From the NCBI GenBank assembly GCA_036785375.1, contig JAWMAR010000269.1, forward strand, positions 744,001 to 808,000: 64,000 nt of DNA, in the 5' to 3' direction. Shown piece by piece: positions 1-64,000 of the stretch. The notes under the pieces are model-generated. The model saw only the letters and a program-made list of their open reading frames with translations. It did no database searches and had not been told where the DNA came from. The stretch's first letter is position 1. The number at the start of each line of letters is the position of its first letter. The position numbers and the translations under genes are program-made. The DNA is from Leucoraja ocellata (lineage: Eukaryota).

Positions 1-19
1 TCTTTGCTTTACAAACCTC

Positions 20-285
20 ATCCAATCTGGTTGTTTTACAAACCTCATCCTTGGCTGCACTCCTTCTATTGCAAATATCTCCTTCCTGAAATGAAGACTA
101 GTCCTGCACACAATGTTGTTGCATTCTCAACAGGCCAATCTATAATTTCAATAAGATTCTTACACTCAATTATTCATGCAACAAAGGTAAGCCGACCATT
201 TGACTTCTTAATTATTTGCCATACCTGCATGTTAACTTTCATTGATCTAAGGACTCCTAGGTCCCTCTGAGCATCAGCAGTGATC
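20..285 (-). mobile_element. Old CR1 LINE ORF2 fragment
   Basis: The reverse complement contains CAGAGGGACCTAGGAGTC (QRDLGV), matching the QRDLGI motif of the intact CR1 ORF at 27451-30195. Degenerate. Confidence 0.5.
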
Positions 286-512
286 AAATTCTCATTATTA
301 CCATCATTAAAATTCCATCATTAATAAATGAAGGGGATTTCTTTATTTGTAATTTTACTGAAACAACAACATAAATAATGTAGCTGCAAAAAAACATACC
401 AAGAGACTTGGAACTGATGAATCTTTTGACTTCCCAAACCATTTCCATCAATTACAGGTCACATCAGGAGTTCAAAACTATGATTTTTATTTCCTTGTTT
501 GAGTGATTAAGA

Positions 513-815
513 CTTTGGAGATACAGAGCGGAAACAGACACTTCAGCCCACGGAGACCACACCGACCACCGATCATCCCATACATTAACACTATCCTACA
601 CATTTGGGACTACTTCCAATTTATAATTTTACTAAAACAGATTAACCTACAAACCTGTGCGTCTTTAGAGTATGGGAGAAAATGCGTGCACCCGGATAAA
701 ACCCATGTGGTCACAAGGAGAATGTACAAACTTTGAACAGTCAGCACCCGGTCAGGTTCGAACTGGGAATCTGGCACAGTAAGGCAGCAATTCCACCACT
801 GTGCCACTGCACCAC
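513..815 (-). mobile_element. tRNA-derived V-SINE/HE1-like SINE
   Basis: The reverse strand has a tRNA-like head (GGTGCAGTGGCACAGTGGTGGAATTGCTGCCTTAC...GGTTCGAAC), a central core (TAAAGACGCACAGGTTTGTAGGTTAAT) and a CR1-like tail (CTGTTTCCGCTCTGTATCTC). About 10 related copies occur in the window. Confidence 0.8.
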
Positions 816-2555
816 CCCAAATCTCTACTGTCTCCATTGATATTTAAGAAGCATCATCATTGCTGGGTGTAAATATTTAAATTTGCACACAAGCATCACT
901 TTGGGAGTACCATCACCAGCAGTTCAAGGAGGTAGGATACCACCAATTTCCCATGGGCAATAGGGAAAGGACAAAGCCTTGTTGGAGCCAACTAAATATC
1001 AAAAATTGATTAAAGAGAATAAAACTTCCGAAGATTCATGAACTCAAAGATGGAAAAGAACAGCTGATGTCCTGATGCTACCATTTTAACGCACAAGGCT
1101 TGCATCGCTGTGACTTGGAGATTTATGGCCTTGCCTTAATTATCATTGCAACAAAATCATGGAACTTGCTATTGCAGGAGAATATTCACAAGGAGGCAAT
1201 AATTCCATTCACTGGCTTCTTGCTGCTGTATGAAGTCTAATTAAGAATGCATTATGATTGCTGATCTTGCTGCTGGCAAGCACATTCTGTATCCTACAAA
1301 TTAGTAACAAAACTGAAACTGAGTTTGGAACATCATCCAGTGCCACTTTTAAGATGAAGATTTCTGAATGGAAAGTTTTTGCAATAGCTTACCAACTTAA
1401 AGTGGGGTGGCAAAGTTAAAGCACAGCCTGACTGCCTCAATGTCCCTATCATAGGGACTTGAGGGTAGCCATTGATCAACAACAGGATTCTTTGGGTAAG
1501 CGGGAACTGCAGATGATGGTTTATACCAAAGATAGACACAAAATCTGGGGTAACTAACTGGTCAGGCAGCATCTCTGGAGAAAAGGAATTGGTAGCGTTT
1601 GGGGTCGGAACCCTTCTTCAGATTTAATAGGATTCTTTTTTAAGTTAAAATATCACAGTGTCAAAACAGCCTTTCCTTAATCCACAGGGACACACAGACA
1701 CTCTACAAAATACCACACCGATCAATGCTGTGACATTACTGAGAGGCACATGATACAATTTCTTGACTAGCAAGGGCGTCTAAGGTTATGGGCAGAGGGC
1801 AGGAGAATGGGGTCGAGAAGGAAAAATAGATCAGCCATGATCGAATGTTGGAGTGGACTTGATGGGCTGAATAGCCTTACTATGAACGTTGTATGGCCGT
1901 ATTGTCTTTTACAGTGGATTCAACAAGTATTACTGCGCCACATTTGTTACACATGTGATTTCATTATGGAGATAATTAAAATGCGATGGAGTGCAAACAC
2001 GGGATTTAATGAGCATTTTGCACATTCCATGGAAGTTTTAAATTGCTGAATTTGCTGCTTGTAACCACTAACTCTGCTCAGCATGGCATTGTTCTAACGT
2101 GCTACTGCACATGTACTGCACCATCATTTAATTGCCCTTACTTTCTTCAATGAAGTTGGATCATGCATTAAGCCACATGAACTCAGAGTTAATCTGACAA
2201 CACCCCAATACCAATTTTCAAAGCTTTTCTATGCTTGGGCCAATCACTGCAGCTAATTTTGCAAGAATTCTAGATTAAAGAATTTGCAAGAAGACCGAAA
2301 GGTCTGAATGACAATAAAGGAATCTAATTCTAATTCTAATTCTATGGCAATGTAATTGCCTTTGGCTGCACCCTGCTGTTATTCCATTCAAGATATGCAA
2401 AGAAACATCGATGCATTGGTTTTCTCAATTACTGAAGAGACTAGTGAGAGCCTGCATGTCGAACACCTTCGAATAATTTTGGGTTGTGTGGTTTTCAGTG
2501 CTAAGGTCAGGGCTAATTGGACAGGAGCAGAGCAATCAATTCCAAGTTTTCTGAA

Positions 2556-2745
2556 TGTGTAAGAAGGATGTGCAGATGCTGGTTTAAATCGAAGATAGAC
2601 ACAAAAAGCTGGAGTAACTCAGCGGGACAGGCAGCATCTCTGGAGAGAAGACCCTTCTAACGGTCTCGACCCGAAACTTCAACCATTCCTTCTCTCCAGA
2701 GATGCTGCCTGTTCTGCTGTTACTCCAACTTTTTTGTCTCTATCC
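2556..2745. repeat. Palindromic (tail-to-tail) Penelope-LTR-derived short repeat
   Basis: GATAGACACAAAAAGCTGGAGTAACTCAGCGGGACAGGCAGCATCTCTGGAGAGAAG is followed by its reverse complement, with a partial GGTCTCGACCCGAAAC hammerhead stem between. The same sequence ends the Penelope copy at 25095-25191. Confidence 0.7.
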
Positions 2746-3357
2746 AAGTTTTCTGAAGTTCCTCCTGGCAGCACACCATTTTTGGAAAAGATGTCAAACT
2801 TATCTTCCCTTCTCTCCTCACATGGAGATGTGAAAGATCCCCCAATGGTGCTTTCTGAGGAAGAGCGAGGGAGTTCTCCCTGTGTCACGGCTAATAGCTA
2901 GCCTTCAATCGACATCACTTAAAATGATAATCTGGTCATTGTCTCATCATTTGGGGGACCACGCTAGGCTCAAACTAGCTGCAGCAATTCCACAGTCATG
3001 TAAGTTACATTTCAAAAGATCTCCATTGACTATAGCACAGATGGGATATGGTGAGTTTAGTGAAAGCTATTCGAGCTCGTTCTATCTTTGCCAGCAATAA
3101 GCTTGCTCAACTTTTCAGAAATGAAAATACAGATGCAAGTTGCCAGAAAATGTTTTTACTGATGTTAACATATGGTGGGGAAAAATAAATTCCTCAGATG
3201 GCAGAAAGATGCCAACAGCGGAGGAGAATACATTATGGGGAATGAAAGTACCTATCATTTCCCTGCACATCCACTCACTTTCACGCTACAAACCATCATA
3301 CCAGTCATAGATTAAATTAAAGCAGCTTTTTGCAATTTAGACAAGGTTTTAATTAAA

Positions 3358-3580
3358 TTTAGTTTGGAGATACAGCACGGAAACAAGCCCTTCAGCCCAC
3401 CATACATTGACACTATCCTACACACAAGGGACAATTTACAATTCTTTACCAAAGTCAATTAAACTACAAACCTGTACATCATTGAAGTGTGGGAGGAAAC
3501 CGGAGCACCTGGGAAAAACCCATGCAGTCATGTGGAGAACATACAAACTCCATACAAACAGAATCCATGGACAGGATCGA
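3358..3580 (-). mobile_element. V-SINE/HE1-like SINE (5'-truncated)
   Basis: Same core and tail as 513-815. Confidence 0.7.
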
Positions 3581-3839
3581 AATATCAGTTTTTCAATATC
3601 ATTAGTTCCATAAATGTTTTAACAAATGTTAAAATCTGTTCTCATTTACAAAATAATAATTTAAAAGCAATAATCCCATTAATTAATTTATAACGCCATT
3701 TTCTGTTACTCTTGCATTTCAATTTCCTTAAATTATTTTAGCAATGCACTGCCATCTTTCTGCATTAACGTACCACACACTTGATGCCCTCCAATATGGT
3801 GTAAGCACAAAATGCAGCCACATTTTTCCTTTTCATCCA

Positions 3840-4275
3840 CCACTGGGCCTGTACTCGCTGGAGTTTAAAAGAATGAGGGGGGGGGCCTCATTGATACGTA
3901 CCGAATAGTCAAAGGCTTGAATAGAGTTGATGTGAAGAGGATGTTTCCACTAGTGGGAGAGTCTAGGACTCGAGGTCATAGCCTTAGAATTAAAGGATGT
4001 TCCTTGAGGTAAGATGAGAAGGAATGTCTTTAGTCAGAGGGTGGTGAATCTGTGGAATCGTTTGCCACAGAAGGCAGTGGAGGCCAAGTCAATTGGTATA
4101 TTTAAGGCAGAGATAGATAAGTTCTTTAGTACAGGTGTCAGGTGTTATGGGGAGAAGGCAGGAGAATGGGGTTAGGGGGAGAGATAGATCAGCCATGATT
4201 GAATGGTGGAGTAGACTTGATGGGCCGAATGGCCTAATTCTTCTCCTATCATTTATGACCTTATGATCTTATGAA
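3840..4275 (+). mobile_element. CR1 LINE 3' end fragment
   Basis: Decayed GLYSLEF.R.RG.L..., TRGHSLRI and F.QRVV.LWN.LP coding, followed by the 3' UTR GATAGATCAGCCATGATTGAATGG...GGCCTAATTC and a short tandem tail. Confidence 0.8.
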
Positions 4276-5384
4276 CATTTACATTTACTCCTAACTTGCT
4301 GCACTGCTGGCTAACTTCCATTTTCAATTGTAGTAATCCTACTGACTTTTCCACAAGGCAATCGACACGGAGTATAGAGGGACTCACATTTTCCAGGAAC
4401 TGTACAAATGTGCCAAAATCTATTTTTGCTCAACGATTCAGTTCCTTGGAGTTTCCAGAAACATGTGTTCCAATCAGCCTAATTCAAACCCACTTACTGC
4501 AAAACACGTCACAGTTTCTGGCCCCAGAGAGAGCTGTTAAAACTGAGGATTAGATCTTGTACCAGGGCAGGTGCTTAGGTCAAACATCTGCTTACCTTGT
4601 AATAGGAAATGACAACAAATGATTGTAGATTCCAGAAATCGCTACAGAAAATGCTGAAAACACTCAAAAGGCAGGTAGTATCCATGGATATAGAAATACG
4701 GTGAAATTTAGGAAACATTTGTGAAAACAAACGTTAGTTTTAAGATGTGGAGGAGGGTGGCTTAAGATAATAGGCATGCCTGTAGTAGGTTTGGGCCAAT
4801 ATTGTTGTGAGCATGAGTTATTAATGAGGAGGTTGAAGGGTAAAAATGAAGCGTGTGGTGTTGCATCTAGCGGGTCGGTGTGTGTTAATTCAGTGGGGAA
4901 AATGAGTCAATATTACTTACGGCAGAAGTGGCCAGTTCTTCGCTGCTCAGCATCACATCTACAGAGTGGGCTCTCAAGCATACAGATATGAAAATGAACC
5001 AACAGTTGAAAGCCAAGACATATTAAAGAGAGCAAAGTGGAAGAAACTCAGCGGGCCAGGCAAGAAGAAATGAGTGACTTTTCGGGACCTGACCCAAACG
5101 TCAGAAGAAGGGTCTCGACCCAAAACATCATCCATTCTTTCTCTCCAGTGATGCTGCCTGTTCTGCTGAGTTACTCCAGTGTTTTGTGTCTATCTTCAGT
5201 TTAAATCAGCATCTGCAGTTCCTTCCTATGCAAAATGGAAGCAGATTTGTTAAAAGATCTTGAAGTGCTTAGAAGATCCTTTTTATAAAGACCTTTATTT
5301 CAACTGCATATCTCTGTCTAGGTTAGGTAGCAGATTCAATGGTGAAGACTCATTTCCTTCACAGGTGATCCTAGGATTTCTGAC

Positions 5385-5570
5385 ATAGACAAAAATGCTG
5401 GAGAAACTCAGTAGGTGAGGCAGCATCTATGGAGCCCACCCTCACATCAGTCTGAAGAAGGGTTTCGACCCAAAACGTCGCCTATTTCCTGCGCTCCATA
5501 GATGCTGCCTCACCCGCTGAGTTTCTCCAGCATTTTTGTCTACCTTCGATTTTCCAGCATCTGCAGTTAA
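5385..5570. repeat. Palindromic Penelope-LTR-derived repeat with hammerhead motif
   Basis: Inverted arms TAGACAAAAATGCTGGAGAAACTCAG...GCAGCATCTATGGAGC / GCTCCATAGATGCTGCCTCACC...CTGAGTTTCTCCAGCATTTTTGTCTA surround CTGAAGAAGGGTTTCGACCCAAAACGTC. Confidence 0.75.
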
Positions 5571-5754
5571 ATACTAGAATTTCTAACGCTCTTTTGAGGA
5601 GCAGTGATCAGTAGCTCTTGTATCGATATACAAAAACGTAAATTGTTTCCTTGAGCACAATCCCTTATTGTTTGCTGGGCAAAGAGGAAACAGTTAAGTC
5701 CCAGATGTACAAAGATTCCTCACATCTTTGGTGAGTTTGGATGAAGGTTTTCTG

Positions 5755-5822
5755 CTATCTCGGCATCGAGCTGTTCAGTGAAGAAAATAAACATCTTGAA
5801 AGTGGACAGCTCATTGTGAAAA
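5755..5822 (-). CDS. Candidate terminal coding exon of an unidentified host gene (tentative)
   Basis: Acceptor ttttaacag|; phase-1 continuation of 5990-6083 gives VFTMSCPLSRCLFSSLNSSMPR*. No homology recognised. Confidence 0.2.
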
Positions 5823-5989
5823 CTGTTAAAATGTGGACAAGAACTTGTACATAGATCTGGAACACATTGTACAATGTTTCCAGTTGTGCTTTAATTATAT
5901 GATGACAGTTACTGTATACATTTTATGACAGCTAATCTATTCCATTGACCCAAGAAACAATATCATGCAGTTAATACACATTAACTCAC

Positions 5990-6083
5990 CAGTGTTGTTC
6001 CACTGAGGGGCTCTTTCATGAACATCAATTAATTGCAATGAGACAACACTATTTTTGCTGAGGTGAATAATCACCTTTCTGGG
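5990..6083 (-). CDS. Candidate internal coding exon of an unidentified host gene (tentative)
   Basis: Acceptor tatttacag| and donor G|gtgagt. Only one frame is open: PRKVIIHLSKNSVVSLQLIDVHERAPQWNNT. The sequence does not look repeat-derived. Confidence 0.3.
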
Positions 6084-6183
6084 CTGTAAATAGATCATTA
6101 ATAATTTCACCACAAGTAACTACATTTTACTGACATTGCTATAGTCTGATTTGTTTTTGCAGCAACCTATTGTGCAAAAAATA

Positions 6184-6410
6184 AGACACAAAGTGCTGAA
6201 GTGACTCAACTCAACTCAACCGGTCAGCCAGCATCTCTGAAGAACATGAATAAGTGATATTACTTGGTCGGGACCATTATTCAGGAGTCTGGTGAAAGGT
6301 CCCAACCCAAAACATCACCTATCCATGTTCTTTGAGATGCCTGACCCACTGAGTTACTCCAGCACTGTGTCATTTTTAGTGTGAACCAGCATCTGCAATT
6401 TCTTGTTTCT
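6184..6410. repeat. Palindromic Penelope-LTR-derived repeat
   Basis: Inverted ACACAAAGTGCTG...AGCATCTC arms with degenerate hammerhead cores in both orientations. Confidence 0.65.
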
Positions 6411-6429
6411 ACTGTGCAAATCTGATCAT

Positions 6430-6900
6430 CAGATCACTCTGGCCAGCCTACAGACAGAGATTGAAGTGTGAGGCACCTACAAAGAGAATAACACAGCAGT
6501 GGTCTGAGGAGGCTGAGGGTCTACTACAGGACCGGAATATGTTCAAGTCACCTCATCTGCCTCAGTTGTCACTGGTTTCATCAAGAAATGTTTTGACAAA
6601 AACAATCTATTCTAACCAGATATCTTGGGTGAACAGGGAGATGAACTCTCTGCTAAAGTCCCAGATCCAAGGCTTTCAAGAAGGATGACACCATTCTGTA
6701 TGAGAATGCCAAGTCTGATCTCCACATGGCAATCCAGGAAACCAAGAGAGAATATTCAAGCTAAATATTCAATTCAATCAAGTGAATGGCAATACACAGT
6801 GGCAGGGTCTGGATACCATCATGGACTACAAGCCAAAATTGGCAATGATAAATCTCTACCTGGTGAGCTCAGTGCCTTTTATACTTCCCTGCCTTGGGAG
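6430..6900 (+). mobile_element. Old Rex1/Babar-like LINE fragment (EN-RT linker)
   Basis: Decayed QWSEEAEGLLQD...SWVNRE...WQGLDTIMDY...LPGELSAFY peptide typical of the Rex1 ORF linker. Confidence 0.55.
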
Positions 6901-7014
6901 AAAAAATTGTGTCAAATCACTTTATCCATTGCCCTTCTGAAAACATAATTTAATGATCTTTGGATCAATCCCTCTTTACTTTTATTTCTTTTAAAGGTGT
7001 TGCCTGATTATTAG

Positions 7015-7380
7015 ACGGTCGACAAAAATGCTGGAGAATCTCAGCGGGTGAGGCAGCATCTACGGAGCGAAGGAAATAGGCAATGTTTCGGGTCGAAACA
7101 CTTCCTCAGACTGATGTGGGGGGGGGGGGGGGGGGGGGCTGGAGGAAGTAAGGAAGAGGTGCAGCCAGAGGGCTGAGGGAGAGCTGAGAGGGGGAGGAGA
7201 AAGTAAGGACGGCCTGAAATTAGAGAAGTTAACGTTCATACCGCTAGGGTGCAGACTGCCCAAGAAAAATATGAGGTGCTGCTCCTCCAATTTACGGTGG
7301 TCCTCACTCTGGCCATGGAGGAGGCCCAGGACAGAAAGGTCGGATTCGGTATGGGAGGGGAAGTTGAAGTGCTGAGTTAG
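7015..7380 (-). mobile_element. Penelope-like element 3' fragment (end of GIY-YIG domain + pLTR)
   Basis: ORF 7060-7290 reads EEQHLIFFLGSLHPSGMNVNFSNFR, followed by a pLTR with a CTGAGGAAG...CCGAAACATT hammerhead-like motif. Confidence 0.85.
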
Positions 7381-9099
7381 ATCTGTCTGACCACATCATT
7401 TCAGTAAACCTGTGTAGGTTTACTTTGCAATCACTCCTTTATTCTTGTAATCCGTGTAAATAATTATTTTAAATGGATTCCACATATCCTCTATAATTCT
7501 GTGTTTTATTATCAAACAATAGTCTATTGACTTCTGACCAATTTCTGTCCAGGATGGCTGGATTGGGAAGCACAGGAAGGGAAATCATATCCTTGATCAG
7601 TAATAGTAAAGCTGTAATATTGTGGCGTCCATGTATTTTAGAAATGGAGTACGAAACGTAACTGGCACAGTATTTGCAATTTGCTTCATGCTGAGCAGCA
7701 CAGAAAATGGCAGCACCCAGAGAAGATCTGTTCCTTTACCAATGATACCGAGTGAGACAAATCCAAAATCATTGAGTGTACAGATGCACTTCACATTCAG
7801 CCCCTCAGCTTTACAGCAACAGCCACTGACACCAGGAATGCTATGCCATTAATTTGCATGGAGTTGATGTCCTTGAATAAAATGTAATTGGTAGTAAATG
7901 GCTAATATAGAGGCATAGGGTTCCGCCCAAAATGTCACCCATTCCATTTCTCCATAGATGATCTCTAACCTGACATGGAAAATTGCTATTGAGCCCAACA
8001 GATCCATACTGTCCATTAAGCACCCATTTACACCCATCCTACACTATCCCATTTTATTTTGCCCACATTCCCTTCAACTTCCCCTAGATTTTAGTGCTCA
8101 CCTACAAATCAGGACAAAAGCTAATTGCAGTTGTGAACAAAAAAAGCACAGGAGATGAATGCAGGCAGCAGACTGGAAAAAATCAATTTGGACCCGCCTG
8201 TTTAATCTCTCCCAGGAGATTATACTGCTGCTGCAGGATAGTGAGCGACTGTGAATTACAGTGCTTAAAGCATCACTTTCATGAATCTGCATACTCACTT
8301 ATAGCTCTTGCTGACCACAAAAATGTTGTAACTTTATTACATTTCCATTTATTTGGGTAATAAATGCATGAAAGATGTTGAAATTCAAATTACTTAATTT
8401 TCTCTGAATCCAAAATTACAGATACTCACACGTTTATTAATTGACAACCTCGAGTAGGACTAAAAAATCAAACTGCTGGAGGAACTCCAACACGCCGTGA
8501 TGGTACTTCAGTCACAGTCACAGAAGCCGACGTCGGAAGATCCTTCAGGGGGGTGAACCCTCGGAAAGCGCCTGGACCTGATGGCATACCCGGTCGTGTT
8601 CTGGAAACCTGTGCGGACCAACTGGCTGGAGTTTTTACTGACATTTTGAACCTTTCACTTCTGAGGTCTGAGGTTCCCACCTGCTTTAAAAGGGCATCAA
8701 TAATACTGGTGTGCAAGAAGAGCAAGGTGACGTGCCTCAATGACCATCGACCAGTGGCACCAATGCCTGTGGTGATGAAATGATTTGAGAGGTTAATTAT
8801 GGAGCATATCAACTCCTACCTCGACAAGAACCTTGACCCACTGCAGTTTGCTTACCACAACAGATCAACGGTGGATGCAATCTCACTGGCTCTCCACTCC
8901 GCTCTGGACCACTTGGACAACAAAAACTCATATGTCAGGCTGTTATTCATAGACTACAGCTCGGCGTTTAATACAATCATCCCCTCCAAACTGGTTACCA
9001 AGCTCTCAGATCTGGGTCTCTGCGCATCCCTCTGCAATTTGATCCTCGACTTCCTCATCCACAGACCACAGTCTGTCTGTATTGGTGGAAATGTGTCAT

Positions 9100-9434
9100 C
9101 TGTTTACCCTCTTACCATCCGGGAGGCGCTACAGGTCTCTCCGTTGCCGGACCAGCAGGTCCAGGAACAGGTTCTTCCCTGCGGCTGTTACATTACTTAA
9201 CTCTGCACCTCAGTGATTGCCAGTCACCCCCCCCCCCCCCCCCCCCCCCCCCTCTCCTGGACACTCCTTCCTCCAGAAACATTGCACTACTATGACTGTA
9301 TGTACGTATATATATTTATTGCTCATTATTCTATGTTCGCTCTTCTGGGAAGATGCTAACTGCCTTTCGTTGTCTCTGTATTGTACACTGCACAATGACA
9401 ATAAAGTTTGAACCTGAATCTGAATCTGAATCTG
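9100..9434 (+). mobile_element. 3' end of a second Rex1 subfamily nested in the Rex1 RT
   Basis: [19 protein letters not shown] remnant, 3' UTR, AATAAA and (CTGAAT)n tail. Flanking ATC is duplicated and host coding resumes after it. Confidence 0.75.
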
Positions 9435-9928
9435 ATCCTCGATAACAGCCCGGGAGCAACTCAAGGCTGTTTGCTCAGCCCCCTGCTGTACTCACTCTAT
9501 ACTCATGACTCCAAAGCCGGACATAGTGTGAACTCCATCATCAAGTTTGCCAATGACACCACTGTTGTGGGACGAATCACTGATGGTGACGAGTCAGAGT
9601 ATAGAAGTGAGATCGACCGATTGACCAAATGGTGCCAGCACAATAACCTGGCTCTCAACACCAGCAAAACCAAGGAACTGATTGTGGACTTTGGAAGGGG
9701 TAGGTTAGGGACCCACATTTCCATTTATATCAATGGTGGAAAGGGTCAAGAACTTCAAATCCTTGGGCGTGCATATTTCCAAGGATCATTCCTGGTCCCA
9801 GCACACAGATGCAATTATAAAGAAAGCACATCAGCGCCTCTACTTCCTGAGAAGTTTATGGAAAGTCGGTATGTCGAAGAGGATTCTGTCGAACTTCTAC
9901 AGGTGCACAGTAGAGAGCATGCTGACTG

Positions 9929-10511
9929 GAGAGCGCTCCGTTTCGCTGGCCCGCGGCAGCCGGCAGCCTGAAGCCGCGGTCTGCACAGCTCCAGCTGACG
10001 CGGCGTCTTCAGCCCGGGATCCCTCGTGGGGGACCCGGTAGAAGAACATCCGAATGCCGACCCGCGGCCAACTTCTACCGCGGACCCGGTGTGGACTTAC
10101 TTACCATCACCCCTGGAGGGGAGCATCGACCGCCGGCCCTGCAGCCTGAGGTGTTTCTGCAGCACGGCGGGAACTTTAAATCTTCGACCGCCGGCCTGCG
10201 GCCTACACCAACCTAAAGCCACGGTGGGGAAGAGCCGACTCTGGACTTACCTGGACTTGTACCTTGTCCTCTTACCATCTGGACGCCTGTAGCAATGGCT
10301 GCGGAGGGTTGAGGTCCCGACCACGGGGGGAAATGGAGGAGGACTGGCCAAATGTTGTGCCTTCCACCACAGTGATGAATGCTATGGTGGATGTTTGTGT
10401 TCAATTTTTATTGTGTATTGTGTGTTCTTTATCATTGTACCGCTGCTGACAAATGAATTTCACTTGCACTTTATGTGCAATGTGACGAATAAAACCGTAT
10501 TGTACTGTATT
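9929..10511 (+). mobile_element. GC/CpG-rich non-autonomous retroposon with Rex1-type tail, nested in Rex1
   Basis: Interrupts the host CTGACTGG|TTGCATC. Ends GAATTTCACTTGCAC...GTGACGAATAAA+(TATTG)n. No RT coding seen. Confidence 0.6.
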
Positions 10512-12661
10512 GTATTGGTTGCATCGTGGCTTGGTTCGGCAACTCGAGCGTCCAGGAGCGGAAAAGATTGCAGAAAATTGTGACCATGGCCACACACTCA
10601 TCTCTCCACTGCCATCAGGTAGAAGGTACAGGAGCCTGAAATCTGGTACATCCAGGTTCATGAACAGCTTCTTCCCCACAGCCATCAAGCTATTAAACTC
10701 GCCATCAAACAAACACTGAACAATAACAGCCTAATGCACTTTATCTGTTTATTTATGTGTATATATATGGTCTTTGTTATATAGACACACTGAACTGTTC
10801 TGTATTTATGCTTACTATATTCTGTTGTGCTGCAGCAAGCAAGAATTTCATTGTCCTATCTGGGACAGATGACAATAAACTCTCTTGACTTGACTTGTCT
10901 TGAACTCAGCAGGCCAGGTAGCATTCATGGAGGGAAATAGATAGGTGATGTTTTGATTCATAACCTTTCTTCAAGCAATGACTACATGTGGCCTCCCCAA
11001 ATGGCTTTGAGGGACGGAGAGGAGAATGTGACCAAAATATCTGCAAATATGAGAGTGATATGTTCATGTATGGTCATGCGGTGGTACAATCTGCTGAGGC
11101 ATAGAAATTCTCTCTTTGTTGCTCACGTGGTTTTACTCCTGCAGGATGGCAAACTGCCCATTGGGGGATATCCCTATGGCCAGTGAAGGCAGAAATCCAT
11201 TCACAAATTACATTTCATTGCTCTTTGAGACGTGCAACATCTCTCTGTACATCTTGCTGCTGCTGGTTGCTTCAGTAAAACAAAAGTCAGGTTCTTGCTT
11301 GCATCAGGGTGGAAATGCATGGATACATGAAGACTCTGTGTAAGTTCATTCTGGAATACTTGTGGCTTTCAGACAGACACTTGAAGTATCCATGCTTGTC
11401 AGCGTTTGTTGTGGTGAGAGTGAGGGCAAACGTATCATCTCATTGTCACGAAGCCTGTCCAACCCTGGGCTTCATCCCTAAATGTTGTTCTCTTATGATG
11501 AATCTATACACTGTAAATTGATTGGTTGTAATCATGTATTGTCTTCCTGCTGACTGGTTAGCACACAACAAAAAGCTTTTCCCAAATTCCTACACAAGAT
11601 TTTCATTGTAGCTCGGTACACGTGACAATAAACTAAACTAATAAAACTAAACTAATCCATTACCTCCAGCAAGTTGAGATGCTTGTAGTCATCCTCTTGT
11701 GAGCCATACAATCAATGACCTACCAAGGTCATTATCACAACTGATAATTTTATCCCTCCCTTCTGATTTCTGAGCAGGTGTTGCATGTCTCAGGCACAAT
11801 GACAATGAGCAAACTATTGACTTCATCTTTTTCCATAATGTGCACTCGTGCATCAGGCAGGATGAATCAAAGAGCTCTCTCCTGTAGCTCATTGATCAAG
11901 CTTTGCTATTAGTATGTGTATCTTTGCTATTTGTGCATATTCAAAATGTATGTTGAAAGCTGATATTCTTGTGGGATTGGTACACAATAATATCAAGTGT
12001 AAGTTGTGGGCCTTGAAAAAACAAAATAGGCCCCATTTGATCAAATAGTGAAAATTAACTTTATCCTTCAGGCAATTTTGGAAGTGTTCTGAAGAAAAAC
12101 CCATGGGATTTATCAATATAGCATAGCCAAAAGTCTTAATGTCCAATTCCTACGCATTTGTGTTTGTACGGTTCTGAATAATGGACAACTAGCAATTTGT
12201 TTGATATAAATACCACATTAAATATAAATTAGATACAATTATAATATTAAAATGTCCACTAATAGTATAGATGAGTTAAACACTGCTTTCTTCTTTCAGC
12301 ATCTCTTGCCATGAAGAAAATATATCTAATTGCACAAAGTTCAGCAACAGTTAACAGTTGAACCTAAAACTTTGAGTTTAACAAGGCCATTTGGTATTCA
12401 GCTCAGTCTTCCACTGACAACATATAACATCAAACATAGATTCCTTGTTTATTATTGATTCAAGGTGGTTCATTAACGCTATTTTTTCATGTAAATAATC
12501 CTTCTGTTTGAATTCTTTCTTATCCTCAAGTTTCCAGTCAATATTAAATCTTCTCCGCATTTCTCTCTTCTTGTGGTTCTCTGGTTCCAAATTACAACTT
12601 TACCTATGGCCCTATCGATTCCTCACCAGATCGTATGTGAAAATGACCCGTTGGCACTTAC

Positions 12662-12711
12662 TTGTGGTTTCTTTACTTTGCGAACTACGTGAGTTGTTAG
12701 CATTAAATTGT
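12662..12711 (-). CDS. Candidate internal coding exon (tentative)
   Basis: Acceptor ttcttcctatattag| and donor CAA|gtaagt. The frame (x)NLMLTTHVVRKVKKPQ ends in phase 0, compatible with 5990-6083. Confidence 0.2.
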
Positions 12712-12729
12712 CTAATATAGGAAGAATGC

Positions 12730-13225
12730 CTATATTCTTCTGAAAGAGTGCAGTCAAGATTTAAGAGGATGCTACCAGGACTTGAGCTATCGGGAGAGAT
12801 AAGGCAAGCTATGGAAGAGATTGGGCAAGCTAGGACTTGATTCCTTGGAGCATGGGAGGCTAAGGGATGATCTTATTGAGATGTACAAACTCTTGAAGGG
12901 AATAAATAGGGTGATTGCACAGTCTTTTACTCAGGGTAGGTTAATCAAGAACATGAGAACACCAAGGTTTAAGATAAGAGGGGAACGTTTTAATAGGAAC
13001 CTGAGGTGCAATTTTTTCACTCATAGGATGGTTTATGAAATGAGCTGTCGAAGGAGGTAGATGAGGCAGGTAGAAAAATAGCATTTAAAAGACACTTGAC
13101 AGGTACATGGATAGGAAAGATTAGAGGGATGTGGGCCAAATGTGGGTAAATGGGTATAGCTTAGAGGGGGCATCTTGATTGTTATGGTTGAGTTGGACTA
13201 ATGGGCCCTATTTTCAGTGTTACAT
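12730..13225 (+). mobile_element. CR1 LINE 3' fragment
   Basis: LGLDSLEHGRLRDDLIEMYK...RFKIRGERFNRNLRCNFFTHR plus 3' UTR. Confidence 0.8.
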
Positions 13226-13348
13226 TCATTTGCCCCAACTTGACTGAGATTTGCAATTTAGTCTTAGATAAGTGGGTATCAAGTTTGTACTAAATTGCAG
13301 TGCGACATATCAATGCTCAGCATATGGTATAGCTGGACATGGAAGTTT

Positions 13349-14232
13349 TGAATGAATTAATAAGTTTATTGGCCAAGTATTCACATACAAGGAATTTGCC
13401 TTGGTGCTCTGCCCACATGTGACAACGACACACAGTGACAGTTAGGAATGACACATAAAACATTAAACATTAATAATAAGATATTATTGATTAAACATGT
13501 GAATTAAGTAAAATACCAGAGCAAAAGGAGGCTACAGAACTTTGGTTATTGAGTAGAGCCACTACTCGTGGAAAAAATAAGCTGTTTTTATGTCTGGCTG
13601 TGGCAGCTTTGACAGTCCGGAGTCACCTTCCAGAGGGAAGTGATTCAAAGAGTTTGTGGCCAGGGTGAGAGGGGTCAGACATGACCGCTCGCTTAATGGC
13701 CCTTGTAATGTAAAGTGCATCAATAGAGGGCAGGGTGCAGCCAATAACCTTCTCAGCTGATCGGACGATTAGCTGCAGCCTCCGGATGTCGGGCTTGGTG
13801 GCTGAGCCAAACCAGACCATGATGGAGAGGGTGAGGACAGACTCTACGATGGCCGTGTAGAATTGGACCATCATTGCCTGTGGCAGATTGTGATTCCTCA
13901 GCTGCCGCAGGAAGTGCATCCTCTGTTGTGCCTTTGGTAGCCTCTCATTTAAGGTCCTTGGGGATGATGGTTCCTAGGAACTTAAAAGACTCAACAGATG
14001 TGGCAGTGGTGGTGTTGATGGTGAGTGGGGTGAGGGGAGGGGGAGCTCTCCTAAAGTCCACTATCAATTCCACTGTCTTAAGAGCATTGAGCTACAGGTT
14101 GTTGCGATGGCACCAGGCCGCCAGCTGTGTCACTTCCTGTCTGTAGGCAGATTCTTCCCCATCCTGGATCTGTCCAATCAGGCTTGTGTTTTCTGCAAAT
14201 TTGGGAAGCTTGACAGAGGAGTCAGTGGAGTA
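13349..14232 (-). mobile_element. Rex1/Babar LINE 3' fragment
   Basis: KLPKFAENT (RT), HFLRQLR...FYTAIVESVLT...DPSHPGHKLFESLPSG; AATAAA and (ATTC)n tail. Confidence 0.85.
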
Positions 14233-15247
14233 TAAAAGAGATTGCATATAACATCAATAAAATTAAATCGGGCTAAAACATATGTTAATTACTGATACTT
14301 AATCAATGGTCTAATCATTGCAGTTCCCAGGTGAATAGTTCCTTGTGTTCATTTTTAGGAAAAAGTTGTAAGGGTAACATAATGATCATGTTTCTGTTTT
14401 TAACACAATTAGTTAAGTCGGAAGAGCTAGTCGCTTCTGCTTCAGAAGCAAATTCTTTGGACCTCTGTTTTATACTTTAATATTTAACTTACAATATTAA
14501 GTAACATTTGGATGGCCTTACATCACTTACAGGCATAACAGATTACCATGTGATTGCTTTGCTGCAGATGTGCTCCATCTGCTACCCAGCTCTGCTCGAA
14601 TCAGCAATAGGACTGGCCAAAGTTGGAAATTGTACAAAAGTAGTGCAGTTGTAAATGTGTACAAGTCATTGAAATTCTAGTCAGAGCAGAGACATACAGG
14701 GTTATTTCAGATTAATTACAGACAGCACCTGGGTCTCATATACTGGCCAATTTCACACCATGCTACATGCACAGCACAAATTGTACATGATTCATTAAGA
14801 ATAGGAGAACTCTGACAAAATTAGTTATGTTATTGACAATGACACAATTTGGTATGCACTTGTCAATTTTTACTTACAGTTCTTTTCTGCTTTCTTACAT
14901 CCATTTTGTAACCTATCCTTCACAAATAAATAATATTTAAATTACAGAGACAGATTAATTAATAATAACTATTATCTTTACTGTGTGTAAGAAATTTGCT
15001 CCATCCAGTGGCATATATCTGTGTTATGAAGTTCACTCAGGATGGTTACCTTGGATCTTTTTTTTTGCCATCCATTTCCCAGCCATGGATTGTTATTTCT
15101 GATTCTAAGTTCATCTGTCAACTTTTCTTTACTTCTCTTCCAATATAAAAGGATTGATTCGCTGACCAAAACTTGACCTCATGAACCACAATAGCCCTTG
15201 TAGGAAGGAGCTACAGATGCTGGCTTACACCGAAGATAGACATAAAT

Positions 15248-15262
15248 CATGGCCCGTCCGAA

Positions 15263-15293
<31 letters not shown>

Positions 15294-15886
15294 TGCGTTG
15301 GGTACGGTCGCACCCCCTTTTCACCCAGAATAAAAGCAAATCCCAAGAAAAGAAAAAAAAATTGGACCGCAATCCGTGAAATTCTGGTTCCGGCCCGTGG
15401 GATGATTTGAAAAAAAAATATTTGTGACCTGCGCAGTTGGAAAAAGCTGGTGACGCGGAAGCGACATAAAGTGACTCCGTCTCTCCGCACGTGCGCAGTG
15501 GGTGGGATTAGACACCGCCATTTTCAATACATCGCCTCGACGCCCCAGGCCTAGTTTGGATGAGTGGGACCGTGAAATATTGCGCTGCATTGCGGGAGGG
15601 GGAATCTGTCTGTTTGATTATCTGGGGTGTTAAACTACCCGCAAATGGTCCTATCCGACCCGTGGGACGATTTGGGAAAAAAAGTAGTGCCTGCTGCTCC
15701 GTGCCCAGGAGGGGGGGCGAGGGAAACTGCGGTATCTCTCAGCACGGTGTATCGCTTCCATCCGCGGCACCGGAGCCTCGCCGCCTGTCAACCTGGCGGC
15801 CATGGAGTCTGCCTTGATTTAAAATCCCGTTTCCTAACAAACAGTGTGCCAATCATTGGCCACTTATCAGAGAGGTATCAAAGGGC
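15248..15886. mobile_element. GC-rich insertion resembling a non-autonomous DNA transposon
   Basis: Splits a Penelope-derived repeat (GATAGACATAAAT| ... |ACACAAAATGCTGGAGTAAC). Starts CATGGCCCGTCCGAAGA+G29 and is CpG-rich. A matching right TIR is not convincing. Confidence 0.4.
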
Positions 15887-16404
15887 AAACACAAAATGCT
15901 GGAGTAACTCAGTGGGTCAGGCAGCATCTCTGGAATGGGTGATGCTTCAGATCGAGACCCTTCTTCAGACAGTCAGACCGGAAACGTCACCTATCCTTTC
16001 TTCATCTAGCCAAGATAACTTACCTCCAGATGAACACAATGCAAATTATTCCTTCAAGACATCGTGTATTTCTTTGCCTCCACAGATGCTACCTGGCTTA
16101 TCGAGTTCCAACAGCAGTTTGTTTTTTACATCAGATTCAAAAATCTGTAGGCGCTAGTGCCTTCATGAACCCATTACAAATTAGCAATAGAATCTTCCTA
16201 TTGTATATGCTTTGCTCCTCCCAGATTAACTTACTCAGAGCTCAATGTAGATGTAGCTGTGGAGTTCAAAACTATACAGATGTCCAAAATACATAAGCTG
16301 GGTTATTTCTAAATGGCATTATTCAATACACTGAACCAAATCCTTCAACTCCTTTCTGTGATATTAAATATCCTTTAAGCTCTACTGATATCATGGTTTT
16401 TACT

Positions 16405-17222
16405 ATGAGTGCAGAGAAGGTTTACAAGGATGCTGCCATGACTTGAGGGCCAGAGCTGTAAGGGAGAGGTTGGGCAGGCAAGGACTGTCTTCCTTGGAGC
16501 CTAGGAGGCGCAGTCGTCTTTCTTACAGTTTGGCTTTCTTCCCAACCAATTGTTCAAGCGCTTTTGATTGCAACATGCGCCTTAATTTAGTTCAACAAAG
16601 AAACTGACAAGTTACTAGGAGGGGCGATCTTATAGATGTGTATAAAAATCATGAAAGGAATAAATAGGAAATATTTACGGTCTTTAACCCAGAAAAGTGG
16701 AATAAAGAATCAAAGGACATATGTTTAAGAGGAGAAATATGTACTAGGAATCTATGCGGCTACTTTCTCACATAGAAGGTGGTGGATATATGGAATGAGC
16801 TTCCAGAGAAGATCGTTGAGGCAGATTTAAACTACATCTAAGGACCTGTCCCACTTGGGTGTCATTTGCATGTCACGCAGGTGGCTCGCGATGATTTTAT
16901 GAATCCCAAAATCCTGGGGCGTCGCGTACGACTGCGCGTCATTGCCTATGCCACCACGACTCACCATGCACCATGCACGCGTAATGCACACAATGCGTGC
17001 ATCGTGCATCGTGACGCGTAAATGATGTCATGTAAATGATGCGCATATGTCGCCCAAGTGGGACAGGCCCTTTAAAATACATTTGGACAGATACATGGAT
17101 AAGAAAGGTTTAAAGGGATAAGAGCCAAACATGGGTAGGTGGGACTAGTGTAGATGGGGCACTTTAATCGGCATTGGCAAGTTGGGCTGAAGAGCCTGTT
17201 TCCTTGCAGTGTGACTCTATGT
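16405..17222 (+). mobile_element. CR1 3' fragment interrupted by a MITE
   Basis: Decayed RVQRRFTRML..., GDLIDVYK, WNELPE coding and the 3' tail GCCTGTTTCC...GACTCTATG. Confidence 0.75.
16841..17071. mobile_element. PIF/Harbinger-type MITE (231 bp)
   Basis: TIRs AGGACCTGTCCCACTTGGGTGTC / GTCGCCCAAGTGGGACAGGCCCT; 3-bp flanks CTA/TTA are consistent with a TWA TSD inside the CR1. Confidence 0.8.
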
Positions 17223-20200
17223 CTACAAGAACTACTGTGACCATATGGTATTAAATTCTGATAGTTGATACATGGAATGTTGACGTATTGAGACATTTCT
17301 GTTGGACATTTTTAGACATTAGGTTTTTTGTGTTGTGTCTGAGTAGTCAAAATGGAACGATAATGTGTAAGACCGAACTCCAGATGCTGGTTTAAACTGA
17401 AGATAAACACAAAAGTAACAGCGGGACAGGCAGCATCTCTGGAGAGAAGGAATGGATGACGTTTCGGGTCGAGACCCTCCTTCAGACTGCAATATTTAGT
17501 TAGGAAATGTTTAACTTTATGGTTGCATTGAGCAATTTCGTAAAATTCATCAGCAATTAAAATTCTGCAGAAGAAAGGAAAACAGAATTCAAACGGTTTT
17601 ATCGTTGTGTAAAGTGTATTTTATCATTTTAATTAGATTATTTTGTGCATTCTGCATTTCCTATCACATTAATAATCAAATAGTTTCTGTTCATCCACAC
17701 CTTCACAAAGGCAATGTGATTGCTTGGTTTTAAAGTTTGTTCTGATTGTATTTTAAATTGTTTTGTTCCTAGTTAGGATGTGCAACATAGTGAATAGGTT
17801 TAATGGTATCTGACCAAGATATTTTTGCAGCCATGAGTGGTCAAAATCTGGAATGCATTGTCTGAGATGGTAAATATTCCCATAACATTTGGAAAGCATG
17901 CGTATGAACATTGAATCAGTAAGGTGTGGGAGTGTATAGACTAAGTGCTTGTAAATCAGATTAGCATAGATAGGTATGTCATGGTCAGTGTAGACATGGT
18001 GGGCTGAAGGGCCTGTTTCTGTGCTGTATGAGTCTATGAATTTATGATAATATCAGTAATCTCCGGATGCTGGGCAGTTTCCTTTCAAATGGTCAATCAA
18101 AGTACCGGTAGTCTTTGATTGAAAACCACTGGATTAATGAAGCATCCATCTTGCATTGGACTTTTGGGAAGCCATTAATGGTGTGACAGTGATAGACCTG
18201 ATGGGTCAGCAATTGCATTTTGAAATATCTAACAGTTCTGATTTCAAAAATAAAACATTTTGATATAGATATTATTCATCTGGCAACATAAACTCTTGGG
18301 AGTTTTGATGTTCATGCACAGCATTTAATCCAATATGTTTACAGAAATCAAATGTCTTATTCCAAAGCAACTCTCCAGGGCTAACACAATTAATACTCCA
18401 AGGTCAGTAAATTTAAATAATTCCACATGATGCATGTCTGAATTTCAATGCACAAAATTCATGGCCATTGGAAAAATAAATAGTTTGTATCCAATGCTTC
18501 TGGAAGTGTTCGTGGTGTGGTTTCTTATTTTCTTACTGGCAGTAAGAGATGTTGACATTTTTGAAAACAATTTTTTTAGTGCCATTTCAAGTATTTAGTT
18601 ACAAATACAGAGGTGCAATCATGCAGCATGAGCTGTTATGTACTGCTGCCCAAAATCAATTGTGTATCATAATCAGTTGCTTGTTATAGCAAAGCTTGTA
18701 CATCATGAAAGGTTCAACTGCACATTTCTATACACTTCAATTACACACACCTGAGGCATGCAGAGGTGACACATCATGCAATGCCAAATCAGTGTCTTTC
18801 CTGCTAAATTGGTTCACATTTATGGAGTTAACATAACAGGGGGATGACAGGTTAAGTGGCTACTATAAAGTAGAGGTTAATGGCAAAACTAACCAGAGTG
18901 GTTGATGCACATATTTGAGAGAGAATAAAGGTCGCAGTGGTAAAGGGAAAATTGGTATAGGGAAAGTGATAACGGTAAAGTTCGAGACCTATCCATGTTC
19001 TCCAGAGCTGCTGTCTGACCTACTGAATTGCTCCAGCACTTGGTGTTCTCTTGTGCATTAAACAGCATCTATGGTTCTCTATTTTTTTATAGAAGGAAAG
19101 ATGGACTAGGACTAATAGGATTGTTCTCTTAAAAGCCAGTATGGACTTGATGGGCCAAATGGTCTTCTTTTATGTTCTTGAACCTGTAAAAGGCTAATCA
19201 AGTACTTGTTTCTTTGTTGGGAAGCATGTTTACCCTGCGGCCCTGCCAGACTTTCATAATAACCTGAAGAAAGAGAAAAAGGAGTAAAAGCAATCTAAAG
19301 AAGGGTCCTGACCCAAAACGTCACATCCTTTTTCTAGAGATGCTGCTGACCCATTGAGTTACTCCAGCACTTTGTGTCTATCTCAAGTAAAAGCAAGTTG
19401 TCATTTATAGAAAGGAACAGGAGAACCCTGGTCAGAATGAGCTGTCCTAAGAGGATCTGGCCTCAGATGCATTATTTCGATTTACCGTCTGATAATGTTT
19501 CTGCCCACTGTTTTATCAACTCAGGACATTGAGGCGTCTGGAGTAACTCAGCGGGACAGGCAGCATCTCTGGAGGGAAGGAATGGGTGTCATTGTGGGTC
19601 GAGGCCCTTCTTCAGACTGATGTCAGGGGAGTGGGCGGTACAGAGATAAATTGTAGTCGGAGACAGTAAGAAAGTATAATTCATAAAGTATCATTCATTC
19701 ATTCATTCATTCTTCCTGTGTGAATCATTGGAAGGTGAAAGGAATGGGGAAAGGAAAGTTAGCATGCTTAAACTATTTAGAGTAAATAACACGGAAAGGA
19801 TTGAAGGATTCAAAGAGAAGTAGGTCCACAGAAAATAACATTGTGAGGGGTCCCAAGTCTGCCTCTAGTTATAGTGTCATAATTACCACCTATCAAGGAG
19901 ATGTTGTATGTAAGGTGCTATAACTAACCCTGTCTCATAACATTTTGCTTCTGTTGGCACTCTGTATATATAAGAAAAATATATTTTACCTCTGTGCCAT
20001 ATCTCTTGATTCCCTCAGCATCCAAAATGTACAAGTCACTTATTTGAACGATCAGTCACTGAGCCTCCACAACCTTCATGGGTAGTCAATTCTAACAAAC
20101 CACTCCCATCAAATTGAAGGAATTTCCTCTTATTTCACTCAATGGCATGAACTGGTTCTACCCATTCATAAGGCAAGTAACTAATGCAGGCCACACATTA

Positions 20201-21579
20201 GTTACTCGACATTAATATCAGGATAGTTAGCGTGCAGTTATAATTTTGTCCAGGGCATAACCTTCTTGATACTTCTTGGTTCATGTCTATTTTTAGACAC
20301 TATCCAATTTAGCCCTCTGCATTTCTCAATCCCTAATGAATTAGCATTTTGTTCCAGATGCAGTTGAACTCTCCAGCATTTGAAATTCTCCAGTTTATAG
20401 TAAGTACCATGTGGTGGGTTACCCAGCGAAAATTGTCACTCTTAACTCTGCAAGTGACTTTTCAATTTTGTATCCTATTACTTAAGCCAGTTTATACCTG
20501 ACTAAAAATGCTTCACTTACACTTAACACACTTTTTTTGCCATTGGTTTATCAAATTCTTATCAAAACTTCAAAAAATTATATTTGATGTGTATTCATAA
20601 TCTATATGGCAATGTCTGAACTTATTTAATTTTCAGTAGCGTCTTCTGAATTTCTACTCCAACTTGAATCTCCAGCGGGAATTGTTCCCTTTGATCCCAC
20701 TAAAGTCATTAGGTTTATTTCGACTATAATAGGGTCCAACAATTCTTCTCACAATAAATGTCAATTTAACACGTCTATAAAATTTCACTGGGTAATGATT
20801 CCAATCATTTTTAAAGACTGCAGCAACTTTACAATCTTCTGCCACCATTTCTATGTCCAGAGAGTTGCTGGGCATTTTATTCTATAGATCTGCTTTCCTG
20901 AAGGCTGGGATATGTACACTAGTATGGTCTTGGAATGGAACAGTAGGTCAATCAGGCTGTTGTGCTAGTTTACAGATAGTACTGGCTCTCCAGAATCAAA
21001 TAGTCATGCTGCATAGCTCAGCCTAAGCAGTAAGGTTGATAAGTTCATCAGTCCAGAAGTTAAAGGAACAGAATTAGAACATTCAACACATCGTCTACTC
21101 CAATGGCTGACCTATCTTTCCCTCTCAACCCCATTCTTTTGCCTTCCCTCACTAACGTCTGACACCTAATCAGATAGTCATGAATCTCCATATGTTCCAA
21201 TCACTGATAATCAAAGATTGTGTGATCATGTTGAATGTCATCCTTTATGTTGCATTAGCCATTCAGGATGCAGATAAGACAAGGCATCATCACCTAGAGA
21301 GTCATTGAATTCTTTATCCAAGAATGCTATGGAAGCTCAATCAGTTAGCATATTCAAGGCAGATGAATAAATTATTGTATAGTAAGAGAATCAAGGGATA
21401 TTGGGTTGGGTATAATAAGATGATGCGGAGGTAGACCAGCCATAATATGAGAGAATGACTGAGCAGGTGCAAAGACAGAATAGCCACTGACTGCTTTTAT
21501 TTCTAATGTTATTATGTTTCTGATTGCCAAATGCTACCCCTGCCTATCTCCTGATAAAACCATTATCTATGCCTTTCAG

Positions 21580-21870
21580 CTATAAAGAGAGGTTGGACAA
21601 ACTTGGATTGTTTTCATCAGAGGTTGATGTGAGACCTGATGGAAGTGCATTAAAATTCTGCGAGGTATAGAAAGGTTGGACAGTCAGAACTTTCTTCCAG
21701 GGTGGAAATGCGAATTATTAGAGGGTGCTCCTTTAAAGTTAGAGGGTGATAGTTTAAAGAAATTGTGTGTGGCAAATTTTGTTTTACACCGAGAGTGGTA
21801 GCTGCCTAGAACATATTACCGGGGTGGCAGTGGAAGCCGATACGATAGAGGCATTTAAGAGGCTTTTGGC
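21580..21870 (+). mobile_element. Old CR1 3' fragment
   Basis: SYKERLDKLGLFS, DL.EV.KI.RG, FKVRG..FK and TIEAFKRLL remnants. Confidence 0.65.
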
Positions 21871-22506
21871 CCGGCACAAATGGACCAGATTCTGCTGTTC
21901 CTGCTACATTTACAGTTCCTTCGACACTGTTAAATTTCGCATGTGTAGGAAGGAACTGCTGATGCTGGTATACACTGACACAAAATGCTGGAGTAATTCT
22001 GAGGGGTAGGTAGCATCTCTGGACATAAGGAATTGGTGACATTTTTAGCATCATGTTCAACACAGATATCACGGAGCAAAGGGACTTTTCCTGTGCTGTA
22101 CTGCTCTATGTCATATATTCTATGTTACATCCAGCCAGGACTACTCCAATTGAATGTTGGGCATTACCCTTCTGTAATGTAGGGGATAAACAGACTGTGC
22201 CAGCTAAAACGGAGTTGCCAGGTAAATTAGCAGCACTACATTTCAAACCCTGCTTAGAAAAACATGTAAATGTTTTTGAAGAATAATTGGGCTCATTCAA
22301 AGGGGCCAGTATATCATGTGAGGTCACTAAGATAAACTTTTCTTTCCCAGAGACATCCAAGGCTGGCTTGGTCTCTGACAGGACACATAACTCACGCCAT
22401 TATGGTACCAAGGAAGGTAGCTAGTTTGACACCTAATCACCTGTTGGTCTTAGAGATATCATTATTATATAAATACATGCTTCTACCATGAGAGCATGAT
22501 ATTTGT

Positions 22507-23413
22507 ACTTCCGGTGGCACTGGTGCCAGCAGCCTCCACCTACAGCCCGGTATCTTTTTGTTTTTTTGTTTATTTAGTTATGTAAAAGTGTGTTTTTTTG
22601 TGTTTTTTTTGTGTTTTTATATGGGGGAAGAGGGCACGGTGCGGGGGATACCGTCCTTCAGCCGCTTCCTGGTGAGGACGCGACTATTATTCGAGTCGTG
22701 TCTTCCCCTCCCCCCACAGCGGCCTACCTACCTGGATTGGCGCGGCCTTTCCTGCCGGGATCGACCAGAGCTCCAGCAGCGGCGGGACAGCGCTGAAACA
22801 TCGTGGGGCTGGTGATGCCTTACCGGGGGTCGCCGTCTGGAGCGATGGTGCTGGACCTGCTGCACCAACATCATGGAGCTGCGGTTTGCGGAGCTCCCAA
22901 CGCGGGCGGCGCTGATGGACAGCGCGGGGTCCTGCGACTCTGCCCGGCTCGACCTGCGGACTCGGGAGCTGCGGACTCCGGCTGCGGGAGGCGGCTAATC
23001 AGGAGGTCCGGGCCGCTGAGGAGGAGGCTGCTCACCGTCGGGGTTCGGCGTCGGCGTTCCACCAGCCCGGCGTGAGGGCCTGAACATCGGGCCACCCGGG
23101 GCGGCGACTGCGGGTGCTCGGAAGGCCCCGTCCACGGATGAACACGGAGGGGAGGCTGGCTGGACTATGGTGCCTTCCTCACCTTGGTGCCATTTATGTT
23201 ATGTTGTGGACTTTCTGTGTTTGTGCTTTATTTAAATTGTAATTCAATTTCAATTTTATTTTTAATACGTTTTATTATTTATTTATTATTTATTTTTATT
23301 ATTTCTTTGTGATTTTTTTTATGATACTGCCTGTAAGGGAAATTCATTTCGTTGTCTCAAATTGAGACAATGACAATAAATTTGAATACAATACAATACA
23401 ATACAATACAATA
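22507..23413 (+). mobile_element. GC/CpG-rich non-autonomous retroposon with Rex1-type tail
   Basis: Begins ACTTCCGGTGGC, has a ~500-bp CpG-rich body, and ends AATTCATTTCGTTGTCTC...TGACAATAAA+(AATAC)n. Its 3' part resembles 9929-10511. Confidence 0.6.
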
Positions 23414-23544
23414 TTCATCTTTTGGGAGAGAAAAGAGCTTCACTAAAATGAGAGAGAGAAAGCAAGTGAGCTTAGTAATAGCAGACAGGAGAATACGCAC
23501 AGGGGAGTGAGACCTGTTATTTTGTATTCTTGTTATTCTTCTCC

Positions 23545-25191
23545 TCAAAATCCACAAACGGCCCGATTTTACCTTCTCCCCAAAATCCACAAATGGCTTC
23601 ATCACTTCCAGCTCCCTGCCCTCCCTATCCTCCAACCTCATAGTTCCCCAGCCCTGCACGGCCCGATTTTACTTTCCCACCAAAATCCACAAACCTGACT
23701 GTCCTGGCAGATCCATTGTTTCTGCCTGTTCGTACCCCACCAAACCTAATTCCACATACCTCGACTCCATCCTATCCCCCCCTGGTTAAATCCCTCCCCT
23801 ACCTATGTTCAAGACACCTCACACGCTCTTCGTCTCCTCCATGACTTCCATTTTCTAGGCCCCCATTCCCACATCATCACCATGGATCCACCAGGAGGGT
23901 CTTAAAGCCCTCCGTTTCTTCCTCGACCACAGAACCAACCAATCCCCATCTATTTATACTCTCCTCTGCATAGCAGAGCTGGTCCTTACCCTTAACAACT
24001 TTTCGTTTGACTCCTCCCATTTCCTCCAAATCCAAGGCGCAGCTATGGGCATGCACATGGGCCCATGCTATGCCTGCCTCTTCGTAGGGTACGTCGACCA
24101 ATCTTAGTTCAAGGCGTACCATGGCCCAATCCCCGAACTCTACCTCTGTTACATCGATAACGACATTGGTGCTACCTCCTGCACCCACACTGAACTCACT
24201 GACTTCATCCATTTCATCATTAACTTCCATCCGGCACTCAAATACACCTGGACCATGTCCGACATCTCCCTACCATTTATAGACATCACTATCTCCATCG
24301 CAGGTGACAGACTACTAACCGACATCTACTATAAACGCACTGACTCCCATGCCTATCTGGATTACACTTCTTCCCACCCTGCTTCCTGTAAGGACTCCAT
24401 CCCCTACTCCCAGTTCCTCCGTCTACGTTGCATCTGCACCCAGGATGAGGTGTTTCAAACCAGGGCATTGGAGATGTCCTCATTCTTAGGGAACGGGGGT
24501 TCCCCTCTTCTACCATAGATGAGGCTCTCACCAGGGTCTCTCCTATACCCCGTAACTCTGCTCTCACTCCCCATCCTCCCACTCGTAACAAGGGCAGAGT
24601 CCCTCTTGTCCTCACCTTCCATCCTACCAGCCATCACATACAACAAATAACAAATAATCCTCCGACATTTTCGCCACCTCCAATGGGATCCCACCACTGG
24701 CCACATCTTCCCATCTCCTCCCGCTGATCTAGGTGTCAGCTGCTCGACATTGGTGTGACCAAGCGTAGGCTTGGCGATCACTTCGCCCAACATCTCCGCT
24801 CGGTTCGCAATAACCAACCTGATCTCCCGCTGGCTCAGCACTTTAACTCCCCCTCCCATTCGGATCTGACCTTTCTGTCCTGGGCCTCCTCCATGGCCAG
24901 AGGCCCACCGTAAATTGGATGAGCAGCACCTCATATTTTGCTTGGGTAGTTTACATCCCAGCGGTATGAACATTGACTTCTCCAATTTCATGTAGTCCTT
25001 GCTTTCTCCTTCTTTCCCCTCCCCTTCCCAGCTCTCCCATAGCCCACTGTCTCTGCCTCTTCCTTTCTTCTTCCCGTTCCCCCCACCCCCACATCAGTCT
25101 GAAAAAGGGTCTCCATCCGAAACGTCGCCTATTTCCTTCGCTCCATGGATGCTGCCTCACCCACTGAGTTTCTCCTGCATTTTTGTCTACC
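23545..25191 (+). mobile_element. Penelope-like retroelement (decayed RT + GIY-YIG endonuclease + pLTR)
   Basis: ARFYLLPKIHK, PGRSIVS, GAAMGMHMGPCYACLFVGY, LPFIDITI...TDIYYKRTDSHAYLDYTSSHP..CKDSIPYSQFLRLR, IG.TKRRLGDHFAQHL, AQHFNS; terminal repeat with a hammerhead-like motif at ~25099-25126. Multiple frameshifts and an internal deletion near 24722. Confidence 0.92.
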
Positions 25192-26655
25192 TGTTATTTT
25201 GTATTGTTACTTTATTGATATCTGATAGTTTTTTCCGTGTTTTGCTTGTATTTTGCTTTAATAAATAGTTATTTCTGCTCTTCAAAATGTGCTTTCTTCA
25301 TTCATTGATCCAAATCCTTGAATCCTGCATATATTTTGTTACACCTTTACACTGCGCTCCATACAATTTGCTATATAAAACTTTGCCGTCCAGGTGCTTA
25401 CTCAAAACCATCAGGCACAGGTATTTCTTGGCAATTGGAAGTATTATATGCATCGAGGTATCCCCAGAGTGAGAGAAATTTTTATGGAGCTTCTTCAGAA
25501 CTACTTCTTCAATCATTTTAAACGAGGAGCTCGGAGGTGATCTTCAGAAGCCAAACAACTAAAAATGACAGAAATCTGAAATAAAAACAGAAAATTGATG
25601 AATTAATCTAAGACATTTACTCTCTTTCTCCGTGTGATCTACTGCAAACCTCCAGAAATTTCTATTTACTTTATACAATGAAGAAATTAGACTACAAACA
25701 TCAGGGAGAGATTATTTCTGAAAAATCACACTGTCAGCAAAAATCTGCAGGCTCTATTGACCATTCAGATTCAGAGGTTTGTCCAAAGGTCACCACCAAA
25801 TATTATGTTGCATTATGCGTGGGAAAGAACTGCAGGTGCTGGTTTAAATCGACGATAGACACAAAATGTTGGAGTAACTCAGCTGGACAGGCAGCAGCTC
25901 TGGAGAGAAGGGTGATGTTTCGGATCAAGACCCTTCTTCGGACAGATGTCAGGGGAATGGGCTGTACAGAAATAAAATGTAGTTAGAGACAGTAAGACTG
26001 TCAGAGAACTGGGAGGTGGGGGTGGGGGGTGGGGGGGGGGGGGGTTGCATTAAATCTTTCACAGCTACCAATAAACTTCCCCAATCACATTTTCAAATAC
26101 CAGTCCCATTGCTATTCCAGCATCTATCAATTCTACCTATTACCAATCCACAGGAGATTACCCTTGCCTTAACTTTCTTTCAATTTGTCCCAATCCTCAA
26201 ATCTCTCAAGCATGCAAATCTCTCTCTCTCTCTCTCTCTGAGGACTTCCCCAGAGAATGATCAAGATAACCAAATTTCTTGAGATGCCTGCCATTATGTA
26301 AAGGCTGTTCCATACCATGTATTGCGCCTTGTGTTTACTAAAATTTACACTATTTTGCCCAAAAACAGACTATTCTTTAACCCACCTCAAACTATCGTAC
26401 TCTTGATCCACTAAAATGTGCTGACCAAATTCTAGGCAAGGCTTTCTAATCCTTCTTTATCTATAAAACTAAATGTCTCATCTTGACCACTTCCTGTCTG
26501 CGCTGTATATTAATTTTAGAAAGAAAATGCTACCCTATATCACTATGATTTTTGGCCATCTTACTCACAGTCCTCCTCCGCTGAAGCTGCCCTGAAGATT
26601 TTCCAATTGATGAAAAATAAAAAAGTTATGAGTGTTTAAAAAATCTTGAGATCAG

Positions 26656-26738
26656 CTGATTGGTCCTCTCACCTGTCAATCACCATGATGAAGATAACGC
26701 CCCTTCCGGGGGAGGGCAGGACTATAAAACCCCGGAAG
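26656..26738 (+). promoter_or_regulatory. Pol II promoter-like motif cluster
   Basis: CTGATTGG (reverse CCAAT, 26656), CTTCCGG (ETS-like, 26703), G-rich box, TATAAAA (26723), CCGGAAG (26732). Motif match only. Confidence 0.25.
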
Positions 26739-26874
26739 CCTGAAAGATCGCGAGGGAGAGGCCACAACTCCATTTTTGCTGCGAGTCTACTGAACTGTGA
26801 GTCTACCCTTTATGTGCTTTATGTGGTTATGCAGTTATGTGCTCTATTGGTTATGTGCTTTATGTGGTTAACCC

Positions 26875-27055
26875 TTTTTATGCTTGCAATAAATGATTTG
26901 TTAGCCAGCAATGTGCTTGCAATGAATGATGATTTGGTAACTCGTAATATGCTTACAATATATGATTTATTAGCCAGCAATGTTCTTGCAATGAATGATG
27001 ATTTGTTAACCTTTAATGTGCTTGCAATAAATGATTTGTTAGCTCTTAATGAAAT
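26875..27055. repeat. Minisatellite, alternating ~33/~36-bp units
   Basis: Repeated AATGTGCTTGCAAT(G)AATGAT(GAT)TTGTTA(G/A)C. Confidence 0.85.
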
Positions 27056-27059
27056 TAAA

Positions 27060-27473
27060 TGAGTTGTTTGGCCTGCCCTGTGCTTGAAATTGAAATGGAA
27101 ATGAAATGAAATTAGTTGTTTGGCCTGCCTTGTGCTTTTGTTTTGCTTTGCTTGAGCTCACCTGAAATGAAAGCAAATGGATTGTATTGTTGGCTGGCTC
27201 CACCTTCCCTATGCTTTTGCTTTTGCTTTGCCTTTGTTTTGATTGAGCTCACCTGAAATGAAAGCAAATGATTTGTATTGTTGGCTGGCCTTGCCTGCCC
27301 TGTGCTTGACTTGACTTGAAATGAATTGACTTGATATGAAATGGATTGAGATGGATTGTTGGCCCTACACTCACTGTGCTTGACTTGACTTGAAAGCAAA
27401 TAGATTGTATTGTTGGTTGGCTCTGCCTTCCCTATGCTTTTGCTTTTGCTTTGCCTTTGTTTTGCTTGAGCTC
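27060..27473. repeat. Complex tandem repeat
   Basis: Recurring GTTGTTTGGCCTGCC.TGTGCTT, TTGAGCTCACCTGAAATGAAAGCAAAT and (GCTTTT)n/(CTTGA)n blocks. Confidence 0.85.
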
Positions 27474-30195
27474 AGTGGCGATCAGTGAAACATGGTTGCA
27501 GGAGGGCTGTGATTGGAAACTAAATATTCCAGGATTTCGTTGCTTCAGGTGTGATAGAATTGGAGGGGCAAGAGGTGGAGGTGTTGCATTGCTTATCAGG
27601 GAAGATATTACAGCAGTGCTTTGGCAGGATAGATTAGAGGGCTTGTCTAGGGAGGCTATTTGGGTGGAACTGAGAAATGGGAAAGGGGTAGCAACACTTA
27701 TAGGGGTGTGTTATAGACTGCCAAATGGGGAGCGAGAATTGGAAGAGCAAATATGTAAGGAGATTGCAGATATTAGTAGTAAGCACAAAGTAGTGATTGT
27801 GGGAGATTTCAATTTTCCACACATAGACTGGGAAACACATTCTGTAAATGGGCTGGATGGGTTGGAGTTTGTAAAATGTGTGCAGGATAGTTTTTTGCAG
27901 CAATACATAGAAGTACTTACTAGAGAAGGGGCGGTGCTGGACCTCCTGTTAGGAAATGAGACGGGTCAGGTGGCAGAGGTATGCGTTGGGGAACAGTTCA
28001 GGACCAGTGATCACAATACCATTAGTTTCAATATAATTATGGAGAGGGTCAGAACTGGACCTAGGGTTGAGATTTTTGATTGGAGAAAGGCTAACTTTGA
28101 GGAGATGCGAAAGGATTTAAAAGAAGTCAATTGGGACAGTTTGTTTTATGGGAAAGATGTGGAAGAGAAATGGAAGACATTTAAAGGTGAAATTTTAAGA
28201 GTACGGAATCTTTATGTCCCTGTTCGGTTGAAAGGAAATAGTAAAAATTGGAAAGAACCATGGTTTTCAAGGGAAATTGGACACCTGGTTCGCAAAAAGA
28301 GAGAGATCTACAATAATTATAGGCAGCATGGAGTAAATGAGGTGCTTGAGGAGTATAAAGAATGTAAAAAGAATCTTAAGAAAGAAATTAGAAAAGCTAA
28401 AAGAAGATATGAGGTTGCTTTGGCAAGTAAGGTGAAAGTAAATCCAAAGGGTTTCTACAGCTATATTAATAGCAAAAGGATAACGAGGGATAAAATTGGT
28501 CCATTAGAGAGTCAGAGTGGACAGCTATCTGCAGAGCCAAAAGAGATGGGGGAGATATTGAACAATTTCCTTTCTTCGATATTCACCAAGGAGAAGGATA
28601 TTGAATTATGTGAGGTAAGGGAAACAAGTAGAGTAGCTATGGAAACTATGAGATTCAAAGAAGAGGAAGTACTGACACTTTTGAGAAATATAAAAGTGGA
28701 TAAGTCTCTAGATCCGGACAGGATATTTCCTAGGACATTGAGGGAAGTTAGTGTAGAAATAGCAGGGGCTATGACAGAAATATTTCAAATGTCATTAGAA
28801 ACAGGAATAGTGCCGGAGGATTGGCGTACTGCGCATGTTGTTCCATTGCTTAAAAAGGGGTCTAAGAGTAAACCTAGCAATTATAGACCTGTTAGTTTGA
28901 CGTCAGTGGTGGGAAAATTAATGGAAAGGATACTTAGAGATAATATATATAAGCATCTGGATAAACAGGGTCTGATTAGGAACAGTCAACATGGATTTGT
29001 GCCTGGAAGGTCATGTTTGACTAATCTTCTTGAATTTTTTGAAGAGGTTACTCGGGAAATTGATGAGGGTAAAGCAGTGGATGTTGTATATATGGATTTC
29101 AGTAAGGCTTTTGACAAGGTTCCTCACGGAAGGTTGGTTAAGAAGGTTCAATGGTTGGGTATTAATGGTGGAGTAGCAAGATGTATTCAACAGTGGCTGA
29201 ATGGGAGATGCCAGAGAGTAATGGTGGATGGTTGTTTGTCAGGTTGGAGGCCAGTGACTAGTGGGGTGCCACAGGGATCTGTGTTGGGTCCACTGTTGTT
29301 TGTCATGTACATCAATGATCTGGATGATGGTGTGGTAAATTGGATTAGTAAGTATGCAGATGATACTAAGATAGGTGGGGTTGTGGATAATGAAATAGAT
29401 TTTCAAAGTCTACAGAGAGATTTATGCCAGTTGGAAGAGTGGGCTGAAAGATGGCAGATGGAGTTTAATGCTGATAAGTGTGAGGTGCTACATCTTGGCA
29501 GGACAAATCAAAATAGGACGTACATGGTAAATGGTAGGGAATTGAAGAATGCAGGTGAACAGAGGGATCTGGGAATAACTGTGCACAGTTCCCTGAAAGT
29601 GGAATCTCATGTAGATAGGGTGGTAAAGAAAGCTTTTGGTGTGCTGGCCTTTACAAATCAGAGCATTGAGTATAGAAGTTGGGATGTAATGTTAAAATTG
29701 TACAAGGCATTGGTGAGGCCAATTCTGGAGTATGGTGTACAATTTTGGTTGCCAAATTATAGGAAAGACATCATCAAAATAGAGAGAGTACAGAGGAGAT
29801 TTACTAGAATGTTGCCTGGGTTTCAGCAACTAAGTTACAGAGAAAGGTTGAACAAGTTAGGGCTTTATTCTTTGGAGCGCAGAAGGTTAAGGGGGGACTT
29901 TAGAGAGGTCTTTAAAATGATGAGAGGGATAGACAGAGTTTACGTGGATAAGCTTTTCCCACTGAGAGTAGGGAAGATTCAAACAAGGGGACATGACTTA
30001 AGAATTAAGGGACAGAAGTTTAGGGGTAACATGAGGGGGAACTTCTTTACTCAGAGAGTGGTGGCTGTGTGGAATGAGCTTCCAGTGAAGGTGGTGGAGG
30101 TAGGTTTGTTTTTATTATTAAAAAATAAATTGGATAGATATATGGACGGGAAAGGAATGGAAGGTTATGGTCTGAACGCAGGTGTATGGGACTAG
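27451..30195 (+). CDS. CR1 ORF2: APE endonuclease (N-terminus missing) + reverse transcriptase
   Basis: 914-codon ORF with VAISETWL, GGGVALL, VGDFNFP, LDLLL, SDHN (APE) and NYRPVSLTS, QHGF, YMDFSKAFDKV, GVPQGSVLGP, YADD (RT). The first ~8 codons come from the upstream repeat; the first in-frame ATG is at 28039. Confidence 0.9.
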   Translation: MPLFCLSSVAISETWLQEGCDWKLNIPGFRCFRCDRIGGARGGGVALLIREDITAVLWQDRLEGLSREAIWVELRNGKGVATLIGVCYRLPNGERELEEQICKEIADISSKHKVVIVGDFNFPHIDWETHSVNGLDGLEFVKCVQDSFLQQYIEVLTREGAVLDLLLGNETGQVAEVCVGEQFRTSDHNTISFNIIMERVRTGPRVEIFDWRKANFEEMRKDLKEVNWDSLFYGKDVEEKWKTFKGEILRVRNLYVPVRLKGNSKNWKEPWFSREIGHLVRKKREIYNNYRQHGVNEVLEEYKECKKNLKKEIRKAKRRYEVALASKVKVNPKGFYSYINSKRITRDKIGPLESQSGQLSAEPKEMGEILNNFLSSIFTKEKDIELCEVRETSRVAMETMRFKEEEVLTLLRNIKVDKSLDPDRIFPRTLREVSVEIAGAMTEIFQMSLETGIVPEDWRTAHVVPLLKKGSKSKPSNYRPVSLTSVVGKLMERILRDNIYKHLDKQGLIRNSQHGFVPGRSCLTNLLEFFEEVTREIDEGKAVDVVYMDFSKAFDKVPHGRLVKKVQWLGINGGVARCIQQWLNGRCQRVMVDGCLSGWRPVTSGVPQGSVLGPLLFVMYINDLDDGVVNWISKYADDTKIGGVVDNEIDFQSLQRDLCQLEEWAERWQMEFNADKCEVLHLGRTNQNRTYMVNGRELKNAGEQRDLGITVHSSLKVESHVDRVVKKAFGVLAFTNQSIEYRSWDVMLKLYKALVRPILEYGVQFWLPNYRKDIIKIERVQRRFTRMLPGFQQLSYRERLNKLGLYSLERRRLRGDFREVFKMMRGIDRVYVDKLFPLRVGKIQTRGHDLRIKGQKFRGNMRGNFFTQRVVAVWNELPVKVVEVGLFLLLKNKLDRYMDGKGMEGYGLNAGVWD

Positions 30196-30270
30196 CGGAG
30201 AATACGCATTCGGCACGGACTAGAAGGGTCGAGATGGCCTGTTTCCGTGCTGTAATTGTTATATGGTTAT
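27474..30270 (+). mobile_element. CR1 (HER1-like) LINE, 5'-truncated, young
   Basis: Uninterrupted ORF2 followed by a short 3' UTR ending GGCCTGTTTCCGTGCTGTAATTGTTATATGGTTATA. Confidence 0.95.
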
Positions 30271-30743
30271 ACGATAGCCGCTAACTTGGAATATGTTGCC
30301 ACAAAAGGTCACCAATTTCAAATATCAGGCAAAAACGTTAATTGGAGTGTTTTGTGACAATGTTTGTTTGAAAGTGTTTTGCCTTTTCTTTTGAATCCAA
30401 CGACCTGTCATCTTTCAAATTCAGATAAAACCTATAATCAGTGGTTAATTTTTCTATGATGGAGAAAATCAATAATTGGATAAAAAATGGATTGCAATAT
30501 TTAGGAATTCTATCCACTGACAGAAGGCGCCAAACATGCTCCAATCTTTATGACAATAGGAAGGGAAACCTCTGTTAGGTATTTTAGAACCATTTTACTT
30601 TCTCCTTTGAGAAGTTAATCATAATTACTATGAATATTCTGCTGTTTGTTTGTTCCAATCTCTTAAGAGAGACCTCTTGTCAGAGGTTATGGTGAGAAGG
30701 CAGGAGAATGGGGTAAGGAGAGAGAGATAGATCAGCCATGATT

Positions 30744-31874
30744 TCATATTGAATATTTTTATTGAAGGAAAGATACAATACAGCTGACGTAATGCATTAC
30801 AATTTTGTTTTTTATATACAACAACAAAGTTACCCTCGCTCACCCTCCCTGAACACCCCTTGGCAGCTGATGTGTTCACAATACAACATATCACAAATAC
30901 AAATGCACATTTTGACAGCAATACCTCTATATTCTTCCAAGGTTCAGGCCCATACATACCCACAACATGTCAGATGGTTCAGAATGCACTCATTCATTAT
31001 GCATCAACCATCCTGTGAGGTAATCAACATTTGTGTAAACAAAAATAAATAAATACATAAAAGTAAAACATAAATAAAGGCAGATCCCCATCTACAATCA
31101 AGTGCCCTCAGTCAGTGGGTAGTTATTTTAGACTCTCAAAGTATGACAAAAAAAGGTTTTCATTTCGAATAAAACTTATTCACAGACACCCTCAGTGTAA
31201 ATTTGATCTTTTCTAGTTTTAGAAAAAACATTACGTCCTCCAGCCAAGCGGCAGCAGATGGAGGAGTGGTAGATTTCCAGACCAGCAAAATTCTCCTACG
31301 AGCCAAAAGCGATGTGAGTGCAATGATGTCAGATTGGTTAGCATTTAAACCCAAAGTTTCATCTGCTACACCGAATACAGCTACAAGCGGGCAAGGCCTC
31401 ACTGTCACCCCAAGGACTTCACTGATGGTTTTAAAAACCACTGCCCAGTAGTCACCAAGTTTGGGGCAGGACCAGAATGCATGAGCTAGATTGGCTGGAG
31501 AGAAGGAGCACCTGTCACAACCAGTGTCTGTCCCCAGATATATGTCAGCAAGTGTGGCTTTGCTTAAATGAGTCCTGTGTAAAACTTTGAATTGTATGAG
31601 CCTCAATCTAGCACTTGATGATGAGGAATGGACTCTTGTTAGTGCTTCTGTCCAGCATTCCCCAGACAGATCCATACCAAGGTCATCCTCCCACCTAGTT
31701 TTAGCTTTGTTCAGGTTTTGATCTCCTAAAGACATCAATTGAGAATATAATACAGAGATCAGTCCTTGATTTGCAAATATAAGGGTGAGTTTATCCAACA
31801 TTGTGACAGGCAGGAGATCAGGAAAAGAGGGAAATGTTTTCATGGCAAAGTGGCGGATCTGAAGATATTTAAAG
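30744..31874 (-). mobile_element. LINE-1 clade 3' end (ORF2 C-terminus with CCHC motif + 3' UTR)
   Basis: FKYLQIRHF...WEDDLG...LIQFKVLHRTHL...CDRC......LAHAFWSCPKL..YW...ARRRILLVWK; AATAAA at the 3' end. Confidence 0.9.
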
Positions 31875-31981
31875 AAAAAAATATGGAACGCTTGACGAAT
31901 TTGCATGTCATCCTTGCGATGAGGCCATGCTAATCTTCTCTATCTTTCCAATTTTAGTATATGTGCTGCCGATGCAAGCAT
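31875..31981 (-). pseudogene. RNU6: Full-length U6 snRNA retrocopy fused to L1
   Basis: The reverse complement ATGCTTGCATCGGCAGCACATATACTAAAATTGGAAAGATAGAGAAGATTAGCATGGCCTCATCGCAAGGATGACATGCAAATTCGTCAAGCGTTCCATATTTTTTT matches vertebrate U6 end to end with scattered changes. The ACAGAGA box is damaged by a 2-nt deletion. Confidence 0.97.
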
Positions 31982-32579
31982 GATCTTCCATGATTGAATG
32001 ACAGAGTTGACTTGATAGGCCAAATGGCCTAATTCTGCTCCTCTCACTGATGATATTATGATCTTAATGAATTCCAATCACATTTTTTTTGCAATGTCTC
32101 TACTGCCAAGTACGCCATTATTTTCTGGTCAAAGTAGATTTTATAATGGTCTTCTATGTCTGACAGTTGATGGAGTTTTGTCTACAGCAAAGTTAAAAGT
32201 TAAACACGCTCTCTGACTGCTGAGATTGCTGCTCTCTCCATTTAACAGTAATGAGTAATTACTATCAATTGGTCTTAAAAGGCAAAGGCAGCTGACTATT
32301 TCAGTAAGTGGCAGCATTTATTTTGCATTAACATCTTTATTACTGCACAGAACCCTGACAATTCAAATGTCTACTGTGCATATTTTGTGCAGAGTGGATG
32401 GATTAAAAGGTATAAAAATGAATTCTGCAGACAATTAGGTAAGTAAATACTGTCAAATGAATGGGTGAAATTAATTTATTGGATTTCCGTTAAATAGTGA
32501 TGTCAAGGGACAAGGAAAAAAGGCAGGGAAATCCATGAGGTATAGATAAGGCATGATTATAGTGGGAAAGTGGTTCAGG

Positions 32580-32880
32580 ATTAAAGGTTCCAGGATAAAA
32601 GACTTGTGGTGATGGGGGAAAGAATTAATAGGAATCTAGGGGGTAGGTTTTTCACACAAAGGGTGGTGGGTGTATGGAACAAGCTACCAGAGGAGGTAGT
32701 TGAGGCAGGGACTATCCTAAAATTTATGAAACAGTTAGACAGGTACATGGATAGGACAGTTTTGGAGGGATATTGACCCAACACGGGCAGGTGGGGCTAG
32801 CATAGCTGGGACATATTGGCCGGTGTGGACAAGTTTGGCCGAAGGGCCTGTTTCCACACTGTATCACCCTATGACTCAAT
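32580..32880 (+). mobile_element. CR1 3' fragment
   Basis: RNLGGRFFTQRVVGVWNKLPEEVVEAG...LDRYMD plus the tail GGCCGAAGGGCCTGTTTCC. Confidence 0.85.
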
Positions 32881-33127
32881 GACAAATCTTACTTTTATGT
32901 TTCAATGAAGTGAACATACTGTATTCCATGTAAAGACTAAGCAGCAGTCAGCCCAAGCGGAATAGAGGAGGAGCTGGAGCATGTTTAAAGTTTATGTGGA
33001 CTTGTTTATCAGGTTTAACAGCTTTAGCAGCAATTATGAGGGAGTTGGGGTATGGCAGAGTGACCATTTTACTTTAGAATCAAAGTAAGGACAAGGTAAT
33101 GCATTTAAATAATATTTTTCCTTCAGT

Positions 33128-33225
33128 GGGCGGCATAGTGGCGCAGCGGTGGAGTTGTTGCCTTACAGCGCCAGACTCGGGTTCAATCCTGGCTATGGAT
33201 GCTGCCTGTACAGTGTTTTGTACAT
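33128..33225 (+). mobile_element. V-SINE/HE1-like SINE head only
   Basis: GGGCGGCATAGTGGCGCAGCGGTGG (A box)...GGGTTCAATCC (B box). Confidence 0.7.
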
Positions 33226-34667
33226 ATAGCATGGAAACAGGCCTTTTGACCCATGGATTTTACTTCGGAGTCACGTGAGTGACTTCGTGAAGAACCCCGC
33301 TTCCACGCATGCGTGCCATATCGCTACACGCATTGCAACGAGTCACACAGAGGGGAACGGCGTTCCCCAAGCGGGAGAATTTGAAAGTCGGGAACAGCAG
33401 GTAAGAGACTCTGCGTTCCTTTTTTCTACTTACCTTTTAGGTGGCTGCGGAAAGCTGGCGGGGGAGACCCGTGGAGTGCGAGCAGCCGGCAGCAGCAACG
33501 GCACGAGTTTCCCTGGAGGGGAACAACCTGTGCCCGACTTTGCTCCCGCACCGGCAAAATTCACTTCTCGGCCGGGCGGGAAGCAAAGCAAAGAGGTCCC
33601 GTATGCCAGTCTCAAGCGAGACTGGCTTGGAGCAGTCGCTAGCGGCCAGCGCGGAGGCAGCAGGACAGAGAGCAGGGACCAGCGCTGTAAGTACCTGGGG
33701 TACACAGCAGGGCTGGAAACGCTCAGCGAGTGCAGCGGCACTAATGGAGCTAGGAACTGGACGTCCGGGCCGAAAACCTTCTTCAAAAGGTAAGCACCGG
33801 GGTTGGTCCAAGGGGTCCCTAGGTACAGCCGGGTTTTACCGGCTGCGGAACTGCCGCGAAGGACCAGGGCCGTGAACTCCGGGGTCGGTCCGAGCGGCTC
33901 AAACCCAACACACAGGGAACGACGTGGGAGCACTCCGGAGCCGACACAGCCCCAAAGACCGACGCTACATGGGCCTGGGGCTGTGGAACAGGTAGGAGAA
34001 TTCCTTACCTTTCTTATTCTTTCCAGGAAGGCTGACGAGCTGCCGTTTCTACAGCAGCAGTCAGCCAGCAACGGAAGTCGGCACCACTGTCTCCCAGAAC
34101 GGGAGCGAGTGCCAACTTCACCCCATACGGGGTGAAGGGAAAAACAGAGCCAACAACCCACAAAACAGTGGGTTGTATTAGGGCTCTGGCACTTTTAAAA
34201 TTAACGGAGAAGGACCAGCCCCTTAAACACCGGGGTCGGTCCGAGCGGTTCAAACCCGACACGCAGGGAACAACGGAGAATGAAAAGTCGGGAACAGCAG
34301 GTAGGAGACTCTGCGTTTCCTTCCATTTACTTTTAGGTGCAGACATGGACTGGGTCCATGTAAGGTGCTGGCAGCGGCAGGAGCACTGGCAGTGGCAGGA
34401 GCAGCAGCGGCAGGAGCGGCAGCGGCAGGAGCGGCAGCGGCAGCCGGCAGCGGTAGGAGCAACATGGGCACATCGATTCCCGGAGGGGGAAAACATCTGT
34501 GCCCAACTTCGCTCCAGCACGGTGAGAAAATTCATTTCTCAGCAGCAGCAGTAACGGCCAGCGCCGAGGCCAAGGACTTTGCAGTGCAGTTGACTGGCTG
34601 CAATCTACCACAAGGGACCAGTAATGTGAGTACCAGGGTCGGTCCCAGCGGGGTTTTAGTTACAGTA

Positions 34668-34761
34668 ATCGCTTCTCGGCCTTTTGGCTAAGATCAAGTG
34701 TAGTATCTGTTCTTATCAGTTTAATATCTGATACGTCCCTTATCTAGGGACCATATATTAA
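34668..34761 (+). pseudogene. RNU2: U2 snRNA 5' fragment (nt 1-94)
   Basis: ATCGCTTCTCGGCCTTTTGGCTAAGATCAAGTGTAGTATCTGTTCTTATCAGTTTAATATCTGATACGTCC matches the conserved vertebrate U2 5' end. Stem IIb GTCCCT-TATCT-AGGGAC pairs. The copy stops before the Sm site. Confidence 0.97.
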
Positions 34762-34769
34762 TTAAAAAC

Positions 34770-34828
34770 TATAGTAGCTGTTATTATCAGTTTAATGTCT
34801 TATATGTTCCTTATCTAAGGACCATATA
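34770..34828 (+). pseudogene. RNU2: Second, diverged U2 fragment (nt ~32-90)
   Basis: TATAGTAGCTGTTATTATCAGTTTAATGTCTTATATGTTCCTTATCTAAGGACCATATA has 8 mismatches in 59 nt against the first copy. Confidence 0.9.
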
Positions 34829-35559
34829 AGTAAGAGTGCCCAGAATTGAGGGCATTAGAGTGGGGTTGACCGGCTGCAACGACCACAAGGGGCCAGTACT
34901 GTCAGTACGGGGGTCGGTCCCAGGGGTCTAAGATAAAGGAGCAGCCAGGAGCGCTGAGAGCGTTGAAGCCGGGTTAAGAAATAGATGGAATCAGATGTGC
35001 CAGTTATCCTCCACACCGGCCATATCCACTCCACGGAAGGAAGGACAAAGCTGGAGAAGGAGGACCGTGGAACAACGGGCAGCCAGCAGCAGCCAGCGGG
35101 ACTTGGATCACCCGTAGTGGGATCAGCTGTGCCCGATGTCGGCCCCGCACCGGCCAGATCCAGGCGGCCGAGCGGTAAGGCTAGACACAAATCAAGCAAG
35201 GTAGTGGACTCAGGGGGTCCGACTTTGCATAAAACCGCCGGCAACCAGCGCCCGAGAGGGCTGGAGCGGGAAGAAGCGGTGTATGGAGCCTTGCTCCAAC
35301 GTGATAAACCCACAGCAGTACCTCTTTGAGGGCTGCACAATGCTTCTACCCCATCAGAGGGGAGCACTGTGGGTCAGTTCTGGGTTGACTTGCAAGAGGG
35401 GTCCGCAGAACAAAAGACAAGTGGGCAGCAGTTAAGCCCCACATGGGTACCCCGTGTGGGACCCTAGAGATCTCTAACTCTAAAAAAGAGTAGGCAGGAC
35501 CCTGATGGGCCAGAGCCTGGTAATACAGCATCCCATGATCCTAACACAGCAGGGACTCT

Positions 35560-35960
35560 GCTGGACATGGTGGCTGATTACTTTAACCAAGTCAAACATG
35601 GGTAGACTTGGATCCAGGATGGCAATAGTATTACTATATGTCTGGCCACAAACGCCAACAAGGAAAATTTACAGACACTGGCCAGACATCTGCCACCTGG
35701 CAACGGTGAGGCATTACAGGTGCCCAGTGTAAACCAATGCATTTGGCAGCAGATGGGGACGAACATCAGGAACCAGGACCTCAAGATCCACAGAACCTTA
35801 AAGGGATTGACGGAAGGCATCATAGCATACACCCGCACCCTGGACTAAACGTAGGTAACCAAAAGACCATCAAGACGCACCAGCTCTGTTTAGTAATATG
35901 CAATATGACCTGAACTACACGTGGAAGGCGGCCATTCAGCCAGCACAGGGACCCCAAAAT
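35560..35960 (+). pseudogene. DIRS gag-like ORF relic
   Basis: RHLPPGNGEALQVPSVNQCIWQQMGTNIRNQDLKIH matches the P.N...L.VP.VN..IW......R..D pattern of DIRS ORF1. Frameshifted. Confidence 0.7.
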
Positions 35961-36279
35961 ATGCTACCATTTGCAAATAAAGAACCGTGTGTGGACAAAG
36001 CCAAGACACTGGGGCTCATCAAGGCCAGCGCAAGGGCCTATTTTGGAGTATGATACCAGCCACAGGCAAGGCCATAAAAAATGTGGCTCATACCAGTGGC
36101 AGTGCCAGAAATCAATATTACCCTGGAAGATGCGGAAGACTCAACCTCCCACATAACTCCGAACAAGAGATATCAAACCAGAACCTCCTTTTCAAAAAAC
36201 CAAGGAAATAACACAACCACCGGTAACCATGGAGGTAGGTGGGTGGGGTTTTTTCTTCTGTTAAAATAGGGACCTACGA

Positions 36280-36600
36280 TGGTAGGGGAGGTTGTAACAC
36301 TACAGTTATGTATGGTATATAATCGCTACAGATTCATATAATCTCAGCAGTATTCAGGGTTATCTGATAGGATTTACTCATCCCAATAACCACAGTACAA
36401 CATACACCAGAAGGGCATTTTGTCCTTACCTAAACCAAACAATTCTAAAACTAGCTTCGCATTGTTATGTAAACAAAGCCATAGGGTGATGTATTTCCCC
36501 CGTTCGGCCCCATCAATGGGGTACTAGGGAAAATTCAACTACACTCGGCATCTGGAATTCTCAGAGTACCCGACTGACCTTCAAAATCATGGTATTCGGT
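36280..36600 (+). pseudogene. DIRS pol relic: RT N-terminal start close to the MT-like C-terminus
   Basis: GRL*HYSYVWYIIATDSYNLSSIQGYLIGF (36286-36376), then ~110 nt later VFPPFGPINGVLGKIQ...GILRVPD*PSKSWY (36491-36595). The RT/RH core is absent. Confidence 0.75.
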
Positions 36601-36645
36601 CATACAGGGGATGGTGTTACAACCATGTTCCCTAATGAACAAGGG

Positions 36646-36687
<42 letters not shown>
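36646..36687. repeat. Poly(A) tract (~42 nt) inside the DIRS
   Basis: Directly visible. Confidence 0.95.
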
Positions 36688-36688
<1 letters not shown>

Positions 36689-36775
36689 ATGGATTTATCC
36701 AGTGACTGGAGGCAGTCATCCATGCCATAAGACTATGGATTTATTGATTTGTAGAGTCTAAAAGACCCACTACAC

Positions 36776-37635
36776 GGCTTTCGGCTGTCAGACAGGGCGA
36801 TGAATCTCATCTCATCTGCACTAAGACTGTCAACACGGAAGCAGTACCTTGGACACATCAAGAAATGGGGCATATACTGCTTGGACAACAACCTCGACCA
36901 AAGGCCAAGAACTTTCTGGCCGTATTGGAATTTTAACAAGCCTCCATTATGATAATCGATGGAGCTACAGTGCCATCAATAGTGCCACAAGTGCACTCTC
37001 CAATTACCTATCACAAGGAACGGAGCGGCACGAGGTGGGAACGCACCCCTGGTAAGAAAACCAGGTACTCCAAAATCTGGGACGTGGGTGTCGTTTTCTC
37101 AATATGCTGAGGAGCTTGTAGCTCATAACAGCGTTGTCACTTCAGTAACAGACCAGGAAGATGGTTATGCTCATGGTGTTATTTACCGCACAACAAGTCC
37201 AGCCATTAAGCAAACTGCGCCTGGACTCCCTGATCATCTCACCGAGAAACTGGTGTTGTCATACAGGATTTAATAAAAGAAAACAGATTGGTTTCCTTGG
37301 GTCAAGTGTTTGAATTTATGGTACACCCATATGGCAAACGACTGTGTATAGCAAGACACATCTAACAATACATAGAATATACTAAGAACATTCGAGGTCA
37401 GGAAATGGAGTTGTTTATCTCTCACAAGAAACCGCATGAAAGGGTTACGACTCAAACTATATTAAGGTGGCTCAAATAGGTCCTAAAAATGACACTAATG
37501 TTTTAACTCTCATTCCACCAGGGCTGCAGCAACATCCGCAGCAAAAATTGTACAGGTACCCACAGACCAAATCCTCAGAATGACAGGATGGTCATTCAAA
37601 AAGGGTTTTCCACAGGTTTTATAATAAACCAGTTA
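36776..37635 (+). pseudogene. DIRS tyrosine recombinase relic
   Basis: LSDRAMNLISSALRLSTRKQY..HIKKW; SYSAINSATSALS...VGTHP; IWDV; HSTRAAATSAAK (37511); ILRMTGWS; then, after a frameshift, VFHRFYNKP with the catalytic Tyr. Confidence 0.88.
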
Positions 37636-38203
37636 TTTTTGGAGCCATCATTTGTATTAAGAAAACATTTTATGTCCAACAAAATAATTGCCCGAAAGGT
37701 TACAGGGCTATGATTCTCAAATCTTAAAAAATGTTATATAATTTTTTCATTATACCACACAACTCTTTGTATAATTGTGTTTTAAAATTACTAATGATGC
37801 TCTCTCCCAATACCCAAGGCAGTTGTGAAGCATGGACTCGTTCCACGGCATGAGGTCACAGAGCTTTGAAATCTTCACGAAGTCACTCACGTGACTCCGA
37901 AGTAAAATAGTAAGATTAAACGAGAACTTACCAGTTTGAAGTTTGATCTGTATTTTATGAGGAGTTACGATGAGGGATTTCGTGCCCTCCGCTCCCACCC
38001 TCTTATGATCATATCAAAAACTGGTATCTCTTTGATAATCTTACTATGTTAGATCATTATAGGTTCCTGTGACCTCACACCGCTGCTTTGAAGAATGGCA
38101 CGCATGCGTGGAAGCGGGGTTCTTCACGAAATCCCTCATCGTAACTCCTCATAAAATACAGATCAAACTTCAAACTGGTAAGTTCTCGTTTAATCTTACT
38201 ATT

Positions 38204-38468
38204 ATGTGCCAAACAGTGATCTACAGACACTAGCACTATCCTACCCACTAGGGACAATTTACAATGTTTACTGAAGCCAATTAACCTGCAAACCTGTATG
38301 TCTTCGGGGTGTGGGGGGAAACCAGCCCACCCGGAGAAAACATACGTGGTCGTGGGGAAAATGCTCTACGTACAAACTCTACGTACAGACAGCTCTCGTG
38401 GTCAGGATTTAACCCGGGTCTCTGCCGCTGTAAGGCAGCAACTCTACTGCTGCGCCACCTTGCCGCCC
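38204..38468 (-). mobile_element. V-SINE/HE1-like SINE split by the DIRS (its tail lies at 33225-33256)
   Basis: CATGGAAACAGGCCTTTTGACCCATGG|ATT|ATGTGCCAAACAGTGATC..CACTAGCACTATCCTAC rejoins into one SINE; the head ends at TGCGCCACCTTGCCGCCC. Confidence 0.85.
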
Positions 38469-40123
38469 TTGGTGATGAAAGGTTAAACATTTTCCAAGAA
38501 TTGGCCCAAATTAATTTTCATGGTGTCCTTCAATCATTAATATCCTGAATGGACATTCTGCAAGTTTGATGAGAATGACATTCTTAAGTAAGCCCTATCA
38601 CCATGACTATTAGCAAACATTTCAAGCATCTGGAAATAAATGATATTCTTTATAAAACTGTTCGAGCACATGTTTCCATTATGGACTGCCTCTCCTCAAA
38701 GTTGACTGGTGCTGCATTCCACACGGCAGGTCATGCAGCTGTTTTGTGTATGGTGGCCTTTTAGCACATATATAAATGAGATACTTTATTGTGAAATACA
38801 GCTCTATTCAGTGTCCCTGTCATTGTTTATTCTGGTGTTGAAAGTACAATGTAATTTTTTAGTAAATAGCTTCCATATCCAGGGACCAGACCAGGAATAC
38901 TAATGATGCAGAAGGTTCACACCTCCTTAGCTGAAGACATGATTAAGGTTCAGTAATTGGTTTGGTATTCTTTTCTCTTCATTAAATTGCAATTTCTTTC
39001 AACTAGAGACACCGTAGCCACTTTAGCGGAAGCATTTTAGTGAGCCTTGAACTCTTACAATTAGGACAAGCCAGGGTAACAAGGAAAGCTTACTAAGGTT
39101 AGCCAAAATATACATCTGGAGAGCATGTCGTCATTTGCTTGCAGTGTAATGTCATATTTACTGTTGTTTCTCTTATTTACTACACAAACCCCTCCCTAAC
39201 CTCTTGCCCTATCTGCCAATTTTCCCACATCCTCCATTAACCTCTCCTACATCCTTTAGTGAATAATATCCTGTGCTTCACTATCTATCATGCTACTGAC
39301 TGTCTCAATAAAGACATCCATTAATCACCAGCCAAGGTTTATTCATAAACCTGATGTAAAATAATTGTAAAGGTTTTCTTCATAAATTTATTTACTATTA
39401 CGATATATCTGTTGGGAGAAAATATTATCAGCATCATATTCTTAATTATGTGTCGCAGATTGTTATGCTTTTTACAATATTTCAACACTCTTATAATTAT
39501 CTCGCTTGTAAATTTATCTGAATTTCTCTTTAAAGTACCACTGAAGCTTACAAATCAAGATTTATTTAGATTTGAAAGATGTCACTGAAATCTACTGTTC
39601 TCTCTCAAACTCACAGCTATCTGATTAAACACCATCTGTGACATTTAAACAGGCCAAGAGGTTGCATCAAAAGTTCAAAGGTAAAACAATAATCTTAAAA
39701 TTGGATCCTCCACCCAATATTAATCTGGACACAATTTATATATTCTCAGATCAGTCAGCCATGCAGACCCTTCTCAATAATAACTGTATATGCCATAGTG
39801 GGAAAACTATTCTCTAGAATAATCAAGCAAAATCCAAATCTCTCAAAAACCAAAGAACCAAATTTCTCCATTACCATTCTTGAATTTGTTTTGTCCAAAG
39901 TGGCATCATGGTTGTGTAGAGAGGAAAACTCCTTGGAGGTTTGGAACACTAAATTCAGATTCAATGAAGAAAATAGCACAAGGCCAAACAGAAGCAAATA
40001 CATGTCCCAAGGATTGCTATCTATTGCTCTCTATCAACTAACAAAAACATTATTGTTTAATGTTGATCACGCCAAAGCACTTCCAAGGATAACAGACACA
40101 TACACTGCTTGAGGAACTTTGAG

Positions 40124-40416
40124 GTCGGCTTAGTGGTACAGCAGTAGAGTTGCTAACTTGCAGCAGTTACAGGGCCAGAGATCCTGTCTGTACGAAGTTT
40201 GTACGTTCTACTCATGACCGTGGAGATTTTCTCTGAGATCTTCGGTTTCATCCCACACTCCAAAGATGTGTAGGTTTGTAGGTTATTTGGCTTGGTTTAA
40301 ATGTAAATTTTCACTAGTGTATGCAGGTTAGTGATAATGTGTGGGGATCGCTGGTCGGTGCGGATTCGGGGACCGAAGGGCCTGTTTCCGCGCGGTATCT
40401 CTCAACTAAATTAAAC
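40124..40416 (+). mobile_element. V-SINE/HE1-like SINE
   Basis: Head, core CCCACACTCCAAAGA..TAGGTTTGTAGG, and tail CCGAAGGGCCTGTTTCCGCGCGGTATCTC+(AACTA)n. Confidence 0.8.
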
Positions 40417-41177
40417 TTAATTGCTATCACTATGTGCTATGCAATGTCAGGACTATTGACCAGTGGCTGAATTCAAAAGGAAATTATTATTGGCCTGGAC
40501 CTACGACAGATGACGAAAGAGTCCATGGTGAAATTTGACTTTGTGCACATCAATCTACCTTTTACAGATACAACTGTCCAACTGATGGTATTGATAGATG
40601 AGATCTGCATGTCAGCTTTGAGAAGGCATATCTCATTTTCAAATTGAGGGTGCTGTTCATGTAGCTGTATGGATGCATCACTAATGTAAACGGGACAGAT
40701 TGAGTACAAATACAACACCTCAAAACTGGGTATCTATTAGCTACTGAGCATCCATCAGCTACAAAATGATACAACAGCAAAACCTCTGATCATGTATCAT
40801 GGTATAACCTTCACACATCAACTATCAAGACAGAGATCAGAAGAGAAATAGTATGAATGATGGAAATCAAAATTAATATTAGAAACTGTTGGAAAAACCC
40901 AGTAACCACTACCCATTGGTAGAGTTAACATGTCAGATTACAATGAACTTTCAACCACCTGGAATATCATTTATCATAGCACAGTCAGTATCATAGAAAT
41001 CCTTCCAGTCATTAATTATTGACTCAACTCAATGGACCATAGAAGGGTTCTCAAGGGAAGTTTATGATGGCACCGATAGTGTCTTCAACTCTGATATCCA
41101 TTTAAAGGATGAAATAAAAATTGTAATCAATATTCTGCATATTCAAAGTGTGACATTAAAACAATCCATTTTCAGTA

Positions 41178-41960
41178 AAAGACACAAAGTGCTGGAGTAA
41201 CTCCACAGGTCAGGCAGTTTCTCTTGAAAACATGGATGGGTGACGTTTTGCATCGGGACCTTTCTTCACACTGATTGAAGGGAGAAGAGAAGAATAGACG
41301 GAAAGTGTGAGATAAAAAGAGTTGTGAATTGTGAAGCTAGAATGAGGGTGCTGTTCATGTAGCTGTATGGATGTATCACTAATGTAAATGTGACAGGTTG
41401 AGTACAAATACAACACCTCAAAACTGGGTATCTATTAGCTCAATAGATAGGAATGTAAGTGGAGCGGGGGAGAATATGTGCGATTACAGATGGGGCACAG
41501 GTAAGAAGGTGGGAAAGTTAACCACTTTATCTCCCCTTCCCTTTCCCATACAGAACTTACTGCCTTGACCTCCTTCATTGGTAGAGTGAGGCCACATGCA
41601 ATTGGAAGAACAACACCTCCTGTTCAACTTGGCTAACTTACAACCCAACGGTATGAACATTGAATTCTCCAAATTCCATTTCGCCCCTTCCCTGCTTTTC
41701 CACCTACATTCATTCCTCTAGGTTCAAAATTTGCAACTCTTTAAATCTTTTGTCTCACATCTCTGTCTTTTCATTTCATGCCATGAATTGTCCTGACTCA
41801 ACTCCCTTCCAGCTTCTCCCGCCAATACCCCACAATAGGTCTGAAGAAGGGCCCGACCCGAAACATCACCCATCCTTGTTCTCCAGAGATGCTGCCTGAC
41901 CCACTGAGTTACTACAGCACTTTGTGTCCTTATTTGTAAACCAACATCTGCACTTCCTTT
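41178..41960. mobile_element. Inverted pair of Penelope terminal fragments
   Basis: A minus-strand pLTR (41178-~41520) abuts a plus-strand endonuclease end (LEEQHLLFNLANLQPNGMNIEFS) and pLTR with CTGAAGAAGGGCCCGACCCGAAACATC. Confidence 0.75.
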
Positions 41961-42994
41961 TTTTTAAAATCTTCAATCATAATTTATTTTTAACTATTGG
42001 ACTATCACATCAAAGTTCATAGCTGAACCATTCTGCAGAAGTTTTTTGCACATTTTGAACGTTATAGATAAACCTTATTCTTGGGACCTCACTGGATGGG
42101 AATTATTTGTCTGCAAACCTTCAAATAGAGGCATGTGAACTGTAGAGACATCACAACTGAGCTTAATCCTGTTATAATTCAATGCCTCTATACTCTGCTC
42201 GAGAAAGTCTTCAGCAGTAACCCAGTGAGCAAATCAGGGCTGATATTCAGTCCTTAACCCATAAATGTGGCATAATCATTTACTTTGGTGCAAACTGAGA
42301 ACCGAGCAAGTATCCTTTCTTATGATCTACTTGACTCATTAAATAAACCGAGAAGATCATAAGAAAAACAAGCAGCATGGTTCAGACTAAGCATGTTTCT
42401 GTAATTTAAGGGTTTTTGATTTTTTTCTTCTGAGAGTACCCAGTCTGCATGATCATAATCCAACATCAGACATCTGGTGTCTGATTACTATGCAAAAGCA
42501 CTGCTCTGTAGGTATTTTTTAAAATCAAAGCTATAGCTTGTGCTAATGCCAGAAAATCTTTCTTTCCAAAGATCTTTTCAAACAATGATTTTCTTTCAAA
42601 GGCAACAGTTCTCGGATTTGAGTTATTATTGCAATTTTGCCACTTGTCATTATGAATTGATTTTCTTTACTCAAAGCTTTCAACTGAATTCTTAATATCT
42701 TGGAACTGCAGCAGGGAAAGAAAGCACTTGGCCCATCAAATCCATGCCTTCTCTCTGCTGAACAACATGTGAGTATTGTTCCCTTAATCCCACTGCCATG
42801 TAAATTGTTCCAATTCCCTTTTGATAGTTCCGAATAATTTTATTCTCTATCCTGATGGGCAGTGAATTCCATACCATAATAATCCACACATGTTCTTTGG
42901 ACATAGAATGAAGTTATACTGGAGGCACAAGAGACTGCAGTTCCTCCAGATGATTGTAGAAGCTTTGCTGGTTCCCAGAGCAATCACTTCAGTG

Positions 42995-43293
42995 CAGTTT
43001 AGAGATTTGCCATGGAAACAGGACCTGTGGCCCACCAAGTTCGCATTGGCCATGGGTTGTCCGTTCACACTACATCTACATTATCACACTTTCTCATCCA
43101 CAAACTACACACTATGGGCAATTTACAGAGGCAAAATTAACCTATGCACCCACATGCCTTTGGGATGTGGGAGGAAACCGGAGCACCTGGAGAAAATCCA
43201 CTTGGCACAGTGAGAACATGCAAACTCTCCATGGACAGCTTCCGAGGCCTGGTTTGAACCATGGTATCTACCATGGTAAAGCAGCAGCTCTAC
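42995..43293 (-). mobile_element. V-SINE/HE1-like SINE (diverged)
   Basis: Tail GGAAACAGG..GGCCCACC and core GGGAGGAAACCGGAGCACCTGGAGAAAA on the reverse strand. Confidence 0.7.
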
Positions 43294-43509
43294 CAGAAAT
43301 GATCCCCTCATTTATTTTCCTGCACGCCTGTTGTCTCACATTCCCATCATCTTTCCCTAATTGACTGCCAGTTCCAGTTCCACATGGAGCAATTAACTGT
43401 GACCGATTCACCTGCCAGCATGTCTTGTGGACATAGGTGGAAATTTGACTATCTGTGGGAAATCCACATCATCATAGAGGAAACGTGCAAACTCTACACA
43501 CACAACCTT

Positions 43510-43810
43510 GTGGTAGAGTTGCTGCTTTAAACTGCCCAGAGAGCCGGGTTCGATCCTGACCACAGGTGCTATCTGTACAGAGTTTGTACGTTTTCTCCTT
43601 GATCTGCATGGGCTTCCTCCAGGATCTCCAGTTTCCTTCGACACTCCAAAAGCGTACAGGTTTGTAGGGTAATTGGTTTCTGTAAATTGTACCTAGTGTG
43701 TGTAGGATAGTGTTAGTGTGCAGGGATAGCTGGTTGGCAGAGACTCTGTGAGCCGATGGGCCTGTTTGTGCACTGTATCTCTAAATTAAACTAAACTAAA
43801 CTAAATTAAA
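43510..43810 (+). mobile_element. V-SINE/HE1-like SINE
   Basis: GGTAGAGTTGCTGC...CCGGGTTCGATCCTGAC...TGTATCTCTAAA(CTAAA)n. Confidence 0.8.
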
Positions 43811-46662
43811 CCTGAGATCAGGATTGATACCGTGACCACTGGAACTGTACTTTACCTTTGTGTAAAACTAATCTCATCTAACAATACACTTTACCTTTTG
43901 TCCATCACTTTGTGTCGATGCATCATGGTTTTTGAACCATCTAGCAGAGGGCTGTTTTTGTGATTAGTGGTGATCCGCAGGAATTAGTGCTGGGACATCT
44001 TCTTCATGACAACATTTATGTGATGGGCCGAGGACAGGTAATTGTAGTTTATCATGAATAGTCCTCTTTATGTTCAATTGTTGGTCTACAAAATAATACA
44101 GCATTCTGCATCATACTCAACCTCATCATGCCTAGTGTTTCCCAGTCTATCTTTGGAAAAACGAAGAAGTGCACAAGCAGATTTCAGTTAGGAATGTTAT
44201 TGTTACATCACAGGTATTGGTAAATACACTCCATAATCAAATATCAGATCTTCTACATACAACTAAAGTAAATTTGACACAATTGTAATTGACAGTGGAA
44301 TTGCACTTAGGAAAGAAGTGTGGTTACTTGGTTTAAGGAAGAGGAAAGGTTTAAGGTTTAAAGAAATAGTTTGCCTCATAGTTGTAACATTCCTCTGCAT
44401 TTTGAAATAACACTTTTGACAATGTACAGTATTTTTGTTATTATAAGAATGCCTTTCAGGAGGATAAACTGATTGACACAAATCACAATGGTAAAGATTT
44501 TTAGTCTATTGTTAGTCTCTGTTTCAGACTGCATATTTTGGAGAATCCTTCTACTGAATAATAAAGTAACACCACTGTGCCATAACCAAATTTACTTTTA
44601 TTCTGGTCATCACTTAAGTTTTTGTTTGCTCAGATATACTGTTTACATCATTTCAGTCTTAATCATTGTAACTCCAGGGTGAGTTGGACGTAGCCTGACA
44701 AATCGTTGCAAGTAAATCCTCTGGTAAAGCGATGATAGAAACTTACCTAGTGCTTGAATTACAAATTGTTGCAATGATTGTGATCCATAGGAAGTCAAAA
44801 TTAAAACCAATGAAGTTGTACAAATGAGTGAGAAATATAAAGTCAAACAAAACTAATTGAACTCGTTATTTTTTACTCTTACATTTCCAAGTAAATAATA
44901 ACTGTAAAAATAACTGATATGTGGTAGGTTAATGGATTTGTCACATATAGGCAACGATATAGGCAAGATTGGTTTTAATTCACTGTTATAGATGGTACCA
45001 ATCATTGAGAATTTGTCCAGGGAGCTAAAATCAGTAGAGAAACTACTGATAAGGTTAATAATGTCTCGTGCTGGTATTTATTTAAAGCCCCAGCTCACAT
45101 TTACATCTCTGATAATCCTTCAGCTGTTAAAAGGCAGCTCCTGCCAAATGGTTTCTCTAAGAATATACATTGCCAGGGTTTGAGTTGACGAGACATTGCA
45201 AAACACAAGCATTGTTTAATCCAGTTACAAATGAGCCAGAACTGCACCTGCGATTAATGCTGGCATTGCACAGGCAGGTTAGCTATAAACCCTTTCCCAC
45301 TTTATTCTCCAGTTATTGGTTGTATTATTGATTATTTTAAACTAAACCAGCAAACTTTTTGATCTATTCATAGTAAAAATGAGACCAGCTAGCAATAGTG
45401 GCCAAAAAAATAACACCTTTAAAAGCATAAACACTGTAAAAGCTTATGTCTTGACACGGATCATTTCACCTACCATTCCTATAAAATAATCAAGAAGCTT
45501 CTGTATAAATTATGACATTTTGACTTAGAATGAACCGCAGTTGTAAGCTGCACTTAATCACCCATGGTTTAAAAATTAATGTCAGTAAATTTAATAAATT
45601 TTGGGCAAATTGACAAACCTGGCCTGATGCTTTGGCTTAAATAGAAATTTATGGTACTGAGGACATGAAACCTAGATCAGTAAAGTGGCCATATAAATGT
45701 CAAGTTGATATAAAAGCCAATTGATTCACTTGCACACCAATGTGATTGACTATTTAGTGACTAATGATTCAGTTTAGAAAGGAGACCCCCACCCACCTTT
45801 TCAGGATTATAGGGTAGATTGGCAAAATTGTTTGTGGTTCATTCACCACCCACATCTCAAGGGTGTGCAGAAAAATGGGGCAAACTTGCAAAGTTAAGCT
45901 CTCGGCTGTGTCTACCTTGAGAAAATAGATTTAAGTTGTTAGAACCTGCTGAATCTTTAAGCAATTTGTGTGTTTTATTCAAAGCACAAAGTACTGGTGT
46001 AACTCAGTGGGCAAGGCAGCATTTTTTGGATGGAATGGATAGGTGACATTTCAGGTCAAAACTCTTCTTTGAATTGATAGATTTGGGACTGAAAAGTTGC
46101 TTATTAATTTTTACCACAGATGATGCCTTGCCCACTGTTACTCCAGTGCTTTGTTTTGCTCAAGATTCCAGCATCTGCAGTTCCTTGGGGTCTTTTGTGT
46201 TTTATTAGTGATTTTATGAGCTAAATAAATCATCCATTATTTCATATTTCCTCAATGCTAACTTTAATGAAAACATACTGAGAGTAACTATGCACAAACT
46301 AATCAGCCAAATGGAATTGACTATGTAGTAAATAGCAGAAAGAATGGACCATCTCACAAACTACCCACCTGCCTCCTCATCAGGCCATTCCTGACCCATG
46401 TACAGATCATTCAACGGTTCCTCTATCAGTTACCTCAAAATCTATAAAACCTGGAGCAGAAACCTGCCTTCAAACCCAAGAGATTTGCTATCATCATCCA
46501 AATTTTCCAACATCCATCACCTTCTTTCATCTTTCACACAATACGGAGATATATGAAAAGCTGATTAACCTCCTTGTCAGGAATGAGCTCAATAAACGCA
46601 GGTACCTCCACCTTGCTCTTGGCATGGATTGTTAACATGACCATCTTGATCATTGAGCTTTA

Positions 46663-47182
46663 AGGGCCTGTCCCACTTGGGCGACCTAATCCGCGAGTTC
46701 TGGCGAGTTTGCCCTCGACTCATACTCGCAGCATGGTCGACACGAGGTCGTACGAGGTCTTTGTAACTCTCCTTCATGCTCAAGAGTGGTCTCCGCGTAC
46801 TCGAGGTCTCAGCTAGGTTGCGGCGTTTTTTTCAATATGTTAAAAAATGCCTGCGAGTAAAAAAAGGTAGCCATGGAAAAAGTCGATACTTTTTTTTACT
46901 AGTAGGTTTAGTTGTAGTAGGTCGTAGAAAGTAGGCATATTAGTCATAGGTAATCGAGGGTAGTTGAAGGTAGTTATAGATAGTCTTCATCTTAGTCGAA
47001 GGGAGGTCGAAGTAGATCGAAGGAGGTCGTCTTCACTCTCCACTATTCGGTGTCCAATTAACCAAAGTTAGTCGTAGCTAGTCGAAACTGGTCTTCAACG
47101 AGGTCGAAGGAGGTCTTCAACATGTCATTTTTTCAAACTCTTTTAAACTCGCCAATTATGTCGCCCAAGTGGGACAGCCCCT
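46663..47182. mobile_element. PIF/Harbinger-type MITE (520 bp)
   Basis: TIRs AGGGCCTGTCCCACTTGGGCGAC / GTCGCCCAAGTGGGACAGCCCCT; flanks TTA/TCA; interior rich in GTCGAAG/GTCGTAG repeats. Confidence 0.85.
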
Positions 47183-49429
47183 TCAGCTGAATCAATTAGT
47201 CCTCATTTTCATTTGCTATGTGTTTTACAAATGGGCTTCCTAGCTTTTATACCTCTGTTTAATCACTGCGATCTATCACCTCCGTTCATTTCATTGTATT
47301 TGAAAACTCAGCTTTCAGTACTACAGGCACTCCCTAAATCTGGTAAAAATGCTCATAAAATCCTCAAAACCTTACAATGATATCACTACCCTCTCTATCT
47401 CCTCCTCCCATAAAAAGGTAGATGAGAAATACTATTTGATTCCTCTCCATTTCTTGTGGAACTGTATCTTATATCTGATACATGCATTTTTAATAACCCT
47501 CTATCAAAACCAACATTTCCTAGAAGCTTAGAATGTGTAATGATGATGCTCTGCCTTCATTTATTTTTTCTGCAATGTTTTATTTTAATGTGGAATATTG
47601 TCGCAAAGAGTGCAATTAATAAATCTGCTTATTACCATGAATATCATATTTTGTGCACTTAATCAGAGTTTAAATAAATGTAACAGATACTATGAAATCT
47701 AAATGGACATAGACTGCATTTTTTCTGAGGAACTGGAAGCTCTTCCTGCACTGGTGGTGTCTGACTGTGGTTGCACTATCACCTCTGTTTGTAGTGTGTA
47801 CTAGTGTCATGGGGATTGCTGGTCAGCGTGGACTCGGTGTGCCAAAGAGCCTATTTCCATGCTGTATCTCCAAACCAAACTAGACTAAACTAAACTCTTC
47901 TTGCTGTGAGATGAAAATGCTGCCTAACATCCCTCAATTATAGTTTCATCCTTAAAAATAATTTGGGGAGCAAATATCTCCAGTGTTAAGCTTTAACTTT
48001 TAAATAACACATCAAACAAATTGCTCTTGGATGCAGAAGCAATTTCCATTTTAATTTAAACTTTTAATAAATTGTTAACTCGGTGATACCAATTTCATTG
48101 TTCTTTATCTCTCTGCATCCTTCTATATCTCTCTTTTTCCTTTCCCATGACTTTCAGTCTCAAGAAGGGTCTCAAACTGAAACGTCATCCATTCCTTCTC
48201 TCCAGAGATGCCTGTCCCACTGAGTTACTCCAGCGTTTTGTGTCTATCTTCGATACCAATTTAAATGCAGTTATATAGAACTGCAGATACTGGTTCATGA
48301 AAAAGACACAAACTGCTGGAAAGTCTTACAAAGTAAAACGGAAAGTGCTGGCGTAACTCCATGCTCTCCAGAGATGCTGTCTGACTCGTTGAATTACTCC
48401 AGAACTCTGTTTCTTTTTCATTTATTTATCTCTCCTGTTTGCAATGGGGATGTACAATGAGGTAGCTGAATCAATACTGTCTATTTTACAGTCACACAAA
48501 GTCAAACTGATGTCCCATATATAATTGTTCACAGCTGCCCAAAATTCTACAGCTGAAATTTGCCTTCATTGAACTTTTTAATGCTTGTTCTAATCCAGTT
48601 TTTCAACAGAATTGGCACAACAATAGGCTGACAAGAAATCAGTTATAAAGCAAAAGCTTTTTTTTTTGTCTTTGAAGAACACAAAATTCTTTATTTCACA
48701 TTCTCGCAATTGGCTTGGGAGGATCAACAAAGACAGAAAAAGGCAAGCTGTGATGTAAAATGACACACAAGGTCTCTCCTGAATTTGGTTCAGTACACAC
48801 ACATATCATGACTGCTCTTCCAGGCATAATAGCTGAGAATGACTGAGAATCATTGTGTGGGAAGCTGAGGGATAGCAAGCCTATTGTCACATTGCCCTGC
48901 TATTTATACAGGTCCAGGCAGGATTACACCTCCGTGCAAAGTAGCCATCAGACTCATTACTTTCCTCACATTTTATGCATTGGGTTCTCTTTTAGTCTAG
49001 CGTCAGTGACATCTACCACATCAACCTTTTTTCTATCCACGGAGGTATCATGAAGGTCACGGATCCATTATTCACCAGGGCTAGCTGCTCAATTACTTTT
49101 ATCACTGATCAGTCAGGCAACACAACAGGAAGCACAACCTACAGGTTTGCTGTTTCTTTGAGAATCCAAGGAGTATTGATTGCACTTCTGGTGCCTTTTA
49201 GTCTCTGTATACAATAGAGTAAACCCAAAGTGGACTTTTATTGCACAAATGTTCAGCTGGTGAGCATCAACGGAGAATAATGTTATTGAAATCTTTGCTT
49301 TATTGAGAGCTGGATGTAGACTTTCATGGAAAGGGTATCCATTATCTCTGCAATTCGTAACATCCTTTAGAAAGAGACAAAATGTAGGTACAAAGCCTAT
49401 TCTTTCTCCAAGAATAAAAACTGAACAAA

Positions 49430-49755
49430 AACGTACACAACCAGATTCCGGGACAATTTCTTCCCAGTAGTTACCAGGCAACTGAATCATCCTACCACAA
49501 CCAGAGAGCAGTCCTGAACTATTATCTTCATCATTGTTGACCCTCGGACTATCATTGATTAGACTTTGCTGGATTTACCTTGCAGTAAACGTTATTCCCT
49601 TATCACGTATACACTGTAAATAGCCCCAATGCAATTATGTATTGTCTTTCTGCCTACTGGATAGCATGCAACAAAAAGCTTCCTCAGTACACGTGGCAAT
49701 AAATGCTATCCTCAGTACACGTGGCAATAAACTAAACCGAACTGGACTAAACTGA
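49430..49755 (+). mobile_element. Rex1-type 3' end relic with a duplicated terminal motif
   Basis: RTQPDSGTI/FFP.V...LN remnant, 3' UTR, a 23-bp tandem duplication TCCTCAGTACACGTGGCAATAAA (49681 and 49709), and a (AACTA/G)n tail. A similar relic lies at 11485-11655. Confidence 0.6.
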
Positions 49756-50196
49756 GATTTTGTAAGACTGGTTTGGATGCCTTAACTAACTTTAAAGCAC
49801 AGCTCTCTCCTTCCACGTTCTTATATCTAAAAGTTATTCATTGCAAGCTGCGGAACTTAATTTCTTTTCAGGTGAAGCAGAGGTTCACTTGCACCTCCGC
49901 CAACCTTCTATATCTCTTGTTTCTCTTTCCCCTGACTCTCAGTCTGAAGAAGGGTCTCAACCCGAAATGTTTCTCCAGAGATACTGCCTGACTCACTGAG
50001 TTACTTCAGTTTTTTGTGTATTCTTATTAACACAACACCTTACCATTGAGATGGGACAATAGAATGCTAAAGCTAACACATAAGGGCAAAAGTCAAAGAT
50101 TAACTGTCAAAGATTTCAGTGAAAGAAAAGTGAATCATGCATTCAAAGGATAATTTTCCCTTGCATATCCTGTGAAAAATCACATTTTAGTAATTC

Positions 50197-50435
50197 GACC
50201 TCCAATTTCAGGTAGTCCTTGCTTTTTACCTCCTTCCCCTTCCCTTTCCAGCTTTCCCACAGCCTACTGTCTCCATCTCTTCCTTTATTTCTTCTCGCTC
50301 CCTCCGCCCCCCCCCCCCACCTCCACATCAGTCTGAAGAATGGTCTCGATCCGAAACGTCACCTATTCCTCAACCGCTGAGTTTCTCCAGCATTTTTGTC
50401 TCCGATTTTTCCAGCATTTGCAGTTCTTTCTTCAA
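50197..50435 (+). mobile_element. Penelope pLTR fragment with hammerhead motif
   Basis: Same pLTR as 24975-25191; CTGAAGAATGGTCTCGATCCGAAACGTC at 50333-50360. Confidence 0.8.
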
Positions 50436-51450
50436 CATTTTATTCATTGATCAGTTTGAAAGAAGAATATGTTTAGCCAAGAGATTACTCATTCAAGATT
50501 ATCCAGGTATTATATTCAATCACGTTAAACCCATCAAAGAAAATATATTTGAACTGGGGCTTCTAAAATATTAAATTTAATATATATTTAGTAGGTTGAG
50601 AGGGGATAGGAGCCAAGTTGCATGTAGGGATAAAGCATGTGTATCTCAATCAGTACAGTGAGACCTGAGGCTTCTGAAATGTTGGCGTTGGACTCTAAAG
50701 CTATTGTTCCAGCACAGTACATTAACTAGACTATTCAGCCTTATTTCCAGTTCTCCTATTAAGAGTCATAGGCTTGTTTAAAAACTGTGTGAATATTGTG
50801 TGAATATTCCCATCTTGGATCTACAAATATGAGGGCTCTGTTGCAGGTTGTAACACAATCACTCAGTCAATACTATAGTGCCTTGAGCACTCACACCTCC
50901 CATGATCTTTTGTATAGTTAAGACAAATAGCTTCTATAGATTATCTTATTCGGAAAAGCCATTTATATTCATAGGCTGGTAGAACTTCTGCCTCATAGCT
51001 CCGATGATCCTGGTTCAATCCTGACCTGTCACTGAAGAGTTTACACTTCTCTCTGTAATCACAAGGGATTACGTTTGTTTTCACCAACTGCGTGTGGGTT
51101 GTTAGATTATTTACCACTGGTGAGCAGGTGACTCGGGGGGGACATGAACAGAATATATAACAGGGACAAACAGTGGGGAATGTAATGCTCTGTCAGCTGG
51201 TAGAGAGTTTATGGGCCAAAGTGTCATAAGGAAACATGGATATGAATACAGATACAGAATCAGATATGGTGTTCATATCCTTGCAGTAAACTTAGTAAAC
51301 ATGCTAAACTTCATATTAGTATGATTATCTCTGAGCAGTTAATACCATTTGGTGCAGAGTCCTTAAACATCTCTACTGTATACAACAGCACTGATCACAA
51401 ATGAAGGCACCAGTTACACTGTATTTGGTTTTTCATATATTTTTCTTATA

Positions 51451-51665
51451 GGGTGGCACAGTAGTATAGTTGGTAGAGCTGCTGCCATCAGCACCCAAGA
51501 ACTGAGTTCAAAACAAACCTCGGCTACTGCCTGTGAGGAGTTTGCACATTTACCCTGTAACTGCATGGGCTTCCTTCAGTTGTTCTGGTCTCCTCCACAC
51601 TTCCCAAATATGTATGGGTGTGTACGCTAATTGGCCTCTGTAACTTGTCCTGAGTGTGTAGAGTG
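51451..51665 (+). mobile_element. Diverged V-SINE-like SINE
   Basis: GGGTGGCACAGTAG...GGTAGAGCTGCTGCC...GAGTTCAA...GGAGTTTGCACATT. A similar relic lies at 50975-51130. Confidence 0.6.
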
Positions 51666-52125
51666 GATGAGAAAATGGGTTAGCACGGTACCTCTGAGGT
51701 ATTAATTTTGACATTACTTGACATTCATTCCTAGATTTTAGTATCATTTGACAGAGACAGAAGAATAATATTGAAGACGGACAGTGCATTAATTATGTTA
51801 CATGAATGCACTGCCTCAGTGGCTTACAATAACTTTCAATTGGCAGACATTACACATTCATTTTGTTAACGAATATTAAGAATTAGCGCTTGACACGTGT
51901 TAGCTTATTCAGTTTATAATAATGTTCCTTTCATAATATTATAGCAATATTAATGTAATACTGAACATTCATGTCCCTTGTTCTTTTATAATAATAGAGC
52001 ACTGGTTATCATATTCTTACTGGTTGACATGTTTAAGTAGGAAATTATTAGATGTTGGGAAGCATTACTTTTTCACTTGGCCAAATCTGACAGCAACACA
52101 TCTTGTCAAATTTCACAAAGAATTA

Positions 52126-52293
52126 TGTAGGAATGAACTGCAGATGCTGGTTTACACCGAAGATAGACACAAAATGCTGGAGTAACTCAGCAGGACAGAC
52201 AGCAACTCTGGAGAGAAGGAATAGGTGACTTTTGAGTCGAGACCCTTCTTCAGACCCTTCCTGCTGTTACTCCAGTATTTTGTGTCTATCTTC
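52126..52293. repeat. Palindromic Penelope-LTR-derived repeat
   Basis: GAAGATAGACACAAAATGCTGGAGTAAC ... GTTACTCCAGTATTTTGTGTCTATCTTC, with a minus-strand hammerhead motif between the arms. Confidence 0.7.
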
Positions 52294-52444
52294 ACTCCGA
52301 ATTAGCTTACCTAAGCAGAACTCGTGTGATTTCACATCCTCTTTTGTTAATAAAAAAAAAATGAGTACATGAATTCAGGAGACAACATTTGACATTTCAA
52401 CAGCTGTTCCACATTTCTTCTTAGTGAACTGTGAGGAGCAGGGA

Positions 52445-53085
52445 CAGTTTCGTGACCTGGCAGGTGCACCTTCAAGATGGCTGCAGTGGCGGACGGAAGG
52501 AAAGGTCGATGCAGATGAGCAGGCTAGGTGATAAGCTCCGGTGTTCTCAATGTGCTCAGATGGATCCTGGGGCACAGATGCTGTGCGTTGGCCATTGGAG
52601 ATGAAACACGGCAAGTTCATGGACTGCTATTGAGATGTTAGTGCGGTTCAGTCAGCAGAGTGGGCCGCTGGACGCCCTAAAGCAGCCTGGGGCTCTATTA
52701 AATAGGGCACCATTCCAAGTGGCCGAGCACACAGAACGAACGTGTCCTGCAGTGCCACGGAATCGTAGAGCAACAGTTGAGGATATCGACACATTGCCTG
52801 GCCACGACGGCTTCTGAAACTCCGAACCAGGAGCCATTCACAGGATAACAAGTTTTTATGGCTAAGTTAAGACTCTAAATTTGTTTCTTTAATTATCGGA
52901 CTTGAAGGATACCAGTTGGTGCCTAAAACATGGTGCCCCGTGTGTACTCACTCAGTGTGTTCTACTATCTTACCATCTTATACTTAATATGATTGTGCCT
53001 AATCTATAGTAGGATTTCCACTGAACTGTAAACAAAAAGATTTTCACTGTACTTGAGTATATGGGACAATAAAGTAACGTTGTAA
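52445..53085 (+). mobile_element. Older GC-rich non-autonomous retroposon with Rex1-like tail
   Basis: GC-rich body starting near CAAGATGGC and ending TTTCACTGTACTTGAGTATATGGGACAATAAAG. Confidence 0.4.
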
Positions 53086-53524
53086 ATGTCGCACTGCTTT
53101 CCATTGTGTGAGGAATTAGTTGAGTTAACTAATGCAATGGATTTCCTTTCACTGTTCCAAGTTCAATGAGTAATCATTTCAGTTAAGAAATGTGGAACAT
53201 GAGCTATTTTTCTCCTGCTTCATTAAATGCCCCACTGTGTGGCATTGTAGTGCACACAATAATTCAGCTGAAAAAAAATCTTATCCTTCAGAAGGAAGAA
53301 ACCATACTGGGAAAAAGCTCAAGCAATATTCAACGGCTCCTAGAAGTGCAATTTTTTGGTTTATTTTCTTCTGGTTGATTTTATTTTCAGCACACCTAAT
53401 TACTAATGGGAACAAATTGGCAAATAACTTCATTTTATATAGAGACTAGAACAAGTGCAGACCTGCTGGGTCTGCTCCCCCAACATAATATTCTAGCACT
53501 CACCTGTTCCCCCAACGCAACACG

Positions 53525-53617
53525 TGTGTGTGTGGGGCAAGGGGGTGTGGGGCAAGGGGGTGTGGGGGAGGGGTGTGTGGGGGAGGGGGGTGTAGGGGAG
53601 GGGAGGGGGTGGAGGGA
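53525..53617. repeat. G-rich ~15-bp tandem repeat (G-quadruplex-capable)
   Basis: (GGGGGTGTGGGGCAA/GAG)n. Confidence 0.85.
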
Positions 53618-53943
53618 ATAACAATGGCTTTGCAATTTTGGGCCTTCTCTCACTGAGAGCAAATTTCAGAACTATGTGCATTGAAGTCTCTATGTCTCTA
53701 AGTCTCAGCTGTTTTCAGGAATAGAAGTTGGAGAATGACCTTGAATTAATTTAGAAGCTGGTCTGTGTGGGATAGAATTATTTTACCATGGTGTTGAGAG
53801 TTGGCCGTATTACTTTCAAATCATATTTGGTCCGCGATGGGAAATGTGTGGGAGGGAGGGGCGGTAAGGAGGGAGCACCGCACGTTGCGTTTTGGTGAAA
53901 ATACAAAAACACATACACACATACAAGATGAGACTTTTATAGG

Positions 53944-54211
53944 TATAGAGATGCAGCGCGGAAAAAGGCCCTTCCTCACACACTAATGGTATCTACACAT
54001 ACTAGAGACAATTTACAATTATACCAAGCTAATTAACTTACAAACGTGTACGTCTTTGGAGTGTGGGAGGAAACCGGAGATCCTGGAGAAAACTCACTGG
54101 TCACGGGAAGAACATACAAATTTTGTACAGACAAGCGCCCGTAGTCAGGATCAAACCCGTGTCTCTGGCGCTGTAAGGCAGCAACTCTACCGCTGTGCCA
54201 CTGTGCCACCC
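53944..54211 (-). mobile_element. V-SINE/HE1-like SINE
   Basis: The reverse strand reads GGGTGGCACAGTGGCACAGCGGTAGAGTTGCTGCCTTACAGCGCCAGAGACACGGGTTTGATCCTGAC... Confidence 0.85.
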
Positions 54212-55267
54212 TGTAAACAAATAATCCAATGAAATGTTTGTGAAGCTTTTGTAAAGAATTTTAGGATATTGTAAAGATAATGGGGTGATAAGCAGATACA
54301 ATGGTTTATGATATATTGGTAGGCTTAACTATGATATAATGAATCCTATGTTATTAGGGGACCAAAACTGCACACAATACTCCAGGTGTGGTCTCACTAG
54401 GGCCCTGTACAACTGCAGAAGGAAACATAGAGAACATTATTATCATAAAATTATTTGTGTGAGTGTATAATCTTTGTATAATAAGAATTTGTATAATAAG
54501 TATCATAGAATAAGAATAATTCTATGTCATAATGAATCCATGCTCTTCGTGATATTTCTTATAAATAAATCTTTGCGTAGGGTTCTCTTGCATTCTGAAG
54601 AATGAGTTATCGTATATGATTCAGTGTGATCACAACATTTCATGAGTGACTTTCTGACCTGGTGTCTAAATGACAGATTGAAAACCCTGTTGATGGTACC
54701 TGCTCAGGTCGGTTAATGGCACATGTTGAAAGTGAAGCCTAGTTGATTGAAGGAGAGAGAAAGAGAGTGACAGCATAGCGTGGTGTGCAGAAAGTGATGA
54801 AGAAAGAGGGAATACGTTACCAAGCACAGTGGAGTGAGAAAGGAGATAAAGCATTCACAAGAGTGGTTGAAACACAGCCAAGAATTAACAGCAATGTGCA
54901 GATATTATACAAATTACAATTCTAAAGTGTACAATTTCCTCCAGTGACTAGATATTTCCGCAGTTAATCTTCTACAACATACGTATTTGTTTGGATCAAA
55001 TACATATTTATATTTTATGTAGATTATTCATTTTTACACCGAGGATCACAGTAAACAGTTTTAAAGATTATTAAGATCATCTAGTAAATAAATGGACTGT
55101 ATTTCAAGTAAACCGTATAAATTTGAAAGTAAAATACGAACAAATATTTTTTTAAATTATAAATTAAATGATCATTTTAGTCAGGGTATGCTCAGATAAA
55201 ATTTTGAGACAAAGATTGTACACTCACATTTTATGATAATAATGTTCTCTATGTTTTCAATATTTTT

Positions 55268-55841
55268 CCTTCTGCAGTTGTACAGAGCCCTAGTGAGACC
55301 ACACCTGGAGTATTGTGTGCAGTTTTTGTCCCTTAATTTGCAGAAGGACATTCTTGCTATTGAGGGAGTGCAGCGTAGGTTTATGAGGTTAATTCCTGGG
55401 ATGGTGGGACTGTCATATGCTGAGAGAATGGAGCAGCTGGACCTGTACACTCTGGAGTTTAGAAGGATGAGAGGAGATCTCATTGAAACGTATCAGATTG
55501 TTAAGGGCTTGGACACACTAGAGGCAGGAAACATGTTCCCGATGTTGGGGGAGTCCAGAACCAGGGGCCACAGTTTAAGAATATGAATTAAGCCATTTCA
55601 AACGGAGATGAGGAAACACTTTTTCTCACAGAGAGTGGTGAGTGTGGAATTATCTGCCTCAGAGGGTGGTGGAGGCAGGTTCTCTGGATGCTTTCAAGAG
55701 AGAGCTAGATAGGGCTCTTAAAATAGGGGGATATGGGGAGAAGGCAGGAACTGATTGGGGATGATCAGCCATGATCACATTGAATGGCAGTGCTAGCTCG
55801 AAGGACCAAATGGCCTACTCCTGCATCTATTGTCTATTGTC
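55268..55841 (+). mobile_element. CR1 3' fragment
   Basis: [18 protein letters not shown]...AIEGVQRRF.RLIPGM.GLSYAER...TRGHSLRI, 3' UTR and (TCTATTG)n tail. Confidence 0.9.
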
Positions 55842-57819
55842 AAAGACTCTCTAACTATATTTTTATTCACTATCATACCCCCATCTGCACATCTCACTAT
55901 GAAAGCTCTCTCTCAAATTAATAACATATATTCATTGTTGTCAAATAACTCAATATTTGTCTACAGTAATTTCTATTCATCAGTCTGAATGTTCTTCCCA
56001 AACAATGCACCACATACATTTGGGGCCCTGCTGATTCGTCTTATTTTTTTTTTATTAAACAAAATATCAGAATTTAAGGGGTCAGCTCAGACAGATGCTA
56101 CAGCAATTTTGCATTTTTAGAGTCACAGAAGGAGTGCCCAATGCACCTCGACCCTAAGATGCTTGCTGGACCACTGAGACTTTAAGACAAATTAATCAAA
56201 ATATGTGACATGTTATGGGTCCCATGCTTCCTATTTTGAACCTATGTTCAAGATGAAATTCAACCCGAGTACCTTATTTCACTGCCAGGATTATTTCCCA
56301 TTTTTTTCTGAATAATTATTTGTCATGTGAACAGGATAGTATTCAATGGAATATGGGTGGGTCCTACAGATCGAATTCTGTGCCATTGATTATAAAACAG
56401 CCTAGCATTTGATCCAGAGTTTAGGGAGCTTCAAACCCTTTGAATAATGGATGTATTTTCTGGCATGTTTTTGATCACAAAGTGAAAAGCAACGTATAAT
56501 AGAAATATTTTGAAATTAATTTGAATTATTTATCAAAATTAAATCAATTTGTAATCGAACATAATCATATTGGCACATAATGAAGTATGGCATTTAATAT
56601 TGCCTTGAATGGAGCAATCCTTGCTAACCTTTTTAAGGCATTCAACAAACTCAGGCAAAATAAATTTGTCTTGTGAAGTCTATTCATTTATTTATGTATC
56701 TTGTCAACTCTCCCAATCTTCACAAGGTAAATGATTTCTTCCACCACAGAATTTGACACATCACCAAGGTTTCTCACTTAAAAATAAATCTATGTTCATT
56801 TCACCTGAGAACAAGAGTTCAAACACCCACAGCAGCAAAGTAGAATGATATTGTTCTGTTCTAATTAAATGAAATTAAATGTTATGCTGAATAAATAATG
56901 AACTGGTAAATTGGGATTGAGATTTATTTCCATTTCTACTTCACATGGAGTATAACTGATAATTAAACATTTACAAGCAATTACTGTAATAAACAGATCA
57001 TTATTCATACAAAATTTATTACGAGGTAAATGACATCACTTATTTCTTCATCTTTTTGTTATGACAAATTACTTTTTGCCATGAAGGAAGAAATGAGCAC
57101 AACCGTAGCAGTCAATGTGGAATGCCAACGCCATCTTTCAGCTCTTTAAAACAAGCGGTTGCAATACATTGTCAACTAAAAATAATCAAATTATACATGA
57201 TTGCCTCGATATAAAATATTGATAATATTGATTATGCACAAGTTGTTGCAAAGTCCATGATACTCAAAATTTCCTTTTCTTATGAGATTTTTTTTTTTTC
57301 TTTTAACACAAGTAAACCAAAAAAAAGCAAATCATTGCAAGCAGCAACCATATGGTATTTAAATATATGACTAAATATTCTTCATTCACAACTCACCTTC
57401 AGAATTTGTTAAAGAATGTGGGAACATGCTTCCAAAATTAAATCGACTAAAAGACAGCAAAAGACCAAGCATTTTGCATATCAGCCCAGGATGTCTTTCT
57501 GCCCCTCTGTCTTTGGTGGTTTTGGTTGAGAGTTGACATGAGACTCGCATCAAAATCGCACAAAACTGTTCTTGAACAACACATTACAGTTCTAGTATCA
57601 GTAATCATAAACCTAACAATTCATACCTAAATTTATTTCTGCAACTGAATATAATAGGGTTTCTTTGGTCATAGATCACAAGCAAAAGCTAATGAAAAAT
57701 AAACATTCTAAACAAAAAGAGATACATTCAAACATGATCAGTTCCATTGAAAACTCTCACTTGTTCTCTGGTTGCTTGTGTGTGTGTGTGTGTGTGCCTT
57801 TGCCTGTACCAACAGCCTT

Positions 57820-58295
57820 GTGCAATACCAAAGGCACTCATCACCATCTGTGTAAAAATCTTGCCCTTCTTACCTTAAAGCCATGCCTTCGGGTATTTTA
57901 TATTTCAATGCTGGGAAACAAAGTTCTGACTCTCTACCCTATCTATCCCTCTCAGAATTTTATATACAGTACTTCTATCAATCTCCCTGCAATCTTGGGC
58001 ATGCCATTAGCAATGAAAGCAAACACATCAAATACCCTCTTCACCAGCCTATGTTGCCACTCTCAGAGAAATGTAGACCAGTAGCTCTGCTCTCAATGTC
58101 CCTATCATTTACTGGTTAAGTCTCTCGCTGGTTTGACTGGAAGGCATCACTTCATATTTGTTAAATTTAAATTCCATTTGGTATTCCTTGACCCAATTTG
58201 CTAGCTGACCCAAGTTATTTTCTGAAGTTCAATAGTCTTCCTCATTGCTCAGTATACCATCAATATTGGTGTCACTGGAAATCTACTAACTATGT
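57820..58295 (-). mobile_element. Old, fragmented CR1
   Basis: Reverse-strand D.SDTNIGG, W..K..MEFK.NK.EV.. and FKVR.ARF remnants. Confidence 0.5.
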
Positions 58296-58384
58296 TAACT
58301 ACACTGGCTCGTTATCTTTCTTACAAAACTTAGACTATGCGATTATTTCACTGAACATCTTCGCTCAGTCCCTGTGAACCTACC

Positions 58385-58796
58385 TGATCCCCCGTTTGCT
58401 AAACACTTCAATTTTCCTTCCCATTCCCACATTGACCTTTCTATCCTAGGTCTCCTCCATTGTCAGAGTGAGGCTAAACACAAATTGGAGGAACAGCATC
58501 TCATATTTTGCTTGGGCAGCTTACATGAATGGTATGAATATTGATTTCTCTAACTTCAAGTAACCCCGGCATTCCCTCTCTCTATCCCTCCCCCACCCAA
58601 GTCGTACCAGCTTCTCGATTTCACCTAACACACAGCTATCAATGGCCTGTTTCCTTTATCATCATGACTTTCTTGTGTTTTTTTCATTCATTGTTCTTTA
58701 TCTCTCTACATCATCGTCTATATCTCTCATTTCTCTTATCCCTAACTAGTCTGAAGAAGAGTCGTGACCCGAAATGTCGCCCATTCCTTCTCTCCG
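58385..58796 (+). mobile_element. Penelope endonuclease end + pLTR
   Basis: AKHFNFPSHSHIDLSILGLLHCQSEAKHKLEEQHLIFCLGSL..GMNIDFSNFK; hammerhead motif CTGAAGAAGAGTCGTGACCCGAAATGTC. Confidence 0.85.
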
Positions 58797-59065
58797 GGTA
58801 TAGATTTAAGATGAGAGGGGAAAGATTTAAAAGAAACATTTGAGGCAATTTTTTCACACAGAGGGTGGTAAGTGTAGGGAAAAAGCTCTCGAGGAGGCTG
58901 TAGGGACAGTTACATTGGTGCCATTTAAAAAACATTTGGACAACACATGGAGAAGAAAGGATTATAGGGGGGGATATGGGCCGTGCATGGGCAAATGGGA
59001 CCAGCTCAGCTGTAAAACCTGGATGTGTTGGTCTGAAGCGCCTGTTTCCATGCTGTATGACTACG
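58797..59065 (+). mobile_element. CR1 3' fragment
   Basis: RFKMRGERFKRN...FFTQRVV...FKKHLD plus tail. Confidence 0.75.
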
Positions 59066-60394
59066 AGTCTCTTTCTCATTCACTTACACCTTAACTGCAA
59101 TGATGCATAAACATATTTTGATTTGTAAAAATATGATCATTACAGATACATATTAAAAGGAAGTGTCTTGTAATATCCATTATGTGTATGCAAATCCTTC
59201 ATTTCATCGTTGAATTCGAGATGAGCATCTGGAAAACTACCAAAATATACATGCTGCACACAGATAGTGAATTTGCAACATCTGGTTCAAATTTGCTAAA
59301 AGAGTTTTGCAAACTGATGAATCGAATTGTATGAATTATTCAAAATTAGCTTTCAGGACTATATTTGATGCATATTTATGAGATATGATCTTACGCTGAC
59401 ACCAACATTTTGACCTAACAAATCAAGATTACATTAACTTGATGACATCATTTTGTGGGTGATGGTGAGTTCAACTTCGGGTCAAAGTGCAGACAAGATG
59501 TAACGGAAATCTTCCACTGTGTCTGTCGATAAAATGAACTTAGCTCCACGGTAAGTGTGTATAAATTAATAGGCGGAATAAGATACATTAAATTAAATTT
59601 ATTTTAAAGATGCAAATGACATTGGGGACTTATTTTTTTTATTTGCTTATTTTTCAAGATATGGGCATCACTGGCAAAGTCAGTATTTCTTACACATCCC
59701 AGTGAATGGGATTTAGTTTGATCTGAAGCCAAGGTTTAAAATTGGAATGGAGTAAATTAAGCAAGCAAGGTAATCATAGTAGATTAAATTAATGGCAGGG
59801 ATGGGGGACAAGGTGGGGGAGTGATGATCTCAGAGTTGGATAGAGAGAACTATCTCAGCAATGTCAAAGGAAATGTTTAGAAAGAGTGGTAAACCAAAAG
59901 AGGTTAGAGCATAAATCCAAGGTCAGTAATGTCAATGGAGGAAGAAAGAGAAGGTTTGGTTCTCTGATAGGTGGTGGTTAAATTGGAAGCCACCCATTGG
60001 TTTTAATTACATATTATAGTATGAGTTGTTGTTTACCTGTCTTATGGTTACGTGGCTCTGCATGCATTTTCTGTCACAATCGCTGTTCTAGTTTGTGACT
60101 GATTTTTATTAAATTGAGGTGCTGAAATCTCCCTTGTTGATACCGTGGACAAATTTGCTACACTTAGTTGAGCTGAACAGAGGGAATAAAATCAGCACTG
60201 TTCTGCAGCAATCGTTGAGAGTTCCTCGCTGGTTTGTGATGCGTGAACAGGATCGAGTTCAGTTGTGATATCGCTCATGCCCAAATAGTTTAGTCACGTC
60301 TGCTGTCAGATTTTAATTTCAAAGAGCACAAAATAAGCTCCTGGATGAACTCAAAGGGCTAAGCAGCATCTGTGAGGTGATAAAAATGAAGTGA

Positions 60395-60690
60395 GGACCA
60401 GAGAACAGGTTTAAGGTGAATGGGAAAAGATTTTATAAGAATCTGATGGGTAATTTTTTCACACAAAGTGTGGTGTATGTATGGAACAAGCTGCTAGAAG
60501 AGATAGTTGAGGCAGGGATTATTCCAACATTTAAGAAGCAATTAGACAGGTACATGGATAAGGCAGGTTTAGAGGGGTATGGACCAAATACTGGCAGGTG
60601 AGACTAGTGTAACTGGGACATGTTGGCCGGTGTGGGCAAGTTGGGCCGAAGGGCCTTTCTCCACACTGTATCACTCTATGGCTCTCGATG
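60395..60690 (+). mobile_element. CR1 3' fragment
   Basis: GNFFTQSVVYVWNKL.EE.VEAG...FKKQLDRYMD..GLEGYG plus tail. Confidence 0.85.
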
Positions 60691-60821
60691 ACTCTAGAAC
60701 TAAGGGATGGTTAATGTTTCGGGTCAAAACTCTACATCAGGACTGAGAGTGTAGAAGGAAGATAGCCTATATGAAGATGTAAGAGGAAGGAGAGAAGCAG
60801 CAGCTGATTGACATAGAGTAA

Positions 60822-61550
60822 AGGTAGACAAAAGTGCTGGAGAAACTCAGCGGGTGCAGCAGCATCTATGGAGCAAAGGAAATAGGCAATGTTTTGAGTC
60901 AAAACCCTTCTTCAGACTGATGTAGGGTGGGGGTGGGGAGAAGAAAGGAAAAAGGAAGAGGAGGAGCCTGAGGGCTGAGAGAGAGCTGGGCAGGGGAGGA
61001 GACAGCAAGGGCCACCGGAAATTGGAGAATTCAATGTTTATGCCGCTAGGGTGCAGACTGCCCATGAGGTGCTGCACCTCCAATTTCCAGTGGTGCTTAC
61101 TCTGGCCATGGAGGAGGCCCAGGACAGAGAGGTCAGATTCGGAATGGGAGGGGGAGTTGAAGTGCTGAGCCACCGGGAGATCAGGTTGGTTAATGCGGAT
61201 GGAGCTAAGGTGTTCAACGAAACGATCGGCAAGCCTACGCTTGGATTCACAGATGTAGATCAGATGACATCTAGAGCAGCGGATGCAATAGATGAGGTTG
61301 GAGGAGATGCAGATGAACCTCTGTTGCACCTGGAACGACTGCTTGGGTCCTTGAATGGAGTCGAGGGGTGAGGTAAAGCGATAAGTGTAGCATCTCTTGC
61401 GGTTGCCTGGGAAAGTGCCCGGGGAAGGTGTGGTGCGGGAGGGAAGGGAAGAATTAACCAGGGAGTTACGGAGGGAGCGGTCTTTGCAGAAGGCAGACGG
61501 GGGGGGGGGGGGGAGATGGGAAGATGTGGCGAGTGGTGGGGTCAGGTTGG
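60822..61550 (-). mobile_element. Penelope GIY-YIG endonuclease region + pLTR
   Basis: ORF 60847-61329: RFICISSNLIYCIRCSRCHLIYICESKRRLADRFVEHL...VAQHFNSPSH...GINIEFSNFR. An oppositely oriented pLTR relic lies at ~61635-61735. Confidence 0.9.
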
Positions 61551-62711
61551 ATTAATTCATCATAACTCTGAAAGAAGTGATGAAAACCCCCGCCATGTCA
61601 CGCCTCTTTACAATGGTTGAGTCCCCTCTACACTCTTGGTCCCGACCAGAAACGTTGACTATTCCTTTGCCTCCACACATGCTGCTTGACCTATGAGTTC
61701 CTCCAGCAGTTTGGCTTTTCTTCCAGATTCCAGCGTTTCGGAGAATTGCTGCAAGGCTGTTAGTACAAACTGAGGTATAACCCAGTAAGGAAAAGCAAAG
61801 GTATAGGTAATTGAAAAAAATATTGTGATTGTGGGAAAGAGGCAGTAACAGAAAATAACAGTGAAAATATCGAAATTACTCACTGGAGAAAGGAAGTAGA
61901 ATATATGCTATGTGATTATCTGGCACACAGTGAGAGTTTTTCTCTGGTTTCTGACCTTTCTGCAGATATAATCACGCAAAGATTTGAAATGGGTATAGAA
62001 TATGTTGCATCGGTGTCACAAAAATTGCAGTATGAAATTTTTCAATGCTGTGAAGTGAAATGTTTGCAATCAAACACCTCAATGCTAAACCATCAGCCTG
62101 CAATTATATTGACTCAATGCAACGTTCAGCTTTATAGACATATATCACATGTGGGTAGGCATAAAAGGTGCTTATTTTACACCGCATTCTCTGGTGACTG
62201 CCAGAGCCTTATCAGACAACATCGTACAATATCGAAGCCTGCACTATATCTACTGTCTCTATACCGAAGTTATAGTGGTAATGAAGAAAAATGTCTGGGA
62301 AAATCTATTGCCAAGCAGAATCATTGCTTTCCACTCTATAACAACATTTTGCAGGTAATGGGAAACATTTTCAATGACCCCACATCAATTTTCCTGGCAA
62401 ATATGGGGTTCTATTCAAATAAACTGGGAACCATTCATTCAGTGTGGGTGGGTGTGAGGCTGATGTGATGTCGGGAGGACTGACTGATAAGGAACTGGAT
62501 GATAGAAACCAGTATGATAGAAAACCTATCATTTCTTCAACATTTAAGGGAAAAAATAAACCAGGTCTTTCCTACCACTTTCTTTGGATTTTCATCGTTC
62601 AGTTGTTTCACAAAACAAAGAGATAATTACTTTCATGTTGGCTGTAAACTGGAGATTACATTTCCCTGAACTACAAACGTTAGTCTCCAAAGGACACCAG
62701 GAGCCAAATAG

Positions 62712-63001
62712 GGCTGCATGGGAGCACAGGGGTAGAGTTGCTGCCTTACAGCGCCAGAGATCTGGGTTTGATCCTGTCCTCGGGTGCTGTCTGTACGGAG
62801 TTTATACATTCTCCCCGTGAGCTGCGTGGAGGTTTTTTCCTATACTCCAAAGATGTATAGATTTGTAGGCTAATTGGCTTGATATAATTGTAAATTGTCC
62901 CTAGTGTGTGTAGGATAGTGTTAATATATGGGGATCGTTGGTCAGTGCGGACTCGTGGGCCGAAGGGTTTGTTTCCGTGCTGTATCTCTAAACTAAACTA
63001 A
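62712..63001 (+). mobile_element. V-SINE/HE1-like SINE
   Basis: Head GGTAGAGTTGCTGCCTTACAGCGCCAGAGA..GGGTTTGATCC, core, and tail GGGCCGAAGGG..TGTTTCCGTGCTGTATCTC(TAAAC)n. Confidence 0.85.
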
Positions 63002-63051
63002 AGAGACATCTGCGCACTGTATCTCAATGACCTATGTTTGGGTGCGTGTGT

Positions 63052-63370
63052 GGACGTGGCGTCGACGGACGAGAGGCCGAAACAAAGAAGTCGAAGCCAA
63101 AGAACCGAATGGAAACGAGGCTGAATCACAAAAAAAAACGACAGAGTAGCCACGGTGAGTTTGCTTTTAGGCGACGCAGCTTTTTGGTTAGTTGGCTTTT
63201 AGGCATCCCGCCCTTTCGGTTAGTTTGCATTTAGGCATCCTATGCTTTCGGTTAGTTGGCGTTTTGTATTCATACTCTTTCATTTTTTTTTGGCATTTCG
63301 GCCTCGTTTCCATTCGGTTCTTTGGCATCGACTTCTTTGCTTCGGCTGCTCGTCTGTTGGTGCCACATCC
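63052..63370. mobile_element. Foldback/MITE-like element with ~87-bp imperfect TIRs
   Basis: 63052-63138 is the near reverse complement of 63283-63370. The interior has ~30-bp tandem units TTTCGGTTAGTT.GC.TTTAGGCATCC. The TSD is unclear. Confidence 0.7.
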
Positions 63371-64000
63371 GGGTACCGTTTGCATGAGCTTATTTATTGG
63401 AGGACAGATGCTATAGTTTTCCCATTAGCTCTGAATATTAGTTTAATTCCCAAGGGAAGTTTAATGGAGAGCGTGTGTAACTTATAATGGGAAAGAATGA
63501 AAAGCTGTCAGCAATGACACAGGCTTTGCTGGACACTTTTGCTGATATTGGATCTGTTGTGGATTCATTGGTTAGGATCAAGGCCTGCATGTATCCAGTC
63601 AAATGTAATGAGAATGCTCCACACTCCCTCCTGACTAATGGAGTCAAATATTTTAATGAAGTTGAAAAGGAACATTGGCTCCATTCATTTCGCCTGAAGT
63701 TATTGGACAGTAAAAACATCTCCTCTGTGCTTCTTAGTGGAACAAAACCACACCAAAGTTGAGGAACAGCTCTCTGGTCACAAGAAGGACGCAGTCAAAG
63801 AGGATCTTGGTATTGCCTTTCCCTGTTGCAGGTGGCAGTATGAACTCTTATGTTTACTTTTGAACTTTATTCCTTTCTTGTTGAGTTTAAGGATTATAAC
63901 ATCGCCGATGATCCCTGATATATTCTTTTCTTACATGGTGGTGGCAGTGAGATTGTAGACTTGTAACTGTTTGTCTTTACTGCCAAGTTTTGGAAGCAGA

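Follow-up and report, generated by a model that had tools for sequence, protein, structure and literature searches.

The region between positions 30730 and 31995 of the 64-kb window (the whole stretch of DNA analyzed, 64,000 nucleotides) raises the question of whether a U6 snRNA sequence and the 3' end of an L1 retrotransposon, which lie directly against each other on the minus strand, entered the genome together, and if so, how they came to be joined. The reading that we favor, at a probability of roughly 0.85, is that the locus is a dead-on-arrival U6/L1 chimeric processed pseudogene produced by one retrotransposition event.

A complete U6 copy and a 5'-truncated L1

The U6 part is complete. 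Positions 31981 to 31877 of the minus strand match Rfam model RF00026 from model position 1 to 105, with a score of 83.4 bits (E value, 9.9e-20) against a gathering score of 44, and a T run in which seven T's were counted extends the retrocopy to 31875. The full-length minus-strand U6 at 31981 to 31875 reported in the earlier note is therefore upheld, by the whole-model match and by the T run. The copy is decayed, with a 2-nt deletion in the region of the ACAGAGA box and further substitutions relative to the Rfam consensus. Its first base is likewise not the consensus G, a change that may reflect CpG decay, since that G would have formed a CpG with the last base of the target site duplication (TSD). 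The DNA upstream of U6 is CR1 3' untranslated region (UTR) up to the TSD and contains neither of the U6 promoter elements, PSE and TATA. Lacking a U6 promoter and carrying a damaged ACAGAGA box, the copy is predicted from its sequence to be neither functional nor mobile. A scan of the upstream DNA for sigma-70 promoters was set aside as inapplicable to a vertebrate.

The seven T's are followed immediately by 1,131 bp of L1 (30744 to 31874, minus strand), in an insert that measures 1,238 bp as a whole; U6 does run through its oligo-T end straight into the last ∼1.13 kb of an L1, as had been proposed. The L1 is a 5'-truncated element of non-mammalian type that starts at approximately residue 1017 of ORF2 and continues through the 3' end. 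The U6 and the ORF2 fragment have the same sense, both on the minus strand. The C-terminal part of ORF2 is a stop-free frame of 237 codons (31163 to 31873, minus strand; P0001), and over the last ∼18 codons of ORF2 the frame is broken by a premature stop, then by a frameshift, and finally by another stop. A cysteine-rich motif, CX2CX8HX4C, with the spacing of non-mammalian L1 elements is found at 31466 to 31519 (minus strand). The 3' UTR (30744 to 31107, minus strand) begins with a T-rich segment and carries an AATAAA signal at 30763 to 30758.

Because this copy retains neither an endonuclease (EN) nor a reverse transcriptase (RT) of its own, its class rests on its relatives, and all of the EN and RT evidence comes from those relatives (77% identity) and none from the donor L1. 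Pfam returned only zf-RVT for the ORF2 fragment, below threshold (E value, 0.028). In a search among proteins of 416 to 2000 amino acids, 39 of 1,948 candidates were significant relatives of the fragment, and 19 of the 39 had both EN and RT domains; the relatives are EN- and RT-containing proteins of 1,260 to 1,275 amino acids. The top matches were a misnamed protein from Mobula birostris (78% identity) and an unnamed protein of 1,271 amino acids, P0003 (77%), and the other species-labelled relatives carried an Oreochromis label (50% and 45%). A second protein search gave 28 matches, the only named one being from Hypanus sabinus at 67%. P0003 aligned end to end with human L1 ORF2p (residues 17 to 1231) at 634 bits versus 91 bits with R2.

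Related elements were also obtained from a metagenome scan, in which 113 pattern matches led to 32 related L1 loci, the closest being L001 (77%). At the DNA level, L001 could be aligned along the full length of the L1 part (70% identity, 1,202 columns), through the 3' UTR as far as the AATAAA signal, which indicates that the 3' end of the L1 is complete. The hairpin loop of the L001 EN has the length of the human L1 loop, and the L001 EN scored 137.3 bits on the wild-type L1 EN versus 122.5 bits on LTx, a described construct carrying a graft of the Tx1L loop (PMC1950540, in part). The loop and these scores, rather than a phylogeny, favor L1 proper over Tx1. In the portion of the literature available, non-mammalian L1 elements are described as having the CX2CX8HX4C spacing and a T-rich 3' UTR (PMC5381506). 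Knuckle spacing, T-rich 3' UTR, and AATAAA are all present here, and by these sequence features the L1 part is a non-mammalian-type vertebrate L1. The earlier note had allowed that the downstream piece might classify as non-L1; the ORF2p-like relatives, the L001 alignment, and the knuckle all place it within the L1 clade in the broad sense (Tx1 included), whose ORF2 of ∼1,270 amino acids combines an APE endonuclease, an RT, and a C-terminal cysteine motif. As far as the accessible part of PMC5203782 goes, only L1 fragments are recorded for Chondrichthyes.

Some of the matching ray proteins bear names unrelated to retrotransposons. P0002 and P0069, named as MEAK7 isoforms of Mobula birostris, contain L1 ORF2 sequence, and P0002, which is 78% identical to the ORF2 fragment, carries an RT domain. 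P0062, named as an ABHD10-like isoform of Hypanus sabinus, likewise contains L1 ORF2 sequence. The L1 ORF2 sequence in these proteins would represent either misannotation or exonized L1.

The target site and the number of insertion events

The whole unit is bracketed by a 14-bp TSD at the positions first proposed for it, with one copy on the side of the L1 tail (30730 to 30743) and one on the side of U6 (31982 to 31995). The two copies agree at 12 of 14 positions. The tail-side copy is identical to an intact CR1 copy at 4187 to 4200, and the U6-side copy has two adjacent mismatches to both. When random position pairs were scored over lengths of 7 to 20 and 40 offsets, leaving out pairs less than 300 bp apart, 48 of 20,000 matched the TSD score. 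On sequence grounds, stronger evidence for the TSD than this score is provided by the paralogous intact CR1 copy in the same window, which served as a model of the empty site. Of the CR1 3' UTR that the insert interrupts, the half upstream (30678 to 30743, plus strand) is 91% identical to 4136 to 4200, and the half downstream (31982 to 32085, plus strand) is 81% identical to 4187 to 4286. The two halves overlap by exactly the 14-mer of the TSD, which is single in the intact paralogue. This exact overlap makes one insertion likely, and the flanks rejoin to one CR1 3' UTR with a single 14-mer, confirming that the unit splits such a UTR. The chimera is oriented antisense to the CR1 3' UTR that it interrupts.

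The intact copy at 4136 to 4286 follows the C terminus of a CR1-type ORF2, which is 45% identical to the long CR1 ORF of the window, of 917 amino acids (E value, 5e-11). The name CR1 for this repeat is our assumption, made from its sequence motifs and its relatives in birds and turtles. An alternative division of the boundary into an 8-bp TSD plus 6 untemplated bases was rejected, as the last 4 bases before U6 match the target again. The 14-bp duplication falls within the modal range of 13 to 15 bp given for L1 TSDs of mammals and zebrafish in the available part of PMC6007223. Among those of the 32 related L1 loci that had both ends visible, a TSD search found no convincing TSD, and one 9-nt match was judged to be due to chance.

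Both parts lie within a single TSD, and the rejoined flanks contain the 14-mer once; for this reason, the proposal that U6 and L1 integrated as one event stands. In keeping with it, U6 is full length, is in the sense orientation, and sits where an L1 with a complete 3' end has been truncated on its 5' side. Three features speak against the chimera reading as a whole, namely, the missing poly(A), the 2 mismatches in the 14-bp TSD, and a nick site that matches TTTT/AA at 3 of 6 positions. Weighing these together, we hold with considerable confidence that a single insertion occurred by target-primed reverse transcription. The alternative, an L1 that inserted with its own TSD and a U6 that later hit precisely the 5' junction of that L1, or the same two insertions in reverse order, could draw on the two adjacent substitutions in the U6-side TSD copy. 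However, no spacer separates U6 from the TSD or from the L1, neither end of U6 shows a second duplication, U6 lacks a poly(A) of its own, and the first L1 bases continue a Phe-Phe-Lys frame. An L1 that had inserted into the T tract of a U6 gene would moreover be antisense, and promoter DNA would be needed upstream, whereas CR1 3' UTR is found here. Two independent insertions are accordingly very improbable.

On its left side the TSD is delimited by flank bases that differ, so the first-strand nick reads 5'-GATT/GA-3'. Compared with TTTT/AA, the mammalian L1 consensus, three of six positions match and the TT/purine core is retained. The statement that the target lacks the L1 motif thus goes too far, and the suggestion of a different endonuclease preference does not follow, since TT/purine is present at the nick and no preference can be taken from one site. 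Fish L1 elements of group F are said, in work by Ichiyanagi et al. from 2007, to have little target specificity, in which case a non-consensus site would not be new. Zebrafish L1 endonucleases group as M, F, and Tx1 in the part of PMC3747384 available.

At the other end of the insert, the 14 nt between AATAAA and the TSD contain no A run and no poly(A) tail. The junctions had been described as intact, which holds insofar as the parts abut but is overstated given the two TSD substitutions and this 14-nt gap lacking an A run. L001 has a run of eight A's located 8 nt past its AATAAA. In the chimera, 10 of the 14 end bases (30744 to 30757, minus strand) can be matched, allowing one gap, to target sequence spanning the nick, a match noticed post hoc and equaled in score by 228 of 20,000 random 26-mers (∼1%). 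The same 14 bases are accounted for nearly as well by a tandem repetition of 7 nt from the end of the L1 itself. Priming by pairing, or slippage, at a T-poor site might be read from these bases, and is only a lead. Plain erosion of a short tail is a possible cause of the missing poly(A).

A missing poly(A) run is also atypical of a fresh one-off L1 insertion, and it would be compatible with a different origin, in which the locus is one copy of an amplified SINE-like family with a U6 head and an L1 tail, the U6 counterpart of the crocodilian SINEU elements. Families of SINEs headed by snRNA do exist (PMC4494074, in part). However, the U6 promoter is described as external only, with none internal, in the available portions of PMC4494074 and PMC6789731; the L1 part looks like any 5'-truncated piece of coding sequence, its frame almost open; and no second copy of the chimera occurs within the 64-kb window. 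Weakly in the same direction, Rfam RNA was found in 0 of the 32 related L1 loci, which lie on metagenome contigs and are distant (mostly 30 to 60%) and from other hosts. No U6-headed SINE family was found in the literature searched. We consider such a family improbable. A bolder version, in which a U6-headed family of rays is moved by a fish-type L1 whose 3' end pairs with the target for priming, in place of annealing of poly(A) to a T tract, is similarly doubtful.

A nearly intact CR1-type ORF2 with 933 codons without a stop and with EN and RT relatives occupies 27394 to 30192 (plus strand) and stops ∼500 bp short of the chimera. Among the best 120 of 530 matches to this ORF, the closest named relative is from Hypanus sabinus (78%), and bird and turtle relatives are 38 to 50% identical. 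Three vertebrate proteins of the CR1 type, P0106, P0165, and P0205, carry bacterial labels (Carnobacterium, Pleurocapsa, and Brocadiaceae), which are probably due to host contamination of the records. The target 14-mer is matched a third time, again with 12 of 14 bases identical, at 32545 to 32558, probably by the decayed 3' UTR of a CR1 fragment at 32608 to 32877. Of 24 sequencing runs listed for the stretch, 20 contain part of it and 1 contains half or more of its words, with no RNA run among them; these shares carry no weight as evidence for the locus.

A decayed element with a DIRS-like end structure spans 33254 to 38203 (plus strand). Its left end (33254 to 33319) is inverted relative to 38095 to 38160 at 88% identity, and an internal region (37872 to 37984) is complementary to both ends, over 37 bp and 79 bp at 100%. 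The broken frames of the element have motifs that may correspond to DIRS gag and tyrosine recombinase; Pfam gave no match on these remnants, and no RT was seen in the element. A run of 41 A's is present at 36646 to 36686. Also inside the element, at 34668 to 34828 (plus strand), is a 5' fragment of U2 snRNA comprising approximately the first 97 nt (Rfam, 114 bits). Behind it lies another partial copy of U2 (34772 to 34828) that is 88% identical to 34701 to 34757, and both U2 copies sit between 69-bp direct repeats (34583 to 34651 and 34859 to 34926, 84% identity).

How U6 and L1 were joined

The T's at the junction can be compared with the corresponding place in related elements. Phe-Phe is encoded there in 22 of the 39 L1 relatives, including all 8 of those with at least 61% identity, and L001 has seven T's in a row. 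The first L1 bases of the chimera fit the expected Phe-Phe-Lys frame. From the T run of a Phe-Phe pair, it follows that two to three of the seven T's may be L1 derived: if the donor coded for Phe-Phe, two would come from the L1, or three if the preceding codon ended in T. A blunt join would then leave four to five T's for U6, like mature U6. In the accessible text of PMC6789731, mature human U6 is given as ending in 5 U's, chimeras from cell culture as having 4 to 6 T's, and 16 genomic human chimeras as having full U6, 5 to 7 T's, and TSDs of 6 to 19 bp. From that source, 4 to 8 T's followed directly by a 5'-truncated L1 can be taken as the range for such chimeras, and 7 T's are found here. 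RtcB was shown there to ligate U6 to cut L1 RNA.

By analogy, we lean toward an RtcB-type RNA ligation of mature U6 to cut L1 RNA, before reverse transcription, as the joining step. The other route within the same single event is template switching, in which the RT would leave the L1 RNA and resume on U6 at its oligo-U end. This is the older model for all LINE clades (PMC4476161, in part) and is still allowed in the available text of PMC6789731. A U run from the Phe-Phe codons would help such a jump, and the seven T's of L001 at that place show how an overlap of 2 to 3 nt could arise. However, when cut points were placed at random in L001, an overlap of at least two T's was obtained in 25% of cases and of at least three T's in 14%. 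Because overlap is so common at random cuts, the microhomology at the junction shows no excess over chance. The completeness of U6 up to its mature end, as ligation predicts, likewise counts against template switching, which we regard as possible and the less probable of the two. The junction itself fits RtcB ligation, and template switching, with 2 to 3 nt of microhomology, would be equally compatible with it.

The earlier note had proposed to count the L1-templated T's by alignment to an L1 consensus, to separate microhomology from ligation. Done with L1 relatives in place of a consensus, the comparison yields two to three such T's, and the two routes are not distinguished by it. Indeed, one copy does not decide between ligation and template switching.

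With ligation as the preferred route, the following course of events can be proposed. An RtcB-type ligase would have linked mature U6, ending in 5 U's and a cyclic phosphate, to an L1 RNA that had been cut, as in human cells. An L1 of the non-mammalian (fish) type would have nicked an old CR1 3' UTR at 5'-GATT/GA-3', and the RNA that was reverse transcribed would have consisted of full-length U6 with the final 1.1 kb of the L1 RNA attached at the oligo-U end. Completion of the insertion would have left the 14-bp duplication.

Relation to known chimeras

Work by Buzdin from 2002 is reportedly the reference cited for the U6/L1 chimeric pseudogenes of mammals. That such chimeras are well known in mammals agrees with the pattern in PMC6789731, but they are not confined to mammals, given the anole and platypus cases in the portion of PMC4476161 available. 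That study, by Doucet et al. in 2015, surveyed U6/LINE chimeras in 48 genomes ranging from mammals to Xenopus. According to its available text, the anole has U6 chimeras with L1, L2, and RTE (three each), the platypus has them with L2, the turkey offers a doubtful U6/CR1 case, and Xenopus has none; neither zebrafish nor shark is named in that text. Human U6/L1 chimeras are mostly full length and in the sense orientation (PMC11838501, in part), and Moldovan et al. in 2019, in the part available, called the process "ancient and ongoing." Our search of the literature, mostly non-subscription sources and with supplements aside, found no fish or shark U6/LINE chimera, which is weak evidence.

An extension of the signature to a deep-branching jawed vertebrate had been proposed for this locus. 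In each of three protein searches, the most similar named match comes from a batoid (Mobula birostris at 78%, and Hypanus sabinus at 67% and, for the neighboring CR1 ORF and among the best 120 of 530 matches, 78%), so that a ray or another elasmobranch is the likely host; yet the anole and platypus chimeras, together with an ancient and ongoing process, make the occurrence in a cartilaginous fish expected rather than surprising. The locus is real and well formed, and it is an unremarkable case of a type of chimera already known. Should the host be a ray, U6/L1 chimeras would be documented over a modestly wider range, from amniotes to a lineage that branched off at the base of the jawed vertebrates. 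An L1 of the non-mammalian type has yielded the same signature of full U6, short T run, and single TSD, and this supports the view that joining is an event of host RNA metabolism, involving the U6 3' end and a ligase, rather than a property of mammalian L1.

Among known systems, the mammalian U6/L1 chimeras share with this one a full sense U6, 5 to 7 T's, a 5'-truncated L1, and, with a range of 6 to 19 bp, the TSD. They differ in that the chimera described here is probably from a batoid, has a non-mammalian L1 with the CX2CX8HX4C knuckle, lacks a poly(A) run, and was nicked at GATT/GA, not TTTT/AA. Anolis carolinensis is likewise a non-therian vertebrate host, with three U6 copies joined to L1-like elements in the available text of PMC4476161, whereas the platypus chimeras covered there have an L2 partner and a U6 that is mostly 5' truncated. 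The crocodilian SINEU elements resemble our locus in bearing an snRNA-derived head on a retroposed unit. However, as the accessible part of PMC4494074 describes them, they are amplified, have U1 or U2 heads, and are moved by Tx1, in contrast to the one known copy, the U6 head, and the coding L1 found here. Compared by description only, the L1 elements of fish clade F would be like the L1 of this chimera and its relatives in having an ORF2 of ∼1,270 amino acids, a non-mammalian knuckle, and a non-consensus target site.

Follow-up and report, generated by a model that had tools for sequence, protein, structure and literature searches.

The window analysed here is a stretch of 64,000 nt from Leucoraja ocellata (GCA_036785375.1, contig JAWMAR010000269.1, positions 744,001-808,000, forward strand). 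A non-autonomous DIRS1-type retrotransposon lies at 33257-38203, and it carries two pieces of U2 snRNA in its 5′ part. The features are listed by their positions in the window.

33257-38203, + strand: non-autonomous DIRS1-type retrotransposon of 4947 bp; homologous copies start and stop there with unrelated flanks, ATT is present at both ends and there is no target duplication
33257-33319, + strand: left inverted terminal repeat, complementary to 38095-38160 (88%) and 37872-37908 (37/37)
33858-34275, + strand: internal duplications of the 5′ region of the element, units 351 nt apart (repeat families D1, D7 and D9)
34583-34667, + strand: repeat unit left of U2, a member of an array of ~105-nt units found also in a U2-less sister family
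34668-34763, + strand: young (second) capture, U2 snRNA nt 1-96 in sense orientation, stopping 2 nt 5′ of the Sm site; 94/94 to the host, one change at nt 95
34764-34766, + strand: AAA added where the 3′ end of the second capture joins the old piece; with old nt 29-30 these make a five-A run
34767-34828, + strand: remnant of the old (first) capture, U2 nt 29-90, with seven derived changes in common with the single-U2 copies L116 and L203
34829-34926, + strand: right flank of U2, matching without a break the unfilled site seen in the sister family that has no U2 (L236 compared with L243)
35390-36208, + strand: ORF1 relic, broken, in a gag-like position (tblastn with L063 ORF1, E 3.6e-47)
36079-36758, + strand: ORF2 relics; a deletion of ~1.05 kb near 36491-36494 took the RT catalytic motif and the RNase H region
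36755-37637, + strand: tyrosine recombinase (YR) ORF, broken (tblastn with L063 ORF3, E 9.8e-48)
37872-37984, + strand: internal complementary region, a perfect (100%) complement of the two element ends; its halves share AAT (37906-37908), the circle junction
38095-38203, + strand: right inverted terminal repeat and right extension (repeat analysis, I1 and I3)

The element ends, inverted repeats and internal complementary region proposed by an earlier, sequence-only reading of this DNA agree with our repeat analysis, in which the halves of the internal complementary region are 37872-37908 and 37906-37984. ATT was found at the right end of all 34 listed copies and at the left end of 32, with unrelated flanks, and a target site duplication (TSD) was absent from all 34. 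L063, a relative whose ends are the same, has three long intact ORFs. Its ORF2 matches PF00078 (RVT_1, E 8.5e-18), the sole match in a general Pfam scan without a dedicated methyltransferase profile; its ORF3 matches PF00589 (Phage_integrase, E 4.6e-10), and its ORF1 has no Pfam match. DIRS1-like elements have inverted terminal repeats, a right extension, an internal complementary region and a 3-nt circle junction, and no TSD (PMC3266345, PMC7192593). The element in the window has inverted terminal repeats with a right extension, an internal complementary region, RT and tyrosine recombinase ORFs as relics, and no TSD. The likeness extends to the ORF1-RT-YR order and the use of a helper in trans (PMC3266345, PMC7192593). 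It differs from them in that all ORFs are broken, the RT core is deleted, the length is nevertheless 4.6-5.1 kb, and the cargo is derived from an snRNA. None of the ORF1, RT/RNase H and YR frames that define an autonomous element is intact in the window, and no frame longer than 375 aa was found in 73 further carriers of U2.

Carriers are mostly 4.6-5.1 kb long. Among copies L061-L120 and L151-L245, most non-autonomous copies fall in that range, compared with 5.05-5.15 kb for intact ones, despite the 1-kb ORF2 deletion; duplications of the 5′ region fill the size, and shorter copies of 253, 829, 3655 and about 4000 nt exist too. A size constraint on the element is possible. The same termini occur without a U2 piece in other decayed or non-autonomous lineages (L067, L069, L072, L078, L088, L098, L108, L109 and L118) and in several autonomous subfamilies (L063/L079 as against L073/L076/L095/L101). 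Within the ORF2 relic, a run of 41 A's at 36646-36686 is an unstable homopolymer in the subgroup of the window, close copies having 13-29 A's or no run of 12 or more. Splice-donor-like motifs (GTAAGAG/GTAGGAG), each followed by a pyrimidine run and AG within ~40 nt, occur at 33401-33440, 34301-34339 and about 33996-34026; they are too short for a usual vertebrate intron, and L243, the U2-less sister, has them too. On either side of the DIRS, at 33128-33232 and 38218-38469, lie oppositely oriented copies of a dispersed repeat that is probably a SINE; the window has five more. A diverged full-length U6 copy, likely a retrocopy, is located 1.3 kb left of the DIRS (31877-31981, − strand, RF00026, 83 bits).

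In the window scan, the Rfam match to U2 at 34668-34773 scored 114 bits against a cut-off of 46. The U2 gene of the same genome was used as reference. At least 39 full-length U2 genes share the same top score, and all 30 that were fetched are identical. These true genes are clustered on contigs C251, C719, C770, C807 and C916, 8-150 kb apart, with identical coding sequence. In the host gene, ATTTTTG at nt 99-105 is the Sm motif. Comparison with the true U2 genes of the species, which the sequence-only reading had called for, gave identity over nt 1-94 (94/94). That reading had described the first piece as near-unmutated U2 nt 1-94; the identity holds, and the piece extends to nt 96 with a change at nt 95. 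The match to host U2 reaches nt 96 in most close copies. Among the 30 closest copies compared, the nt 95 change is restricted to the window and its near-twin L001, and nt 1-96 are intact with zero changes in 19. In the alignment to the host U2 genes, the window has no match to U2-gene sequence upstream of nt 1 or past nt 96.

The second piece, previously taken as nt ~32-90 with 8/59 mismatches, is a real U2 piece that begins at nt 29 (up to nt 31 if the A run is allowed for) and has 9 mismatches over its 62 nt. No 8-nt gap separates the two pieces: the nucleotides so interpreted are U2 nt 95-96, the three extra A's of the 3′ joint and old nt 29-31. The internal DIRS repeat reported on both sides of U2 is real. 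A 7/10 match between the flanks of U2 had been judged no clean TSD, and we agree, since the right flank differs in older copies, where it is the same as the unfilled site in the sister without U2.

The U2-bearing lineage counts about a thousand copies and has been spreading recently. A search of the source genome with U2 and its flanks returned at least 40 matches to the 701-nt region around U2 at 96-100% identity, and in the 30 that were fetched homology ends at or inside the left end of the element. Segmental duplication is ruled out as the source of the copies, because homology stops at the element ends. Exact patterns were counted in the genome: the 5′ junction of the window occurs 47 times, the left end 752 times, and the U2-DIRS 3′ junction 932 times plus 35 times in the ancestral state, and the 967 junction matches are a lower bound. 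They lie in elements with unique flanks, as expected for the mobile snRNA-bearing DIRS subfamily suggested beforehand. L001 is 99.97% identical to the window over 3344 nt at a different left flank, so the movement is recent.

Family copies were scored for zero, one or both U2 pieces in an unselected sample, the first 60 of the 752 left-end copies as listed, regardless of U2: 24 have none, 6 have one and 30 have both. RT sequence beyond aa 276 (YLDD is at aa 278) and all RNase H sequence are missing in 36/36 U2 carriers of this sample, and every copy in it with a full RT region is U2-less. No Rfam RNA cargo was found in the 18 scanned of the 24 U2-less copies. Sixty further copies picked by the 3′ junction comprised 48 double and 12 single forms. 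In total, 142 distinct carriers were compared. U2 begins at nt 1 in 133 of them, nt 1-24 are absent in 6, and U2 extends beyond nt 96 in none. The carriers lack the full length, Sm site and upstream gene flank of a functional U2 gene. Between U2 and the left end of the element lie about 0.5-1.4 kb; one copy, L061, has lost it entirely. Among the sequencing runs listed, no RNA run was a holder of the sequence; DNA or unlabelled runs of two organisms shared 0.36-0.60 of its words, a value that we do not take as evidence for the junction.

The site before the first capture is represented by a sister family that has the same ~105-nt repeat array and is U2-less in 30/30 loci. Its member L243 and the early carrier L236 are 94.8% identical over 271 nt from the base right after U2. 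Left of U2 lies a duplicate, ~430 nt long, of the element's own 5′ part, which L243 does not have; U2 thus borders on an internal duplication. L243 also spans the same 356 aa of ORF2 as the early carriers, so the loss of RT likely preceded the gain of U2. As in L1-type retropseudogenes, the U2 piece starts at nt 1 and is 3′-truncated. The TSD of at least 8 nt typical of them is missing, because the right flank is the unfilled site of the sister and the left flank is unrelated to it. An unfilled intermediate, with the left flank joined and no U2, gave 0 matches to three exact patterns, an absence that is weak given the exactness of the patterns. A second foreign-looking piece, at element positions ~1110-1190 in L243 and noted also in L121-L150, belongs to the U2-less sister family and the early carriers; it ends in CTATGTTT-like repeats, is replaced in later carriers and may resemble a LINE/SINE 3′ tail.

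The single-U2 copies form a ladder. The first capture was U2 nt 1-90, from exactly nt 1, and in L221 it is still perfect with respect to host U2. From this unchanged state the steps are C10T, then two T insertions, then G33A, C45A and G80A, followed by G31C, then T39G, then an extra base near nt 10 with G63T and C67T, and finally two changes in the right flank (L203, L156). In the double copies, the remnant has the derived right flank as well as all seven ladder substitutions of nt 29-90. The front piece of these copies has none of these seven changes, has neither the nt-10 change nor the extra base (both present in L114, L116, L156 and L203), and is 6 nt longer. It is therefore a fresh copy of host U2, which replaced at least old nt 10-28. 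The second capture thus placed U2 nt 1-96 and AAA ahead of old nt 29, and the old 5′ part was lost. Tandem duplication of the element's own U2 is excluded as the source of the front piece by the missing seven changes and the 6 extra nt. The front piece is nearly pristine because it is young and not, as had been supposed, through preservation. A third refresh need not be assumed for the subgroup of the window, as only 0.014 changes/site lie between it and the double-clade root.

A tree was built from the 3′ backbone of 57 copies, without U2 columns, after three sister copies in which the anchor was missing had been dropped. With starred support, it gives the order autonomous, L243, early single, late single and double. 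The natural copies and this independent tree establish the course of events: the RT core was lost, U2 nt 1-90 were gained and decayed stepwise, U2 nt 1-96 were gained, and both forms spread. They support the proposal of the sequence-only reading that U2 was captured more than once at one spot, here twice, and then carried along by a DIRS subfamily. Two observations count against a simple history. One single-U2 group (L068, L081, L104, L183 and L186) nests within the double clade on the 3′ backbone; both U2 and flanks belong to the older type in this group, which we read as a recombinant between subfamilies. Just 5′ of nt 1, the double form departs from the parent-like L203 at two bases, and the return joint is therefore not fully seamless.

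How U2 entered the element must be reconstructed from these joints. We consider it fairly probable that a non-autonomous DIRS1-type lineage took up the 5′ half of U2 twice, likely at the RNA stage and likely as passive cargo. The proteins would be supplied in trans by intact DIRS elements with the same ends; the DIRS-1 RT acts in trans (PMC7192593). In the first capture, RT would leave the DIRS RNA at the repeat unit, copy U2 from nt 90 all the way to the 5′ end and land on the duplicate of the element's 5′ region. In the second, RT would halt at old nt 29, enter U2 RNA at nt 96 by way of microhomology in the A run or of added A's, copy to the U2 5′ end and rejoin the DIRS RNA where it could pair with nt 1-28 of the old U2. 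Such a landing pad would account for a second capture that, out of some 5 kb of element, fell within the same 90 nt. The earlier idea of a capture guided by the older copy is thus possible for the 5′ (return) joint; the 3′ joint has only A-run microhomology.

The features of U2 that bear on this route are its sense orientation, the start at nt 1, the ends at nt 90 and 96, the lack of a TSD and the in-register replacement. The start at nt 1 without gene flank supports an RNA stage. The first U2 borders on an internal duplication, and no copy was found that has that left flank minus U2; both points support the DIRS route. The ends at nt 90 and 96, just 5′ of the Sm site, are expected if the template was Sm-bound U2 or its 5′ fragments, and U2 or its precursors are packaged by retroviral particles (PMC4752605). 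Together, these features suggest template switching onto cellular U2. The 3′ joints may equally have come from RNA ligation before copying, as described for the joint of U6/L1 chimeras (PMC6789731). Against the proposed route, the 3′ joint of the first capture has no microhomology, DNA-level routes would yield the same product in the second capture, and the capture steps are reconstructed and not observed.

Another machine may instead have put U2 into genomic DIRS copies, either a LINE acting on 3′-truncated U2 at a nick or break repair from a U2 gene, with the DIRS then a passive carrier. For the second capture, a LINE would prime on the A's at old nt 29-30 and the 5′ end would be joined by homology. 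L1-made 3′-truncated U2 retrocopies are known (PMC5322556, PMC4494074). The A's added at the 3′ end of the second capture fit such a route, the 5′ joint of that capture is homologous and hence silent on RNA or DNA template, and the diverged U6 copy lies only 1.3 kb away. Neither event has a TSD, however, whereas tailless retrocopies are defined by TSDs of 8-35 nt (PMC5322556). The first capture coincides with the edge of the internal duplication and its unfilled intermediate was not found, U2(77-96) followed by six A's has 0 matches in the assembly (a narrow test), and a DNA template leaves the two stops just before the Sm site unexplained. Keno and Utopia are retrotransposons that likewise adjoin U2 fragments, but they insert in U2 genes before nt 39, and here U2 lies inside the element (PMC4640811). 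The break at nt 28/29 is 10 nt from their 38/39 site, which speaks against this route as well and leaves the alternative origin through Keno or Utopia, named in the earlier reading, unsupported. LINE insertion or DNA break repair is possible, above all for the second capture; as an account of the locus it seems to us unlikely, at well under half the weight given to uptake by the DIRS.

Whether U2 is of use to the element was addressed through substitution rates. In 31 double copies, 19 changes fall in the 96 columns of the new U2 and 165 in the 767 columns of its flanks (p 0.42; 26/96 on a flank-only tree), and the remnant in these copies gave the same result. In 33 single copies, tested without nt 77-90, which were fixed by the search pattern, the old U2 has 32 changes in 76 columns against 171 in 299 cleanly homologous flank columns (p 0.12). 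Composition-matched rates of the old U2 and flanks are 0.277 and 0.303 at AT sites (p 0.87), and 0.565 and 0.632 at non-CpG GC sites. As U2 and its flanks change about equally fast, U2 resembles passive cargo. About 9 substitutions per 90 nt along a trunk of 0.082 changes/site are the neutral expectation. Passive cargo is likely the best fit to these rates, weak constraint being compatible with them, and the element probably has no function for U2. In wider flank windows the old U2 is slower (raw p 0.006-0.024; 0.05-0.10 without CpG sites), which counts against passive cargo, as do the position of both captures on the tree trunk and the majority held by the double form (30/36 and 48/60).

The other reading of these data is that U2 would aid spread, through recruitment of proteins by its 5′ domain, splice-site blocking, packaging or a shield against small-RNA silencing, and that a fresh capture restored the benefit after decay and swept. 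The lineage would then use the U2 5′ half as a working module and renew it from host U2 by homology-guided re-capture. The two captures on the trunk of a ladder-like tree would fit, as would the frequency of carriers (36/60 unselected copies), the nearly intact youngest group (19/30 closest copies unchanged in nt 1-96), several 5′ changes that are compatible with stem I by eye, the lower raw rates of the old U2 in some windows, and the recurrent splice-donor-like and pyrimidine-AG motifs of the 5′ region. On the other hand, the old U2 equals its flanks once composition is matched, and so does the new one. The branch-point pairing region mutated (G33A, also G31C and T39G) while the lineage still spread, 6/142 carriers lack nt 1-24, and the U2-less relatives with the same repeat array (30/30 loci) spread too. 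An extra capture on the trunk is weak evidence, as the trunk makes up 0.082 of a total tree length of 0.502. We regard both the benefit and the renewable module as improbable, more so than insertion by another machine. A one-off retropseudogene in one integrated DIRS copy has practically no chance of being correct, for it has no point in its favour, the at least 967 junction matches in unique-flank elements rule it out, and neither a U2 piece confined to this copy nor a TSD at an empty site was found.

Uptake by the DIRS, with U2 as likely passive cargo, was compared with known chimeras of small RNAs and retroelements. SINEU of crocodilians (Kojima 2015, PMC4494074) is likewise a mobile sequence derived from U1/U2, with recurrent snRNA additions ascribed to template switching. 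Its snRNA forms the 5′ head of a short element that has a poly(A) tail and depends on a Tx1 LINE, whereas the U2 described here lies within a YR element of 5 kb, with no 5′ head, no poly(A) and no LINE mobilisation, and part of the old piece gave way in register to the new one. U2 is without an internal promoter, and DIRS is not mentioned in the text of that paper (PMC4494074). The TRIMp3 elements Cassandra, Helenus and Ajax (Kojima 2024, PMC10886601) are similar as non-autonomous elements of the LTR/gag-pol kind with small-RNA-derived sequence. Theirs is 5S or tRNA in the LTR with a Pol III promoter; here U2 lies inside the element with no sign of constraint. Direct LTRs with tRNA/5S and a 4-5 bp TSD were not found in the window, where Rfam matched only U2 and U6, the ends are inverted and there is no TSD. 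A term search of PMC10886601 gave no hit for snRNA or DIRS. Tailless U2 retropseudogenes (PMC5322556) also start from nt 1 and are 3′-truncated, and U6/L1 chimeras (PMC6789731) join an snRNA 5′ of a retroelement fragment; both are single dead copies with TSDs, while here there is no TSD and the chimera was amplified about a thousandfold.

The sequence-only reading knew of no DIRS with U2 cargo, and the literature search bore this out: no report of a DIRS with snRNA cargo was found, subscription journals, Repbase, Dfam and supplements lying outside its scope. As far as the searched literature goes, this appears to be the first tyrosine-recombinase retrotransposon with snRNA cargo. Since the copy in the window scores 114 bits where the U2 cut-off is 46, annotation could mistake about a thousand scattered pieces for U2 genes, and U2 probes could pick them up. 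The joints testify indirectly to a DIRS RT that comes into contact with host U2, copies it and switches templates; the replication of DIRS elements is poorly understood, down to its primer (PMC7192593). The copies form an unusually complete record of the capture of a host RNA, from the unfilled sister through a perfect first capture and its decay to an in-register re-capture, and they indicate that a decayed capture can seed its own renewal.
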